Shown piece after piece: positions 1 to 64,000 of a DNA stretch of 64,000 bases. The notes below the pieces were generated by a model. That model did not search any database. It had not been told where the DNA came from and was given only the letters and a program-made list of their open reading frames with translations. Within the stretch, counting starts at the first letter, position 1. Every line of letters starts with the position of its first letter. The translations under genes and the position numbers were made by a program. Source of the stretch: Thermoplasmata archaeon (GTDB taxonomy: Archaea; Thermoplasmatota; Thermoplasmata; RBG-16-68-12; JAFNFQ01); NCBI GenBank assembly GCA_041489255.1, contig JBGPQV010000001.1:1-64000 (forward strand), written 5' to 3'.

Positions 1-291
1 CGACATCGTCCCGGTTGTCCCGCGCCCTGCCGTGCTGTCGCGGCATCCCCGATTCCTGTCCCTCGTTCGATTCCGGTTGTCCGAGAGCCGGTCCCAATTG
101 TCCCGGGCGGCGGGACAATGCGCCGCTTATCCGTCCCAATGCCTCAGAACCTGCCGCCGACAGGTTTTCAGCCCCAAACATGGTCTCGGATCTGATGCTT
201 GCCATTCCTTGTTCGGAGCGCAACCGTTCGCCTCGATGCTGACTCTTGCGAGGCAACCGATTCATGAAACCGGCAAGTTCCCCCTTCGTCC

Positions 292-3200
292 TTAGACGAG
301 CGTCATGACGAGCGTTATTTCCTTGATACCGCCATCATCGTCGGTCACCTTCAGCATGATTGAATACATCCCTGCCATAGTGTAGACGTGAGTCTGCACG
401 TCCATGGCGGTGAATGGGAAAGTGCCGCCGGGACTGGGATACGGATCGGGTCCGATCCCGTCATTGAAGTGCATCGTGGTGGTGGCGGGAGTGCCGTCCC
501 CCCAGTCCCAGGTGAAAGTGAGGTCGTCGCTGCCGGGGTCCGTGGCGGTGGCGGTGAATGTGAGATTCATTCCCGCCAAGAGAGCCCTGAGGTCGTCCAC
601 CCGCCAAGTCCAAGTGTCGTTGTGTCGGACGTTGAATGTGTGATGCAATCTTGACTCCGAGCCGTCCCTGGCGGTGAAGATGAGCCATGCGGGATTCGCC
701 CCGTTCGGCTGGCCGTTGACAGGATCATCGTCCGGAGTGTACCTCACCACCGCAGAGAGGTTGCCACCGAGCATATCGATCGTGACATTCTCGATCGTCG
801 CGGCTTGATCATCAGGACTTCCGGGGAATCGAGTCACGGAGGCGTCTGCAACCGCCACTCCAGCCCGGTAGATCGTGAGGTTGACATCGTGCCACTTCTC
901 CCCCGCCACGCGGAGGGTGAGGTTTCCAGTCACCTCGGCGGTAATGGCGGTGTCTATCGATGGCGGGAGATTGTAGACGATGACTGTTGTGTTCGCCCAG
1001 GCACTCAGATTCCCGTCGCTCACTCTTACCGTAGCCGTGCCGTTGAAGTCGTCGCCGTAGGCGTGCGTGGCGGTGCTGTTCGGCCCGGAGACATCGAACA
1101 TGCCATCCGATTCGAAATCGAAGTAGTAGGTCAGGGCGTCTCCGTCCACGTCCGTGGCGCTGACCTCGAAGAAGACCGCACTCCCTTCGAATGACGGCGA
1201 GGGGCTGGCAGTAAAGGACGCTATCTCCGGCGGCGTATTCGCGCTACTTCCAATATCCAACTTCGTCACAAATGCGTCCCAGCCAGCATCATAAGTCGTG
1301 TCGAACGCACCAAGCGTGACGGGGAAATCCGTGGAGCCGGTGTAGCCGGCAAAGTAGGCGCTGCCGGAGAAATCGACGGTGATGCAATAGCCGTAATCGT
1401 GACCACCACCGCCCAGGAAGGTCGCGTAGACGAGGACAATGCCCGCTGAGTCCAGCTTGGCCACGAATGGATCGAAGCCGCCATTGTAGGTCGTGTCGAA
1501 CGAGCCGGGCGTGGTGGGGAAGTCTGCGGACTCTGTAGATCCGGTCACGTAGATGCTTCCGGAGGAATCGACGGATATGTCCTCGCCCCGGTCGGTTCTG
1601 CCGCCGCCCATGAACGAGGAGTAGACGAGAGCACTGCCTGTAGCGTCAAGCTTGGCCACGAAAGCGTCGAGCCAGCCGTTATGGATCGCGTCGAACGAGC
1701 CGGGTGTGACAGGGAAGTCCGCAGAGGTGGTCTCACCGGTTACGTAGGCCCTGCCGGAGGAATCGATGGCGATGTCGCGGCCATAATCGTTGCCGCTGCC
1801 GCCCAGGAACGTGGCGTAGACGAGGGCGGTACCCGCCGCGTTCAACCTGGCCACGAAGGCGTCTACATAGCCGCCGCTGAACGTCGTGTCGAACGAGCCG
1901 GGCATGACGGGGAAGTCCGCTGAGACGGTTTCACCGGTCACATAGGTGTTGCCTGCGGAGTCGACGGCGATGCCGCGGCCATAATCATCGCCTCCGCCGC
2001 CTAGGAACGTGGCGTACACGAGGGCGCTGCCGGGCGGGCTCAGCCTAGCCACGAATACGTCACCGCCGACATTGTAGGTCGTGTCGAACGAGCCGGGCGT
2101 GGCCGGGAAGTCCGCTGACCAGGTCATACCGGTCACATAGGCGCTGCCAGAGGAGTCGATGGCGATGTCCCAGCCTACATCGTCAGCGGCACCGCCCAGG
2201 AAGGTCGCGTAGACGAGGGCACTGCCTGTAGCGTCCAGCTTGGCCACGAATGAATCGAAGCCGCCATTGTAGGTCGTGTCGAACGAGCCGAGCGTGGCCG
2301 GGAAGTCTAGGGAGGCGGTGTCGCCGGTTACGTAGGCGCTGCCAGAGGAGTCGATGGCGATATCTCTACCCCCGTCGGAACCGCCGCCGCCAAGGAATGT
2401 AGCGTAGACAAGGGCGCTGCCCGTTGCATCCAGTTTGGTCACGAATGCGTCGCCAACGCCTCTGAGTGTCGTGTTGAACGAGCCGGGCGTGGCTGGGAAG
2501 TCCGTTGACCAGGTCGCACCGGTCACATAGGCGCTGCCGGAGGAGTCGATGGCGATACCGAAGCCGTAATCGTTATCGCTGCCGCCAAGGAATGTGGAGT
2601 AGACGAGCGGGTCTATCACCAGTGGACGGGAGGAATCACGACCCTCACATCCGAAGGCGAACGATAGCGGGCTTCGCTGGACGAAGGCACACTCCACTTG
2701 CCTCCCGTCCTGGTACGCAATCGGGTTTGAGTCCCTAAGCTCTCCTAGGGTGGTACTGACGACGAGCACTCCCGCCGGGTCGATGTGAAGGTCCTCGACT
2801 CCCTCGTATGATACTGCAATCAGAGCGGGGTCTGCGCCGGGGCCGATGATGAAATCGTACTTGAGCTGCCCGTCCTGCATCCTGTAGGAGAGGTCTATCC
2901 CGTCGTACAGGTCGCTGTATACTATCTCGCGGTAGCTGCGCACGCCTGTCCTCCACTTGGAGGGGTCGTTTCCGATGAAGTAGTTGCTGCGGTGGGGCAT
3001 CTCCTGCACGCCCTGAGGCGTGACCCCGTTAGACCCGGGGAAGGTGATGCGCGCCATGACGCCTCGGCTGGAGGGAAGGTCGTCACGTTGGACTTGCGGT
3101 CCTCTCATTCTTTCTTCGAAGTCGTGAGGAGGACTGGAGTGACCTCGCTCGACCAGCTTGAGGAGCACCGCGCTCTCGGCGAAGCCCGCCTGCATGTCGC

Positions 3201-3378
3201 CTGAGGAATAGAATCTGACCTGCTCATTGGCCACCTGTCCTGCATTCTCGGTGATGTAACCGCCAATCGAGTGCAACTTGTCGGTGATGGTCTGATCGAT
3301 CCCGTTTGTGGCGGGACTCGAATCTCCACCCTTCGGATAAGAGAACGTGACGAGGCTCAGCAGGAGCAATGCGGCCAC
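292..3378 (-). CDS. Secreted/surface protein: N-terminal domain, 7 SBBP beta-propeller repeats and PKD/Ig-like C-terminal domains; true start may be non-canonical near 3447
   Basis: 1028-aa ORF with repeated LVYATFLGG..D.G..IA.DSSG.AYVTG.T.S.DFP.TPGSFDTT units; PKD motifs TFTWDWGDG and YTMAGMYSIMLKVTDDDGG; hydrophobic N-terminus. Confidence 0.9.
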   Translation of the reverse strand: MAALLLLSLVTFSYPKGGDSSPATNGIDQTITDKLHSIGGYITENAGQVANEQVRFYSSGDMQAGFAESAVLLKLVERGHSSPPHDFEERMRGPQVQRDDLPSSRGVMARITFPGSNGVTPQGVQEMPHRSNYFIGNDPSKWRTGVRSYREIVYSDLYDGIDLSYRMQDGQLKYDFIIGPGADPALIAVSYEGVEDLHIDPAGVLVVSTTLGELRDSNPIAYQDGRQVECAFVQRSPLSFAFGCEGRDSSRPLVIDPLVYSTFLGGSDNDYGFGIAIDSSGSAYVTGATWSTDFPATPGSFNTTLRGVGDAFVTKLDATGSALVYATFLGGGGSDGGRDIAIDSSGSAYVTGDTASLDFPATLGSFDTTYNGGFDSFVAKLDATGSALVYATFLGGAADDVGWDIAIDSSGSAYVTGMTWSADFPATPGSFDTTYNVGGDVFVARLSPPGSALVYATFLGGGGDDYGRGIAVDSAGNTYVTGETVSADFPVMPGSFDTTFSGGYVDAFVARLNAAGTALVYATFLGGSGNDYGRDIAIDSSGRAYVTGETTSADFPVTPGSFDAIHNGWLDAFVAKLDATGSALVYSSFMGGGRTDRGEDISVDSSGSIYVTGSTESADFPTTPGSFDTTYNGGFDPFVAKLDSAGIVLVYATFLGGGGHDYGYCITVDFSGSAYFAGYTGSTDFPVTLGAFDTTYDAGWDAFVTKLDIGSSANTPPEIASFTASPSPSFEGSAVFFEVSATDVDGDALTYYFDFESDGMFDVSGPNSTATHAYGDDFNGTATVRVSDGNLSAWANTTVIVYNLPPSIDTAITAEVTGNLTLRVAGEKWHDVNLTIYRAGVAVADASVTRFPGSPDDQAATIENVTIDMLGGNLSAVVRYTPDDDPVNGQPNGANPAWLIFTARDGSESRLHHTFNVRHNDTWTWRVDDLRALLAGMNLTFTATATDPGSDDLTFTWDWGDGTPATTTMHFNDGIGPDPYPSPGGTFPFTAMDVQTHVYTMAGMYSIMLKVTDDDGGIKEITLVMTLV
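1260..2610 (-). repeat. Seven ~195-bp (65-aa) intragenic SBBP repeats
   Basis: TGTCGAACGAGCCGGGC-like motif recurs near 1300, 1495, 1690, 1888, 2083, 2278, 2473. Confidence 0.85.
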
Positions 3379-3554
3379 GGTTGCTGCGACTATGCGAACC
3401 GGTCTGAATACCGCTCCCTCGCGTGAAGCACCTTTCGCGACGATAATCCCTTACCCCCTCTTCATAGAATCATCGCCTTCCAGATATATCATGGTTTGCT
3501 GGGATGCGAGGACTATTGTAAGCGTCGCAACCGAGGACAAGGCTTCAACGATCA

Positions 3555-6500
3555 TCATCGGTTCTCGGGCTCGTTCGCCGCTTCAGCGTCCATTTCTTCC
3601 CTCTTCAATACTCTCGCGAGCACGACGACCAGCCCCGCCACAAGTATCCCCAGATCAACGGCGGTACCGAGTCCCAGCGCTGGCGGTATGGAGAGCTGGC
3701 CCGTGATGTAGGATGCTATCCCCGTCCCCACCTCCGCCAAGACGAAAGGCATCGACGTGAAGGCGAAAGCTTTCATGACCGCTTTCCCGTGCTCTCCGCC
3801 CTTCCACGGCCTCTTCTTCGAAGACCAAGCCCCGACAACCGCCAGCAGAGCTGCGAATATCCCCGCCACGATCGGCTTGTAGTTCACCTCGACATCTGTC
3901 GGCGGCTGATCCGGTGCCTTGATGGTGAACGGAGCGGCCTCATCGTGGCCTTTCAACCCGCCTGTGTCTACCACGGTGCCATCGACGACGACATCCGCGG
4001 CGGTGATTGCCGGCATGGCCCATTCACAGGAAACGATGTTTCCTGCGACAGGCCCGCAGATGTTTCCGCTTCCTGCACCCGATGTGTAGTTGATCCAGAC
4101 AAGGAGGGCCGAAGGTGCATCCTCTCGGTCGTAGACAGTCCAAGTGACTGCATGCGGTTCACCCTGTGTCCACTCCTCTCCGCCCGAGGGGGATAGGATG
4201 ATGATCGTCGGAGGAGTGTTCGGCGGTGGCCTGATCGTGAAGGGGCCGCTCTCGTCGAATCCCCTCAGACCGCCGGAATCGATGACCGTCCCGTCGATGA
4301 CGATGTCGGTGGCGGTGATGTGCGGCAAGGGCCAGTTGCAGGACTGGACGCCTAGCCTGGGCCCGCAGATGACTCCGTTCCCCGCACTGGACGTGTAGTT
4401 GATCCAGAAGGTCAGGGCAGCCAATGGGTCTTCAGCGTCCGAAGATGTCCATGTGACAGTCGGAGAGCCGCCCCAGAAGAACACCTCGCCGCCAGCAGGG
4501 AAGGTGATCGTGATCGTCGGAGGAGTGTTCGACAGACTGGACGTGCTGAAAGTCCAGTGACCTGGAGGCGCGTTGCCATATGCCGACCAGGTCGATGTCT
4601 CCCAATTATCATGCGCTCGGACCCGCCAGTAATACGTCATCGAGGGGCTCGTGGCGAACGTGGACGAGGTTGTCGATGTGGAGGTTCCCGATGCGATAAT
4701 CGTCGCAAAGGCGCTGTCCGTCGACACCTGCCATGCGAAGGTGATCACGTCTCCGGCATCCGGGTCGCCCCCTGAAGTCCAGGAGACTGTCTGAGCCGCC
4801 ATCGCGCTTATCACGGCGGCATCGCCGGGGTCGATCGGTGTCACGGGCGGGTTGGGTATGCTATTCAGCCTGAACAACACCTCGGAGAAGGGACTCCAGA
4901 CGAAACCGTCAAAGGCCGCCACGCTGAAGAAGTAGTCTACCCCCCTCTGCAGGGCCGCCCCCGCGTACGTCACCGATGTGCTCGCGCCCATCATTTGCCG
5001 GGGGTCCCACATGTCGGCCCCGCCTGACGATGTCCCCACCATTATCCAGTACTGCACCTGCGGATCGCCATTGGGATCGCTGTAGGTCCAGCTGAGGTCG
5101 GGGGTGAAGTCAGTGATGTGGACGATGCCGGGGGCAGAAGTGTACCCCTGGACTCCAAGATTGCTGACAGTCGGAGGGGAGTTGACGCTGAAAGTCCAGT
5201 AGCCTGGCGGGGTATTGCCGTAAGCAGACCAGGTCGCCGGTTCGTAATCGTCCCTCGCCCTCACCCGCCAGAAGTATGTCGTGGACATGCTTGTCGCGAA
5301 CGGCGTGGATGCGGTGGCAGTCGTCGTCCCCTGGGCGATGACGGTCGAGAACGACGCATCTCCAGCGACCTGCCAATCATATGTGATCGTGTCTCCTTCA
5401 GCGTCCCCTCCGGAAGTCCACGAGAGGATCTGAGAGGGGTTCGAGAAGATGTTCGAAGATTGGGCGGGCACGATCGGGGCCTTCGGCGGATTGGGTATGC
5501 TGTTCATGTGGAATTTCACCTCCACCTCCGCGCCCCACTGTTGGACATCGTTCGCCCTGACCGCGAAATAGTAGTCAGTCCCCCGCATCAGCGCGGCGCC
5601 ACCGTACATGACGATTGTGGTGCTGCCCGGCGTGGCCGGCGGGTCCCACATGTCCGAGAAGCCAGGGGCCGATCCGACTCTCAGGTCATAGCGCGCCTGG
5701 GGAGTCTGTTCGTAGTCTCTGTAGGTCCAGTTCAGGTCGGGGGTCGCGTCCGTGATGTGAAGTATGGATGGCGGCGTGGTGAAACCCTGCACCCCGAGGT
5801 TGGATACGCGCGGGGCGATGTTCAGCCATTCCGGACTGAACTTAACCGCGTACGAATCGTAAGCGTCGACAGTCGTGTCGAAAGCCCCGGGGGTGACGGG
5901 GAAGTTCGCCGATTGCGTGTATCCGGTCGCATAGATATTGCCGTCGGGGTCCAGCGCGATCGCATACCCGCCATCGACGCCACTCCCTCCGAGAAAAGTC
6001 GAGTAGAGCAGGAAGCTGCCGGTGATGTCCAGCTTCGCCATGAATCCATCCTTCACCCCGCCATGACTCGTGTCGAAGGCCCCAGGGGTGACGGGGAAGT
6101 CGCCCGACTGGGCGTATCCAGTCAGGTAAGCGATGCCCGATGGCTCCAGCGCGATCGAATACACATCGTCATAATCGACACCACCGAGGTACGTGGAGTA
6201 GAGGAGGGAACTTCCGGTGAAATCCAGTTTCACCACGAACCCATCCTCAAGCCCGCCGAAGCTGGTGTCGAACGCGCCGGGGGTGGTGGGGAAGTCCCGC
6301 GACCGGGTCCAACCAGCCGCGCATGCATTTCCAAATGCGTCGACCGCGATGGAGTATCCGTCATCGGCCTCACTGCCGCCGAGAAAGGTCGAATAGAGGA
6401 GAGAACCACCGCCTGAGTCCAGCTTCGTCACGAAGGCGTCCTGCGGCTCACTGTAGGTTGTGTCGAATGCCCCGAGGGTGGAGGGAAAACCCGCCGATTG

Positions 6501-8000
6501 CGTCTGCCCGGTGACGTAGGAGTTGCCGGCTGAATCTGTCGCTATCGCGTATCCCGCATCGTCGTCCCCACCGCCGAGATACGTCGAAAATAGGACGGAG
6601 CTCCCGGTTGAATCCAGTTTCGTCACAAACGAGTCTTGAAACCCATTCATTATCGTGTCGAATGCCCCGGGGGTGGAAGGGAAGTTCGCAGATTTCATGT
6701 ATCCGGTCACGTAGGCGTTGCCGGCCGGGTCGATCGCCATCGAGTAACCCCCGTCTTCGCCGGCACCGCCAAGGTATGTCGAGTAGAGGAGGGAACCGCC
6801 GGTGGGGTCCAGCTTGGCCACGAACGCGTCACGCGCCCCGTTCCACGTCGTGTCGAAAGCGCCGGGGGTGGCGGGGAAATCTTCCGAGACCGTGCTTCCG
6901 GCAACGTACGCGCTGCCTGAGGAGTCCACTACAATCGAATTCCCCACATCCTCGCCGCCACCGCCAAGATAAGTCGAGTAAACGAGGGAACTGCCGGTCG
7001 GGTTCAGCTTCGTGACGAATGCGTCGCACCCGAAGCCGTCGCACCCGTTCATGGTCGGCCCGAAGACGCCCGGGGTGACGGGGAAATCCGTCGAACGCGT
7101 CCATCCGGTCACGTAGGCGTTGCCGGCGGGGTCCGCAGCGATCGAGAGCGCCACGTCGTCTTCTCCGCCTCCGAGAAAGGTTGCGTAGACCAGCGGGTCG
7201 ATCACGACCTCGCGAGAGCCGTCGATGCCCTGACAGGCGAAGCCGTGGGAGAGAGGTGCGGGCAAGGTGAAAGAGCACATCACACGGTCATCTCCCTGAA
7301 ATGCGATCGGGGAGGAATCCGCGACGTCTCCAATGGCGGTGTGCACCAGCAGGTTGCCCGCTTCTTCCAGCTCGACGCTGTCCGCTCCCTCGTAAGACAT
7401 CCTGATGACGCCTGGGTCAACTCCGGGAGCGAGGATCAGGTCGTACTTCACACCCTCGTCTGACCCGCGGTAGACCATGTCGACTCCGTCATACAGTTCC
7501 TCGTACACGACCTCGCGGTAGCTCTTCACCCCCGTCCTCCAGCGGGCGGGGTCGTTGCCGATGAAGAAGTTCGTCGGATGGGGCAGCAAGTCTCTGCCCT
7601 GCGGGGTCACCTTGTTCGCTCCCTCGAAGTCGAGACGCAGCAACACTCCTCGGGATGTTTTCGTTTCTTGCGGGGGTGAGCGCATCCGTTCCTGGCCTGG
7701 CGGCAGGTTGCCCACAGGCGCATGCTCGACCATTTTGACAATCACGGCGCTCTCGGCAAACCCCATCTGTAGATTTCCGGACGCGGTGTAGAAGAGGACA
7801 TCAGGGTTGTTCAGATGGCCTGCGTTCTCGACGAAATAGCTGCCGTACGAGTGAAGCGTCTGCGCGACATCTTGTGATGGAACAGCAACCGCCGGTGAAT
7901 CCCCGCCACGATTCTGTGTTTGCATAGCAGACAAGATGTCGAATGACAGGAGGAGGGCTACGAATAACGACACGGCCCGCAACAAGGCTCTTTCCCTCAT
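3555..8000 (-). CDS. Surface protein paralog: 7 SBBP repeats, duplicated FN3/Ig-like domain pairs and a C-terminal 3-TM anchor
   Basis: ORF 3555..8147, likely start ATG 8000 (MRERALLRAVSLFVALLL signal peptide); same N-domain and repeats as neighbour; two copies of SNLGVQG..HITD.TPDL.WTY and two of NTPPTI.I..P.GGE. Confidence 0.9.
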   Translation of the reverse strand: MRERALLRAVSLFVALLLSFDILSAMQTQNRGGDSPAVAVPSQDVAQTLHSYGSYFVENAGHLNNPDVLFYTASGNLQMGFAESAVIVKMVEHAPVGNLPPGQERMRSPPQETKTSRGVLLRLDFEGANKVTPQGRDLLPHPTNFFIGNDPARWRTGVKSYREVVYEELYDGVDMVYRGSDEGVKYDLILAPGVDPGVIRMSYEGADSVELEEAGNLLVHTAIGDVADSSPIAFQGDDRVMCSFTLPAPLSHGFACQGIDGSREVVIDPLVYATFLGGGEDDVALSIAADPAGNAYVTGWTRSTDFPVTPGVFGPTMNGCDGFGCDAFVTKLNPTGSSLVYSTYLGGGGEDVGNSIVVDSSGSAYVAGSTVSEDFPATPGAFDTTWNGARDAFVAKLDPTGGSLLYSTYLGGAGEDGGYSMAIDPAGNAYVTGYMKSANFPSTPGAFDTIMNGFQDSFVTKLDSTGSSVLFSTYLGGGDDDAGYAIATDSAGNSYVTGQTQSAGFPSTLGAFDTTYSEPQDAFVTKLDSGGGSLLYSTFLGGSEADDGYSIAVDAFGNACAAGWTRSRDFPTTPGAFDTSFGGLEDGFVVKLDFTGSSLLYSTYLGGVDYDDVYSIALEPSGIAYLTGYAQSGDFPVTPGAFDTSHGGVKDGFMAKLDITGSFLLYSTFLGGSGVDGGYAIALDPDGNIYATGYTQSANFPVTPGAFDTTVDAYDSYAVKFSPEWLNIAPRVSNLGVQGFTTPPSILHITDATPDLNWTYRDYEQTPQARYDLRVGSAPGFSDMWDPPATPGSTTIVMYGGAALMRGTDYYFAVRANDVQQWGAEVEVKFHMNSIPNPPKAPIVPAQSSNIFSNPSQILSWTSGGDAEGDTITYDWQVAGDASFSTVIAQGTTTATASTPFATSMSTTYFWRVRARDDYEPATWSAYGNTPPGYWTFSVNSPPTVSNLGVQGYTSAPGIVHITDFTPDLSWTYSDPNGDPQVQYWIMVGTSSGGADMWDPRQMMGASTSVTYAGAALQRGVDYFFSVAAFDGFVWSPFSEVLFRLNSIPNPPVTPIDPGDAAVISAMAAQTVSWTSGGDPDAGDVITFAWQVSTDSAFATIIASGTSTSTTSSTFATSPSMTYYWRVRAHDNWETSTWSAYGNAPPGHWTFSTSSLSNTPPTITITFPAGGEVFFWGGSPTVTWTSSDAEDPLAALTFWINYTSSAGNGVICGPRLGVQSCNWPLPHITATDIVIDGTVIDSGGLRGFDESGPFTIRPPPNTPPTIIILSPSGGEEWTQGEPHAVTWTVYDREDAPSALLVWINYTSGAGSGNICGPVAGNIVSCEWAMPAITAADVVVDGTVVDTGGLKGHDEAAPFTIKAPDQPPTDVEVNYKPIVAGIFAALLAVVGAWSSKKRPWKGGEHGKAVMKAFAFTSMPFVLAEVGTGIASYITGQLSIPPALGLGTAVDLGILVAGLVVVLARVLKREEMDAEAANEPENR
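5850..7200 (-). repeat. Seven ~195-bp intragenic SBBP repeats
   Basis: TGTCGAA motif near 5876, 6071, 6266, 6461, 6656, 6851, plus a variant near 7060. Confidence 0.85.
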
Positions 8001-8255
8001 CCTGCGCTCAGCATGGGCTGCCCTCATCCAGGGAACCCCTCGACACTCAATCCCCCATTCCCCTATATGATGACTCGCCCGGCTCATGCGGCCTGTCACT
8101 CTTCCCGACATCGAACCGTTCTCTCCGCGGCCGAAATGAGCATGCAAACGACCATACTCAAGGTAGATTGTCGCCTCCCCGATTGCGATGACAGGAGATG
8201 CCTTCGTCGTCGCCCCGTCTCAACATTTATATCGACCCGCAACCCTCCGAGTCCT

Positions 8256-8498
8256 GTGTCAATCCCGGGCTCCACGATCAGGGACCTGAAGAAACAGGCC
8301 AAGGACGACGCGAAGGCCGCGTCGCTGAGGGAGAAGGCCGCCAAGTTGAGGCTGGACGCTACGAAGCTAGAAACCAAGGCAGCCAGGCACAAAGCCAAGG
8401 CTCAGGAACTTGAGGGGCAAGCGAACAGGCTGTCGAAGCGACCGATACAGGTACCGGCGGCCCAGCCTAGATTGGCTCCTTCGGAACCGGAACCCTAG
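8256..8498 (+). CDS. Small basic Lys/Ala-rich coiled-coil protein (80 aa)
   Basis: GTG at 8256, 24 nt after TATA-like TTTATAT (8226-8232); heptad pattern KAASLREKAAKLRLDATKLETKAARHKAKAQELEGQ; similar to 39084..39317. Confidence 0.6.
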   Translation: MSIPGSTIRDLKKQAKDDAKAASLREKAAKLRLDATKLETKAARHKAKAQELEGQANRLSKRPIQVPAAQPRLAPSEPEP

Positions 8499-8788
8499 CA
8501 TTCATGACCACCGGGGGCGGGGGCTGCCCTGTCTGCGCCTTCTTCCAGACCTCGTTCACATACTGCGCGCGGAGAATAAGGGCTAGGGTCTCACTCTTTG
8601 TCTTGATTATCCTGCACATGCTCCGGGCCTTCTCATTATATCTGTCCTTTCGTGCATAAATAGATTGCGACGGATTTCGGTCTCATGATACCCTTAGGAC
8701 TGCCAAAGAGGCGCTGGCACGTGCCTCGAACAAGTGCACTTGCTCATCGTTATATGCCTTGCCGCATTACGATTTGAAAAGGCCGGAA

Positions 8789-10099
8789 ATGACATCGCGG
8801 AAGAGGAAGAAGCTGGTGTATGCCGAGACTGACGGCAAGGTCTACCTCGTGAAAGACGGTGGGAAGCTGAGGTTCCCGGGTGACGGCGAGAAGATCCCCT
8901 TCAAGGTCGAGAAGCTCGCGACGATGCGATTGAGCGAGGCGGACGTCGAGATGGTCAGGCCGCTGCTGGACCGCCATCCGGACGAGTGGCTGTGGCGGGA
9001 TGATGCGCTGGAGCGGGACGATGTCGATTCGGTCGTCAAGAACGCGATCTACATGACGATGATGCGCTGCGTCTCGGAGGTCGCGGCGGTGGAGGGGGAC
9101 AAGGTCCTCATGGTCAAGGCCAAGAGGGGATTCTCCGTTGGATACTGGAACCTCCCTGGCGGGTTCATGCAGTACGGCGAATTGCCGGAGGTCGCCTGCG
9201 CGAGGGAGTTCAAGGAGGAGACAGGAGCGGACGTTGCGGTGGAGGACACAATCGGCGCCTACGTCTCGACTTTCCCGGAGAAACCGGCCTACACCCTAGG
9301 CTTCATTTATCGAGGGCGGGTGCTCAGCAGGGATTTCCATCCGAAGGAGGACGAGATAGAGAAGGTCGACTGGCAATTGTTCGACCATGGGCTGGAGCTC
9401 ACGAGAAATCCCTTCGCGAAGTGGGGGATCGTCGATCTTTACCGCCAGCTGCCCGAGAAGCAAGCGAATATCAATGTCCACTGCCACGGTCTCCTGAAGT
9501 CTCGAGGACCTTCTGGCGGGAAAGGCCCAGTCGTGTTCCTCGACAGGGACGGCGTCATCAACAAGGGCGTGCCCGGATATCTCAAGACGTGGCGGGAGTT
9601 CGAGTTCCTTCCGGGCGCGGTCGACGCGATGAAGTCGCTCTGCGATGGCGGCTACCGCCTCGCGATCGTCACGAACCAGGACGTCATGGGCTGGAAGATC
9701 CTGAGCCATGAGGGGCTGAGGAAGATACACGACAACATGCTGAAGGAACTCTCGAAGAATGGCGTCAGGATTGAGGAGATCTACTATTGCCCGCACAACC
9801 TGATGTCGCAGTGCAGGTGTCACAAGCCGCAGCCCGCCATGTTGCTCGAGGCTGCTAGGGACCTGGATATCTCTCCCCGCCAGGCGTGGATGGTCGGGGA
9901 CAAGGTTTCGGATGTCGTGGTGGGGAAGCACTTCGGGTGCTGGACGATATGGATCGCTGACGCTAAGAGGAGGAAGCATTACGGGACCGACGCGAGGAGA
10001 GCGCAACCAGACTCGACGTGCGACGATTTGGCGGGAGCTGCGAAGGTAATCCGCGAGACCGACATGAACAAGCTCATGTATCGCGCGAGGGAGCTGTGA
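8789..10099 (+). CDS. NUDIX hydrolase fused to GmhB/HisB-type HAD-IIIA phosphatase
   Basis: Nudix box PGGFMQYGELPEVACAREFKEETG; HAD motifs FLDRDGVIN, VTNQ, CPH..CRCHKP, GDKVSD. Confidence 0.85.
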   Translation: MTSRKRKKLVYAETDGKVYLVKDGGKLRFPGDGEKIPFKVEKLATMRLSEADVEMVRPLLDRHPDEWLWRDDALERDDVDSVVKNAIYMTMMRCVSEVAAVEGDKVLMVKAKRGFSVGYWNLPGGFMQYGELPEVACAREFKEETGADVAVEDTIGAYVSTFPEKPAYTLGFIYRGRVLSRDFHPKEDEIEKVDWQLFDHGLELTRNPFAKWGIVDLYRQLPEKQANINVHCHGLLKSRGPSGGKGPVVFLDRDGVINKGVPGYLKTWREFEFLPGAVDAMKSLCDGGYRLAIVTNQDVMGWKILSHEGLRKIHDNMLKELSKNGVRIEEIYYCPHNLMSQCRCHKPQPAMLLEAARDLDISPRQAWMVGDKVSDVVVGKHFGCWTIWIADAKRRKHYGTDARRAQPDSTCDDLAGAAKVIRETDMNKLMYRAREL

Positions 10100-10150
10100 G
10101 TCGGGGCGGATGCGCTAAGATTATCTCGCTCAATTGTTTCCACATTTACG

Positions 10151-11086
10151 ATGGCCGGCTGGGCAATCGAGGCGAAGGGACTGAGCCGGGCTTTCGGCGA
10201 CAAGCTCGCGGTGCAGGGCGTCTCGTTCGGGGTTGCCTGGGGCGAAGTGTTCTCCCTCCTGGGGCCGAATGGGGCGGGGAAGACCACGACTATGCGCCTG
10301 CTCTGTTGCCTCCTGCGCGCGAACGAGGGCACGGCCGAGGTAGGCGGATTCGACATAATCAGAGACCCGCTCAAGGTCAGAGAGCAGATCGGCCTGCTGC
10401 CGGAGAATCCCGGCCTATACGAGTCGTTGAGCGCCGAGAGGAACCTGCGGTTCTTCGGCGAGATCTACGGGGTCCCTCCGGACAAGCTGAAGAAGCGCAT
10501 CGAGGAAATCCTGAAATTGCTGAACATCTGGGACCGACGAGACGACAAGATAGCGAAGTTCTCCAAGGGGATGAGGCAAAAGATTGCGATAGCGAGAGCA
10601 ATCGTGCACGAGCCGCGCATCCTCTTCCTCGACGAACCGACGGCGAGCTTGGACCCGGAGGCCAGCAAGGTCGTCCGCGACTTCATCCTCCAGCTGAAGG
10701 CACGAGGCGGAACTATCCTGCTGAACACCCACAACCTCTACGAGGCGCAGAGGCTGAGCGACCATGTTGGGATCATCAACACGCGGCTGCTCGCGTTCGG
10801 CTCTCCTCACGACCTCGCGGATAGGATGTGGACGAAAGCGACCGTCGTGACCCTGAAGAAGGTCGATGAGGGCGTCCTCGCGGCGGTCAAGGCGCTCGAT
10901 TTCGTGAAGAACGTCAGCGTCGAGGATAGACAGATGATCGTCTCCCTCGGCGACCCTGACAGCGACAATCCAGCACTCGCGAAGGCGCTCGTCAAGGCGG
11001 GGGCGGAGGTCGTTTCGATCAAGGAGAGAGAGCACAGCCTCGAGGACATATACCTCAAGCTCGTCAAGGGGGAGGGAGGCACATGA
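10151..11086 (+). CDS. ABC-2 type exporter ATP-binding protein
   Basis: Walker A GPNGAGKT, signature FSKGMRQK, Walker B LFLDEPT, H-loop. Confidence 0.93.
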   Translation: MAGWAIEAKGLSRAFGDKLAVQGVSFGVAWGEVFSLLGPNGAGKTTTMRLLCCLLRANEGTAEVGGFDIIRDPLKVREQIGLLPENPGLYESLSAERNLRFFGEIYGVPPDKLKKRIEEILKLLNIWDRRDDKIAKFSKGMRQKIAIARAIVHEPRILFLDEPTASLDPEASKVVRDFILQLKARGGTILLNTHNLYEAQRLSDHVGIINTRLLAFGSPHDLADRMWTKATVVTLKKVDEGVLAAVKALDFVKNVSVEDRQMIVSLGDPDSDNPALAKALVKAGAEVVSIKEREHSLEDIYLKLVKGEGGT

Positions 11087-12132
11087 GGCTCGGGAAGGCC
11101 TGGATCGTCGCGAGAAAGGATTTCTCAGAGTTCAGGGCGAACAAGCAGATCATCGCGACGCTGGCGATGATGCCCATCCTCATGACGATTTTCTCGGTGC
11201 TCATCGCGGTCCCGCTGGCCTCCCTGGCCGCGCAGGAGCCGCCGCCGGAGCCGGACCTGAACCTCAACCTCCTTGTCTTCTACGATCATGTCGACCTGAA
11301 AGACACGACGCTCAACAACGCCTGGGTGAATTACTCGACGGTCCTGAACGGCATCGTGAACGTCTCCTACATCAACAACAGCACCCTCACGAACGTCATC
11401 GCGTACAAGTCGCTCCTCGACAACGTGACGGTTACCAATGGCATCCTCATCGGATGCGTCCTGAGGAATTCGGAGTACGGGCAGAACTCGACAATCATGG
11501 TCGACACCGTCGTCTCGGGTACGACGACCGGGTCGAACGACCTCTACAAATCCCTCCTCGACATGATGACTCACAGCTTCCTGCTGTACTTCTTCTTCAT
11601 CATGGCGGTGGCGATGCCCACGACGATAGCCTCGTACAGCTTCGTCGGTGAGAAGACGAACAAGACCCTGGAGCCGCTGCTCTCGACCCCCCTGACAGAC
11701 GGCGAGTTGCTCTTCGGGAAATATATCGCGGTCTTCGTGCCTGTGATGTCGCTGATACTCATCGCGTTCGTCATCATGACGGCGCTGATTGACTTCCTGA
11801 CCGCCCCACTCCTGGGCTACCTCCTGATCCCCGACGCTGTCTGGCTGATCGGCGTGTTCGTCTTGACCCCTATCATCTGTATCGTCGGCATCGCGATGAA
11901 CGTCTACATATCGTCCAAGGTGAACGACGTCAGGACGGCGCAGCAGTACAGCGCCCTGATTGTCCTCCCGGTCCTGCTGGTGTTCGTGATTGGGCCGGTC
12001 ACTGGACTAGGCGCAATCACCGTGGGGTCCATGGCCGCCATCGCCGTGGGCTTCCTCGGGGTCCTCACATTCCTCGTCTGGCTGAACCTGAGGAGGTTCA
12101 ACCGCGAGGACATCCTTACGAGCTGGAAGTGA
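11083..12132 (+). CDS. ABC-2 type permease with Asn/Val-rich extracellular insert
   Basis: ATGA overlap with ATPase; SFVGEKTNKTLEPLLSTPL..GELLFGK motif; multiple TM segments. Confidence 0.88.
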   Translation: MRLGKAWIVARKDFSEFRANKQIIATLAMMPILMTIFSVLIAVPLASLAAQEPPPEPDLNLNLLVFYDHVDLKDTTLNNAWVNYSTVLNGIVNVSYINNSTLTNVIAYKSLLDNVTVTNGILIGCVLRNSEYGQNSTIMVDTVVSGTTTGSNDLYKSLLDMMTHSFLLYFFFIMAVAMPTTIASYSFVGEKTNKTLEPLLSTPLTDGELLFGKYIAVFVPVMSLILIAFVIMTALIDFLTAPLLGYLLIPDAVWLIGVFVLTPIICIVGIAMNVYISSKVNDVRTAQQYSALIVLPVLLVFVIGPVTGLGAITVGSMAAIAVGFLGVLTFLVWLNLRRFNREDILTSWK

Positions 12133-12172
12133 CGCGGGGAAACCTTAAGACGAAGGTGCCATTCCATCCTCC

Positions 12173-13081
12173 GTGGAAATCGTCTTTCTCGGCACCAGCG
12201 GATCCTGGCCTACGCCGAAGAGGAACGCGCCCGCGATGGCGGTGAAGCGCGGCCCCGAGGTCGTCCTCTTCGACTGCGGCGAGGGCACCCAGCGCCAGTT
12301 CATGCTCTCCAAGCTCTCGTTCATGCAGGTGACCAAGGTCTTCATCACGCACTTCCACGGTGACCACTTCCTCGGGCTGCCCGGCCTCATACAGAGCATG
12401 AACATGTACGACCGCGACAGGCCGATGCACATCTTCGGTCCGGCGGGGATGAAGCAGCTCGCGCACACCCTCGTCACGCTCGGCTACTTCACGCCGGGTT
12501 TCGCAATCGGGGTCACGGAGATGGCCGGTGGGTCGTCGATCGACTTCGGCGAGTACACCGTGTCCGCCATCGATGCGCAGCATGCAGTCCCCGCGCTTTC
12601 CTACTGCCTGGAGGAGAAGATGAGGCCCGGCAGGTTCGACAAGCCCAAGGCCCTGGAGCTCGGGATACCGGAGGGACCGCTGTTCGGGAAGCTGCAGGAC
12701 GGGCAGACGGTGGCTTTTGGAGGGAAGACCTTCACCCCCGACATGGTGATGGGCCCGCCGCGGAGGGGCAGGAAGCTTGTATACACGGGCGACACGCTTG
12801 CGCACCCCAAGCTCGCGGAGTTCGCGAGGGACTGCGACGTCCTCGTCCACGACGCCACCGCGGACTCGACCATGGAAGAGAAAGCGAACAAGTACGGGCA
12901 TTCCACCGCAAGACAGGCCGCGGCGCTCGCGAAGGAGTGCGGCGCCAGGGTCCTCTTCCTGACGCACTTCAGCCCGCGCTACGAGGATCCGGCACCCATG
13001 CTCGCCGAGGCGAAGGCGGTGTTCGAGAACAGCATGCTAGCCTGCGATTTCCTGGAGTATGAAGTCCAGTACATCGACTGA
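12173..13081 (+). CDS. rnz: Ribonuclease Z
   Basis: FLGTSG..PT..RN, DCGEGTQRQ, THFHGDH, exosite PEGPLFGKL, YTGDT, HST, THFSPRY. Confidence 0.95.
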   Translation: MEIVFLGTSGSWPTPKRNAPAMAVKRGPEVVLFDCGEGTQRQFMLSKLSFMQVTKVFITHFHGDHFLGLPGLIQSMNMYDRDRPMHIFGPAGMKQLAHTLVTLGYFTPGFAIGVTEMAGGSSIDFGEYTVSAIDAQHAVPALSYCLEEKMRPGRFDKPKALELGIPEGPLFGKLQDGQTVAFGGKTFTPDMVMGPPRRGRKLVYTGDTLAHPKLAEFARDCDVLVHDATADSTMEEKANKYGHSTARQAAALAKECGARVLFLTHFSPRYEDPAPMLAEAKAVFENSMLACDFLEYEVQYID

Positions 13082-13087
13082 TGCATC

Positions 13088-13648
13088 TCAGAGCAGCTTC
13101 ATCAGATCGGACTTGGCGACTATACCCGCGATCTCACCGCCCCTCACGACCAGGACGGCGGGATATCGCTGCAGCAATGCGGCGATGATGCTCACGGGCG
13201 CGCCCTCGTCGACGGTCGGCAGCGGGGCTTCCATGACCTGCGACGCGCGTATCTGCGCGAGGTCTTTCAGGCTCTTCCCCTCTAGAATCAGCCTGGCGAT
13301 CGTCCCCTCCGTCAGGTTCCCAACATTCCTGCCGTCCTTGATCACCGGCAGCTGGGAGAAACCGCGGCCTCGCATCACCTCCGCGGCCTCCTGAAGGGTC
13401 GCCTCGGGGGTCACCGAGTAGACCACCCTGGTCCTCACCTTGCTCGCGACGACCTCGGGCTCGACCTTCTCCAGCTGCCTCTGCAAGGTCTCCAGCAGCT
13501 TCTTCGCGAGTTCGTAAGAGGGGATCATCTGGCTCCGCTCGATCTTTGCTATCGCGCTCTGGCTTACTCCCGCCAAGGCGGCTAGCTGAGCCTGCGTCAG
13601 GCCGAGGCTCCTCCGGAGCCTGGATATCTCGCTCAGATCGGGCAGCAT
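13088..13648 (-). CDS. XRE HTH + CBS-pair transcriptional regulator
   Basis: LTQAQLAALAGVSQSAIAKIE HTH followed by CBS motifs (GFSQLPV, GIVAKSDL). Confidence 0.9.
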   Translation of the reverse strand: MLPDLSEISRLRRSLGLTQAQLAALAGVSQSAIAKIERSQMIPSYELAKKLLETLQRQLEKVEPEVVASKVRTRVVYSVTPEATLQEAAEVMRGRGFSQLPVIKDGRNVGNLTEGTIARLILEGKSLKDLAQIRASQVMEAPLPTVDEGAPVSIIAALLQRYPAVLVVRGGEIAGIVAKSDLMKLL

Positions 13649-13837
13649 CGTGAGATGAAGCGCGTCCCGCCACATATTCCTATCGGAATCAAAGCCTCAG
13701 CAGGCGATTAATACCTCCCGCCTTTGAATCCTGAATCGGCGGGGGAATCGAGCGGCCCCGGAGCGTTTGTAGCCGGAAGGAAACAAAAACCCTATCTACG
13801 TGCTGGCTCTCCCGCCAGAAAGAACGGGTGAAGGACC

Positions 13838-15034
13838 TTGGCGCGAAACATATTCGTCGAGCATTTGGCTCACACTCCGATCGAGAAGCAGGAGACCGAG
13901 ATAGTCGAGAGGAAGGGCATAGGTCACCCCGACAGCGTGGCCGACGGCGTCGCCGAGAGCGTCTCGAGGGCGCTCTGCCAGATGTACATCGAGAGATACG
14001 GGCGCATACTCCATCACAACACGGACGAGGTGCAGGTGGTCGGCGGCCAGTCAGACCCTCGCTTCGGGGGCGGGGTCGTGCTCGATCCCGCATATGTGCT
14101 CCTGGTCGGCAGGGCCGTGACCCAGGTCGACGGCCACAGGCTGCCATACAGGCATGTGGCGGTGCAGGCAGCTCATGACTACATCCAGAGCGTCTGCACG
14201 AACCTACACGTTGACACGGAGACCATCATCGACTGCAAGATCGGGCAGGGGTCCGTCGACCTGAGGGGCCTTTACGAGACGAAGAAACTGCTCGCCAACG
14301 ACACGTCGTTCGGCGTCAGCTTCGCGCCCTACAGCGAGACGGAGAAGCTCGCCCTGGAGACGGAGGAGCTCATCAACGGGCCGCTGAAGAAGAAGCTGCC
14401 CGAGGTAGGGCAGGACGTCAAGGTCATGGCGTACAGGTCGAAAGACAAGATCTTCCTCACCGTCGCGGCGGCCATGGTGGACAGGTACATCCCCGACAAG
14501 GATCACTACCTCAGCGTCAAGGAGGAACTCAAGGATCTGATACTCAACCTCGCGGCGAGGAAGACGAAAAGGGATGTCGCGGTCGAGGTCAACACCGGAG
14601 ACAACCCCAAGGCGAACATCTTCTACCTCACCGTCACGGGCGTCTCGTTCGAGAACGGCGACGACGGGTCAGTCGGGCGGGGGAACAGGTGCAATGGGCT
14701 CATCACGCCGTACAGGCCGATGAGCCTCGAGGCGACAGCGGGCAAGAACCCGGTGACCCACGTCGGCAAGCTCTACAACATACTCGCGTTCGAGCTCGCG
14801 CAGAGGATCGTGGACGAGGCGCGCGGGGACATCGAGGAGGTCCACGTCCGCATGGTCTCGCAGATAGGCAGGCCGATATCCGAACCCCAGGCAGCGACGG
14901 CCCAGGTCATGCTCGCGGACGGCACGAAGCTGGCGTCCGTGAAGGAGAACGTCGAGGGCGTGATCGCGAACGGCCTCGAACACATAGGGAACCTGACGGA
15001 GCGCATCGTGAAGGGCAAGGTCAGGATATTCTAG
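13838..15034 (+). CDS. mat: Archaeal S-adenosylmethionine synthetase
   Basis: [50 protein letters not shown]. Confidence 0.96.
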
Positions 15035-15193
15035 AGGTTGATAGTGGGCCGGAACGCCACATTTGACCGGATGCCGGGTCATCTGGCCGTAGTATCAGCC
15101 ATGAGAGTCGGGGCATAAGCATTAAAGCGGTCAGCGCGCGTTCTTAGGCGCCATACAGCGGATTTGCAGTTATTCGACGCATAGAGGTGCGGC

Positions 15194-15469
15194 TTGAACG
15201 AGTCTATTGTGTTCAGACCGGACACGGAAAAGGTCCTCGACGAGAGGCTCAGGGCGAACGACAAGGACCCCGATGTCATGTTCACGTACGCCGCGCTGAG
15301 GACGATCCAAGGCAAGTTCGAGGAGGCCCTCGACTGGCTTCGGCAGCTCGAGGAGATCGAGCCCAAGTACCCCGGGATGTGGCGGTTGAAGGCCAAGATT
15401 TATGAGCTCAAGGGAGATGCAGAGACCGCGGCATTCTACTGGAAGATGGGGTGCGATGGCTCCAGATGA
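15194..15469 (+). CDS. Small TPR protein
   Basis: TPR pattern YAALRTIQGKFEEALDWLRQLEEIEPKYPGMWRLKAKIYELKGD; overlaps GTPase start. Confidence 0.75.
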   Translation: MNESIVFRPDTEKVLDERLRANDKDPDVMFTYAALRTIQGKFEEALDWLRQLEEIEPKYPGMWRLKAKIYELKGDAETAAFYWKMGCDGSR

Positions 15470-16040
15470 CGAAAGACCAAGAGCAGTGAAGGTTAAACTC
15501 TGTCTAGCCGGAGAGCCCGCCGTCGGCAAGAGCAGCATGATCAAGCGCTTCGTCTTGGACATGTACGACGACAGGTATATCGCCACGCTCGGGACGAAGG
15601 TCACGAAGAAGACTGTCACCCTGGTCGACTTCGATGGAGGCCAGGTGAAGGCTGACCTGATCGTCTGGGACGTCATGGGCACGAGGTCGATCAGGGACCT
15701 GCTGAAGGAAGCCTACTACCACGGCGCGAACGGCGTCATGGCCGTCTGCGACCTGACGAGGCGGGAGACGCTCCTCGAGCTGGACTCATGGTCGAAGGCG
15801 ATCGAGACGGTCGCGGGTGTCGTCCCGACGCAGGTGGTCGCCAACAAAGTCGACCTGAAGGAGTCGAGGCAGGTCAGCGACGGCGAGCTGGAGAAGTTCT
15901 GCAGCGCCCGCGGATGGAAGTACGTCACGACGAGCGCGAAGACGGGAGAGAACGTCGAGCAGGCGTTCAAGGACCTCGGCCAGAGCGCACTCGTGAAGGT
16001 GCTCGGCGTGCAGAGACCCCCCGTCGTGGCGAGCCAGTGA
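15456..16040 (+). CDS. Ras-superfamily (Rab/Roc-like) small GTPase
   Basis: G1 GEPAVGKS, G2 YIATLG, G3 WDVMG, G4 NKVD, G5 TSAK. Confidence 0.92.
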   Translation: MAPDDERPRAVKVKLCLAGEPAVGKSSMIKRFVLDMYDDRYIATLGTKVTKKTVTLVDFDGGQVKADLIVWDVMGTRSIRDLLKEAYYHGANGVMAVCDLTRRETLLELDSWSKAIETVAGVVPTQVVANKVDLKESRQVSDGELEKFCSARGWKYVTTSAKTGENVEQAFKDLGQSALVKVLGVQRPPVVASQ

Positions 16041-16128
16041 GGCCCGAGCACGTGCAATGGGCGGCCAGCTCCCAGAAAAGATTATAAGGTTCAATTCTCT
16101 AGGATTGACCCTCCATTGGTCGTAGGAT

Positions 16129-16998
16129 ATGGCGGAGTTCGAGCGGGGGTTACTGGAGAAAAGAGAGAGGGCCAACGCCGACGCTGAGAAGCACAGGCGG
16201 AAGCGCGACGACCTCAACGAGAAGACCAGGCAGTGGGTCGAGAAGAGGGACGTCCTCAACGCGCAGGCGAGGCCCCTCATCGAGGAGGCGACTGTCCACC
16301 GCGAGAAGAGAGACGCCCTCAACCTCGATGTCAGGAAGGCCAAGGAGGAGAGGGACAGGTGGAACCGCAGGGTGAACGACCTCGCCGCGATGATCGGCGA
16401 CATCAAGCGGAGGAAGATGCCGCGGGGCGAGGCTTACCTTTTCGAGCTCAAGAAAGAGCTCAAGGCGCTCGAGTTCAGGCAGATGACCTCGGTCCTCACG
16501 GCGGACAAGGAGAAGGATTTGATCAAGGAGATGGGGCGGTACCAGGCGGAGATCAACAAGATAGAGCAGACCCTGGAGGAGGACGAGGAGGTCAAGAAGG
16601 CGCGGGAGGAGCTCGCGGCGACGAAGGAGACCGCCGAGGCCGCGCACAAGATGGTCGGGGAGCTCGCAGAGCAGGCGCAGGCGGAGCACGACATTATGAT
16701 CTCCCTGTACGAGCAGGGCGACGCGGTGAGGAAGGAGGCGGACGGCGCCCAGGAGGAGTTCATCAAGACGAAGATGATGGCCGACGAGGAGCACAGGAGC
16801 CACATCGACCACATCAGGCTCGTGCACGACTACGACAAGATACTCCACGGTGTCAGAGCGAGGACGGCGAGGCCGCGCGAGGAGGTCGTCGAGGTCGCGG
16901 CGAAGAAGGAGGCCGAGCTCATCTACGAGAGGTTCAGGAGAGGGGAGAAGCTCAGCACGGAGGACCTGATGACCCTCCAGAATTCAGGGTACCTGTAG
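16129..16998 (+). CDS. Conserved archaeal coiled-coil protein (COG1340-like)
   Basis: All-helical KRD.LN repeats, EFRQMTSVLT, C-terminal GEKLSTEDL; BRE/TATA AAAAGATTATAA at ~16076. Confidence 0.85.
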   Translation: MAEFERGLLEKRERANADAEKHRRKRDDLNEKTRQWVEKRDVLNAQARPLIEEATVHREKRDALNLDVRKAKEERDRWNRRVNDLAAMIGDIKRRKMPRGEAYLFELKKELKALEFRQMTSVLTADKEKDLIKEMGRYQAEINKIEQTLEEDEEVKKAREELAATKETAEAAHKMVGELAEQAQAEHDIMISLYEQGDAVRKEADGAQEEFIKTKMMADEEHRSHIDHIRLVHDYDKILHGVRARTARPREEVVEVAAKKEAELIYERFRRGEKLSTEDLMTLQNSGYL

Positions 16999-17086
16999 GC
17001 CGCAGGATGACGTCCACCGCTCAGTCTCAGCAACCGAGTCCGTGAACACAAGGTATTTTACCAGCCCGCATATACATCGGGAAGGA

Positions 17087-17185
17087 GCCGCAGTAACTCA
17101 GCTGGGAGAGTGCGAGACTGAAGTACGAGGGTCAGGCCCTCGCGCGGAAATCTCGAAGTCGCCGGTTCAAGTCCGGCCTGCGGCA
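17087..17185 (+). tRNA. tRNA-Phe(GAA) with 26-nt intron at 37/38 (17124-17149)
   Basis: Acceptor GCCGCAG/CTGCGGC, D-stem ACTC/GAGT, anticodon stem CGAGA/TCTCG, T-arm GCCGG-TTCAAGT-CCGGC; intron hairpin CGAGGG/CCCTCG. Confidence 0.93.
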
Positions 17186-17188
17186 CGT

Positions 17189-17296
17189 CCCGCCTTAGCT
17201 CAGCCTGGTAGAGCGGGTGACTGTAGAAGGTTCCCGCCAGAATTGGCGGTGCCCGCTGGCATCATCAGGCCTCCGGTTCAAATCCGGAAGGCGGGA
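17189..17296 (+). tRNA. tRNA-Tyr(GTA) with 34-nt intron at 37/38 (17227-17260)
   Basis: Acceptor CCCGCCT/AGGCGGG (C1-G72), anticodon stem GGTGA/TCATC, T-arm TCCGG-TTCAAAT-CCGGA; intron hairpin CCGCCA/TGGCGG. Confidence 0.93.
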
Positions 17297-17350
17297 CTCC
17301 CTTCCATTTCTCAGGTCGATCCCCGTCCCGGTAGCTTTATCGTCGGATGC

Positions 17351-17371
17351 GTGTATACACAAAGTAGATAC
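17351..17371. promoter_or_regulatory. Putative antitoxin operator
   Basis: Perfect palindrome GTGTATACAC then GTAGATAC, between TATA-like CTTTAT (~17335) and the antitoxin ATG. Confidence 0.5.
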
Positions 17372-17372
17372 G

Positions 17373-17585
17373 ATGAACGCGCGCGTGAGGCGTTGGGGCA
17401 ACAGTCTGGCGATCCGTTTGAACAAGAAGCAGCTCGACTCGGCGGGCATCTCAGAGGGTGACCTGGTGAACGTGGACGTGGTGAAGCTGAAGAAGGGCGG
17501 CAACCTGGACCTGGAGAGCCTGCCCACGTTCAAGGACAGCGATCCGAAGGCCAGCGCAAGACATGACGATTACCTCTACGGGTGA
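17373..17585 (+). CDS. AbrB/MazE-family antitoxin (VapB)
   Basis: MNARVRRWGNSLAIRL....GISEGDLV; C-terminal HDDYLYG. Confidence 0.88.
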   Translation: MNARVRRWGNSLAIRLNKKQLDSAGISEGDLVNVDVVKLKKGGNLDLESLPTFKDSDPKASARHDDYLYG

Positions 17586-17589
17586 CGCG

Positions 17590-17976
17590 ATGCGGATTGC
17601 CGACACCAGCTTCCTCTACGCGCTATTCTCCGAGACGGACGAGCATCATACGAAGGCGGTGGCGGAGGCAGGCAAGACCCACGCTCTGTCGATTCCACCC
17701 GAGATCTTGTCGGAGACCGTCTCGCTCATCCATCGCAGGCAGGGCTTTCAGGCCGCCATGTTGGCGGGGGAGTGGGTCCGTTCGCAGGCGGGCATCGAAA
17801 TATGCGCAGCCCCCAAGCCGATCATCGAAAACACATGGAAGATATTCGCCGCCGGCAATGGGAGGCTGAGCTACCCCGATTCGGCCGTCATCGCCCACTG
17901 CAGGGCCTTGAACGCGCGTCCGCTCACCTTCGACGAGACGATCTTGGATTTCATGGGGAGAAGACCAAAGACTTAG
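17590..17976 (+). CDS. PIN-domain toxin (VapC)
   Basis: IADTSFLYA, ILSET, LSYPDS, LTFD acidic tetrad; follows antitoxin. Confidence 0.88.
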   Translation: MRIADTSFLYALFSETDEHHTKAVAEAGKTHALSIPPEILSETVSLIHRRQGFQAAMLAGEWVRSQAGIEICAAPKPIIENTWKIFAAGNGRLSYPDSAVIAHCRALNARPLTFDETILDFMGRRPKT

Positions 17977-18306
17977 CGATGTCTGCTTTCCCTGGAGTCC
18001 TGCCACGCATTCAACCCTCCCTCCCGAGCGTTCATCACGAAGGGGACGCCATCGCCATCGACTCCTTACGTGGGGTGCCGATCAACGACAGGCCTCCGGT
18101 TCTGATTCGAGAGGCGGGACTCGTCCTTTTCAGGGCGGTCCGGGAGGGGGAGGCCATAGGCGCCAGTTTCGGCCACCTGCGAGTTATCCATAAGTATGGA
18201 TAACTACCGGGCACTCCGCCATCGACTCAATGGTGTGGGCGGCTCACGCCAATCTCGCGCTTCACCTTGGAGAAACCTTCTTGTCTGATGGTGGAATCAA
18301 CCATTC

Positions 18307-19200
18307 GTGAGAATACTCGTCTTCGGGGCAGGAGCGATGGGCAGCCTCATCGGCGGGCTGCTCTCCTCGCGGCACGAGGTCACCCTAGTCGCGCGGCCCG
18401 ACCACGTCAGGGCGATCAGGCGGTGCGGGCTGCGAATCACCGGGAAGACGGAGATGATTTCGGACGCCTGGGCGACTACAGAAGCCCCTCGCGACAGGCA
18501 GGACGTCGTGATCGTCTCGACGAAGGCCTACGACACGGCGTCCTCGGTTCGCCAACTCAAAAGGTTCTGGCACTCCCCACTATTCCTGACACTGCAGAAC
18601 GGGCTGAGGAACGCGGATTTGATTGCGGAGAAAGCGGACCGTGTCGCCGCAGGGACGACCAGCCACGGCGTCACGTTCATCAGGGAAGGCATGATCCGCC
18701 ACGCAGGGCTGGGGGACACCTATCTGGGGACATTCAAGAAGGTCACCGCCGGGGAGGTCAGGGAGCTCTGTCGCGAGTTCACCGCCTGCGGCTTCCCGGC
18801 CAACTATTCCGATGATATCAGGCGCGATCTGTGGATGAAGGCCATCGTCAATGCCGCCATCAACCCCCTCACCGCCATCGCGAGAGTGGAGAACGGACGC
18901 CTGCTCCAGATCCCCCAGCTTCATGCCCTCATGAGGCAGAGCTGTGAGGAGGCGGCGGCAGTCGCAAGGGCCGAGGGCCACCAGATAAAGTCCACCGAGG
19001 CGACCAAGATTACCGAGAGGGTCGCCCTGCGTACCGCCGCGAACAGGTCTAGCATGCTGCAGGACATCGAGCGGGGTCGGCGCACGGAGGTCCCGCAGAT
19101 CAGCGGTGCGATAGCAGAAGCGGCGGAACGGCGAGGAATCCCATTGCCGGTTGTCAACGCGCTCCGCCTCAGCGTGAGCGAGCTTGAGCGGCACGCCTAG
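18307..19200 (+). CDS. panE: Ketopantoate reductase
   Basis: GAGAMG, TKAYD, LQNG, WMKAIVNAAINPLTA, SSMLQDIERGRRTE. Confidence 0.93.
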   Translation: MRILVFGAGAMGSLIGGLLSSRHEVTLVARPDHVRAIRRCGLRITGKTEMISDAWATTEAPRDRQDVVIVSTKAYDTASSVRQLKRFWHSPLFLTLQNGLRNADLIAEKADRVAAGTTSHGVTFIREGMIRHAGLGDTYLGTFKKVTAGEVRELCREFTACGFPANYSDDIRRDLWMKAIVNAAINPLTAIARVENGRLLQIPQLHALMRQSCEEAAAVARAEGHQIKSTEATKITERVALRTAANRSSMLQDIERGRRTEVPQISGAIAEAAERRGIPLPVVNALRLSVSELERHA

Positions 19201-19286
19201 TAATGCTGCAATCCATTGCCAGCAGCCCGTTCCGGGCAGTTTCTTGCCAGAAACTATATTAATCGCATCCCCCAATCTGTTCCCGA

Positions 19287-21971
19287 ATGAGGAAAGGGAG
19301 GAGCTACTACAAGAGGAAGATGTACTTCGACAGGGAGGACCGTATCCTCCTTCATCTCCTCGATTTCGCTGGTTACGAGACGCAGCGCGAGAGGCCCGAC
19401 GCCCTCACGCAGTTCGGCCTCGCCGATGCGACCATGCTGGGCCGGAGCACAATCTCCAAGTCGATTCGTCTACTGATCGACCGCGGCCTCATCGTCGCAG
19501 AACGCGCTCACGTCCCCTCCGGCAAGCTGCGCAGGACCACGTACCTCCTCACCCAGGCGGGCGCCCGCCTCGCGCGGTCGCGCAAGGAGGAAGTGGAGGG
19601 CGAGATAATCGCGGTGAGGGGGGAGAACGGCGACATCACGAGGATGCCATTGAAGCAGATCGCCCGGCAACTGCCCGCCAGCGCGTCGACGCTCAGCATC
19701 GCGGTGCACGTCAACCGCGGCGTCTTCGACATGAAGTCCTTCCAGCGCGGCCAGGAGAAGAGACAGGCGTTCGTCGACTTCACCGAGAGGGCGCCCAAGC
19801 TGAAGTACTTCTTCGGGAGGGCAAGGGAGCTGGACGAGGTGGACAAGTTCCTGGCCTCGCGCGAGTCGAAGTTCCTCGCCCTGTCCGGGATCCCGGGGAT
19901 AGGCAAGACGACACTGCTCGTGAGGCGCCTGGAGGACTGGCGGAGGACCACGAACCTCTTCTGGTACCGCGTGCAGGAGTGGTCCGCGTCGGGCAACGTG
20001 CTCCGCCGCCTCGCGCAGTTCCTCGACTGCCTCGGCAGGAGGGAGCTCTCCAACTACCTCGCGACCGGGAACGGCCTGGACATGGAGGAGGTCAGCCGCC
20101 TCCTCGAGAAGGACCTCAAGGGGCTGGACGCCCTGCTCATCTTCGACGACTGTCACAAGGCGTCCAAGGAGATCACCCAGCTGCTCTACTCGCTCAAGCT
20201 CGTGCTCGACGGCCTGCCCGGGCCCAAGGTCATCGTCGCCGGCAGGAGCGTCCCGGCCTTCTACGATAGGCGCGACGCGAAGGTGAGGAGGCTCGTCAAG
20301 GAGTTCGAGATCCATGGCCTCGACAAGGACAGTTCAGCGAGGCTCCTCGCGCTCAGGAGCGTGGACATCCAGCGGCCCGCCCTCGACAGGATCTACGAGG
20401 AGACGAAGGGCCACCCCCTCTTCCTCGAACTCATCGACCCCGCGCAGGGGACGAGGACGAAGGACATAGTCAGGTACCTGGACGAGGACCTTGCGGCCCG
20501 CCTCTCGCGGCCGGAGCTCTCGATCCTCGAGGTCGCCTCGGTGTTCAGGTACCCCGTCGCCCCGCAGGCCCTGCTCTTCGCGCAGGAGGCCGACATGGGC
20601 AACCTCAGGTTCCTGATTGACCAGAACCTGCTCAGGGAGACGACGCTGAACCTCTTCGAGATTCACGACCTGCTGAAGGACTTCTTCAGGGGGAGGATGA
20701 CCCCGGCCAGGAGAAGGAGGTACGAGCAGAGGGCCGCGATGTATCACCTGTCCCTGGGCACGAGCGAGAACCTCCTCGAGGCGGTGCATCACATGCTCGA
20801 GGCGGGTGACGAGCGGGACGCCGCCAAGCTGTTGGCGGGGAAGGGGAAGGATATCGCGAAGCAAGGTCACACGGTCGAGCTCGACGCCTATCTGCGAAGG
20901 CTGGAGAGGGTGAAGATGGCCCCCGAGGTCAGGCTCGACCTGATGCTGCTGAGAGGCGACGCGCTGTCGAGCCTCGGGGAGTGGGAGAAGGCCCTTGAGG
21001 TCCGCGCACGGGCTTCCCGCCTCGCCGGGGAGCGGGGGGAGCTCGGGGAACAGGCCGCCGCGCTCAAGGCGATGGGGGACATCTATGTGAGGAGGAACGA
21101 GTGGGACGAGGCAATGCGCGTTCTCACCTCGAGCCTTTCGATCTACAAACGACTCGATGACGTCAAGGGACGGTCCGCCGTTCACTACGCCATCGGGATG
21201 CTGAACGAGAGCTTCGGGCACCTCGACAAGGCCCTGAAGCACTTCAGGAGGGCGGCGAGGCTGATAGGTCCCCGCGACGACCCCGAGGGGCTCGTGCAGT
21301 ACCTTTCCGCCTATTCCAGGGTGCTGGTTGCGAAGGGAGAGAACGAGAAGGCTCTGAAGCTCATGAGAGAGGCGCTGGATGTGGCGCAGACTGTAGGGAA
21401 CCTCCATGAGATCGCGAAGGCCACCGTGGCCGTCGGGGTCGGCCTGATGCACAACAACAGACTGGAGGACGGGCTCGAGAAGTGCCGCGAGGGCATCAAC
21501 CTCGCCCGCCGCATCGGTAACGCCCGGATTCTCGGTTACGGGTTAATGAACGCGGCATCCGCGCTTGTGCGCACAAGGAGCGCCGGATTGGCCGAGGCGA
21601 ACCTCGCAGAGGCGATGAAGATATTCGAGAAGCTAGGCGAGAAAGTACCGTTGGGCATGTGCAGGATAAGCATGGGATTCGTCGAGGAGTCGCGCGGAGA
21701 TTGGGAGGGGGCGAAGGCTCATCTGCGCGCGGGACTCAGGACCCTCCGGGACGATCACAGCCCTCTCGACCTGCTGAACTCGACGGTTTCTGCGGCGGTG
21801 TTGTTCGCGAAGCACGGAGAGCGGAAGGAGGCTTCCCAGCTCTTCTCGTCCTCGCGGAGCATCGCGAGACGCCTTGGAAGGGATGACATGGTCCGCTTCG
21901 CGGACGCCCAGCTCACTGCCCTGAAACAGGGCAGGGCAGTGAGGCTGCCGGGCTCTGCCGTGCCGGGATAA
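19287..21971 (+). CDS. STAND-class NTPase: N-terminal wHTH, NB-ARC-like ATPase and TPR (MalT-like)
   Basis: wHTH LTQFGLADATMLGRSTISK; FFGRAREL, GIPGIGKT, LLIFDD, GHPLFLEL, IHDLL; C-terminal TPRs. Confidence 0.88.
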   Translation: MRKGRSYYKRKMYFDREDRILLHLLDFAGYETQRERPDALTQFGLADATMLGRSTISKSIRLLIDRGLIVAERAHVPSGKLRRTTYLLTQAGARLARSRKEEVEGEIIAVRGENGDITRMPLKQIARQLPASASTLSIAVHVNRGVFDMKSFQRGQEKRQAFVDFTERAPKLKYFFGRARELDEVDKFLASRESKFLALSGIPGIGKTTLLVRRLEDWRRTTNLFWYRVQEWSASGNVLRRLAQFLDCLGRRELSNYLATGNGLDMEEVSRLLEKDLKGLDALLIFDDCHKASKEITQLLYSLKLVLDGLPGPKVIVAGRSVPAFYDRRDAKVRRLVKEFEIHGLDKDSSARLLALRSVDIQRPALDRIYEETKGHPLFLELIDPAQGTRTKDIVRYLDEDLAARLSRPELSILEVASVFRYPVAPQALLFAQEADMGNLRFLIDQNLLRETTLNLFEIHDLLKDFFRGRMTPARRRRYEQRAAMYHLSLGTSENLLEAVHHMLEAGDERDAAKLLAGKGKDIAKQGHTVELDAYLRRLERVKMAPEVRLDLMLLRGDALSSLGEWEKALEVRARASRLAGERGELGEQAAALKAMGDIYVRRNEWDEAMRVLTSSLSIYKRLDDVKGRSAVHYAIGMLNESFGHLDKALKHFRRAARLIGPRDDPEGLVQYLSAYSRVLVAKGENEKALKLMREALDVAQTVGNLHEIAKATVAVGVGLMHNNRLEDGLEKCREGINLARRIGNARILGYGLMNAASALVRTRSAGLAEANLAEAMKIFEKLGEKVPLGMCRISMGFVEESRGDWEGAKAHLRAGLRTLRDDHSPLDLLNSTVSAAVLFAKHGERKEASQLFSSSRSIARRLGRDDMVRFADAQLTALKQGRAVRLPGSAVPG

Positions 21972-22189
21972 GCTCCGCTGGATCACATGCGCCCAGCATT
22001 GCCACTGAGGTCTCCAGACGACTTAACTAGCCAGGTACTTTAATCGGCGGACCGAACGGACCCACTGGATTCACCTCTCGACTCCTTTTCTCTTGCGGGG
22101 TCTATTTGAATGGTCTCAGAACAATTTCGAAATTGAAGGGCGGCTGAGCGGAGTCTATTTGATGGCGAGAGTGTCTACTCCGCCCCGCA

Positions 22190-23977
22190 ATGCTCGATGT
22201 GAAAGAACGCTGCGGCGTCGCGCGGACGGGCTCTTGGCGGGCGGGGACGATCGCCATCGAAGTCCCGAGCATCCTCTTCTTCGCATCTCCGAGGTTCACC
22301 CCGCCTTCGTTCGCCGAAGCCTTGATCGCGTCGGCTCCAATGCCTGACAGCAGGCCGGTCGTGGTCGACAGGGGGAGCGTGTTCCTGCCCAGGGATGGGC
22401 CGCCCGGTTCCTCCATACCGCCAGACATTGCGGTGCCGCCGGGTACCGAATCGCCAATCTCCACTGACCGCGAGCCGGATTTATTCGTTGTCGTCTCTAG
22501 CGCCGAAGGCGTCGCGGAATCCAGGTCGGAGGGGTTCGTGCTTGGCGGGGCCGCATCGTTGCTCTCGGAACCGCGGATGTTCGCGGAGCTGCTGGCCAAG
22601 CTGAAGACCGCCGTCGGCCCGAACCGGGTGCTGTACGCCCCCGGCATCGCTCTCCCTTCGAACCTCGCCATCCTGGCGTATTGCGGCATCGACATCGTCG
22701 ATTCGATCGCAGCCCTTTTCGAAGCGAGCAGGGGCAGATGGCTGAGCCCTGACGGCTCGTGGCCCCTGAGCGAACTCGGTCGCCCGCCATGCAGGTGCTC
22801 CGGCTGCCTGTCGGCCGACGGCAGAAAGGCGCTCATCGAGCACAACGAGACCTCGCTCTGGGAGGAGATGGAACTCGTCAGGACCTGCATCAGGTCCGGC
22901 GAACTGCGCGAGCTCGTCGAGAGGAGGGCTGTCAACAACCCGTGGAACACCGCGGTGCTGCGGCACATGGACCTCAGGCACTACGATTTCCAAGAGCCGC
23001 ATTTCCCCGTCGCGGGAAAGAGCGTCAAGGCCTACTCGCACGCGTCGCTCACGAGGCCCGACGTCATCAGGTTCAGGAAGAGGATCAAGGAGAGACACAT
23101 GAAGCCGCCATCAGCCAAGGTCCTCCTGCTTCTCCCGTGTTCAGCGAGGAAGCCCTACTCGTTCTCGAGATCTCACAGGCTGTTCAGGGAGGCGCTCATG
23201 TCGTGCGGGAACCCTTGGGCGGTGCACGAGGTCATCGTCACCTCGCCCCTCGGCATCGTGCCGCGCGAGCTTGAACTGGTCTACCCTGCCGCGCACTACG
23301 ACATACCTGTCACCGGCGATTGGAGCCTGGATGAAGCGGCCGTCGTCAAGGAGGACTTGAGGCATCTTCTGGCCAACAACGCATACGACCGCATCGTCGC
23401 TCACCTCGACGTCGAAAAACCTTTCGTGGAGGACGCCCTGGTCGAGGCGCGGTTCACCTGTCAGGGCAGGGCAGCGGATGGTCCTTCGCTCGAGAACCTG
23501 TCGACCGCGCTGCGAGAGGCCGTCGAGGGCATCCCGAGAGTGCGGCGGGAAGAGAGGTACAAGGAGGACATGGCTGTCCTCGCGCGTTTCCAGTTCGGCC
23601 CTGGCGGGGAGGAGCTTGTCAGGGGAGCGGAGCTCCGCGGCAGGTACCCGGACATCAAGATCATCCGCGGCGGCGTCCAGCTCGCGATGCTCACCGAGAG
23701 GGGGCTGCTCTCCCTCACGATCGAAGGCGGGCGCGAGCTGTCCCAGACGAACATCCACTGCGTCGAGACCGACGACTTTTTTCCCCAGGGCAGCGTGTTC
23801 GCTATCGGTATCGAGGACGCGAGCGAGGACATCCGGATAGGCGACGACGTCGTCGTGCGTCGTCACGGCGACGTGAGGGCGGTCGGCGTCGCCCAGATGT
23901 CTTCTCGCGAAATGGTCGAGGGCGAGCGCGGAGTCGCGGTGAAGGTCAGGCACGCCGTGAGGTCGAAATCTATATAG
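22190..23977 (+). CDS. arcS: Archaeosine synthase subunit alpha
   Basis: TGT-like N-part, LLLPCSARKPYS.SRSH, TSPLGIVPRELE.VYPA.HYDIPVTG.W, C-terminal PUA. Confidence 0.9.
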   Translation: MLDVKERCGVARTGSWRAGTIAIEVPSILFFASPRFTPPSFAEALIASAPMPDSRPVVVDRGSVFLPRDGPPGSSIPPDIAVPPGTESPISTDREPDLFVVVSSAEGVAESRSEGFVLGGAASLLSEPRMFAELLAKLKTAVGPNRVLYAPGIALPSNLAILAYCGIDIVDSIAALFEASRGRWLSPDGSWPLSELGRPPCRCSGCLSADGRKALIEHNETSLWEEMELVRTCIRSGELRELVERRAVNNPWNTAVLRHMDLRHYDFQEPHFPVAGKSVKAYSHASLTRPDVIRFRKRIKERHMKPPSAKVLLLLPCSARKPYSFSRSHRLFREALMSCGNPWAVHEVIVTSPLGIVPRELELVYPAAHYDIPVTGDWSLDEAAVVKEDLRHLLANNAYDRIVAHLDVEKPFVEDALVEARFTCQGRAADGPSLENLSTALREAVEGIPRVRREERYKEDMAVLARFQFGPGGEELVRGAELRGRYPDIKIIRGGVQLAMLTERGLLSLTIEGGRELSQTNIHCVETDDFFPQGSVFAIGIEDASEDIRIGDDVVVRRHGDVRAVGVAQMSSREMVEGERGVAVKVRHAVRSKSI

Positions 23978-24002
23978 GAAGCTCCAGTAATCCGCGGGCA
24001 GG

Positions 24003-24257
24003 ATGGGCTTCTTCAATCTGGACGGAATGGTACTCGCGCTCGCTGTCGGCACCGTGTTCTTCATCATGCTCGGAATCCTCGTGCTGGTCATCGGCGAGAT
24101 AGACAGGAGGAAGCTCGTCGGAATATTCTGTGTGCTCATCGGCGTGGCGCTGGCTTTGTTCGCGTTGCGCGGCGAAGACCTCGGCGCGATCTTCGTCGCC
24201 GTGATCGCCGCCTTCATAGGGAATGAACTGCTGGGCTACCTCGGGATCGTCGAATAG
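24003..24257 (+). CDS. Small 3-TM membrane protein
   Basis: 84-aa hydrophobic ORF with host-like codon usage. Confidence 0.7.
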   Translation: MGFFNLDGMVLALAVGTVFFIMLGILVLVIGEIDRRKLVGIFCVLIGVALALFALRGEDLGAIFVAVIAAFIGNELLGYLGIVE

Positions 24258-24320
24258 GAATACTTTCACCGGCCTCTCCCCCTTCGACCTTCATAAGCAA
24301 GCATCGCTTCGGTAGTCTCG

Positions 24321-24413
24321 ATGACGACAATGGCGGTCGACGAAGAACCCTGTGGCTGGGAAGAGGTTTATGCCGCGTGCGGCTGCGACCTCAACTTCGA
24401 TGAAGATGACTGA
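24321..24413 (+). CDS. Putative 30-aa acidic Cys-containing micropeptide
   Basis: MTTMAVDEEPCGWEEVYAACGCDLNFDEDD*; TATA-like TTCATAA ~25 nt upstream; terminator downstream. Confidence 0.5.
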   Translation: MTTMAVDEEPCGWEEVYAACGCDLNFDEDD

Positions 24414-24429
24414 TCTCTATCCGCATCCA

Positions 24430-24476
24430 GGCGGGCGGCGATTGTCTCCACACGCCGCCTGCCACCGATTTTTTTT
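24430..24476 (+). terminator. GC hairpin + T8 terminator
   Basis: GGCGGGCGGCG/CGCCGCCTGCC 11-bp stem followed by ACCGA-TTTTTTTT. Confidence 0.7.
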
Positions 24477-24505
24477 CCCCGATTCGCCTAGTGGTCCGTG
24501 GCTCC

Positions 24506-25240
24506 TCACTTGTGGGATATTCTCTCAACATGGTGTGGAAGACTGGTGAGGGTGAACATCCGTGAATCGACGAATTGCGGGAGCCTGTGACGCGCAGTCC
24601 TCTTCTCCCGGTCCATGAGGATCGTGCCGATGCCGATTGAAGCTGCTGCCTCGAGGAAATCCGGTCTGTCATCCACCAAGATGCAATTGTCAGGAGGGCT
24701 GTCAATCTTCTCGAGCACTCTCATCCAATAGCGTTTCCGGTCTTTCGAGGCATTCTGGCTGCTCCCGGAAAAGATGGCTTTGACTTCCTTCAAGAGTCCT
24801 GAACCTTCCAGCGCTCCGATCGCGTTCCATTCCCCCGCCTGGGTCGCGACATGAACCTCGTGGCCCTTCTCCTTGAGCCGCCTGAGAGCACCGGGGACAT
24901 CCAGATAGCATCTGGCCACTGACGACACGACTTCGAACTCAAGGTTCCTTGCGAAGCTGAGGATATCTGAGGGGCGCCATTGGACGCCGACGGCATCGAG
25001 GGTGTCCGTGATGAGCCTTACGTCGAGCTCGCCGACGACATCAGACCAACTCTTGTTGTCCCAGTCCGTGGCCCTGAACCGCCGCTGATAGTCCGCCCAT
25101 GCCATGTCGTATGCGTCCAGCCACCTCGCCGGATCGCCGCCGAACCGCGATGCCAGGATTGAAGCGGCATGCTTGTTGTACTCCTTGTTCATCTTCTTCT
25201 CGTCGACAAGGACGCCCCAGAGGTCGAGGATGACGTTCAT
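24506..25240 (-). CDS. HAD-superfamily hydrolase
   Basis: MNVILDLWGVLVD motif I, ATQ motif II, K, ILVDDR motif IV; start trimmed to avoid tRNA overlap. Confidence 0.82.
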   Translation of the reverse strand: MNVILDLWGVLVDEKKMNKEYNKHAASILASRFGGDPARWLDAYDMAWADYQRRFRATDWDNKSWSDVVGELDVRLITDTLDAVGVQWRPSDILSFARNLEFEVVSSVARCYLDVPGALRRLKEKGHEVHVATQAGEWNAIGALEGSGLLKEVKAIFSGSSQNASKDRKRYWMRVLEKIDSPPDNCILVDDRPDFLEAAASIGIGTILMDREKRTARHRLPQFVDSRMFTLTSLPHHVERISHK

Positions 25241-25305
25241 CTGTAGGCGGGCATAAGACCTGCTCCATGAAAAGCTTATAGCGAGCGGGGCGGTTGTCGG
25301 CGCGC

Positions 25306-25379
25306 GCAGGCGTAATCTAGTCTGGTTAGGATTTTGGCCTTCCAAGCCAACGACCCGGGTTCAAATCCCGGCGCCTGCA
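25306..25379 (+). tRNA. tRNA-Gly(TCC), intronless
   Basis: GCAGGCG/CGCCTGC acceptor, TTGGC-CTTCCAA-GCCAA anticodon arm, CCGGG-TTCAAAT-CCCGG; BRE/TATA AAAAGCTTATA at ~25270. Confidence 0.96.
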
Positions 25380-25543
25380 TCGTCCTTCCTCGGATTCCAT
25401 CTTCCGGGATGAGGACGCTCAAGATTCTTGAATGCGCTCAACCTCCTCAAACCTGGATGATGACGCCGAGGATCGAGGAGAGGATGGCCTCATTGCATGA
25501 GGCTCTGGAAACCCACCCTCGATGGCCTTGCTCCTTGTGAGAT

Positions 25544-25762
25544 CTAGGCCATCTCGCCTTCCGCCTTTAGCTTCGTGCCGTGCTCCTGCTCCCACTCGTG
25601 CTCCTCTTCGGCGATGTCTTCCAGCTCGTGCACAACCTTGGACATGTCAACCACGTCTTCGCCTCTGGCAGAGAGTTCCGCGACGATGTCCTCCATGTCC
25701 TGAAGCGTGTGATTCCTGAGCCAGTCCTCGATCGTTGCCTGCTCGCCCTTCCTCGTGTTCAT
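25544..25762 (-). CDS. Small acidic helical hypothetical protein
   Basis: 72 aa MNTRKGEQATIEDWLRNHTLQDMEDIVAEL...; host-like codon usage. Confidence 0.55.
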   Translation of the reverse strand: MNTRKGEQATIEDWLRNHTLQDMEDIVAELSARGEDVVDMSKVVHELEDIAEEEHEWEQEHGTKLKAEGEMA

Positions 25763-26033
25763 GCGTCGTGTCACCAAAGGTTCACCATCCCTGTTGTCTG
25801 ACGTTTGTCTGATGCATGCACCAAGCACCTAGGCCTATTTATTGCTTTGTCATCCATGAAATCGCGAGACAACAGGGCCACGTTTTCATCCTCGATGTCC
25901 GACGACTACACATAGAAACAGGCACGAAGTCTCGCGCAAGGGCGATTTGTCAGACGAATACTGCCTATTCGTCATACCAAACCGAAGATTATAAATCCTC
26001 AGAAGTGGTTCAAGCACGCAGAAGGGATGGGAA

Positions 26034-29000
26034 ATGGATTATTCCTTCTTCGATAGAGAGCGCAGGGTCCTCCTCAAGGCCTCTCGGCTCGAGCAGGAGG
26101 GCAGGGAGCTTCTCCAAGTCGGAGCGAACAAGAAGGCGCTGGTGCATCTGCAGAAGGCGCTGGCCTGTCTGGACGAGGACGTGTCCAGGATCGTCAGAAG
26201 ACAGGCCGAATGCTCCGCGATATACAGCGGGCTCAGCGATTCGTTCCTCACCCTGGGCCAGTCGGATGAGGCGCAGAAGGCGACCGATATGGCCCTCCAG
26301 CTTGATCCCGACAATGGCGGGGCGTGGCGGTGCAAGGCGCGCCTTCTCGCAGGCCAAGGCAACAGCAAAGAGGCGCTGGAGTGCTTCGACAGGGCGCTGA
26401 AGATCAATCCCGGGGACAAGGAGGTCTGGTCGGACAAGGGTGAGTTCCTCCTTTCGACCGCGCAGCCCGAGGACGCGGCGGCGTGCTTCGAGAGAGTGCT
26501 GCAGGTCGACCCTCTCGACATCGCCCACCACGACAAGCTGCTCAGGCTTCGCATGAGGGACCCCGACCTCTGGTTCAGGAAGGCGGACGCTCACCGCCAG
26601 CTCGGGCAGAATGAGGAGGCACTCTCCTCATATGATCGCGTCCTTCACCTCGATCCGAGCCGGAGGGAGGTGTACGCCCGCAAGGCCGAAATCTACGCGT
26701 CCATCCGCCAGTACGAAAGCGCTGTCAAATCGATCGAAAAGGCGCTCGACCTAGAGCCGAACGACGTGCGCCTGTGGGAGCGGAAGGCAGAGCTGCTCGG
26801 GAACAAGGGCGACACCGCCGGGGCCCTCGAAGCGCTCGACCGCGCTCTTGAGCTGAGCCCCGAGGATTACAGGGCTTGGCTCACGAGGGCATTCATTCTC
26901 CAGTCGGTCGGCAAGCACGACGAGGCCATAGTCGACTTCAGGAACGCCAACAAGATCCAGCCTAACAGCGCGGAAAGCCTCGTCGCGAAGAAGGAGAGCC
27001 TGATCGCGCTGGGGAGATGGACGGAGGTGCTCGACACCTCAGAGTCCGTCTTAATCATCGATCCGGAGAACAAGAAGGCCTGGGCCGACAAGGGGACTGC
27101 CCAGGTGAAGCTGAAGCGCCTGCCCGAGGCGGTCGAGACTTTCAACCAGTACCTGAAGCGCGAGCCCAAGGACATCGCCGTGCTCGACATGAAGAGACAG
27201 TGCGAGAAGGAATTGGGGCGACACGATGACCTGCTAGCGACCTGCGAGGCGATACTCGCCCTCGATAGGCGCAACTTCTCGACGCTCCTCGACAAGGGCT
27301 CGGCGCTGCTGACCCTGAAGAACTACCACGGGGCCCTATCCGCCTTCAACGAGGTGCTGTCGCTCGACCACAGGAACATCGAGGCGCTCAGGGGAAAGAG
27401 AGCGACGCACAGGGAGCAGGGCGACCACAAAGGCGTAATCAAATCTGCATACGCGCTGCTTGAGCTCGATAGGAAAGACGCGGCGGCCTGGTTCGATGCG
27501 GGCCAGGCGGAGGAGGCGATAGGCCGGATCGAGAACGCGGTCAAGTGCTACTCCTCATTGCTGAAGTGCGAGCCGGCTAACCAGGTCGCGTGGCGGCGCT
27601 ACGCCGACCTGCTGGCGGGTCGCGGCGACCACCTGCAAGCCGTGAAGGCGTGTGACGACCTGCTCGCCTTGGGCAACAACGATGCCGAGACCTGGCGGCG
27701 GCGGGGAGAGTCGCTCTACCACCTTGAGGACCCGAAAGAGGCGGTGGATTCGTTCCAGAAGTCGATCGGCCTCAACTCGCAGGACGCGCGGACCTGGCTG
27801 GCCATGGGCATGGCGCTCGAAGGCTGCCACAGGTTCGAGGAGGCGGTCGCGGCATACGACAAGGTTCTCGGAATCTCTGACAAGGACAAGACAGCACTTC
27901 TGAGGAAAGGGTCGGTCCTGCTCTGGCTGCAGAGGTACGAGGACTCGCTGTCCTGCTTTAAGGCGCTGCTCGAAATCGACGAGAACGATCGAGAGGCGCT
28001 GCTCAACGCCGGCAAGGTCCTCAGGCTGATGGAACGGCACGAGGAGGCGTTCGAGATGATGAACCGCATCCTCGCGATCGACCGCAAACTGCCGGAGGCC
28101 TGGGCGGTGAAGACAGCATCCCTTGAGGATCTCGGCAGGTCGGAGGAAGCGGCCCAGTCCGCTGTGTCGTGGACGGACACCGATCACAAGGATCTCATGG
28201 CGTGGATGGCGAGGGCGCGCCTCATGCATTCCATAGGCAGGACCAAGGATGGTCTGTCGGCGGTCCACAAGGCCCTCCTGATTTCCCCGGGAAACCTCGA
28301 CGCCCTGAGGCTCAAGAAGAGAGTCCACTCCGACGTGAAGGACTACACCGGCGTCGTCAAGGCCTGTGGGGAGATACTTGCCGTTGACAGGAGGGACGTG
28401 GAGACGTACAAGGACATGGGTTTGGCCTATCAAGCGCTTGGCATGAACGAAGAGGCGCTCAATGCCTTCGACGGCGCGATCGCGGTGGACTCGATGGACA
28501 AGCGCGGCTGGAACTGCCGCGGCGACCTGCTCCTCAGACTAGGGAAGCCGCACGATGCCCTCGAGTGCTTCGAACACGTCCTCACGCTCAGCCCGAGGGA
28601 CAGGTTCGCGCTGAGCCGCAGAGGAGAAGTCTACCTCGGCCTGCACGACTTCGAGAAAGCCCTGAAATGCTACGAGGACGCATTGCTACTTGACAGCATG
28701 AACCCCGATTTCCTCACAGGCAAGGCAAGAACGCTCATCGCGACGGGGAAGAACGACGAGGCCGTCAAGACCCTGACGCCGCTGCTCGAGAAGGACCCGG
28801 AGAACCAGAGCGCGGTCAAGGTCAAGGCAGAGGCGCTGCTGCGCCTCGGCAAGCATGAGGAGGCGTTGATCCATTTCGAGAAGGCATCCTCCGTCGAACC
28901 CGACTCCGCGACGCTCTGGCGCGGGCAGGGGGAGGCGTTGCTCGCACTGAAGAAAGACAAGGACGCGGTCAGCGCGTTCGAGAGAGCCGTCACGCTCGAC

Positions 29001-30140
29001 CCCCGCGACTGCTCCGCATGGCGGGGGAAGGCGGAGGCTCACATCCGCCTGTCAGACTTCACCTCGGCGGTCGCAGCGTACACCCAGGCGATCATAATCG
29101 ATCCCAAGGACAAGAACCTGAGATACTCCCTCGGGTTCGCGCTGGAGAGGAAGGGTGACTTCGAGGGCGCCCTGGACTCGTACGACGCCGCCCTGGGCAT
29201 CGACTCGCACGACAAGACCCTGTGGAACAGCAAGGCGCTCGCTCTACTAGGCCTGGGAAGGTATGAGGAGGCGGTCAGATCGTTCGACTTCGCCCTGAGG
29301 CTCGACCCCAGCTACACTCCCGCCATCGAAGGCAAGAACACCGCGACTGAGAGAGCGCACCTCCAGCAGATCGAGGCTTTCGCGAAGGTCGTCATCGAGT
29401 TCGAGAAGGCGAACCGGAAGTCAGCGACGAAGGAGGAGATATTCAGGGAGTGCAAGGTGCCCTTCGACATCCTGGATGAGGTGGTGAGCTACGTCAAGGA
29501 ACCGGCCATCGTCGACCTCGAGAAGCTCCCGCCGACGCAACAGCTGAGGTACGAGCAGCTCTCCGGGGCCGTGCTGAGCTTCGCGCCGACAACATCCGGC
29601 GTGCAGCTCGCCGACATCGCGACCGCGATGCCCGACTGCAGCCTGACGGATGCGAGGGAAGTCCTCGGGTACATCAGGAGCGTCGAATCGGTCCAGATGG
29701 AACCCTCACAGGTCCAGGGCAACGACGAGATGGTCAGGCAGGCGCTCACCCTGCCGAAGGAGGAATGGACCCTCGTCGGTCTCGCGAGGAACTTCCGCAT
29801 CGGGGCGATGGAGGCGAAGATGCTTGAGACCTCGCTCAGGATCTTCCGTGAGATTCCTGTCGAGAAGGTCAAACCGAAGCCTGAGCTCAGACCACTGCCA
29901 AAACCAAGCCCGCCGACGCCGGAGAAAGCATCCGAGGAAGAGAAGGTCAAACGATGTTCCCCTCACAGGGCGCAGTCTGTTCTCGCCCATTCCTGCGGTG
30001 CCCAGCTCTGCAGGGCGTGCATCCTCGAGGAGAACTGCCCCAACTGCGGCAAGCCCCTCCGCGAGGACGAGAACCTGGAGCACCTGATGAAGCACAGGTC
30101 CGATGACAAGCCTGTCGTGAAGGACTTCACGCGGCTCTAG
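26034..30140 (+). CDS. Giant TPR protein with C-terminal helical domains and Cys/His Zn finger
   Basis: About 30 34-aa TPRs (W..KG..L..L....EA...FD.AL..DP); C-terminal CSPH..HSCG..LC..CI...CPNCG; TATA GATTATAAA at ~25987. Confidence 0.9.
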   Translation: MDYSFFDRERRVLLKASRLEQEGRELLQVGANKKALVHLQKALACLDEDVSRIVRRQAECSAIYSGLSDSFLTLGQSDEAQKATDMALQLDPDNGGAWRCKARLLAGQGNSKEALECFDRALKINPGDKEVWSDKGEFLLSTAQPEDAAACFERVLQVDPLDIAHHDKLLRLRMRDPDLWFRKADAHRQLGQNEEALSSYDRVLHLDPSRREVYARKAEIYASIRQYESAVKSIEKALDLEPNDVRLWERKAELLGNKGDTAGALEALDRALELSPEDYRAWLTRAFILQSVGKHDEAIVDFRNANKIQPNSAESLVAKKESLIALGRWTEVLDTSESVLIIDPENKKAWADKGTAQVKLKRLPEAVETFNQYLKREPKDIAVLDMKRQCEKELGRHDDLLATCEAILALDRRNFSTLLDKGSALLTLKNYHGALSAFNEVLSLDHRNIEALRGKRATHREQGDHKGVIKSAYALLELDRKDAAAWFDAGQAEEAIGRIENAVKCYSSLLKCEPANQVAWRRYADLLAGRGDHLQAVKACDDLLALGNNDAETWRRRGESLYHLEDPKEAVDSFQKSIGLNSQDARTWLAMGMALEGCHRFEEAVAAYDKVLGISDKDKTALLRKGSVLLWLQRYEDSLSCFKALLEIDENDREALLNAGKVLRLMERHEEAFEMMNRILAIDRKLPEAWAVKTASLEDLGRSEEAAQSAVSWTDTDHKDLMAWMARARLMHSIGRTKDGLSAVHKALLISPGNLDALRLKKRVHSDVKDYTGVVKACGEILAVDRRDVETYKDMGLAYQALGMNEEALNAFDGAIAVDSMDKRGWNCRGDLLLRLGKPHDALECFEHVLTLSPRDRFALSRRGEVYLGLHDFEKALKCYEDALLLDSMNPDFLTGKARTLIATGKNDEAVKTLTPLLEKDPENQSAVKVKAEALLRLGKHEEALIHFEKASSVEPDSATLWRGQGEALLALKKDKDAVSAFERAVTLDPRDCSAWRGKAEAHIRLSDFTSAVAAYTQAIIIDPKDKNLRYSLGFALERKGDFEGALDSYDAALGIDSHDKTLWNSKALALLGLGRYEEAVRSFDFALRLDPSYTPAIEGKNTATERAHLQQIEAFAKVVIEFEKANRKSATKEEIFRECKVPFDILDEVVSYVKEPAIVDLEKLPPTQQLRYEQLSGAVLSFAPTTSGVQLADIATAMPDCSLTDAREVLGYIRSVESVQMEPSQVQGNDEMVRQALTLPKEEWTLVGLARNFRIGAMEAKMLETSLRIFREIPVEKVKPKPELRPLPKPSPPTPEKASEEEKVKRCSPHRAQSVLAHSCGAQLCRACILEENCPNCGKPLREDENLEHLMKHRSDDKPVVKDFTRL

Positions 30141-30141
30141 G

Positions 30142-31287
30142 TCAAATCGACTTCAGGATCTCCCGCGCGATGACGAGGCGCTGCATCTCGCTGGTGCCCT
30201 CGCCTATCTCCGTCAGCTTCGCATCTCTCAGCATCCTTTCCACGGGATAGTCGCTGACGTAGCCGTAGCCGCCATGGACCTGTATCGCTTTGTTGCAGAC
30301 CATCATGGATGTCTCGGATGCGTAGAGCTTAGCCATCGCCGCTTCCGTCTTGAACGGTCTGCCCTGGTCCTCCAGCCACGCAGCGCGGTAGGTGAGCAGG
30401 CGCGAGGCGTCCACCTGCAAGGCCATGTCCGCGAGGTGCCATTGTATCCCCTGGAAATCGCCGATTGGCCTGCCGAACTGTTTCCTCTCCTTGGCGTATC
30501 TGACCGCTTCCTCCAGCGCGCCCTGGGCGATCCCCACCGCCATCGCGGCGATGCTGACCCTCCCGCCATCGAGCGTCTTTAAGGAGTTCACGAAGCCCTC
30601 GTTGTAGCCGCCGAGCATGTCCTCGTTCGGCACGTGGCAGTCCTCCAGGATGACCTGGCTGGTCGCCGACCCGCGCACCCCGAACTTGTCCTCGATCTTG
30701 CCGATCTTCAATCCCGGGTTCTGCTTGGAGACGATGAACGCGGAGATGCCGTGATTGCCCTTCTCGGGCTCGGTGTTCGCAACAATGACGAACGTCCCCG
30801 CCACAGGGGCGTTGGTGATGAAGTTCTTGATCCCGTCGAGCACCCATTCGTTGCCGTGTTTGACCGCCATCGTTGTCATGCCGGCAGCATCCGAGCCCGA
30901 GCCCGGCTCCGTGATAGCCCATGCGCCCATCTTCCTGGCGGTGGCGAGGTCCGGCAGGTACTTCCTCTTCTGCTCTTCATTGGCGGCGATCAGGATGTTC
31001 CCGACGCAGAGGGAATTGTGAGAGGCCATGATGAGACCGTGAGAGCCGCAGACGCGCGAGACCTCCTCGACCGCGATGGCGTAGTTCATCGCGCCGGCGC
31101 CAGCCCCCTCATACTCGGTCGGGACCTGCATGCCCATGAGCCCCATCTCGCCCATCTTCGCGACGGTCTTGGCGGGGAACTCGCCGGTACGGTCGACCTC
31201 GGCGGCTATCGGCTTGATCTCCTTCTCGGCGAACTCCCTGACAGACTTGCGGGTCATCTCCTGCTCAGGCGTAAGTTTGAAGTCCAT
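30142..31287 (-). CDS. Acyl-CoA dehydrogenase (short-chain/butyryl type)
   Basis: ITEPGSGSDA, KNFITN, LDGGRVSIAA, RKQFG, HGGYGY, IGEGTSE. Confidence 0.95.
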   Translation of the reverse strand: MDFKLTPEQEMTRKSVREFAEKEIKPIAAEVDRTGEFPAKTVAKMGEMGLMGMQVPTEYEGAGAGAMNYAIAVEEVSRVCGSHGLIMASHNSLCVGNILIAANEEQKRKYLPDLATARKMGAWAITEPGSGSDAAGMTTMAVKHGNEWVLDGIKNFITNAPVAGTFVIVANTEPEKGNHGISAFIVSKQNPGLKIGKIEDKFGVRGSATSQVILEDCHVPNEDMLGGYNEGFVNSLKTLDGGRVSIAAMAVGIAQGALEEAVRYAKERKQFGRPIGDFQGIQWHLADMALQVDASRLLTYRAAWLEDQGRPFKTEAAMAKLYASETSMMVCNKAIQVHGGYGYVSDYPVERMLRDAKLTEIGEGTSEMQRLVIAREILKSI

Positions 31288-31355
31288 TTCCCGACCCTTG
31301 AGTTCCCCAAAATCCGACTCGGAGATATACCTTTGTCCGCCGGCCAGATGCGACC

Positions 31356-31805
31356 CTAGCCAGGGACCGCGTGGCGGCGAAGGAATGACTCTCCTTCGAC
31401 GCAGAGTCTCTCCACCAGCTGCTTGTTCGTTTCTTTGCTCGGTGGGCTCTCCTGCAGTGTCTCATGCCCGCCATCATCGAAGACTTGACTTCCTGAGAGC
31501 TTCTTCCTGATGAGGGTGGCCGCCGAAACCTTGTCCAACCTCAATATGCCGTTCGATCTCGCGCGCGAGACAGTCAGCGAAAAATCTTCCTTCAAGCGGG
31601 GACCCAAAGGGACGAACGCCTGCCCTAGTTCGAAGAGGCCCATGTCCTTCATCTTGCGCAGGATCTCCGTCTCCCCCCATTCGTCCACGAGGAGCACGTG
31701 GAATCTCGCCGTCTCGCCTCCCCCCTCGACCAATCCGTAGCAGACCGCCGTGAGTCTCCGCCCGTGTCCTCTCTCCGCCGCCACCCGGAAATAGAACCGT
31801 GGCAC
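31356..31805 (-). CDS. Hypothetical protein
   Basis: 149-aa ORF with TATA-like CTTATAT ~24 nt upstream of GTG. Confidence 0.55.
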   Translation of the reverse strand: MPRFYFRVAAERGHGRRLTAVCYGLVEGGGETARFHVLLVDEWGETEILRKMKDMGLFELGQAFVPLGPRLKEDFSLTVSRARSNGILRLDKVSAATLIRKKLSGSQVFDDGGHETLQESPPSKETNKQLVERLCVEGESFLRRHAVPG

Positions 31806-31989
31806 GGCTGACCATCATGCGCCGGATATAAGGAAATTGCCGCTCGCACGCCATAGTATTGTCAATTCCCAAAGTGACTGTATCTTCTCCTCATCACATT
31901 CCATTGTCGATAACTAAATAATGAAGAGCCTTTTCTCACGGCGGCGCAAACCTCTCTGAACGATTCGACGCAGGTTCGTCGGGAGGAGG

Positions 31990-33702
31990 ATGGCCATCGA
32001 AACCCTGACTCACGACATCGCGATTATTGGCTCTGGATTGGCCGGGATGAGGGCAGCCGTTGAGGCCGCGAGGGTCAGCAAGGGCAAGCTGAGCATCGCG
32101 ATCTTCACGAAGACTCACGCGATGCGCTCGCACTCCGTTGCGGCTGAGGGCGGCTCCGCGGCGGTGCTCTACCCGGATGAGGGAGACTCGTACGACTCGC
32201 ACGTGTTCGACACCGTCAAGGGCAGCGATTTCCTCGCTGATCAGGACGCGGTCGAGCGATTCGTGATGCTCGCCCCCGGTGAGCTCATACAGCTGGACCA
32301 TTGGGGGATGCCCTGGTCGCGGCGCGATGATGGCAAGATCGCGCAGAGGCCCTTCGGAGGCCACGAGTACAACCGAGCGACATATGCGGCGGATAAAGTC
32401 GGCTTCCTCGAGATGGAGACCCTCTACAGCGTTCTGCAAAAGTTCGACTGCATCAGGATCTACCATGAATGGTACGTCACTTCCATCGTCCGCGACGGCG
32501 ACACCTTCAGAGGATTCACCGCCATCGACCTCACCATTGGGAACCTAGCCGTCATCAAGGCCAAGGCGGGGATCATGGCGACTGGCGGGGCCGGGCGGAT
32601 GTACGGCTTCACCACGAACGGCCACAGCTCGACGGCCGACGGGCACTTCGTCGCGTACAGGGCCGGAATCCCGCTCAAGGACATGGAGTTCATCCAGTTC
32701 CACCCGACCGGGCTGGTCCCGACGGGCATCTTGATCACCGAGGCGTCCAGGGGCGAGGGTGGCTACCTAATCAACAACAAGACCGAGCGCTTCATGTCGA
32801 AGTACGCCCCGCAGAAGATGGAGCTTGGGCCGAGAGACTTGGTCTCTAGATCCGAGATGACGGAGATCAACGAGGGACGCGGTTTCGAGTTCAGGGACAT
32901 GAATTGCATCCACCTCGACTTGAGGCATCTGGGGCGCGAGAAGATCCTGGAGAAGCTTCCTCAGATACGCGAGGTCACGATGAAGTTCATCGGCGTCGAC
33001 CCCATCGACGAGCCGATCCCGATTAGGCCTGTCGCGCACTTCACCATGGGCGGCATCCACACGAACATCGACGGCGCAACGCCGCTCAAGGGTCTTTGGG
33101 CGGCGGGAGAGGTCGCGTGCGTCAGCGTCAACGGCGCGAACCGCCTCGGGTCGAACAGCACGACGACATGCCTGGTCTGGGGAGCAATCACCGGCGGTCT
33201 TGCAGCGCAGTATTGCACCTCCGCAGGCGGCAGCGGCTTCCCCGTGGACGCCGTGAAGAAGGAGGAGTCCAGAGTCTTTGACGAGTTGCTCCGTGGCTCC
33301 GGCTCGGAGAATCCGTATGTCATCAGGCGCGAGCTCCAGAGCCTGATGGACAAGAACATGTACGTCTTCAGGACGGGCGAAGGCCTCAACGAGGCGGCGA
33401 AAACTATCAAGGCCCTTAAGAAACGGTCATACAAGCGCGTCGAGGACAAGACGAAGGAGTACAACACGAACCTCCTGCATGTCTTCGAGATCGAGGCGAT
33501 GCTCGAGGTCGCGGAGGCGGCAATCGTCGGTGCCCTGGCGCGTCAGGAGTCGAGGGGAGCGCACACCCGCACCGACTTCCCGAAGAGGGACGACGGCAAA
33601 TGGCTCAGGCACACGCTTGCCTGCTACACCCCCGACGGCCCGACCCTCGACTACATCCCTGTCATCATCACCAAGCACAAACCACAGGAGAGGAAGTACT
33701 GA
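31990..33702 (+). CDS. sdhA: Succinate dehydrogenase/fumarate reductase flavoprotein
   Basis: GSGLAG, RSHSVAAEGG (FAD His), QFHPT, HFTMGG, GANRLGSNS, ESRGAH. Confidence 0.95.
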   Translation: MAIETLTHDIAIIGSGLAGMRAAVEAARVSKGKLSIAIFTKTHAMRSHSVAAEGGSAAVLYPDEGDSYDSHVFDTVKGSDFLADQDAVERFVMLAPGELIQLDHWGMPWSRRDDGKIAQRPFGGHEYNRATYAADKVGFLEMETLYSVLQKFDCIRIYHEWYVTSIVRDGDTFRGFTAIDLTIGNLAVIKAKAGIMATGGAGRMYGFTTNGHSSTADGHFVAYRAGIPLKDMEFIQFHPTGLVPTGILITEASRGEGGYLINNKTERFMSKYAPQKMELGPRDLVSRSEMTEINEGRGFEFRDMNCIHLDLRHLGREKILEKLPQIREVTMKFIGVDPIDEPIPIRPVAHFTMGGIHTNIDGATPLKGLWAAGEVACVSVNGANRLGSNSTTTCLVWGAITGGLAAQYCTSAGGSGFPVDAVKKEESRVFDELLRGSGSENPYVIRRELQSLMDKNMYVFRTGEGLNEAAKTIKALKKRSYKRVEDKTKEYNTNLLHVFEIEAMLEVAEAAIVGALARQESRGAHTRTDFPKRDDGKWLRHTLACYTPDGPTLDYIPVIITKHKPQERKY

Positions 33703-34172
33703 TGAACGCGCAATCACCCCCGAGCGCATCAACATCTGAATTGGAAAGCAGGAATAAGACCAGGTTCCTTGGCTGGGTCTTCGACAAGCCGCTGCACCTG
33801 GAAAGGTTCGGGATGATGCTGCATCGGGCGACCGGCCTCGGACTGCTGCTCTATCTAATCTTCCATCTAGTCGTGACAAACGCGATCCTCGGAGGCAGAG
33901 TGTTCTTCGCGGACATCATGGGCATGCTGTCGAACCCCGCAACGCACATAGGTGAGATCGTGGTCGTCGGAGCCGTGGGATTCCACGGCATAAACGGCAT
34001 CAGGCTTGTGCTCATAGGTCTGGGGGTCATCTCAGGCAGACCGCACAGGCCGGACTTCCCCTACAAGGCACCGTCGCTCAACAATGCGGAGAAAGGGGCG
34101 CTCTGGACCGCGTTCGGAATCGGGGTTGTCAGCGTTCTCTTCGCTTCGTTCTTCATCCTCATGGGGGGCTGA
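33702..34172 (+). CDS. sdhC: Succinate dehydrogenase cytochrome b subunit
   Basis: TGATG overlap; LHRATG, FHGINGIRL; 3 TM. Confidence 0.85.
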   Translation: MNAQSPPSASTSELESRNKTRFLGWVFDKPLHLERFGMMLHRATGLGLLLYLIFHLVVTNAILGGRVFFADIMGMLSNPATHIGEIVVVGAVGFHGINGIRLVLIGLGVISGRPHRPDFPYKAPSLNNAEKGALWTAFGIGVVSVLFASFFILMGG

Positions 34173-34175
34173 GAC

Positions 34176-34529
34176 ATGAGAGGATCCAAACTGATGCTGG
34201 TCAACTACATGTGCATGGTCCTCATCGGCATCACGCTGTTCCTGCACCTGGCCACGCATGCGTTCCTCGGCGTGTCCGGTTACGGGGCGAGCCTGGAGCC
34301 CGATGCCGTCAAGGGGCACTACACCGATACCGCAACGGCATTCATGCTCGCGGTGCTCCTCGTTGTCCTCGCGTTCCACAGCATCTTCAGCTTCAAGACC
34401 ACGCTGCTCGAATGGCGGCACGGCAAGACCTGGACCAAGGCGGTGAACTGGGGGGCGATTGTCGTGGCGGCGGTCATGGTGGCATTCGGCATGTGGACCA
34501 TCGTCGCCGCGTACATCACGAGGTGGTGA
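34176..34529 (+). CDS. sdhD: Succinate dehydrogenase membrane anchor
   Basis: 3 TM with His ligands; position in operon. Confidence 0.8.
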   Translation: MRGSKLMLVNYMCMVLIGITLFLHLATHAFLGVSGYGASLEPDAVKGHYTDTATAFMLAVLLVVLAFHSIFSFKTTLLEWRHGKTWTKAVNWGAIVVAAVMVAFGMWTIVAAYITRW

Positions 34530-34532
34530 GAG

Positions 34533-35306
34533 ATGGCAACCGCGTCAGAGAAGGAAATGAATGTGTCGTCCGAGCCAGGCTTCACCCCGCCAAAGGAGGT
34601 CGTCATCCGCTGCTCGCGCTGGACCCCGAGCGTCGGCGGGAAGCCCGCGGTCAAGGAATACAAAGTCCCCTATTCCCAGGGGATGACCGTTCTGGACGCG
34701 CTCCTGTACGCCAAGGAGAACATCGACGCGAGCCTCTCGTTCAGGTACTCTTGCAGGATGGGGATATGCGGGTCCTGCGGCATGCTCATCAACGGCCGAC
34801 CGATGCTCGCGTGCGAGACGCAGATCAAGGAATTGCCGCCAGGCCCGATAGAGACCGAGCCCCTCGCCAACTACGACACCATCAGGGATCTCGCCACGGA
34901 TTTCACGGATTTCTTCGCGCACTATAGATTCGTCAAGCCCTATCTGATCCGTGCGGACAAAGACGAGCAGGAGAAACCTGCGAAGCAATATCCTCAGACG
35001 GAGAAGGATCGCCTGAAGTACCTGCAGTTCAGCTACTGCATCATGTGCGGCCTGTGCGACGCCGCATGCCCGCCGGTGGCGATGGATCCGAAGTACCTCG
35101 GACCTCAGGCGCTCGCCGCTTCGTTCAGGTGGATGGCCGATTCCAGGGACGAAGGCCGCGCGGAGAGGGCCGAAACGGTGGACCACGAGCACGGGTGCTG
35201 GCAGTGCCACGTCGCCATGACCTGCTCGGTCGTCTGCCCCAAGGGGATCGACCCGGCACTGGGAATCCAGATGCTCAAACGGCTGTTGATCCTGAAGAGG
35301 CTGTGA
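34533..35306 (+). CDS. sdhB: Succinate dehydrogenase Fe-S subunit
   Basis: SCRMGICGSC, CIMCGLCDAACP, CHVAMTCSVVCP. Confidence 0.95.
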   Translation: MATASEKEMNVSSEPGFTPPKEVVIRCSRWTPSVGGKPAVKEYKVPYSQGMTVLDALLYAKENIDASLSFRYSCRMGICGSCGMLINGRPMLACETQIKELPPGPIETEPLANYDTIRDLATDFTDFFAHYRFVKPYLIRADKDEQEKPAKQYPQTEKDRLKYLQFSYCIMCGLCDAACPPVAMDPKYLGPQALAASFRWMADSRDEGRAERAETVDHEHGCWQCHVAMTCSVVCPKGIDPALGIQMLKRLLILKRL

Positions 35307-35383
35307 GGCCCGCTAGACCTCGCTCCATGGTTTCGCTGCTGTCAGCAAGTTTTATAGTCGCGGACGCGGCATGAGTCGGACGG

Positions 35384-36355
35384 ATGCATGTCCGCGAGGG
35401 GTTCCACAGAATCGAGATTCCGACCTGCCTTCCGGTCGGCGATGTCAACGTCTACCTCTTCGAGGGACCGCCACCGACCCTCATCGACACCGGTCCAAAG
35501 ACCCAGGAAGCTTACGAGGCCCTCACCAAGGAACTGCGGAAGCTGGGGCTCTCCATCAAGGATGTCGCCCGCGTCCTCATCACGCACGGTCACGTCGACC
35601 ACCACGGTCTCGCCGAAGTCATAAGGCGCGACAGCAGGGCAGACATCGTCGCCCCGGAAGGCGACGCAGAGACTGTCAGGAACTTCAAGGAAGCGTACCG
35701 CCACAAGCGGCAGGCCACCGCCGAAGCCTTTTTCAAGACAGGCGTGCCCGCGGAGACGCTCGAGCTGGTCGAAGGCTTCTTCGAATACCTCGCGACGCTC
35801 TCGGAAGCGACGACGATATCGTCCACGATCAGGGACGGAGACATCATCGACGTGGGACAGTGCAAGCTGAAAGCCATCCACACCCCGGGCCATTCCCCCG
35901 GCTCGATGTGCTACCAAGGCCTGGAAGGATGCCTGATTTCCGGGGACACTCTTGTCAAGGATCTCGTTCCGGTCGCTGCCTTCGGCTCCGCGGAAGGCGA
36001 GTCGATAGGGCTCTCCGACTACATGGCATCGGTCGACAAGCTCGAGAGACTCGGCTTCACGGATGTCAAGCCAGGCCACAGATCGGAGTTCAGGGACATC
36101 CCGGCCTGCACCGCCCTGATCCACTCGCAGTTCGAGAGCCGCCAGTCGAGCATCACGGAGGTGCTCCGCAACGAACCGAGCACCGCATGCGACATCATCG
36201 ACCGCCTTTACGGGATGCTGCCGATCCAGGACATCTTCCCCGCGCTCACGGAGGTCCTCGGCCACTTGGAGATTCTCACCGCCGAGGGTAAAGTGAGGTG
36301 CGAGGACAAAGGCGGGTTCGCCTACTACTCGGTCGCGCATACCGTGCTGGTCTGA
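35384..36355 (+). CDS. Metallo-beta-lactamase-fold hydrolase with C-terminal wHTH
   Basis: LIDTG, THGHVDHHG, TPGHSPG, SGD, PGH. Confidence 0.9.
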   Translation: MHVREGFHRIEIPTCLPVGDVNVYLFEGPPPTLIDTGPKTQEAYEALTKELRKLGLSIKDVARVLITHGHVDHHGLAEVIRRDSRADIVAPEGDAETVRNFKEAYRHKRQATAEAFFKTGVPAETLELVEGFFEYLATLSEATTISSTIRDGDIIDVGQCKLKAIHTPGHSPGSMCYQGLEGCLISGDTLVKDLVPVAAFGSAEGESIGLSDYMASVDKLERLGFTDVKPGHRSEFRDIPACTALIHSQFESRQSSITEVLRNEPSTACDIIDRLYGMLPIQDIFPALTEVLGHLEILTAEGKVRCEDKGGFAYYSVAHTVLV

Positions 36356-36473
36356 CTCGGCCTCACTGCAGTCCATCCGGTCCAGTCCTCTCCAGTGTTG
36401 CTCCGACCCGAAGCAGGTTGTCTTGGCGGGGTTGGCGGCGGGCAACAAGGTTATTATTCGGCGGCGGTTCTGC

Positions 36474-37112
36474 ATGACTGCGGCCATGCCGGAGAAGAAG
36501 CCATTCGTCAGAGCGCCCAGGGACGAATACTACCTGAGGATCGCCTACGATGTCGCCGCAAGGTCCACATGCCTGCGCCGCCAGATCGGCGCGGTCATCG
36601 TGACAGGCGACGTGATCGTCTCCACAGGCTATAACGGGAACCCCCGCGGTATGCCGCACTGCGACCTGATAGGCTGCATACGCGACGAGCTGAACATCCC
36701 GAGCGGCGAGCGGATGGAGATCTGCACGGGAGTTCATGCGGAGATGAACGCGCTGGTCTTTGCGGGACCTGCAGCGCGCGGCGGGGCGCTTTATTGCACG
36801 ATTGTCCCGTGCAACACCTGCGCCAAGATGATCGTGAACGCCGGGGTGAAGCGTGTCGCGTACAGCGAAGGCTACCCCGACGTCATGGGTTTCGAGACGC
36901 TGAAACAATGCGGTGTTCAGGTCGATAGGATCGCGTTGAAGAAGAGCAAGGCAGCTACGAAACCGGAGCACGGGAAGGAGAAGCTCAACCCCAAGCTCCT
37001 CAAGGACATCAGGCGGATGAAGGAGGAACTCAGGGAGAAGTTCGCTGCCGCAAGCGCCTTGGAGATGAAGGCGACTCAGATAATGAAACGGAAGAGAGCG
37101 CGTGGCGGCTAG
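36474..37112 (+). CDS. dCMP deaminase family (ComEB-like)
   Basis: RSTCLRRQIGAVI, TGYNG, HAEMNA, PCNTC. Confidence 0.9.
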   Translation: MTAAMPEKKPFVRAPRDEYYLRIAYDVAARSTCLRRQIGAVIVTGDVIVSTGYNGNPRGMPHCDLIGCIRDELNIPSGERMEICTGVHAEMNALVFAGPAARGGALYCTIVPCNTCAKMIVNAGVKRVAYSEGYPDVMGFETLKQCGVQVDRIALKKSKAATKPEHGKEKLNPKLLKDIRRMKEELREKFAAASALEMKATQIMKRKRARGG

Positions 37113-37118
37113 CCGGAT

Positions 37119-38144
37119 TCACTTCTGCGGCTCGATTATCACCTTTATCGATTCCTTTGCCTCTGCCACGAGTCTGAAACCCAGACCCGTATCCGCCAGA
37201 CCGAGGCGGTGCGTGATCATGTCGCGGACGTTCACCATTCCGGAGCTGATCAGATCGATGGCGGTCTCCAGGTCCTCCGGACTGGCGCCATAGGACCCGA
37301 CCATCGTCACCTCCTCCCGCCACAGCTCGTTGAACGGTATCGGGATTGCGCGGCCTGGGTCGGTCGGGGCGAAGAGCAGTATCGTCCCGCCACGATCCAC
37401 GGAGTTCAGTCCCTGGTCTATTGCCTTCGACGCGCCGGTGCAGATTATCACTAGGTCGGCCTTTTTTCCATCATTGAGCTCCACGACTCTCGCCGGGACA
37501 TCATCGGTCGCCTTGATCACCGCGGTCGCCCCGAAACGTCTCGCCGCCTCGAGCCTATAGCCAACCATGTCTGTCGCGATGATGCGTTCGGCCTTCGACG
37601 CCTTCGCGAGCTTGATGTGCAGCAACCCAGTGATTCCACTTCCGATCACCAGCACGGTCTGACCGGGCTCGGCGCCCGCCAAATCCTGTCCCCGGGCGAC
37701 GCAACCGAGCGGCTCGATGAACACGCCCTCATCATAGGTCATGTTGTCGGGTAGCAGGAAGACGCCGCGATCGACGTTCATCTCCGGGACGCTGATGTAC
37801 TCGGCGAAACCGCCAGGGTCGTAGTTGGTGCTGCGGAGCGTGTCGCAGACCGTGTGGTGTCCCGCCATGCAGTATTTGCACGACATGCAGGGAATGTGGT
37901 GCGAGACGAACACCCTGTCTCCCTCCTTGAAACCCCGCACATCGTCTCCGACCTCTACTATGTCGCCGGCAATCTCGTGGCCCAGGACCAGGGGTGCCTT
38001 CTTCTTCCTGTACCACTCCATGACATCGCTGCCGCAGATCCCGCTCGCGATGACCTTGACGAGCAACTCCGAGGGGTCGATCTCCGGCTTCGGCATCTCT
38101 TCCAGCCGGATGTCGTTGTTGTTGTAGTACATCGCGACGCGCAA
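37119..38144 (-). CDS. Zn-dependent medium-chain (polyol/threonine-type) dehydrogenase
   Basis: GICGSD, LGHE, CxxCxxC...C structural Zn, IGSGITG. Confidence 0.92.
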   Translation of the reverse strand: MRVAMYYNNNDIRLEEMPKPEIDPSELLVKVIASGICGSDVMEWYRKKKAPLVLGHEIAGDIVEVGDDVRGFKEGDRVFVSHHIPCMSCKYCMAGHHTVCDTLRSTNYDPGGFAEYISVPEMNVDRGVFLLPDNMTYDEGVFIEPLGCVARGQDLAGAEPGQTVLVIGSGITGLLHIKLAKASKAERIIATDMVGYRLEAARRFGATAVIKATDDVPARVVELNDGKKADLVIICTGASKAIDQGLNSVDRGGTILLFAPTDPGRAIPIPFNELWREEVTMVGSYGASPEDLETAIDLISSGMVNVRDMITHRLGLADTGLGFRLVAEAKESIKVIIEPQK

Positions 38145-38168
38145 AGTCTGTCTCCGGGGGAAACCACC

Positions 38169-38963
38169 TCACTTCTTCTTGCCCTTGAGGCTCTTGAACA
38201 GGTCGAAGGCCTCCTTGGGAGTCGCCTTATCGTGGACTATCGACCTGACCGCCTTGATCATCGGAATCGGGTTGTCATTCTGCCAGATGTTGCGCCCCAT
38301 GTCCACCCCGACCGCACCTTCGTGGATCGCGCTGTAGGTCATCTTGAAGGCGTCCATCTCCGTCTCGAGCTTCGGGCCGCCGGCGATGACCAACGGCACG
38401 GGGCAGCCTTCGACGACCTTGGTGAAGTTGTCGCAGTAGTAAGTCTTGACGACGTGCGCGCCGAGCTCGGCCGCTATCCTGCAGCTCAAAGCAAGGTATC
38501 GCGCATCCCGCTTCTCCAGTTCCTTGCCGACCGCGGTGACCGCGAGGACCGGCATCCCGACAGACTGCCCCTCCGTGACCATGTTAGAGAGGCTGAGCAG
38601 CGTCTGCCGCTCGTGAGGGGTGCCCACGAAGATCGACAGGGCGACCGCCGCGGCGTTCAGCCTCAGCGCCTCGACGATCGGGGTCGTGATGCCCTCGTTC
38701 GCCAGGTTCTCCCCGATGACGCTCGTGCCGCCGGAGACTCGGAGCACGATCGGCGTGCTCGTGTCGGCTCTTATGGAGGATCTGAGGACTCCGCGCGTGA
38801 GCATCACCGAGTCCGCATATGGCAAAAGTGGCTCGATCGTCTTGCGAGGGACCTCGAGCTTGCTGGTCGGACCGAGGAAGTATCCATGGTCCACCGCCAG
38901 CATCACCGTCCGTCCGTCAGGCTGAATTATCCTGGAAATCCTGTTCTTCATTCCCCAGTCCAT
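38169..38963 (-). CDS. lsrF: LsrF-like thiolase / class I aldolase (DhnA family)
   Basis: MDWGMKNR, MLAVDHGYFLGPT, AELGAHVVKTYYC, IAGGPK, GVDMGRNIWQ. Confidence 0.85.
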   Translation of the reverse strand: MDWGMKNRISRIIQPDGRTVMLAVDHGYFLGPTSKLEVPRKTIEPLLPYADSVMLTRGVLRSSIRADTSTPIVLRVSGGTSVIGENLANEGITTPIVEALRLNAAAVALSIFVGTPHERQTLLSLSNMVTEGQSVGMPVLAVTAVGKELEKRDARYLALSCRIAAELGAHVVKTYYCDNFTKVVEGCPVPLVIAGGPKLETEMDAFKMTYSAIHEGAVGVDMGRNIWQNDNPIPMIKAVRSIVHDKATPKEAFDLFKSLKGKKK

Positions 38964-39083
38964 TTCCATCCGCCATCCTCTGTCGGCGCTTCATCCCACC
39001 TGAGGGTCGCACGATATTTGAATGTTGTTGGCTTCTAGCGCGCGCCGGAACATGGTTAAATATCGCCCTGCATTGACAACGAG

Positions 39084-39317
39084 GTGATTGTCACGGCGAA
39101 GAAATCCTACTCGACGAAGAACTTCGCGAAGCAGCAAGCGCGTTCAGCGAAGATGATGAAGAAGAAGGCGGCGGCATTGGAAAAGGCATCGAAGCTGAAG
39201 TCGAAGGCCGCGAAATTAAGGGCCAGGGCGTCGAAGATACGAGAAGATCTGAGGAAGGTCGAGGAGAAGGCGAGTCGCCTCGAGATGAAGGCGGCGCAGC
39301 TCGAAGGCCGCCACTGA
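39084..39317 (+). CDS. Small highly basic coiled-coil protein (77 aa)
   Basis: GAGGTG context; TATA GTTAAAT upstream; KASKLKSKAAKLRARASK heptads. Confidence 0.7.
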   Translation: MIVTAKKSYSTKNFAKQQARSAKMMKKKAAALEKASKLKSKAAKLRARASKIREDLRKVEEKASRLEMKAAQLEGRH

Positions 39318-39354
39318 CGCAATGGTTAAATGGCCGCCTCAGGATTGTAGCGCG

Positions 39355-40275
39355 ATGGCGGTGTGTTCCGCTCCTGGCAAGGTAATCCTTTTTGGAGAAC
39401 ACGCGGTCGTTTTCGGTGAGCCAGCGCTGGCGGTTGCCATCGACCTCAGGACGGAAGTCACAGTCGCTCCCGCAAGTGAATGGTCTGTAGATCGTGGGTC
39501 GGTTGACGACGCACACCACAAGTACGTCAGAATGGCGGTGGAGGCCTCCGGAACAAAGGGCCCCCTCCGCATAGCGATCAAGTCCGGAATCCCGGAGAGT
39601 TCAGGAATGGGATCCTCTGCGGCGGTGACCGTGGCGAGCTTGGGCGCCATGCATGCGGTCCGTGGCGGTGTCAAGCCCGAGATAGTGGCCAAGGAAGCCT
39701 TCGATGTGGAGCATTCGGTCCAGGGGCGGGCCAGCCCGATAGACACCAGCACCAGCACGCACGGCCATGCGGTGCTCGTCCTCAAGGAGAGGGGGACTGA
39801 TTTTCTATGGCGGATGCAGAGGGGAGACCGCCAATGGTATCTGCATCACCGCGACATTCCACCGATGACCTTTGTCGTTGGCCATACGGGCGTGGAAGCC
39901 GCCACCGGACCGCTTGTCGAGAAAGTGAAGGCGTTCTCCGACAGGAGCGCAGAGGCTCGCAAGATGATCGCCGACATCGGACAGATCACTCTCGATGGCG
40001 CCGAGGCGATACGAGACAAGGATTGGGCGGCCGTCGGAAGCCTGATGGATCGGAATCACAAGCTCCTCAACGCCCTAGGAGTGGGCCATGATAAACTTGA
40101 CGAGCTCATAGCCGCCGCCAAGCCTTTCTCCTACGGCGCCAAGCTGACGGGAGCGGGAGGCGGCGGGAGCATGATCGCCCTCACCGACAAGCCAGATGAG
40201 GTGGCGCGTGCAATCGAGGCTGCCAGAGGCAGGGCGTTCAAGGTATTGACCGGGCAGCGCGGAATGGAGGTCTAG
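39355..40275 (+). CDS. mvk: Mevalonate kinase
   Basis: SAPGKVILFGEHAVVFG, P.SSGMGSSAA, QGRASPID, KLTGAGGGG. Confidence 0.93.
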   Translation: MAVCSAPGKVILFGEHAVVFGEPALAVAIDLRTEVTVAPASEWSVDRGSVDDAHHKYVRMAVEASGTKGPLRIAIKSGIPESSGMGSSAAVTVASLGAMHAVRGGVKPEIVAKEAFDVEHSVQGRASPIDTSTSTHGHAVLVLKERGTDFLWRMQRGDRQWYLHHRDIPPMTFVVGHTGVEAATGPLVEKVKAFSDRSAEARKMIADIGQITLDGAEAIRDKDWAAVGSLMDRNHKLLNALGVGHDKLDELIAAAKPFSYGAKLTGAGGGGSMIALTDKPDEVARAIEAARGRAFKVLTGQRGMEV

Positions 40276-40280
40276 ATCCG

Positions 40281-41603
40281 ATGAGGCTGGCGCACAAGAT
40301 ACTCAGCCCTAGAGAGGAGGCTGAATTGCCGCCGCGTCCCGTGGTCAAGAAAAGGGGGCTCCTCCTTGTTAACGCAGGTGAAATCGCCACGATGGCGGGA
40401 CACGACAGACCGCGCCGCGGCGAGCAGATGAAGGATCTCGCCCTCATCCCCGAGGGAGCGATATATGCATTGCAGGGAAAGATCGTCGAAGTCGGTGATT
40501 CAAGGACACTCGAAAGGAAGTACTCCGGTTCATCGACCGTCATCGACGCTGAAGGGGATATCGTAGTTCCGGGCTTCGTGGACCCTCACACGCACCTAGT
40601 GTTCGCCGGGTCCCGGGAGAATGAGCTGGAGCTGAAGCTCAAGGGAGCCACCTACCAAGAAATCGCGGCATCTGGCGGCGGTCTGCTGAGCACGGTCGCC
40701 AAGACCAGAGCCGCCACAACAGAACAGCTCATCAGCGAGGCCTCATCGAGGCTTAGCGGAATGCTGGAGGAGGGCACGACGACCGCCGAGGCCAAGAGCG
40801 GGTATGCCCTCGATTCCAACGGAGAACTGAAAATCCTCGCTGCGACAGAGACCCTGAGCGAGCGGCAACCGGTACATCTCGTCCCGACATTCCTGGGCGC
40901 GCATGCTGTCCCGCCAGAGTTCGAAGGGAAGGCAGACGCCTATGTCGACCTGCTGGTCAATGAGATGCTGCAGCTTGTCGCGCGCAGGACGGCTGCGAGG
41001 TTCTGCGACGTCTGGGTGGAACAGGGATACTTCAGCGTCGAGCAGGCAAGGCGGCTGTTGCTCCAGGCGAAACTTCTGGGGCTGACCCCGAAAGTCCACG
41101 CGGATGAGCTCACCGCGTGCGGCGGCGCTGAACTTGCGGGAGAGATGGAGGCTGCATCGGCGGACCATCTCATCCACGTATCAGATGGCGGTCTGGAGGC
41201 GATGAAGAATGCAGGCACCGTCGCCGTGCTCCTTCCGGCTGCCTCGATGTCCTCAAGGCTCCCCTATGCCGATGCGAGGAAGATCATCGCCGCAGGCGTG
41301 CCAGTTGCGGTGGGCACCGACCTCAATCCCGGCTGTTGGGTCGAGAGCATGCAGTTCGTCGTCTCCTTGGCGGTGCATCAGCTGAGGATGACTCCCGCCG
41401 AGGCGGTGACCGCGGCGACGATCAATGCGGCGCATGCCATAGGTCTCGCCAGGGAGGTGGGAAGCATCGAGCCAGGGAAGAGCGCGGACTTCGTCGTCCT
41501 GGACACAGACAAACTTGGCCAAATCGGATACAGGTTCGGGAGGAACATGGCCGAGGTTGTCGTGAAAGCGGGCAATGTCATCGTCGACAGGCGGGCTCGC
41601 TAG
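40281..41603 (+). CDS. hutI: Imidazolonepropionase
   Basis: PGFVDPHTHLVFAGSR.NE, EAKSGY, FLGAH, HADEL, TDLNPG. Confidence 0.93.
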   Translation: MRLAHKILSPREEAELPPRPVVKKRGLLLVNAGEIATMAGHDRPRRGEQMKDLALIPEGAIYALQGKIVEVGDSRTLERKYSGSSTVIDAEGDIVVPGFVDPHTHLVFAGSRENELELKLKGATYQEIAASGGGLLSTVAKTRAATTEQLISEASSRLSGMLEEGTTTAEAKSGYALDSNGELKILAATETLSERQPVHLVPTFLGAHAVPPEFEGKADAYVDLLVNEMLQLVARRTAARFCDVWVEQGYFSVEQARRLLLQAKLLGLTPKVHADELTACGGAELAGEMEAASADHLIHVSDGGLEAMKNAGTVAVLLPAASMSSRLPYADARKIIAAGVPVAVGTDLNPGCWVESMQFVVSLAVHQLRMTPAEAVTAATINAAHAIGLAREVGSIEPGKSADFVVLDTDKLGQIGYRFGRNMAEVVVKAGNVIVDRRAR

Positions 41604-41644
41604 CTATTTTATGCCCCCTGGCATGTACCCTGCATCGAGAAAGA

Positions 41645-42928
41645 TTGACCGAGAAGATACTGGCGCTCTCCATACTTCTACTGGTCTATGTGCTGATCCT
41701 TTCAAAGAGGGTCCACAGGACGACCGCCGTCCTCCTTGGCGCCATCCTTGTGGTGGGCCTCAGGCTCCTTGACGAGCGCGGGATCATTGAGGCGATACAG
41801 TGGGAGGCATTGGGCCTGATATTTGGGATGTTCGTCATCGTAGCGGCCCTAACCAAGAGCGGTTTCTTCAGGTGGGTGGGCCTGCACGCGCTGAAGTGGA
41901 GCCGCTTCCGGCCCTTCAGGATCCTCGTGGCCTTCTCCGCCCTGTCCGCCATCCTTGCCGCCTTCATGGACAGCATCACTGTCATGGTCTTCATGGCCTC
42001 GCTGACAGTCGAGGTGTGCGGCATCCTGAAGCTCCACCCCGGCCCTTTCCTCATCGCCGAGATCACTTCTGCGAATATCGGCGGACTCTCGACGATGGTC
42101 GGCGACCCACCGAACATCATCCTTGGGACCAGTTTCGGGTTCTCTTTCATGGACTTCGTCGCGAACACCGGCGTCATCGCCGTCATCGCGTTCTTCGTTA
42201 ACCTGGGGGTCTTGGGCTTCATGCTGAAGCGCCGTGGCGAGGTCCGGATGCAGGTGGACGCGGAAACACTGGAGAAGGAGCACGCCGAGCTTGAGCCCTC
42301 GTCCGCAATCTTGGACATGAGGCTAATGCGAATCTCGTTGATGATCTTCGCATTCACCGTCACGCTCCTAATCCTGCATCACGTGCTCGACATCCTCATC
42401 GCCTTCGTGGCGGTCCTCGGCGCCACGCTCGTCCTCATGCTTGGCGGGAAAGACATGCCTGAACTCGTCGAGAAGATCGACTGGCACACACTGCTGTTCT
42501 TGGCGGGGCTCTTCGTCGTGGTAGGAGCGCTGGATAAGAGCGGCGCTCTCGCGGATGTTGCGGCGGGAATGGCGTGGATTGGCGGGAACAACTTGGCGTT
42601 ACTCCTGACCGTCATCCTCTGGGTCTCCATCCCGCTGTCGATGTTTCTAGACAACGTGCCTTTCGCCGCCGCCATGGTGCCGGTTCTGAGGGGGCTTGCC
42701 GCAGACGGGGTTGCCCCGCTTGCCCCGATGACCTGGACCGTCGCCGTAGCAGCTGACATCGGAGGGAACGCGACGCCAATCGGCGCCTCCGCCAACGTTG
42801 TCGGCCTGGCGATCGCCGAGAAGCACGGTATTCACATCGGGTGGCGGGAGTACATGCGGTTGGCCCTTCCCGCCATGCTCCTCTCAATCCTCGCCGCCAA
42901 CATCGTGCTCGTGATCATCCATCACTAG
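41645..42928 (+). CDS. ArsB/NhaD (ion transporter superfamily) permease
   Basis: ANIGG..T.VGDPPN, LDNVP, GGNATPIGASAN; ~12 TM; TTG start at 41645. Confidence 0.88.
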   Translation: MTEKILALSILLLVYVLILSKRVHRTTAVLLGAILVVGLRLLDERGIIEAIQWEALGLIFGMFVIVAALTKSGFFRWVGLHALKWSRFRPFRILVAFSALSAILAAFMDSITVMVFMASLTVEVCGILKLHPGPFLIAEITSANIGGLSTMVGDPPNIILGTSFGFSFMDFVANTGVIAVIAFFVNLGVLGFMLKRRGEVRMQVDAETLEKEHAELEPSSAILDMRLMRISLMIFAFTVTLLILHHVLDILIAFVAVLGATLVLMLGGKDMPELVEKIDWHTLLFLAGLFVVVGALDKSGALADVAAGMAWIGGNNLALLLTVILWVSIPLSMFLDNVPFAAAMVPVLRGLAADGVAPLAPMTWTVAVAADIGGNATPIGASANVVGLAIAEKHGIHIGWREYMRLALPAMLLSILAANIVLVIIHH

Positions 42929-43039
42929 GTTGTCGCCATCATCACCTTTTGCCCTGCCTCCGCGACCAGTGAAAGCAGCAGCATGGATACAAGAGCCAGC
43001 GGAATGAGGGATGGTGTCCGTTTCATTCTGGACGTCATC

Positions 43040-44110
43040 TCACGACAAAGTCACGTCGCGGAGGACCATCTGAGACTTGACCTTGACGCCGTCCCCTATG
43101 ACGCAGTTGACGAGCCCCGCCCCGTCCATGACTTCGCATCCGCTCCCGATGACGCTGCCCGAGACCTCGGTCCCCTTCCCCGTCACCGAGAAATCCATGA
43201 TGAGTGAGTCCTCTATCGACGCGCCTTGGCCGACCGAGACGCCGTCGTGGAGGCATGACCTCCTCACGACCGCCTCGTCGCCTATCTTGACGTCCCGGCC
43301 GAAGTAGCACGGCCCTTCTATCGTCACACCTTCGCCCGCGCCCACAGGCCCTCGCGCCAGGATCCGCCCCGAGGCATTGAGCCCCGGGATCGAATTCTCC
43401 TTCCCCCTGCGGTTGACCATCTCGATGTTCGCCCTCATGAGATCCGCCGGGCGGCCTATGTCCATCCAAACGCCTTTGATCTGCATTCCGTATAGAGGAA
43501 TCCTGTTGGAGAGGAGCTTGGGGAAGAGATTCTTGGAGAAATCGAACATCTCACCCTCGGGGATGAACTCCACCACCCTTTTCTCGAGCACGTATATGCC
43601 GGCGTTGACGAGCCTGGAGAACGCCTCCTCCCTCTTCGGCTTCTCCTGGAACCTCTGTATCCTCCCTTTCTCGTTGATCGCCGCAATGCCATACTGCGAA
43701 GGATCGTCAACCTCTGTGAGGGCGATGGTCACCGCCGCTTTCCTTTCCTTGTGGAACTCCACCAGCGACCCTATGTCGACGTCCGCCACTATGTCGCCCA
43801 TCGCCACGACGAACGTGCCGTCGATGAACTCCTCGACCCTCTTGACCGCCCCGGCGGTCCCCGCCGGCGTCTCCTCGAAAGAATAGACTATGGATGCATC
43901 GTATTCCAGCCCGTCCCCTATCGACTTTATAAGCTTGTCTGAGAGGTGGTGAGTCGCGATGATTATCTTCTTGATGCCCGCCTCGACGAGCGACCTGAGC
44001 ACATAGTCGATGCACGGTCTGTCAGCGACCGGCATCAATGGCTTCGGCCTGGTGCTGGTCAGGGGCCTGAGGCGCGTACCCTCGCCCCCCGCCAGGACGA
44101 TAGCCTTCAT
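43040..44110 (-). CDS. NDP-sugar pyrophosphorylase (mannose-1-P guanylyltransferase-like)
   Basis: LAGGEGTRLRPLT..RPKPL, EKP, NAGIY, WMDIG, C-terminal hexapeptide beta-helix. Confidence 0.92.
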   Translation of the reverse strand: MKAIVLAGGEGTRLRPLTSTRPKPLMPVADRPCIDYVLRSLVEAGIKKIIIATHHLSDKLIKSIGDGLEYDASIVYSFEETPAGTAGAVKRVEEFIDGTFVVAMGDIVADVDIGSLVEFHKERKAAVTIALTEVDDPSQYGIAAINEKGRIQRFQEKPKREEAFSRLVNAGIYVLEKRVVEFIPEGEMFDFSKNLFPKLLSNRIPLYGMQIKGVWMDIGRPADLMRANIEMVNRRGKENSIPGLNASGRILARGPVGAGEGVTIEGPCYFGRDVKIGDEAVVRRSCLHDGVSVGQGASIEDSLIMDFSVTGKGTEVSGSVIGSGCEVMDGAGLVNCVIGDGVKVKSQMVLRDVTLS

Positions 44111-44979
44111 CCCTTCAGCTCCACCTTCCCATGCTTGAGCAACCGCTGCAGCTGCTCGTCGGCGACCTCGTCGAGTTTCTTCTTGTCGGTGAGGGCCTTC
44201 CTGACCGATAGGTTCTGCTGGCGGATGATGTCCTTCGCCTCCCGCCTCTCGCGCCTCTCGTCCTCCTTCGTCTTGAGGACGGTCCTGCGCATCTCCTGCG
44301 CCCGCTCATGGTAGGCGTTCGCCTTCTCCCTGAGCTCCAGGAAATCCTTGTGCTTCTTGTCCGCCTCGGCGGTGAGAGTCGCGATCGCGCTGAACGCCTT
44401 GACGACCTTCTCGTGCATCTCCTGCGCCTTATTGGAAAGCTCGACCACCAGCTTGTGCTCCTCGTCCGCGGTCTTGAACAGGTCGTCTATCTGCTCGTTG
44501 ATCTCGCCGACGTTCCTGGACGTCTTGACGTTCTCGTCCTCTATCTTCTCCAGGTCCTTGAGCTCGTGGTATGTCTTGCGGATGTCGTCGATTAGGGCGT
44601 TCTCCTTCGCAATCGTCAGGGGCGTGGTCTGCTGCTTCATCTCCATTTCATCGAAGTTCCTGCGCAGCTGCCTGAGGTCGTCCACAATCATGACGTTCAC
44701 TTTGCCCCTCATCTTCCTCTTGAGCTCGATGAGGTCGCTTGCCTGGTTGTGCAGCGAGTTCCTCTTCTGCTTGTGGACGCGCATCTCCTTGACGAACGAG
44801 TCTCTCTTCCCCTTGAAATCCCTCATCTTGTCGGCGGTTTCCCGCCTCTGATCATGGAGGAGGTCCCTCTCCTGGCGTATCGCGTTGGCCTCCTCGTTGA
44901 GCTGGTCTCTCTTGTCGAGCAGCGAACTGAGCTTGACCTCCGCCTTCTCCAGCTCATTTGGTGTCTTCTTTCTAGGCAT
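44107..44979 (-). CDS. Archaeal coiled-coil protein (COG1340-like), paralog of 16129..16998
   Basis: KRDQLN repeats, EMKQQTTPLT, ADEEH. Confidence 0.85.
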   Translation of the reverse strand: MPRKKTPNELEKAEVKLSSLLDKRDQLNEEANAIRQERDLLHDQRRETADKMRDFKGKRDSFVKEMRVHKQKRNSLHNQASDLIELKRKMRGKVNVMIVDDLRQLRRNFDEMEMKQQTTPLTIAKENALIDDIRKTYHELKDLEKIEDENVKTSRNVGEINEQIDDLFKTADEEHKLVVELSNKAQEMHEKVVKAFSAIATLTAEADKKHKDFLELREKANAYHERAQEMRRTVLKTKEDERRERREAKDIIRQQNLSVRKALTDKKKLDEVADEQLQRLLKHGKVELKG

Positions 44980-45082
44980 CCAGAATGCCCTCGGGTCGGT
45001 GAGGTTCTGATGAAGTGGTGGGGAATTAAGCTTTCGCTACGGGTATCGCCTCGAAATCGCGTAAAAAGCCCCCTTTCGACCC

Positions 45083-45907
45083 CTAAACGGGCTCGGTCCC
45101 TTGCGCGGTCCAGAGTTCATCCGCCAGCTTTCCCATCTGCTCCGGCTCCAGCTCTTCCGGCCTCATTCCCCCGAATCCCGAGGATTCTACCGCCTTCTTC
45201 ACCGCTTCCCTGCTTGCGGCAAACTCCCGCCAATTCAGCAAGAGACTGTTCTCGATGGTCTTCCGGCGATGCTGGAACATGCGGTCCACCATGTTCGAGA
45301 ATAATCCCTCATCCCTGACCTTGAACGGAGGCTTCCTTGGCCTCAATGACAATATGGACGAGTCAACCTCCGGCGGGGGATAGAAAGCAGAACGGGGCAC
45401 TCTCTCAATCACCTCGGCCAGGGCCCGATAATACACATGGACCGACAATCGAGAGTAGCCCTCCCCACCCCTCTTCGCGACCATCCTGTCGGCGAACTCC
45501 TTCTGGAACATGAGCACGGCCCGGTCGAACTTGTTCTCCAGCAACCTGAACGTGATCGGCGAGGAAATCTGGTAGGGAAGGTTCGAGATGACGACATCGA
45601 ATTGCGGAAGGTCGACTTTGAGAGCGTCTCCTTCAATGATGCGCACGTCAGGGACTTCCCTCTCCAGAAATCGACAGAATCGCCGATCCTTCTCGATGGC
45701 AATCACATTCCGCGATCTCTCGGAGAGGATGCGTGTGAGCACTCCTAGGCCGGGCCCTATCTCCAAGACCCGTTCATTCCGCCGAATCGCCGCGAACTCC
45801 ACCTGCCTGTGCGCGACCCTTTCATCAACGAGGAAGTGCTGTCCGAACCTCTTGTCAGCCCTCACCCCGAGCGAGCGAAGGACATCGCGCACCTCCGACG
45901 CGTTCAT
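45083..45907 (-). CDS. rsmA: 16S rRNA adenine dimethyltransferase
   Basis: GQHFL, LEIGPGLG, SNLPYQIS, MFQKEFA, F.PPPEVDS. Confidence 0.95.
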   Translation of the reverse strand: MNASEVRDVLRSLGVRADKRFGQHFLVDERVAHRQVEFAAIRRNERVLEIGPGLGVLTRILSERSRNVIAIEKDRRFCRFLEREVPDVRIIEGDALKVDLPQFDVVISNLPYQISSPITFRLLENKFDRAVLMFQKEFADRMVAKRGGEGYSRLSVHVYYRALAEVIERVPRSAFYPPPEVDSSILSLRPRKPPFKVRDEGLFSNMVDRMFQHRRKTIENSLLLNWREFAASREAVKKAVESSGFGGMRPEELEPEQMGKLADELWTAQGTEPV

Positions 45908-45977
45908 CGCCGCACAATCCTATCAGTGGCTTAACTCTTCTCGCCAAGCTTTTATATCCGCCAACGAATCAAGCCGT

Positions 45978-46280
45978 GTGCCAATCGATTTGGCGAGCCT
46001 AGCTCTCGACCAGACGAGCGACGCGGGCCCATTCACATGCGTCGTCATCATTTCAGTGGTTGGGCTGATACTCCTCCTTCTCCTCGCAATGTATGCTTAT
46101 CAGAAATATGTCGCCAGCAAGAGACCGATACAGCATCTATGCGACTATTGTGGGCACATGGTCAATGTCGTCTCCGACTGCCATCACGCCCCGGTCAAGG
46201 AGAAATTCCTCCATGGCATCTGCCGGGACTGCAAGAAGGAGTGTCGCCTGGTCTGTGCAAGATGCAAGAGACCGGTCTAA
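45978..46280 (+). CDS. Small single-TM protein with Cys-rich Zn-binding tail
   Basis: GTG ~24 nt after TTTTATAT; TM helix then CDYC, CHH, CRDC, C, CARC. Confidence 0.72.
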   Translation: MPIDLASLALDQTSDAGPFTCVVIISVVGLILLLLLAMYAYQKYVASKRPIQHLCDYCGHMVNVVSDCHHAPVKEKFLHGICRDCKKECRLVCARCKRPV

Positions 46281-46339
46281 AGACTCCTCAGTGCGGGAAG
46301 GACAGGCTCAAATACGCCGGCGGGAATCGATTGGCTCCA

Positions 46340-47410
46340 ATGGCGGTGCATGACAGACCGTACGGCTCATTCTACATCGGCAGGCTGCCGAAAGGTTGTG
46401 CACAGTGCGAGAAAGGCGGCAAGATGGTCCTCTTCACCACTGGACTCTGCCCTTTCAGCTGCTACTACTGCCCAATTTCCTTGGAGAAGAAGGGCAAAGA
46501 TGTGGTTTTTGCCGACGAAATGCGCGTGAGGCGGGAGGCGGACATACTCGAAGAGGCCGAGGCAATCAGCGCCACCGGGGCGGGAATAACCGGCGGGGAT
46601 CCTCTTGCCGTTATTGACCGCACATCGAGATACGTGCGCCTGCTGAAGAGAGAGTTCGGCGACAAGTTCCACATCCACCTATACACCATGGGGACGGATC
46701 TGAAGAAGATAGCCAGACTCAGCAAGGCTGGCCTGGATGAGATTCGGTTCCACCCGCCATCGCGGCTCTGGAACCGCATGGGAAGAAGCGGGTATCCAGC
46801 CGCCACCGCCGCCGGCCGCGACAACGGCATGCATGTCGGCTTGGAGGTCCCGCTCATCCCGGACATGCGCCCCGAGGTCGTCGCGCTGATCGGATGGGCG
46901 GAGGTGAACGACCTCGACTTCGTGAACCTTAACGAGATGGAATTCTCCGACACGAATCGAGGACGACTCAGAGCGAAGGGATACAGAGTCGGGCGGGGGA
47001 AATCATATGGAGTCGCAGGCAGCGATTGCGCAGCCAGAGACATCCTCTCGCGCAATTAGGACATCACGGTCCATTATTGCACCTCGGCCTACAAGGACGG
47101 CTGGCAGCTCAGGGAGCGCATCAAGAGGAGAGCGAGGAATGTCAGTCAGCCATGGGACGTCGTGACGAAGGATGGGACGCTCGTCAAGGGCGTCATCGAA
47201 TCAGGCGACCTGAAAAAAGTCATGCGCGATTTGCTGCGGACCTACAGCGTCCCTCGAGGGCTAATCTGGCTCAACCGGGAAAGACACCGCCTCGAAATCG
47301 CCCCCTGGATCTTGGAAGAGCTCGCGAGCAGTCTAGAAATGGAAGCCCACATCATCGAGGAGTATCCGACTGCCGACCATCTCGAGGTGGAGAGGCAAAG
47401 GCTCGCCTAG
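46340..47410 (+). CDS. Radical SAM protein (COG2108-like) interrupted by one in-frame TAG at 47057-47059
   Basis: LPKGC..C..G.K, CPFSCYYC, GITGGDP; same frame continues after TAG with VHYC...KD..QLR..; second part matches ORF 47162..47410. Confidence 0.85.
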
Positions 47411-48867
47411 CCCTCCCAGACCAGCTTGCCTTCTTTGTCGAGAACGAATGTCCTCTTCGCAAGCATCGACCTCCCCTCGACTATCGTGAACCTCCTGTTC
47501 CCTGCAACCCTCCACTTGCCGAACTTGCCGGAGAATGCGCTCTGGGACTTGACTCGAGCCACATCTGCGTCATCTACAGCCACGATCGTCAGCGACCTGC
47601 ATGTGCTGCACGTTTTCCCCTTTGCCGCAACACATAGGAAACAATACCTCTGACTGCATCTCTCGCATCTCGCGACGAACGAGCCACTCGCCTTCTTGCC
47701 GCAGGAGGGGCAGTCGACCACATGATCCGGGCAGTAGATGCCGAGGCCGAAATCATCTCTGACCGCATGAAGCTCGCATAGCAACTTGCCGCATTGAGCG
47801 CACTTATCTGAAACCCGGAGATCCTCGGCGCATGATTGACAGGACATGCGGTCGCAGACTGCACATTTCCGTTCGCACCTCACGCAAACGACGTGCCCCT
47901 CGTCGCACAGCCCGAGTTCGTTCATCTCCGTCCCGCAGGCGTCACACTTTGGCGGCGGTATCTCCAAACTGACCTCGTCGTACTGCAGCTCGAGCTCCCG
48001 GCCCTTCTTTCGCCCGGTGAGGTGCACCGCCATCTTCACGGTCGGGACAATGATGGTCCTCACTCCGACCAGATTCACTTTGGCGTCTAGGCTGTACTTC
48101 AGCCGCGCCTCCTCGAGCCTCTTCTCTTCCTCCGCGGCGTACGCCTCGATCGCCGCCTTGGCCCGTTCGGGGTACTTCGACTCCTGCGCCTCGCGCGCGA
48201 GGCCGGCGAAGTAGTCCTTGATCCTCTGCTCCTCCTCGGCCAATCTCCCTCTCGCGCTTTCCCGGCAGTCCGCCACGGCCTTGGCGATTCTTTTCTCGAT
48301 GCTCTCGCACGCTGCAATGTACAATGATCGAATGTCTCGTTCTCCCTCCGGAAACTCCTCAGGAAGAGCCAACGCCTCCTCGAAGAACAAATCGCTGACC
48401 TGATGCTCGCGGAGACTTACGGAGTTCAACAGCACGGTCTCCAGAAGTTCAGTTTTCTCGTCGGTGATCATCGTAGCCCTGAACGTGAACAGCGTGTAAG
48501 GAACGAGATCCCTCTTGCTTGTCGAGACCTCGGGGGTCGCATTCCTGAATGACAGGTTTGCGGCAAGCACATCCTTCTCCGACGAGCCCTCTCCGGCCTT
48601 CACTCTCGCGACACAATGATGGCCCCTGCTGCTCGCGTCCTCGATTATCTTGTCGAGCAGGAGGCTCCCCGGGGTCAGCAGCTCGACGCCGTCGTACCTC
48701 TCCGCAAGTGCGGGGTCAAATGTGACTCGCAGGACAGCGGCGTTGAGCGCCGCTCGGCGCTCGGTGGGTATCTCATACCTCACTACCCCGGGTACGTCCT
48801 CGAACCTCCCCGCCCCAAGCTTCTCGAAGTAAGTGCCTATGAAGGATCTCAGTTCAGGCTGCCTCAG
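47407..48867 (-). CDS. SNF2-helicase partner protein (YqhG-like) with C-terminal multi-Cys Zn fingers; inferred CTG start
   Basis: Coding-like from LRQPELRSFIGTYF; coiled segment EEQRIKDYF; many CxxC/CxxH pairs; CTGA overlap with helicase stop, SD GGAGGGG 5 nt upstream. Confidence 0.75.
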   Translation of the reverse strand: MRQPELRSFIGTYFEKLGAGRFEDVPGVVRYEIPTERRAALNAAVLRVTFDPALAERYDGVELLTPGSLLLDKIIEDASSRGHHCVARVKAGEGSSEKDVLAANLSFRNATPEVSTSKRDLVPYTLFTFRATMITDEKTELLETVLLNSVSLREHQVSDLFFEEALALPEEFPEGERDIRSLYIAACESIEKRIAKAVADCRESARGRLAEEEQRIKDYFAGLAREAQESKYPERAKAAIEAYAAEEEKRLEEARLKYSLDAKVNLVGVRTIIVPTVKMAVHLTGRKKGRELELQYDEVSLEIPPPKCDACGTEMNELGLCDEGHVVCVRCERKCAVCDRMSCQSCAEDLRVSDKCAQCGKLLCELHAVRDDFGLGIYCPDHVVDCPSCGKKASGSFVARCERCSQRYCFLCVAAKGKTCSTCRSLTIVAVDDADVARVKSQSAFSGKFGKWRVAGNRRFTIVEGRSMLAKRTFVLDKEGKLVWEG

Positions 48868-50618
48868 GTCGACCCCTCCACCGCCAGAGATGAACCCAGG
48901 AGGTTCTCCTGATAGGACTTGACCGCGGCGTACCGCCTCTTCGCATCGAGCAGTTCCCCGCCAAACCTCTCCAGCTCCCTCCTTCTCTCGGCCTCGCTCT
49001 CCATGGACCAGATTTCCATCAGCACCTCCTCGAAGCTCCTCCTGTCCTCGACGCTGCCGAGGATGAGATCGAGCTCGCCAACGACCAGCTCGAACATGTC
49101 GATCTTCTTGTCGAGAAGCTCGAGGATGTACTCGTCGATCGTCTTGTCGGTCCAGAAGCTGACTATCTGACACTCCTTCTCCTGGCCGACGCGGTGTATC
49201 CTGCCTATCCTCTGCTCGAGCCTCAGCGGGTTCCATGGCAGGTCGTAGTTGACCAGCTTGTTCGCGAACTGCAGGTTGCGCCCCTCGCCGCCAGCCTCGG
49301 TGCTGAGGAACACCTTCGCCGCTCCCTTGAACTTCCTGACGCTCTCCTCCTTCGTCCACGCGTCCATGCCGCCGTGGAAGATCGAATGCGTGAAGCCCTC
49401 CTGAGTGAGCAGCCCATCCAGGTAGCTGAGCGTCGGCAGGTACTGCGTGAAGACGAGCACCTTGTCGTCGAACTTGCCGAGGAACTCGACGAGCTTCAGG
49501 CCTTTCTCGTGGCGGTCCACAGAAACCGCCATATCGCGCAGTCTCGACAACTGCTCCCTCTCCTCGAAGGCGAACTGCTCGCTCTCGCTCAACCTCCTCA
49601 GCGTCGCCGCCGCGGCGAAACTGCTGCTGCCCACCTCCTTCTGGAGAATCATCAGCGCGAGGCGATTGATCGATGTCTCCTTCCTGTCCAAGCGAGGATA
49701 TCTGGAGCGAATGAATGAGGTCACCTCGTCGTAAAGTCTGCGCTCGCCGGGCGAGAATGTTATGCGGGCGAGGTGCGCCCTCCTTGGCGGGAGCGTCAGG
49801 ACGTTCCCCCGCCTGTTCCTGATCATCACCTCGAACAGCAGGCCCCTGAGGTCGCCCACGTCCTTGGGCATGCGCTTGTCCCCCGCCGCCAGGAACCTCT
49901 TCTTGAACTGCCCCCACGTCCCCATCTGCCCCGGCTTGAGCAGGGTGACCAGGTTGAACAGCTCCTCCAGGTCGTTCTGCACCGGCGTGGCGGTCAGGAG
50001 GAGGAGGTACTTCTTGCGGATGCCGTTGACGAACTTCCAGTTGAGCGTGAGGCGGTTCTTCAGCTTGTGCGCCTCGTCGATGATGACGAGGTCGAACGTG
50101 ATGCCCTCGATGTTCGCGGAATGGCGGGGCCTCTTCGCAGTGTCGAGCGAGCATATCAAACGATCGTGCCTCGCCCAGTCCTCCACCTCGTCGGTCACCT
50201 CGAAGGGGATCCCGAACTTCTCCTGCATCTCGTCCCGCCACTGCTCAGTCAATGAAGCTGGCACGAGGACGAGCACCTTCCTCACGAGACCCCTGATCAT
50301 CAGCTCCTTCGCGATCAGCCCGGCCTCAATCGTCTTCCCGAGGCCGACCTCGTCCGCGAGTATTGCCCTGCCCCTCAGCTCCCTGAGCACCTTGAGCGCC
50401 GTCTTGATCTGGAAGTCGTACTTGCGCAGGCCCCTGACGAGAGGCAGACACAGGAGCTCCTCGAATCCGGATTTCAGGCTGAGAGTCTGAGCGTCCAGAT
50501 TGAGCAACCATGACTTCGAGTCCTCCACAATCCCGTCCTGCACCTCGTTGAGAATCGCGAAGTCTTCTGGAGAGAAACGGAGTTCCGGTACATGTCTGGG
50601 CACATACGCCTCAGTCAT
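48864..50618 (-). CDS. SNF2/RapA-like SF2 helicase (YqhH-like); alternative start GTG 50717
   Basis: ILADEVGLGKT, VPASL..QW, DEAH, LTATPVQN, STEAGGEGRNLQ, YDLPWNP, EQRIGRIHR. Confidence 0.92.
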   Translation of the reverse strand: MTEAYVPRHVPELRFSPEDFAILNEVQDGIVEDSKSWLLNLDAQTLSLKSGFEELLCLPLVRGLRKYDFQIKTALKVLRELRGRAILADEVGLGKTIEAGLIAKELMIRGLVRKVLVLVPASLTEQWRDEMQEKFGIPFEVTDEVEDWARHDRLICSLDTAKRPRHSANIEGITFDLVIIDEAHKLKNRLTLNWKFVNGIRKKYLLLLTATPVQNDLEELFNLVTLLKPGQMGTWGQFKKRFLAAGDKRMPKDVGDLRGLLFEVMIRNRRGNVLTLPPRRAHLARITFSPGERRLYDEVTSFIRSRYPRLDRKETSINRLALMILQKEVGSSSFAAAATLRRLSESEQFAFEEREQLSRLRDMAVSVDRHEKGLKLVEFLGKFDDKVLVFTQYLPTLSYLDGLLTQEGFTHSIFHGGMDAWTKEESVRKFKGAAKVFLSTEAGGEGRNLQFANKLVNYDLPWNPLRLEQRIGRIHRVGQEKECQIVSFWTDKTIDEYILELLDKKIDMFELVVGELDLILGSVEDRRSFEEVLMEIWSMESEAERRRELERFGGELLDAKRRYAAVKSYQENLLGSSLAVEGST

Positions 50619-50796
50619 CCTTTGCGGGACTGATGCTTCGGAGACCTGATCAGAGGATTCCACATTTGCTGGAGATGAACGTGCCCCATCCAGTGTGCCA
50701 CGTCTCAGATTCTGCACTCTCCTCGAAGTGGGTGGCTTTAGGCCAGATGCTGAGATAATGGTTTTGGCGGGGTGCGCGTCCGCAGCGCAGCGGCCA

Positions 50797-51222
50797 TCAC
50801 GCAACGCTGACGCTCTCAATCGCGTGATGCCTTGCGATCAGGTCCCTGGCCATCCGGAGGTTCTTGCCCTCCTTCCCTATCGCGCGGCCCTTCTTGGTCG
50901 ACTCGACCGTCACGGTCGCGTGCGTGACCCCGTCCCTGTCCTCAATCTCCACCTTCTTGACGTCGTACGCGTGGAAGACGTTCGCCACGAACTCCTCTGG
51001 TTTCTCCGAGAACTCGATGACCTGGATGTCCCTTTTTAAAAGAAGCCTAACGCGCGCGACAGTCTCCCCTTTCCTGCCTATTGCCTTGCTCGCCTCACCC
51101 TTGCCGACGACAAAGATGATCTTGTCCCCGGTGTCGACGCAGTCCATCACCGTGCACAAGGTGACATTCTGGAAGATCGTGACGTACCCTAACGTGTCCT
51201 CGTTGAAGGTCACCTGGCCCAT
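50797..51222 (-). CDS. nusA: Archaeal NusA (KH-domain)
   Basis: Two KH motifs AIGRKG, AIGKEG; follows L30e. Confidence 0.92.
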   Translation of the reverse strand: MGQVTFNEDTLGYVTIFQNVTLCTVMDCVDTGDKIIFVVGKGEASKAIGRKGETVARVRLLLKRDIQVIEFSEKPEEFVANVFHAYDVKKVEIEDRDGVTHATVTVESTKKGRAIGKEGKNLRMARDLIARHHAIESVSVA

Positions 51223-51230
51223 GCTGACAC

Positions 51231-51503
51231 CTACAGGGACATTATCGTCGACTCGCCGGGGCTCAGCACGGCGAGCACGGCGACCGAATACGGCTTGCCG
51301 CACGCCGCCCCCAGGTCGAGGCTGGTCCCCTTGTATCTGTGTATCTTCACCGCGACATCTTTCAGCCAGGCGAATTCCGGGCAGTTGGAGGCGATTACCA
51401 ACATCTTCGCCGTCTTCTTCCTGACGGCTTTCTCGGACCTCCTCGTGCCTATGACCACGTCGCCGGTATCGACCGCCTGTTTGATGACCATGCTCTCGTC
51501 CAT
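51231..51503 (-). CDS. rpl30e: Ribosomal protein L30e
   Basis: TGDVVIG, ASNCP, DLGAACGKPYSV, PGESTI. Confidence 0.93.
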   Translation of the reverse strand: MDESMVIKQAVDTGDVVIGTRRSEKAVRKKTAKMLVIASNCPEFAWLKDVAVKIHRYKGTSLDLGAACGKPYSVAVLAVLSPGESTIMSL

Positions 51504-51505
51504 GC

Positions 51506-55799
<4,294 letters not shown>

Positions 55800-55803
<4 letters not shown>

Positions 55804-58800
55804 TTCAAGTCCTCCAGTTGAAGGCGCATCGCAATTCCGAGCGAGAGCAGCTCGTCGAGCAGAAGTTTGAACGCGTAGCTCGTCTGCACAGGGTAGATGC
55901 GGGAGTTGTTGTCGCAGACGGGGCACCTGAGGTTCCCCTTCCTGTCCTTGATGGCGAAGTGACCGCACTCCGCCTCCCCGCAGACGTACTGTATCGTGCC
56001 GTCCGACTCGTCGAGCAAGCGGTCCTTGATGACCATCGCGGCGCCGTGGCCTATGAGACAGTCCCGCTCCATTTCGCCGAACCTCAAGCCGCCCTGGCGG
56101 GAGCGGCCTTCCGTCGGCTGCCGGGTGAGTATCTGCACGGGCCCTCGCGACCTCACGTGCAGCTTGCCGCTGACCATGTGGTGCAGCTTCTGGTAGTAGA
56201 TGACACCGATGAAAATCTCGGCGGGGATGATCCTGCCCGTCATGCCGTCGTACATGACCTCCTTGCAGTTGCTCTTGAAGCCGTAGTCCTCGAGTTCCTT
56301 GCGCAGGGCCTCCTCTCTCTCGCCGCTGAAAGGCGTGCCGTCGACGAACCTCCCCTCCATGGCACCGACCTTCCCGCCAATCATCTCGAGGACGTGCGCG
56401 ATTGTCATCCTCGAAGGGATGGCATGCGGGTTGATGATGAGGTCCGGCACGATCCCATGCTCTGTGAACGGCATGTCCTCCTGCTGGGCAATCAGCCCAA
56501 TCACACCCTTTTGCCCATGACGGGAGGCGAACTTGTCGCCGAGCTCCGGCACCCTGAGGTCCCTGACCTTGACCTTGGCGAGCTTGCTACCGTTCTCGGA
56601 CTCGGTGAGCATGACACTGTCGACCCAGCCGCTCTCCCCGTGCCTGACTGTTACGGACGTCTCGCGCCTCTTCTGCGGCGTGAGGAAGTCAGTCTCCTCC
56701 TCAAGGAAACGCGGCGGCGACGTCTTCCCTATGAGAACCTCTCCACCGTTGACCTGAACCTCTGGCGATATCAGACCGTCGTCCGGAGTGAGGCTCGCGT
56801 AGCTGAGGTCTGCGCGCGCTCCGCGAACATCGGGGGACGGGATCTCGAAGTGGTCCTCCTGCCCGCCGGGGTACCTGCGCTCCTCGGATCTGTACGTCCT
56901 CATGAAGGACGAGCGACCGAGACCCCTGTCAATTGACGCCTTGTTCATCACGATGGCGTATTCCATGTTGTACCCGTGGTAGGACATGACCGCCACGACG
57001 AAATTCTCGCCTGCCGGTCTCTCGTTGAAACTGACGAACTTCATCGCCTCGGTCTGGACCATAGGGACCTGCGGGTTGTGCAGCAGATGGCTTCTCGTGT
57101 CCGGCCTTATCCGGTAGTTGCTGGAGCCGAATCCGAGCGACTGCTTCGCCATGCCCGCGCCCATCGTGACCCTGGGTGACGAGTTGTGCTCCGGGTAAGG
57201 AACGAGGCCAGAGGCGACGCCGAGTATGACCAGCGGATCGATCTCGGCATGGGTGTTGTCCAGGGTGAGAGATGGCTTGACTCGGAACGACTTGCCGCAC
57301 AGGCGGCACTCCAGTTCCACGTCGCCGTCCTCGCCCATGTTCGCCCACCTTACGTCGTTGCGCGATATCGGGCGGCGGCACTCCTTGCACTTCAGCGGGA
57401 CCTCGTATGGATATATCGACACGAACGAGTCCTCTTCCTCCTCCGCGTCGATCCATTCAACCAGGCCGTTCCTGACCAGGTCGCTCCACTTCAGGCGTCC
57501 GGACTCCAGGTCCGTCAACTGCTTCGCCGTTATCAGCGGCTTGCCGTCCCTGACGACCATGAGGGGCCGCCTTATCCTCCCCTCGTCGCAGTTGATCGTG
57601 ACGTCGTTCATCATCTCGTCGTAGTGGATGTTCACCTCGTGGCTCAGCAGCCCGCTGCGCCTCCTTTCCCTGATTTCGGACACCAGCGTCGCGGGATCAT
57701 CGTGCAGTCCGACCAGGTCTCCGTTCACGTAGACCCTGGTCAGGTTCGTCTGCTGGCTCTTGACCTGCTTCGTGCCCAGGTCCGCCAGAAGCAGCTTGAC
57801 CTCGTCCTCCGAGAAACCTTCCGAGACATCGATCACGAGGGCGCAGTTCTTCACCAGCCCGCAGTTCTGCCCTTCGGGGGTCTCGTTGGGGCACAGCCGC
57901 CCCCATTGCGTCGGATGCAAGTCCCTGGCCTCGAAGTGTGGCTGGCTGCGCGTGAGCGGGGATGTGATCCGCCTCAGGTGACTGAGCGCGCTGATGTTGT
58001 TCGTCCTGTCTAAGAGCTGCGAGACTCCTGCCCTCCCGCCAACCCAATTGCCCGTGGCCAGGGCGTGAAGCAGCCTCTGGCTCAGCAGGTCCGGCCTGAT
58101 CGCCGACGCGATCTTGATGTCCTTGCGGCGGGCATAGCTCCTCTCGAGCTGGTACTTGAGGTCCTTCACCAGGTTGGCGAACGCCACTCTGAACAGGTCC
58201 TCCATCAGGTCCCCCGCCAGCTTCAGTCTCTTGTTGGCGTAGTGGTCCTTGTCGTCCTCGCGCCTCTTGCCCAGGTAGAACTCCAGGACGGACCTGGCGG
58301 TTCTGCCTAGGAAGATCGCCTTCTTGATCCTGTCCTCCCTCGTGTCCCCGAGGTGGGGCAGCAAGCTCCTGTCGAGGATCGACTCGACCTTCTTTATCCT
58401 GTACTCCTTCGCTTGACCCGTGGCAAACTTCTTCTCGAGGAAGCCGAGAGCGTCCTCCCTGGTGAAGATGCCGTTCGGCGGGTACTGTTTCTTGCTCTGG
58501 CACTCCTCTATGTTCGCGTAGAGGATGCTCGCCATCTCGGGAGTCGAGACGATAGCGTTGTAGATATCCTCGTCCTTTTCCATGCTCAGGGCCTTCATCA
58601 GGATAATCAGCGGAATCTGGCCGGACGCGGTCGGGACAGTCACTATGAGCATCCCGTCCTTCTTCATCTCGACGAGGGTGAGCGCACGGTAGCCCTCGCG
58701 CTGTGAGAACACCTTGGCCACTGGTATCTTGCGGCCGTACCTCTCGTTGTACTCAACGAGCACCCTGTTAGGTGCGAGGTCCTCCAGTGAAATTAGAACC

Positions 58801-59390
58801 CTCTCTGTGCCGCCAATGATGAAGTACCCGCCAGGGTCTGCGTGGTCTTCTCCCATCTTGACGAGCCTGTCGCGGAACTCCTGATCGGTGATTTCTCCAT
58901 CTACCTCCAGGTTCTCCCTGTAGAGCGAGCACTTCTTGCTCTTTGTCATGATCGGCAGGTTGCCTATGTGCACCCTCTCCGGCTCCCTCTCGATCCCGTT
59001 CTCGATGACGGTGAAGTCGAGGTAGACAGGCGCCTGGTAGCTGAGGTTCCTCAGGCGCGCCTCCATCGGCGTGAGCGGATGCGTCGCCCCGTTCGCCTCC
59101 TTGACGATCGGCAGCGACACCGAGATGGTCGGCTTCGCCTCCATGTCGATCTTGCCCTTGTCGTCCCTCTTCCGCCCTATCCTGATCTCAATCGTGTCCC
59201 CCTCGGTGCGGTCCTCGTCCAGCTTGAACACGCCGCGCCTGTCGTCCTCCGGGGACGACCTCATGTTGTCCACTATGCGCTGCATCCTGCTGTTAGGGTT
59301 GTCGAGCGTCGGCAGGAAATCGTTGATGCTAGCTATGTGGTGGTTGACGATGCTCCTCTCGCGGAAAAACGCCTCGATAAGTTCTCTCAT
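55800..59390 (-). CDS. rpoB: RNA polymerase subunit B (fused)
   Basis: [47 protein letters not shown]. Confidence 0.97.
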
Positions 59391-59393
59391 GAC

Positions 59394-59663
59394 TCACCTC
59401 CCCACGACGAGCCTGTACGCCTCCGACACACCAGCGGTCTCGCTGATCCTCGTGACCTTGATTATCGTGCCTTCGGGAATCGGCGCCTTCCTTGCCTTCT
59501 CCAGAACCTGTACGGCGGGGTCGATTCCCCTGATCTTCGGCAACTGGTCCTTGGTCACCCTGAGGGCCTTGAGGACTTCCTCGGATTCCTTGTCGGTCAA
59601 GACACGATGCTCTGGGACTAGCTTATGCTCTAGCACGTTGAACTTCAACGTGGACTCCTCCAT
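59394..59663 (-). CDS. rpoH: RNA polymerase subunit H
   Basis: HKLVPEH, QLPKI...DP, SETAG...YR; ATG at 59663 (the longer ORF overlaps the tRNA). Confidence 0.93.
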   Translation of the reverse strand: MEESTLKFNVLEHKLVPEHRVLTDKESEEVLKALRVTKDQLPKIRGIDPAVQVLEKARKAPIPEGTIIKVTRISETAGVSEAYRLVVGR

Positions 59664-59703
59664 TGTCGGCGGGGGCGGGGTGCATTCTGCCTCGACGCTG
59701 AAA

Positions 59704-59878
59704 CGGGCCCGCGGGGATTTTCGAAGCCCCACTTGTTTCTGGCAGGCAGGGCATTTTCGAACCCCGGACCACCCGGTTTCTTCACCAACGCAACCCTTTC
59801 GAGTTCCATCAGTTAAAAGCCGGATGCTCTATCTAGGGACGGTCTCTGAGACATCCAACCTAGCTGAGCTACGGGCCC
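59704..59878 (-). tRNA. tRNA-Lys(TTT) with three introns: 20/21 (59831-59857, 27 nt), 37/38 (59778-59813, 36 nt), 59/60 (59718-59755, 38 nt)
   Basis: Removing the three segments gives a 74-nt cloverleaf GGGCCCG TA GCTC AGCTAGGTA GAGC A TCCGG CTTTTAA CCGGG TGGTC CGGGG TTCGAAT CCCCG CGGGCCC G; each junction forms a 4-bp BHB-type helix. Confidence 0.93.
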
Positions 59879-59921
59879 CCGGTATCAGCGCTGGACACAT
59901 GCGAACCCGTTCGAATCATTG

Positions 59922-59940
59922 ACTCCTTAATAAGTTTTGC
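59922..59940 (-). promoter_or_regulatory. BRE/TATA upstream of tRNA-Lys/rpo operon
   Basis: Minus strand reads AAAACTTATTAAGG ~50 nt upstream of the tRNA 5' end. Confidence 0.55.
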
Positions 59941-60122
59941 GGTTAGCCCCGTCCTGCAGGCCCTCATGGAGACGCACCAATTCTGGGCGCTTAGACAATC
60001 CGCGCCTTCTCCGCGGCGATATCCGGGTCCCGCACCTCACGCAACGAAGGCAGACACAAGCGAACGAGGCTCGCGATTCCTTTCTCGAAGAGTTTAAGAG
60101 AGGATGTGTCTTCGCAGTTCTC

Positions 60123-60293
60123 GTGATTTCGCAGGAGAAGCGCTGCATCTCATGCGGCATAGTCCTCCACGGCCCCGGCACGACCTCGTTCCTGTGCCCG
60201 TCATGCGGGAAGAACGAAATCGGACGGTGCGCGCAGTGCAGGGACCAGAGCGTCATTTACGTGTGTCCTGTTTGCGGGTTCGAGGGGCCGTAG
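60123..60293 (+). CDS. Zn-ribbon protein (DUF1610/COG2888)
   Basis: CISC, F.CPSCG, I.RC..CR, Y.CP.CGFEGP; conserved position upstream of EF-1beta. Confidence 0.88.
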
Positions 60294-60299
60294 AACGTC

Positions 60300-60560
60300 A
60301 TGGGCAAAGTTGCGGCGACCTACAGGATTCTTCCCGAGGGAACCGAGGTCGACCTGAAGAGTCTGGAGGACTCCGTGAAGAGGGTGCTGGGCTCCAAGCT
60401 CATCAAGATCGAGACCCAGCCGGTCGCATTCGGGCTCAAGGCGCTCATTGCCACCGCAATCTTCAACGACGCATCCGGCGAAGGTGAGGCCGTCGAGTCG
60501 AGTTTAAGCTCGCTCCCCGGAGTAAGCAGCGTTGAGATCATGGAAATGGGCCTCATCTAG
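60300..60560 (+). CDS. ef1b: Elongation factor 1-beta
   Basis: MGKV....ILPE...DL, PVAFGLKAL. Confidence 0.92.
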   Translation: MGKVAATYRILPEGTEVDLKSLEDSVKRVLGSKLIKIETQPVAFGLKALIATAIFNDASGEGEAVESSLSSLPGVSSVEIMEMGLI

Positions 60561-60703
60561 ATGCTTCGGCTCCCGAGACTCGGAAAGGATTTCCGCATCT
60601 GATTCCCAGCATGACAGCGCTACAATGTGTATCTTGCTCCAAGATACGTCTTCTGAGAGGACGGAAATAGAGCCCACCCCCGTGATATGACGGGGATGTG
60701 TTA

Positions 60704-63700
60704 ATGAAACTAGATCGGCATGGAAGAGCGTCGTTCGCCGTTTTGGCGCTCGCAATCCTGCTCCTTGCGAACCTGAGCGTCGTCTACATGCTCCAGGTGC
60801 AGCGGGAAGAAATGGACCTCGCGAATCAGGCGAATGAAGTGCGCATGATGAGAGAGTTCGGTGCATTGGTCCACAGAGAGGTGGAGGTCGCCGCCCACTA
60901 CATCGCGATGGCCACGATAAGGAACGCCACGCAAGACCTCAACAACCAAAGCAGGATCAATGAGCTGTTCTCCGATTCATTCGCTAGCTTCGTCGAGGAA
61001 TCGTTCCCGCGCGAGGCAAGGGGATTCACGGTCGCCGTAGACGACTACGGGATCATCGTCGTGACCGAGGCAAAGAGCGTGACGGACGTCGTGAGGACGG
61101 GGACTCTGGCAGAAAACAGCGAGGGGGAAGATTCTCCCGAAGCGATAGAGACGGGTGTGCCCGGCGGTCTGGAGGAAGCCCAGCGGATTTCCTACTATCA
61201 TCTGATTGGGCACCTGAACTACACAATCTCGGACGGCACAACGACTCTCCGCACGAGCGAGGATGTTGCCTCGGAGATCGACTCGCCTTTCCCATTCGTC
61301 AACAGACAACTCCAGCGATTCTCCATTACATCGCAGGGCCCGATGTCGCACTCGGCGCAGGCACTCAGGTACATGCTCACGACCGTTGCGCAGCAGAGGG
61401 TCCTGCTCGGCTACGCTGGCGGCGACTACGGCAGCCCTGGTACCGGGATCACCAACATACTCACCCCGCAGGACGTCGAGATGGCGGTGAATCTCGTGCT
61501 TGTCTTGGAGCAGATCAGGCTCTTCAGATCGGTTGACAGGGATGCTGTCGACAAGTTTGACGAGGCCTACTTCATGGACTACGCTGGCGGCGTCTCATCT
61601 CCGACACTGACCCCGTCCGCAGACAACAGGACACTCCTGAGGCTTCTCGACACTTACTCGGGAAATGGGACGTTGGACCCGGCTGACCTATTTGCGCTGT
61701 TCACCGCGTTGGACCGGGAAGATATCCAGATGAACCGCGTACTCGCTCAAGCCCTCTATGCCATGATTGACCAGTTTTCCCTCAAGTACCTAGACTACCT
61801 AGACTTCCTGCCTTTAGAGTTCATCGCCAACCTTGGCCTGAGCGTCCTCGAGCTCTTGACCGGTGCGCTCGACCAATTCATCGGCTGGCTGACGAATCAT
61901 CAAAAAGAGGCGGACATGGTCCGCGAGTTCGTGAGTAATCTGTTTGGCGACCTTGGCGTCTCGACGTCCATTCTGGGTCCCGCGAGTCTGTCGCTCCCCG
62001 CTCAGACTTTCACCGTGACTGACGAAGGCGGGCAAGAATACAACATCTCGCTGCCAGCCCAGCTCTACTCTGTCCCGTTCAAGACAAGATACCTTCTCGA
62101 AGGGAACAACGCCATTTGGAGCGAATACTTCAATGAGATCTACAAGGACGACCTCAAGGCAGTCCACGCCGGTGTCAGGGACCTCGCAAGGGACATCGCC
62201 AACAGCCTCGCCAGCAAGCTCGACATGATCGGCCTGTTCAATCCAGTTCGGATCAACGGGGCCATTGATCCCCGAGATGATGTAGGGATGCTTGAGTACC
62301 TTTACGGCGCAATCAAGGCTTCCGTCTATGAGGCCATGGAGGGGCTCCGAGGGAATCCGAAGTTCTACCAAGGGCTTGTCGCGAACTTGTGGGGACATGA
62401 GAAGGAGATGATTAGAGGACTCATGGACTATATTGAACTGGAATACGATGCTCTCGCGGACCAAGCATCGAACGTCGAATTCGCCCGCGGGTCGCTCGTC
62501 AACTCGATGATCGGCGTGGCTACATTCGACGGAGTCTATCGCCTCCTCGATGACACTGCGAGGGCACAGCTGGCACAGCACATTACCCAGGCTATTGATG
62601 AGAACGGTTGGGCGCAGGCCGCATATGAGAAAGCGAAGAGCAATGATGTGCAGAGGTTCGAGTCGCTCTACGACAAGGCGATAAACCTCGACACGCCGCC
62701 GGCGAATGGCGGGTTGTACCAGCGGACGATGGAGATGATATCAGGTGCCACCGGCATCCTCACAGAGGCCGGCGATTTCGTGAATGTGTTCCTGGAGGGG
62801 TTGACGAGAAACGAACACATCTCGAACGATAAGATATTGATACCTGCGTACACGCAACCTTTCGAGTTCCGCAATCCGGGACTGTTCGCGAACCGCTCCC
62901 AAGCGGGTTTGAAGGAGGAAGCCCTCGTCGCCGACCAGAGCCCCGACCTGCTGCCCATAACACGACTCACGAGAGTTGGCGGTGAATTGCAGGGGGAACC
63001 GAATCAAGGCGAGCTTTGGGTGGACATAGTCGACCCCATGGATGTCCCGTTGTCAAAAGATTCGCCGAATGTGCATTACACCCAGGTCGACCGAATCTCC
63101 GACCGACCGTTCCAGACCCAGTGGACGATCACGATCAAGGGGTCAGTCGGGATGACCGTATCGACCGAGCGCGCGGTCTATCTCGACCCCGAAGGCCTTG
63201 TCCCGGTCGTCGATCAGCTGGCAGTCCCTCTGAACCTGACATTGATTGTGACGACCTTCAGTGGCTGGCCTCTCGACGGCGTGGCCTATGCCAGTTCGAA
63301 CACGCTCGGCAGTGACCTCTGGGCCAAGATTCAGAGCTTCTTTGAGGGGGTTTGGGACGCTGTCAGTTCCTCTGTTGGGTGGCTACTCGACGGCGCAAAA
63401 TCCCTGCTGGATCAGCTTTCTTCGATAATCGACTACCTGCTCGCCCAAGCCTCGAAAGTCCTCAAAATGGTTTACGACGTCATCGACAAGGTTTTCGACT
63501 TACTACAGAAGGCGCTGCAAGGCGTCATTTCTCATCTTATGGAGGCGCTGGACTACGTCCTGAAATCGCTGCCCAGTTTCGAGTTCAAACTCTCTGGGTT
63601 CGGCCTCACTCTTCGCATCGCCGTTAACTGCGATGAAGCGAACAGGCTGCTGGTCGAAGCTACCCTCGGTTCGTTCAACATCACCGCAAGGTTCGTCAAT

Positions 63701-64000
63701 CTCGAAAAAGCGGGGATAACCCCGCGCCAGAAGTGGGCATCGTGGGACATCCTCGCTGACGTCGAGGGTGCGGTAGGCCCGTTCACCCTGAAAGCCAGAA
63801 TCGACCCGCTGATGATCGTCAGCGACCGCCTTGTGAGGGCGAGAGCCCGGTGGGGAGAGACATTCGAACTGGACCTCGTCATGCCGGAGGTGGAAACCTA
63901 TCACGCGTATGGCTTCAGTGTGGCGATACCGATCCCGGTGCCGCCGATCGGGGAAGTGGAAATCGAGCTGGGTTTCCGCGTCAGGGCATCTGAACAATTC
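60704..64000 (+). CDS. Large (>1099 aa) protein with class III (pilin-like) signal peptide, truncated by window end
   Basis: ATG 60704 MKLDRHG-RASFAVLALAILLLANLSVVYM; frame open at all points checked to 64000; absent from the ORF track because it has no stop. Confidence 0.85.
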   Translation, partial: MKLDRHGRASFAVLALAILLLANLSVVYMLQVQREEMDLANQANEVRMMREFGALVHREVEVAAHYIAMATIRNATQDLNNQSRINELFSDSFASFVEESFPREARGFTVAVDDYGIIVVTEAKSVTDVVRTGTLAENSEGEDSPEAIETGVPGGLEEAQRISYYHLIGHLNYTISDGTTTLRTSEDVASEIDSPFPFVNRQLQRFSITSQGPMSHSAQALRYMLTTVAQQRVLLGYAGGDYGSPGTGITNILTPQDVEMAVNLVLVLEQIRLFRSVDRDAVDKFDEAYFMDYAGGVSSPTLTPSADNRTLLRLLDTYSGNGTLDPADLFALFTALDREDIQMNRVLAQALYAMIDQFSLKYLDYLDFLPLEFIANLGLSVLELLTGALDQFIGWLTNHQKEADMVREFVSNLFGDLGVSTSILGPASLSLPAQTFTVTDEGGQEYNISLPAQLYSVPFKTRYLLEGNNAIWSEYFNEIYKDDLKAVHAGVRDLARDIANSLASKLDMIGLFNPVRINGAIDPRDDVGMLEYLYGAIKASVYEAMEGLRGNPKFYQGLVANLWGHEKEMIRGLMDYIELEYDALADQASNVEFARGSLVNSMIGVATFDGVYRLLDDTARAQLAQHITQAIDENGWAQAAYEKAKSNDVQRFESLYDKAINLDTPPANGGLYQRTMEMISGATGILTEAGDFVNVFLEGLTRNEHISNDKILIPAYTQPFEFRNPGLFANRSQAGLKEEALVADQSPDLLPITRLTRVGGELQGEPNQGELWVDIVDPMDVPLSKDSPNVHYTQVDRISDRPFQTQWTITIKGSVGMTVSTERAVYLDPEGLVPVVDQLAVPLNLTLIVTTFSGWPLDGVAYASSNTLGSDLWAKIQSFFEGVWDAVSSSVGWLLDGAKSLLDQLSSIIDYLLAQASKVLKMVYDVIDKVFDLLQKALQGVISHLMEALDYVLKSLPSFEFKLSGFGLTLRIAVNCDEANRLLVEATLGSFNITARFVNLEKAGITPRQKWASWDILADVEGAVGPFTLKARIDPLMIVSDRLVRARARWGETFELDLVMPEVETYHAYGFSVAIPIPVPPIGEVEIELGFRVRASEQF

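What the first reader, a model, noticed from the sequence alone, without database searches (positions are those of the whole stretch)
59704..59878. tRNA-Lys(UUU) with three introns (D-loop, anticodon loop, T-loop) in a Thermoplasmata-like genome
Seen: 101 of 175 nt are intron. The 20/21 intron has helix CUAG/CUAG with bulges GU^U and AU^A. The 37/38 intron has CUUU/GAAG with bulge AA^A and a GAAA-capped hairpin. The 59/60 intron has UUCG/CGAA with bulges AA^A and AA^U. Splicing yields a complete Lys cloverleaf with G73. Established: multi-intron tRNAs at non-canonical sites are characteristic of Thermoproteales and some DPANN, and rare in euryarchaeal lineages. Inference: an intron-proliferating lineage with a broadened-specificity splicing endonuclease. 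Standard annotation may miss this gene.
Basis: partly seen in the sequence, partly recalled or inferred. Interest (0 to 1): 0.85.

Follow-up and report, generated by a model that had tools for sequence, protein, structure and literature searches.

The report
Three-intron lysine tRNA gene, conserved class-wide
This is a real lysine tRNA gene cut into four pieces by three short introns, and the same broken-up gene is kept throughout many uncultured relatives of this archaeon, a group where such genes were not thought to be common.

Summary
On the minus strand, window 59878 to 59704 encodes a 175-nt pre-tRNA-Lys(UUU) with introns of 27, 36 and 38 nt at positions 20/21, 37/38 and 59/60. ARAGORN and Rfam miss it. 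Removing the three stretches in silico gives a clean 74-nt Lys(UUU) cloverleaf that lines up without gaps with natural intronless orthologues.

It is the only Lys(UUU) gene found in the genome. All 33 homologous loci from the same order have the same architecture: exons are 98% identical, intron cores 52-67%, with compensatory changes in the intron helices. One contig from an RNA library lacks exactly the predicted 38-nt T-loop intron.

The introns are old and sit at fixed positions. Two- and three-intron versions occur in many other Thermoplasmata families, while five complete genomes from three other families carry intronless genes. This genome has seven 59/60 introns and two 20/21 introns. 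Its single splicing endonuclease has the two-unit alpha'2 architecture and none of the known broad-specificity loops, yet the D-loop intron motif is relaxed.

I found no paper describing this.

The parts
59704..59878 (-). Whole pre-tRNA-Lys(UUU) gene, 175 nt, 5' end at 59878 and discriminator G73 at 59704
   Evidence: Acceptor stem GGGCCCG/CGGGCCC closes the fold. Identical in G001 and in a public record.
59858..59878 (-). Exon 1: tRNA positions 1-20 (acceptor 5' strand, U8 A9, D-stem 5' strand, D-loop up to U20)
   Evidence: Invariant in 30 of 30 distinct homologues.
59831..59857 (-). Intron 1, 27 nt, D-loop position 20/21. Central helix CUAG/CUAG, bulges GUU and AUA, inner hairpin. No outer helix lies directly next to the 3' bulge (relaxed HBh' form).
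   Evidence: central helix 4 bp in 30/30, inner helix at least 2 bp in 30/30, adjacent outer helix in 0/30. Intronless orthologues have the joined D-loop.
59814..59830 (-). Exon 2: positions 21-37 (D-stem 3' strand, A26, anticodon stem 5' strand, C32 U33 U34 U35 U36 A37)
   Evidence: The only changes are A/G at position 26 and C/U at 29, the latter paired with a G/A change at 41.
59778..59813 (-). Intron 2, 36 nt, canonical position 37/38. Helix CUUU/GAAG, bulges UAA and AAA, GAAA-capped hairpin.
   Evidence: In this genome the inner helix is not in the strict register: 0 bp in register, but 7 bp if the 5' bulge has only 2 nt.
59756..59777 (-). Exon 3: positions 38-59 (A38, anticodon stem 3' strand, variable loop UGGUC, T-stem 5' strand, UUCGAA)
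59718..59755 (-). Intron 3, 38 nt, T-loop position 59/60. Helix UUCG/CGAA, bulges AAA and AAU, T-stem as the adjacent outer helix.
   Evidence: central helix 4 bp and outer helix 5 bp in 30/30; a contig of RNA run X17 joins 59717 to 59756 and so skips exactly these 38 nt.
59704..59717 (-). Exon 4: positions 60-73 (U60, T-stem 3' strand, acceptor 3' strand, G73). No CCA is encoded.
   Evidence: Invariant in 30/30.
59394..59663 (-). rpoH (RNA polymerase subunit H, 89 aa), 40 nt downstream on the same strand and followed by an unsplit rpoB (55800-59390). This is context, not part of the tRNA.
   Evidence: ORFs. The tRNA-rpoH order is kept in relatives. The X17 contig runs from the tRNA into rpoH.

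Best explanation
This is the functional, and as far as found the only, tRNA-Lys(UUU) gene of a non-methanogenic Thermoplasmata archaeon. It is transcribed as a 175-nt precursor. Three introns are cut out at bulge-helix-bulge (BHB) motifs by the genome's single splicing endonuclease EndA, at six cleavage sites each two nucleotides into a 3-nt bulge. The four exons are then joined by the RtcB ligase into a 74-nt tRNA, to which CCA is added.

Shown here: the exon and intron anatomy, its conservation with covariation, exact agreement of the junctions with natural intronless orthologues, presence of EndA and RtcB, and one RNA-library contig with the T-loop intron precisely removed.

Inferred: removal of the D-loop and anticodon introns, that EndA alone does all the cutting, and the order of the steps.

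The arrangement is ancient. The 20/21 and 59/60 introns of this tRNA are shared by many families of the class, and the 37/38 intron by a subset of them.
For: (1) In-silico splicing gives a clean Lys(ttt) cloverleaf. No other combination except 1+3 with ARAGORN's intron option does.

(2) The spliced product aligns without gaps to natural 74-nt intronless Lys(UUU) genes of 5 of 5 complete genomes from three other families, at 62-67 of 74 identical positions.

(3) All 33 of 33 loci examined from the same order (30 distinct sequences) have the same four exons and three introns. Intron lengths are 27-35, 22-52 and 27-38 nt. Exons are 97.9% identical on average, with 4 variable columns of 74. Intron cores are 67%, 52% and 60% identical.

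(4) Covariation: 9 pairs and 76 cells have changes on both sides. 4 of 4 and 4 of 5 pairs of the two inner intron helices tested covary. 95.3% of cells are paired against 32-53% when partners are slid.

(5) The genome needs this gene. Rfam finds 40 tRNAs and none is Lys. My scan finds one Lys(UUU) and one Lys(CUU). blastn-short with intronless orthologues finds no other copy. AAA codons are in use, 3 in rpoB.

(6) The machinery is present: one EndA gene with Pfam N- and C-domains twice. The residues that align with the M. kandleri catalytic triad (Y290, H298, K329) are invariant in 18 of 18 orthologues. RtcB is present.

(7) RNA-library contigs cover the gene. One in X17 (227 nt, depth 3.1) skips 59718-59755, the predicted 38-nt intron, giving the 7-nt T-loop and keeping the other two introns.
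Against: There is no direct evidence that the D-loop and anticodon introns are removed.

The RNA evidence is thin. It is one low-depth contig from a related strain (95-99% alike) in an RNA library, where DNA carry-over cannot be excluded. I could not test whether that joined form also exists as DNA. A contig in X18, a library that is probably DNA, skips 34 nt instead.

The D-loop motif lacks an adjacent outer helix in 30 of 30 sequences. In this genome the inner helix of the anticodon intron is out of register. The literature I read rates alpha'2 enzymes as narrow in specificity (PMC6379350 table; PMC4033280 passages).

The genome is 96.5% complete, so an intronless copy could lie in the missing part.
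Confidence: 0.93

Rival explanations
1. The gene is real, but the D-loop insert is not removed by plain EndA recognition of a BHB. It would need an ordered pathway, a helper factor, or recognition of the folded tRNA body, as eukaryotic enzymes do.
For: The outer helix next to the 3' bulge is absent in 30 of 30 sequences, with A14 and G15 facing the bulge. EndA lacks the insertions linked to cleavage of relaxed motifs. The loop-less M. kandleri EndA cuts an HBh' D-arm intron only poorly in vitro although mature tRNA exists in vivo (PMC5829648, abstract and passages). The X17 contig has the T-loop intron out while the other two are still in.
Against: The central 4-bp helix, both 3-nt bulges and the inner helix are conserved in 30 of 30, which is what selection for EndA recognition predicts. 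The D-stem lies only 2 nt away and may serve as the outer helix. No other candidate nuclease was looked for or found.
Confidence: 0.08
2. The locus is a decaying or non-functional tRNA relic. Lys(UUU) function would be supplied by an intronless copy in the unassembled 3.5% of the genome, or AAA would be read in another way.
For: The genome is incomplete at 96.47%. AAA is rare, 3 of 65 Lys codons in rpoB.
Against: Exons are 98% conserved across seven families while introns diverge with compensatory changes. The gene is present in 40 of 41 relatives searched. No second copy was found in G000. A single-contig genome of another family (G077) also has only an interrupted form at this locus, with D- and T-loop introns.
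Confidence: 0.03
3. It is an assembly or binning artefact, with the insertions being chimeric joins in a metagenome assembly.
For: The genome has 41 contigs, like a metagenome assembly.
Against: The identical 175 nt are in a second genome of the genus and in a public record. 14 runs hold at least half of the sampled words of the 801-nt stretch. Homologues with the same architecture occur in dozens of independent assemblies, including single-contig genomes.
Confidence: 0.01

Closest known systems
Multi-intron tRNA genes of Thermoproteales (Crenarchaeota), up to three BHB introns per gene
   Same: Up to three protein-spliced introns per tRNA gene, at non-canonical as well as 37/38 positions. Each is bounded by a BHB-type motif and is missed by simple tRNA finders (PMC4033280 and PMC8450103, passages).
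   Different: In Thermoproteales the introns are many (0.84 per gene), lie at many positions, are similar between tRNAs (transposition) and go with (alpha-beta)2 EndA carrying a specificity loop (same papers; PMC5829648). Here I count about 0.4 introns per gene. The non-canonical ones lie at just two positions and are conserved at the same sites across a class. T-loop intron cores average 50% identity between tRNAs (one pair 0.78). EndA is a loop-less alpha'2 form.
Methanopyrus kandleri pre-tRNA-Glu(UUC) with an HBh' intron in the D-arm, processed by an EndA without a specificity loop (PDB 5X89)
   Same: A euryarchaeon with a multi-intron tRNA, a relaxed HBh' D-arm intron and an EndA lacking the loop (PMC5829648, abstract and passages). 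The fused M. kandleri enzyme is the best PDB match of this genome's EndA, E = 1.6e-38 over residues 2-333.
   Different: The M. kandleri enzyme is made of two separate genes (alpha and beta). Here the two units are one natural polypeptide. The tRNA identity and intron positions also differ.
[quoted passage not shown]
   Same: One intron in each of the same three arms (PMC9602550; I saw only the abstract in a search listing).
   Different: It is a eukaryote with a eukaryotic four-subunit endonuclease, and there is no evolutionary link. I did not compare the exact positions.
ARMAN-2 (Ca. Micrarchaeum) epsilon2 EndA and its non-canonical tRNA introns
   Same: An archaeon outside the TACK group with non-canonical and multiple tRNA introns (PMC3239211 and PMC3488258, abstracts in listing; PMC4033280, passages).
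   Different: The ARMAN enzyme has three units and its own specificity loop. Here there are two units. The local match pairs query residues 17-168 with ARMAN chain residues 130-290, a span 9 residues longer. I did not view that alignment, so where the extra residues lie is not shown.
Intronless tRNA-Lys(UUU) genes of other Thermoplasmata families (f12, which has mcrA; f20; f24)
   Same: Same tRNA: 62-67 of 74 positions are identical to the spliced product with no gaps, and the D-loop, anticodon loop and T-loop lengths are the same.
   Different: They have no introns. Family f24 also has a shorter, divergent EndA, alike only over the last 85 residues or so, as with the T. acidophilum structure 2OHC.

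Membership tests
Archaeal intron-containing tRNA gene (BHB-spliced, multi-intron class) | Exons join into a canonical cloverleaf with a proper anticodon loop | tested here: met
   ARAGORN calls a 74-nt tRNA-Lys(ttt) after in-silico removal of the three stretches. The product is collinear with natural intronless orthologues.
Archaeal intron-containing tRNA gene (BHB-spliced, multi-intron class) | Each exon-intron boundary lies in a 3-nt bulge, and the two bulges are separated by a 4-bp helix | tested here: met
   the 4-bp central helix is present in 30/30 (D-loop), 22/30 (anticodon; 8 sequences of one family have 2 of 4 pairs) and 30/30 (T-loop). The window's own gene has 4/4 at all three.
Archaeal intron-containing tRNA gene (BHB-spliced, multi-intron class) | Strict hBHBh' form, with flanking helices directly next to both bulges | tested here: not met
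   The D-loop intron has an adjacent outer helix in 0/30. In the window's gene the inner helix of the anticodon intron is 0 bp in strict register, and that of the T-loop intron is 1 bp, a mismatch, then 7 bp. The motifs are therefore partly relaxed. The T-loop introns of six other tRNAs here have 4-bp helices, and five of the six have an inner helix of at least 5 bp.
Archaeal intron-containing tRNA gene (BHB-spliced, multi-intron class) | Spliced RNA exists | tested here: inconclusive
   One RNA-library contig lacks exactly the 38-nt T-loop intron. No junction was seen for the other two introns, the data are contigs only, and the strains are related rather than identical.
tRNA-Lys(UUU) | Anticodon UUU at positions 34-36 in a 7-nt loop with U33, and orthology to known Lys(UUU) genes | tested here: met
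   Lysine identity rests on the anticodon and on orthology. Aminoacylation cannot be tested here.
alpha'2-type splicing endonuclease (EndA) | One polypeptide with two tandem EndA units | tested here: met
   The 350-aa ORF has PF02778 and PF01974 each matched twice. Both PF01974 hits lie in one open frame, and there is no other EndA locus in G000.
alpha'2-type splicing endonuclease (EndA) | Catalytic Tyr-His-Lys triad in the C-terminal unit only | tested here: met
   Y290, H298 and K329 align with Y295, H303 and K334 of the M. kandleri enzyme (residue roles from PMC5829648 passages). They are invariant in 18/18 orthologues. The His position is not kept in the N-terminal unit (my reading of the alignment).
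alpha'2-type splicing endonuclease (EndA) | Works as a homodimer | not tested
   I ran no complex prediction. A pass would rest on likeness to solved structures.
Broad-specificity EndA ((alpha-beta)2 with CSL/L1, epsilon2 with ASL/L2, or alpha4 with L3) | An inserted specificity loop carrying the key lysine | tested here: not met
   A. pernix alpha has 11 extra residues at the loop site that this protein lacks. The alignment to M. jannaschii EndA shows no insertion in this protein. None of 18 Thermoplasmata orthologues has an insertion there.
Broad-specificity EndA ((alpha-beta)2 with CSL/L1, epsilon2 with ASL/L2, or alpha4 with L3) | Separate alpha and beta genes, or a three-unit protomer | tested here: not met
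   There is one gene with two units.

The most novel reading that the evidence does not exclude
Most uncultured Thermoplasmata keep ancient tRNA introns at 20/21 and 59/60, with up to three per gene. They process them, including a relaxed HBh' D-loop motif, with a two-unit alpha'2 EndA that has none of the three known specificity loops. That would mean either a further, unrecognised route to relaxed-motif cleavage, or that alpha'2 enzymes are less narrow than the current scheme holds. Retention of the same sites across a whole class would point to a function for the introns themselves, for example shielding the tRNA gene from integrating elements or ordering modification of the D/T-loop elbow.
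Probability: 0.35. Interest if true: 0.75.

Novelty: new variant of a known kind. Interest (0 to 1): 0.6.

Why it matters
The current picture, as I read it in PMC4033280, PMC5829648 and PMC6379350, ties non-canonical and multiple tRNA introns to endonucleases that gained a specificity loop. It treats alpha4 and alpha'2 organisms as carrying essentially canonical introns. PMC4033280 names one Korarchaeon as the only alpha2 organism with non-canonical introns.

Here a large euryarchaeal class shows conserved two- and three-intron tRNA-Lys genes, and this genome has nine non-canonical introns, with a loop-less alpha'2 enzyme. That gives a natural test case: 30 sequence variants of three substrates plus the matching enzyme. 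It can be used to ask what really sets EndA specificity.

There is also a practical point. In this genome Rfam missed 7 tRNA genes and scored an eighth only in part, including both lysine tRNAs. tRNA counts and completeness figures for such assemblies will therefore be too low unless intron-aware tools are used.

Tried and rejected
Rfam at a permissive threshold over 59500-60100 gave only a chance snoRNA hit.

ARAGORN with its intron option on partly spliced variants gave spurious alternatives, such as Leu or Phe on the wrong strand, which I disregarded. Its calls on five intron-bearing Rfam hits were wrong and I replaced them with my own parses.

My cloverleaf-with-insertions scan is anchored on a T-loop motif. 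It produced 139 loci, most of them long and implausible. I kept only those under about 180 nt that ARAGORN confirmed after splicing. It missed Ile(GAU), whose T-loop differs, so it is not exhaustive.

I considered recent intron transposition between tRNAs, as in Thermoproteales. T-loop intron cores average 50% identity with one pair at 0.78. I did not pursue this further.

I considered naming the order. Record titles disagree. mcrA is absent from G000 and present in a genome of another family of the class. I therefore say only 'non-methanogenic Thermoplasmata'.

In the class survey, 6 of 20 fetched stretches gave no parsed gene (L086-L089, L094, L095). I draw no conclusion for families f14, f16, f19 and f22 beyond the partial BLAST matches.

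Parts of the 801-nt stretch without RNA-contig cover say nothing. Small-share runs are not evidence of habitat.

Papers: eight searches found nothing describing multi-intron or D-/T-loop tRNA introns in Thermoplasmata. Marck and Grosjean 2003 (PMC1370505) is not held. Table S7 of PMC8450103 and Figure 7 and the supplements of PMC5829648 may list Thermoplasmata genomes and could bear on novelty.

Full report
WHAT IS THERE. The finding's coordinates hold a gene on the minus strand, running from window 59878 to 59704. I number the precursor from 59878. Positions 1-21, 49-65, 102-123 and 162-175 are exons. Positions 22-48 (27 nt), 66-101 (36 nt) and 124-161 (38 nt) are introns, 101 of 175 nt.

ARAGORN on the window finds only a tRNA-Gly elsewhere. 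Rfam's tRNA model does not reach this locus at gathering or at a permissive threshold. I removed the three stretches inside a script, and ARAGORN then calls a 74-nt tRNA-Lys(ttt). It has a 7-bp acceptor stem, 4-bp D-stem, 9-nt D-loop, 5-bp anticodon and T-stems, a 7-nt T-loop and G73.

IS IT REAL? Five lines of evidence agree.

First, natural intronless Lys(UUU) genes of 74 nt exist in five complete genomes of three other families of the class. The spliced product aligns to them without a gap at 62-67 of 74 positions. The three junctions are therefore placed to the nucleotide.

Second, a DNA search of 41 genomes (the window's genome, one congener and 39 of the same order; 7 families, 10 genera) found a match in 40. 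The miss is an 83%-complete genome. All 33 loci I parsed, 30 of them distinct, have four exons and three introns at the same sites. Three of these loci came from a separate RpoH search.

Third, exons are 97.9% identical on average, with 4 variable columns of 74. One of those is a C-G to U-A swap in the anticodon stem. Intron cores are 67%, 52% and 60% identical.

Fourth, I counted pairs for the structure I named on the 30-sequence alignment. 95.3% of cells are paired, against 32-53% with slid partners. 76 cells have changes on both sides, and nearly all pairs of the inner intron helices covary. The tool warns that the shuffle control overstates for related sequences. The slid controls do not have that weakness.

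Fifth, the genome has no other Lys(UUU) gene. Rfam finds 40 tRNAs and none is Lys. My scan finds this gene and a Lys(CUU) gene. blastn-short with intronless orthologues hits only these two loci.

RNA. One search found 20 runs holding part of an 801-nt stretch, three of them on record as RNA. I laid four runs. Contigs of RNA runs X16 (59677-59894) and X19 (59692-59843) carry the unspliced gene. A 227-nt contig of RNA run X17 joins 59717 to 59756. It thereby skips 59718-59755, which is exactly the predicted 38-nt T-loop intron, and keeps the other two introns. It runs on into rpoH. A deletion between the 9-nt direct repeats that flank this intron would remove 36 nt, not 38, so the length fits enzymatic splicing.

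This evidence is weak. It is one contig at depth 3.1 from a strain 95-99% alike, DNA carry-over is possible, and I could not lay DNA runs. A contig in X18, a library that is probably DNA, skips 34 nt instead. I cannot explain that.

HOW STRICT ARE THE MOTIFS? The T-loop intron has the T-stem as its adjacent outer helix and a 4-bp central helix in 30 of 30 sequences. Its inner helix is in strict register, at 2 bp or more, in 17 of 30. The window's gene has one pair, a U-U mismatch, then seven pairs.

The anticodon intron has a full central helix in 22 of 30; eight sequences of one family have 2 of 4 pairs. In the window's gene the inner helix pairs only if the 5' bulge is 2 nt.

The D-loop intron has a perfect central helix and inner helix in 30 of 30. 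It has no outer helix directly beside the 3' bulge in any sequence: A14 and G15 face the bulge and the D-stem begins 2 nt away. In the terms of the papers I read, this is the relaxed HBh' form (PMC5829648 and PMC6379350, passages).

THE ENZYME. The genome has one EndA locus. The likely protein is 350 aa, with the N- and C-terminal EndA domains each present twice. This is the alpha'2 architecture.

Its best solved relative is the fused M. kandleri enzyme 5X89, at E = 1.6e-38 over nearly the full length. A. fulgidus alpha'2 follows. T. acidophilum alpha'2 matches only over the last 84 residues. Y290, H298 and K329 align with the M. kandleri catalytic residues and are invariant in 18 of 18 Thermoplasmata orthologues.

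At the place where A. pernix alpha carries its specificity loop, this protein is 11 residues shorter. Against M. jannaschii EndA it has no insertion. None of the 18 orthologues has an insertion there. I therefore see none of the loops called L1, L2 and L3 in PMC5829648. RtcB is present.

THE REST OF THE GENOME. G000 is 2.74 Mb in 41 contigs, 59% G+C and 96.5% complete. I combined Rfam with my own scan and checked each call by in-silico splicing and ARAGORN. This gives 47 genes for 46 anticodons.

There are ten introns at 37/38: Phe, Tyr, Asn, initiator Met, a second CAU tRNA, Ser-CGA, Trp, Ile-GAU, and both Lys genes. There are seven at 59/60: Lys-UUU, Lys-CUU, a CAU tRNA, Leu-UAA, Ser-UGA, Ser-GGA and Arg-CCG. 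There are two at 20/21: Lys-UUU and Val-UAC. A probable Pro-UGG has a D-loop insertion that I could not resolve.

Lys-UUU is the only three-intron gene and Lys-CUU the only two-intron gene. All seven T-loop introns have a 4-bp central helix and 3-nt bulges.

HOW FAR DOES IT REACH? I ran the same DNA query on 151 genomes drawn from the class, read 13 loci by eye and aligned 14 more to the spliced product without using any motif (6 of 20 fetched stretches gave no gene).

- Three-intron Lys(UUU) genes occur in families f9, f13, f15, f18 and f26 as well as in the window's order.
- D-loop plus T-loop introns occur in f8, f10, f11, f17, f21, f27, f28, f29 and f30.
- D-loop plus anticodon introns occur in f23.
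- A T-loop intron alone occurs in one f8 genome.
- Intronless genes occur in f12, f20 and f24.

Family f12 includes a genome with mcrA, while G000 has none. Most families share the 350-aa EndA. Family f24 has a form of about 290 aa that is alike only at the C-terminus, and f20 has one of about 299 aa. Family f12 has the 350-aa form and an intronless Lys(UUU), so enzyme form alone does not predict the introns.

The tallies include G129, which is flagged unpublished. No statement here rests on it.

WHAT THE LINEAGE IS. Titles of three relatives read 'Methanobacteriota archaeon' (99% RpoH identity, identical tRNA gene), 'Thermoplasmata archaeon' and 'uncultured Methanomassiliicoccales archaeon'. 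I do not name the order.

COMPARISON WITH WHAT IS KNOWN. Three-intron BHB tRNAs are established for Thermoproteales, and the mechanism proposed here is the standard one.

The context differs. A 2014 review lists multi-intron tRNAs for Crenarchaeota, N. equitans, M. kandleri, M. thermautotrophicus, Korarchaeum and ARMAN. It states that alpha4 and alpha2 enzymes cut only canonical BHB motifs, and that a Korarchaeon is the only alpha2 organism with non-canonical introns (PMC4033280, passages). A 2018 paper assigns the remaining Euryarchaeota exclusively alpha'2 enzymes and links tRNA disruption to loop insertions (PMC5829648, passages and section 16). A 2019 review rates the T. acidophilum enzyme as narrow (PMC6379350, table passage).

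The comparative-genomics paper on Methanomassiliicoccales mentions no tRNA intron (PMC4153887, passages). Eight full-text searches found no description for Thermoplasmata. Databases and supplements that I could not read may already hold such calls.

VERDICT. The gene is almost certainly functional. The interpretation needs two corrections: the introns are old and conserved rather than proliferating, and a broadened endonuclease is not evident from sequence. The open and interesting point is how a loop-less alpha'2 enzyme deals with the relaxed D-loop motif.

Noticed in passing
window 17087-17185 (+) and 17189-17296 (+): tRNA-Phe(GAA) and tRNA-Tyr(GUA) lie 3 nt apart, each with a canonical 37/38 intron (26 and 34 nt). 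Rfam finds them. ARAGORN in its default mode does not, and with its intron option it misnames Phe as Ser.
   Followed up: partly
G000 outside the window: C1:136794-136896(+), C1:264975-265089(-), C2:210251-210368(-), C6:74486-74592(+), C9:2905-3027(+), C29:5065-5190(+), C17:18123-18223(+): Six further tRNAs have a 59/60 T-loop intron: a CAU tRNA, Leu-UAA, Ser-UGA, Arg-CCG, Ser-GGA and Lys-CUU, the last also with a 37/38 intron. Val-UAC has a 20/21 D-loop intron. All give clean tRNAs after in-silico splicing.
   Followed up: yes
G000:C1:157000-157173 (+): tRNA-Trp(CCA) has an intron of about 107 nt at 37/38 that contains GTGATGA, CTGA and CTGA motifs. It looks like a box C/D guide RNA of the kind I recall from haloarchaeal tRNA-Trp introns. 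I did not model it.
   Followed up: no
G000:C1:151195-152580 (+): Two tRNA-Arg(UCU) genes with equal Rfam scores lie 1.3 kb apart, with a 3' tRNA fragment (151798-151854) between them. This looks like the scar of an element integrated into the tRNA gene.
   Followed up: no
G000:C8:47494-47567 (-): A probable tRNA-Pro(UGG) (Rfam 16.5 bits) has good acceptor, anticodon and T-arms but an enlarged D-loop holding a hairpin. I could not place the intron borders.
   Followed up: partly
window 59719-59754 (run X18): One contig of a library that is probably DNA skips 34 nt inside the T-loop intron, which would leave an 11-nt T-loop. Strain variant, aberrant product or assembly artefact: not resolved.
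   Followed up: no
window 59879-59935 (-) and 59394-59663 (-): A TATA-like TTATTAA lies at 59927-59933 on the minus strand, 52 nt upstream of the tRNA. RNA-library contigs end at 59882 and 59894, and one runs through the tRNA into rpoH. The tRNA-Lys, rpoH, unsplit rpoB order is kept in relatives. Co-transcription is possible but not shown.
   Followed up: partly
EndA loci of the class; L097-L108: Most Thermoplasmata families share a 350-aa two-unit EndA (36-61% identity). Family f24 has a form of about 290 aa alike only over the last 85 residues or so, matching the pattern seen with the T. acidophilum structure. Family f20 has a form of about 299 aa lacking a 14-residue stretch of the N-subdomain of the catalytic unit.
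   Followed up: partly
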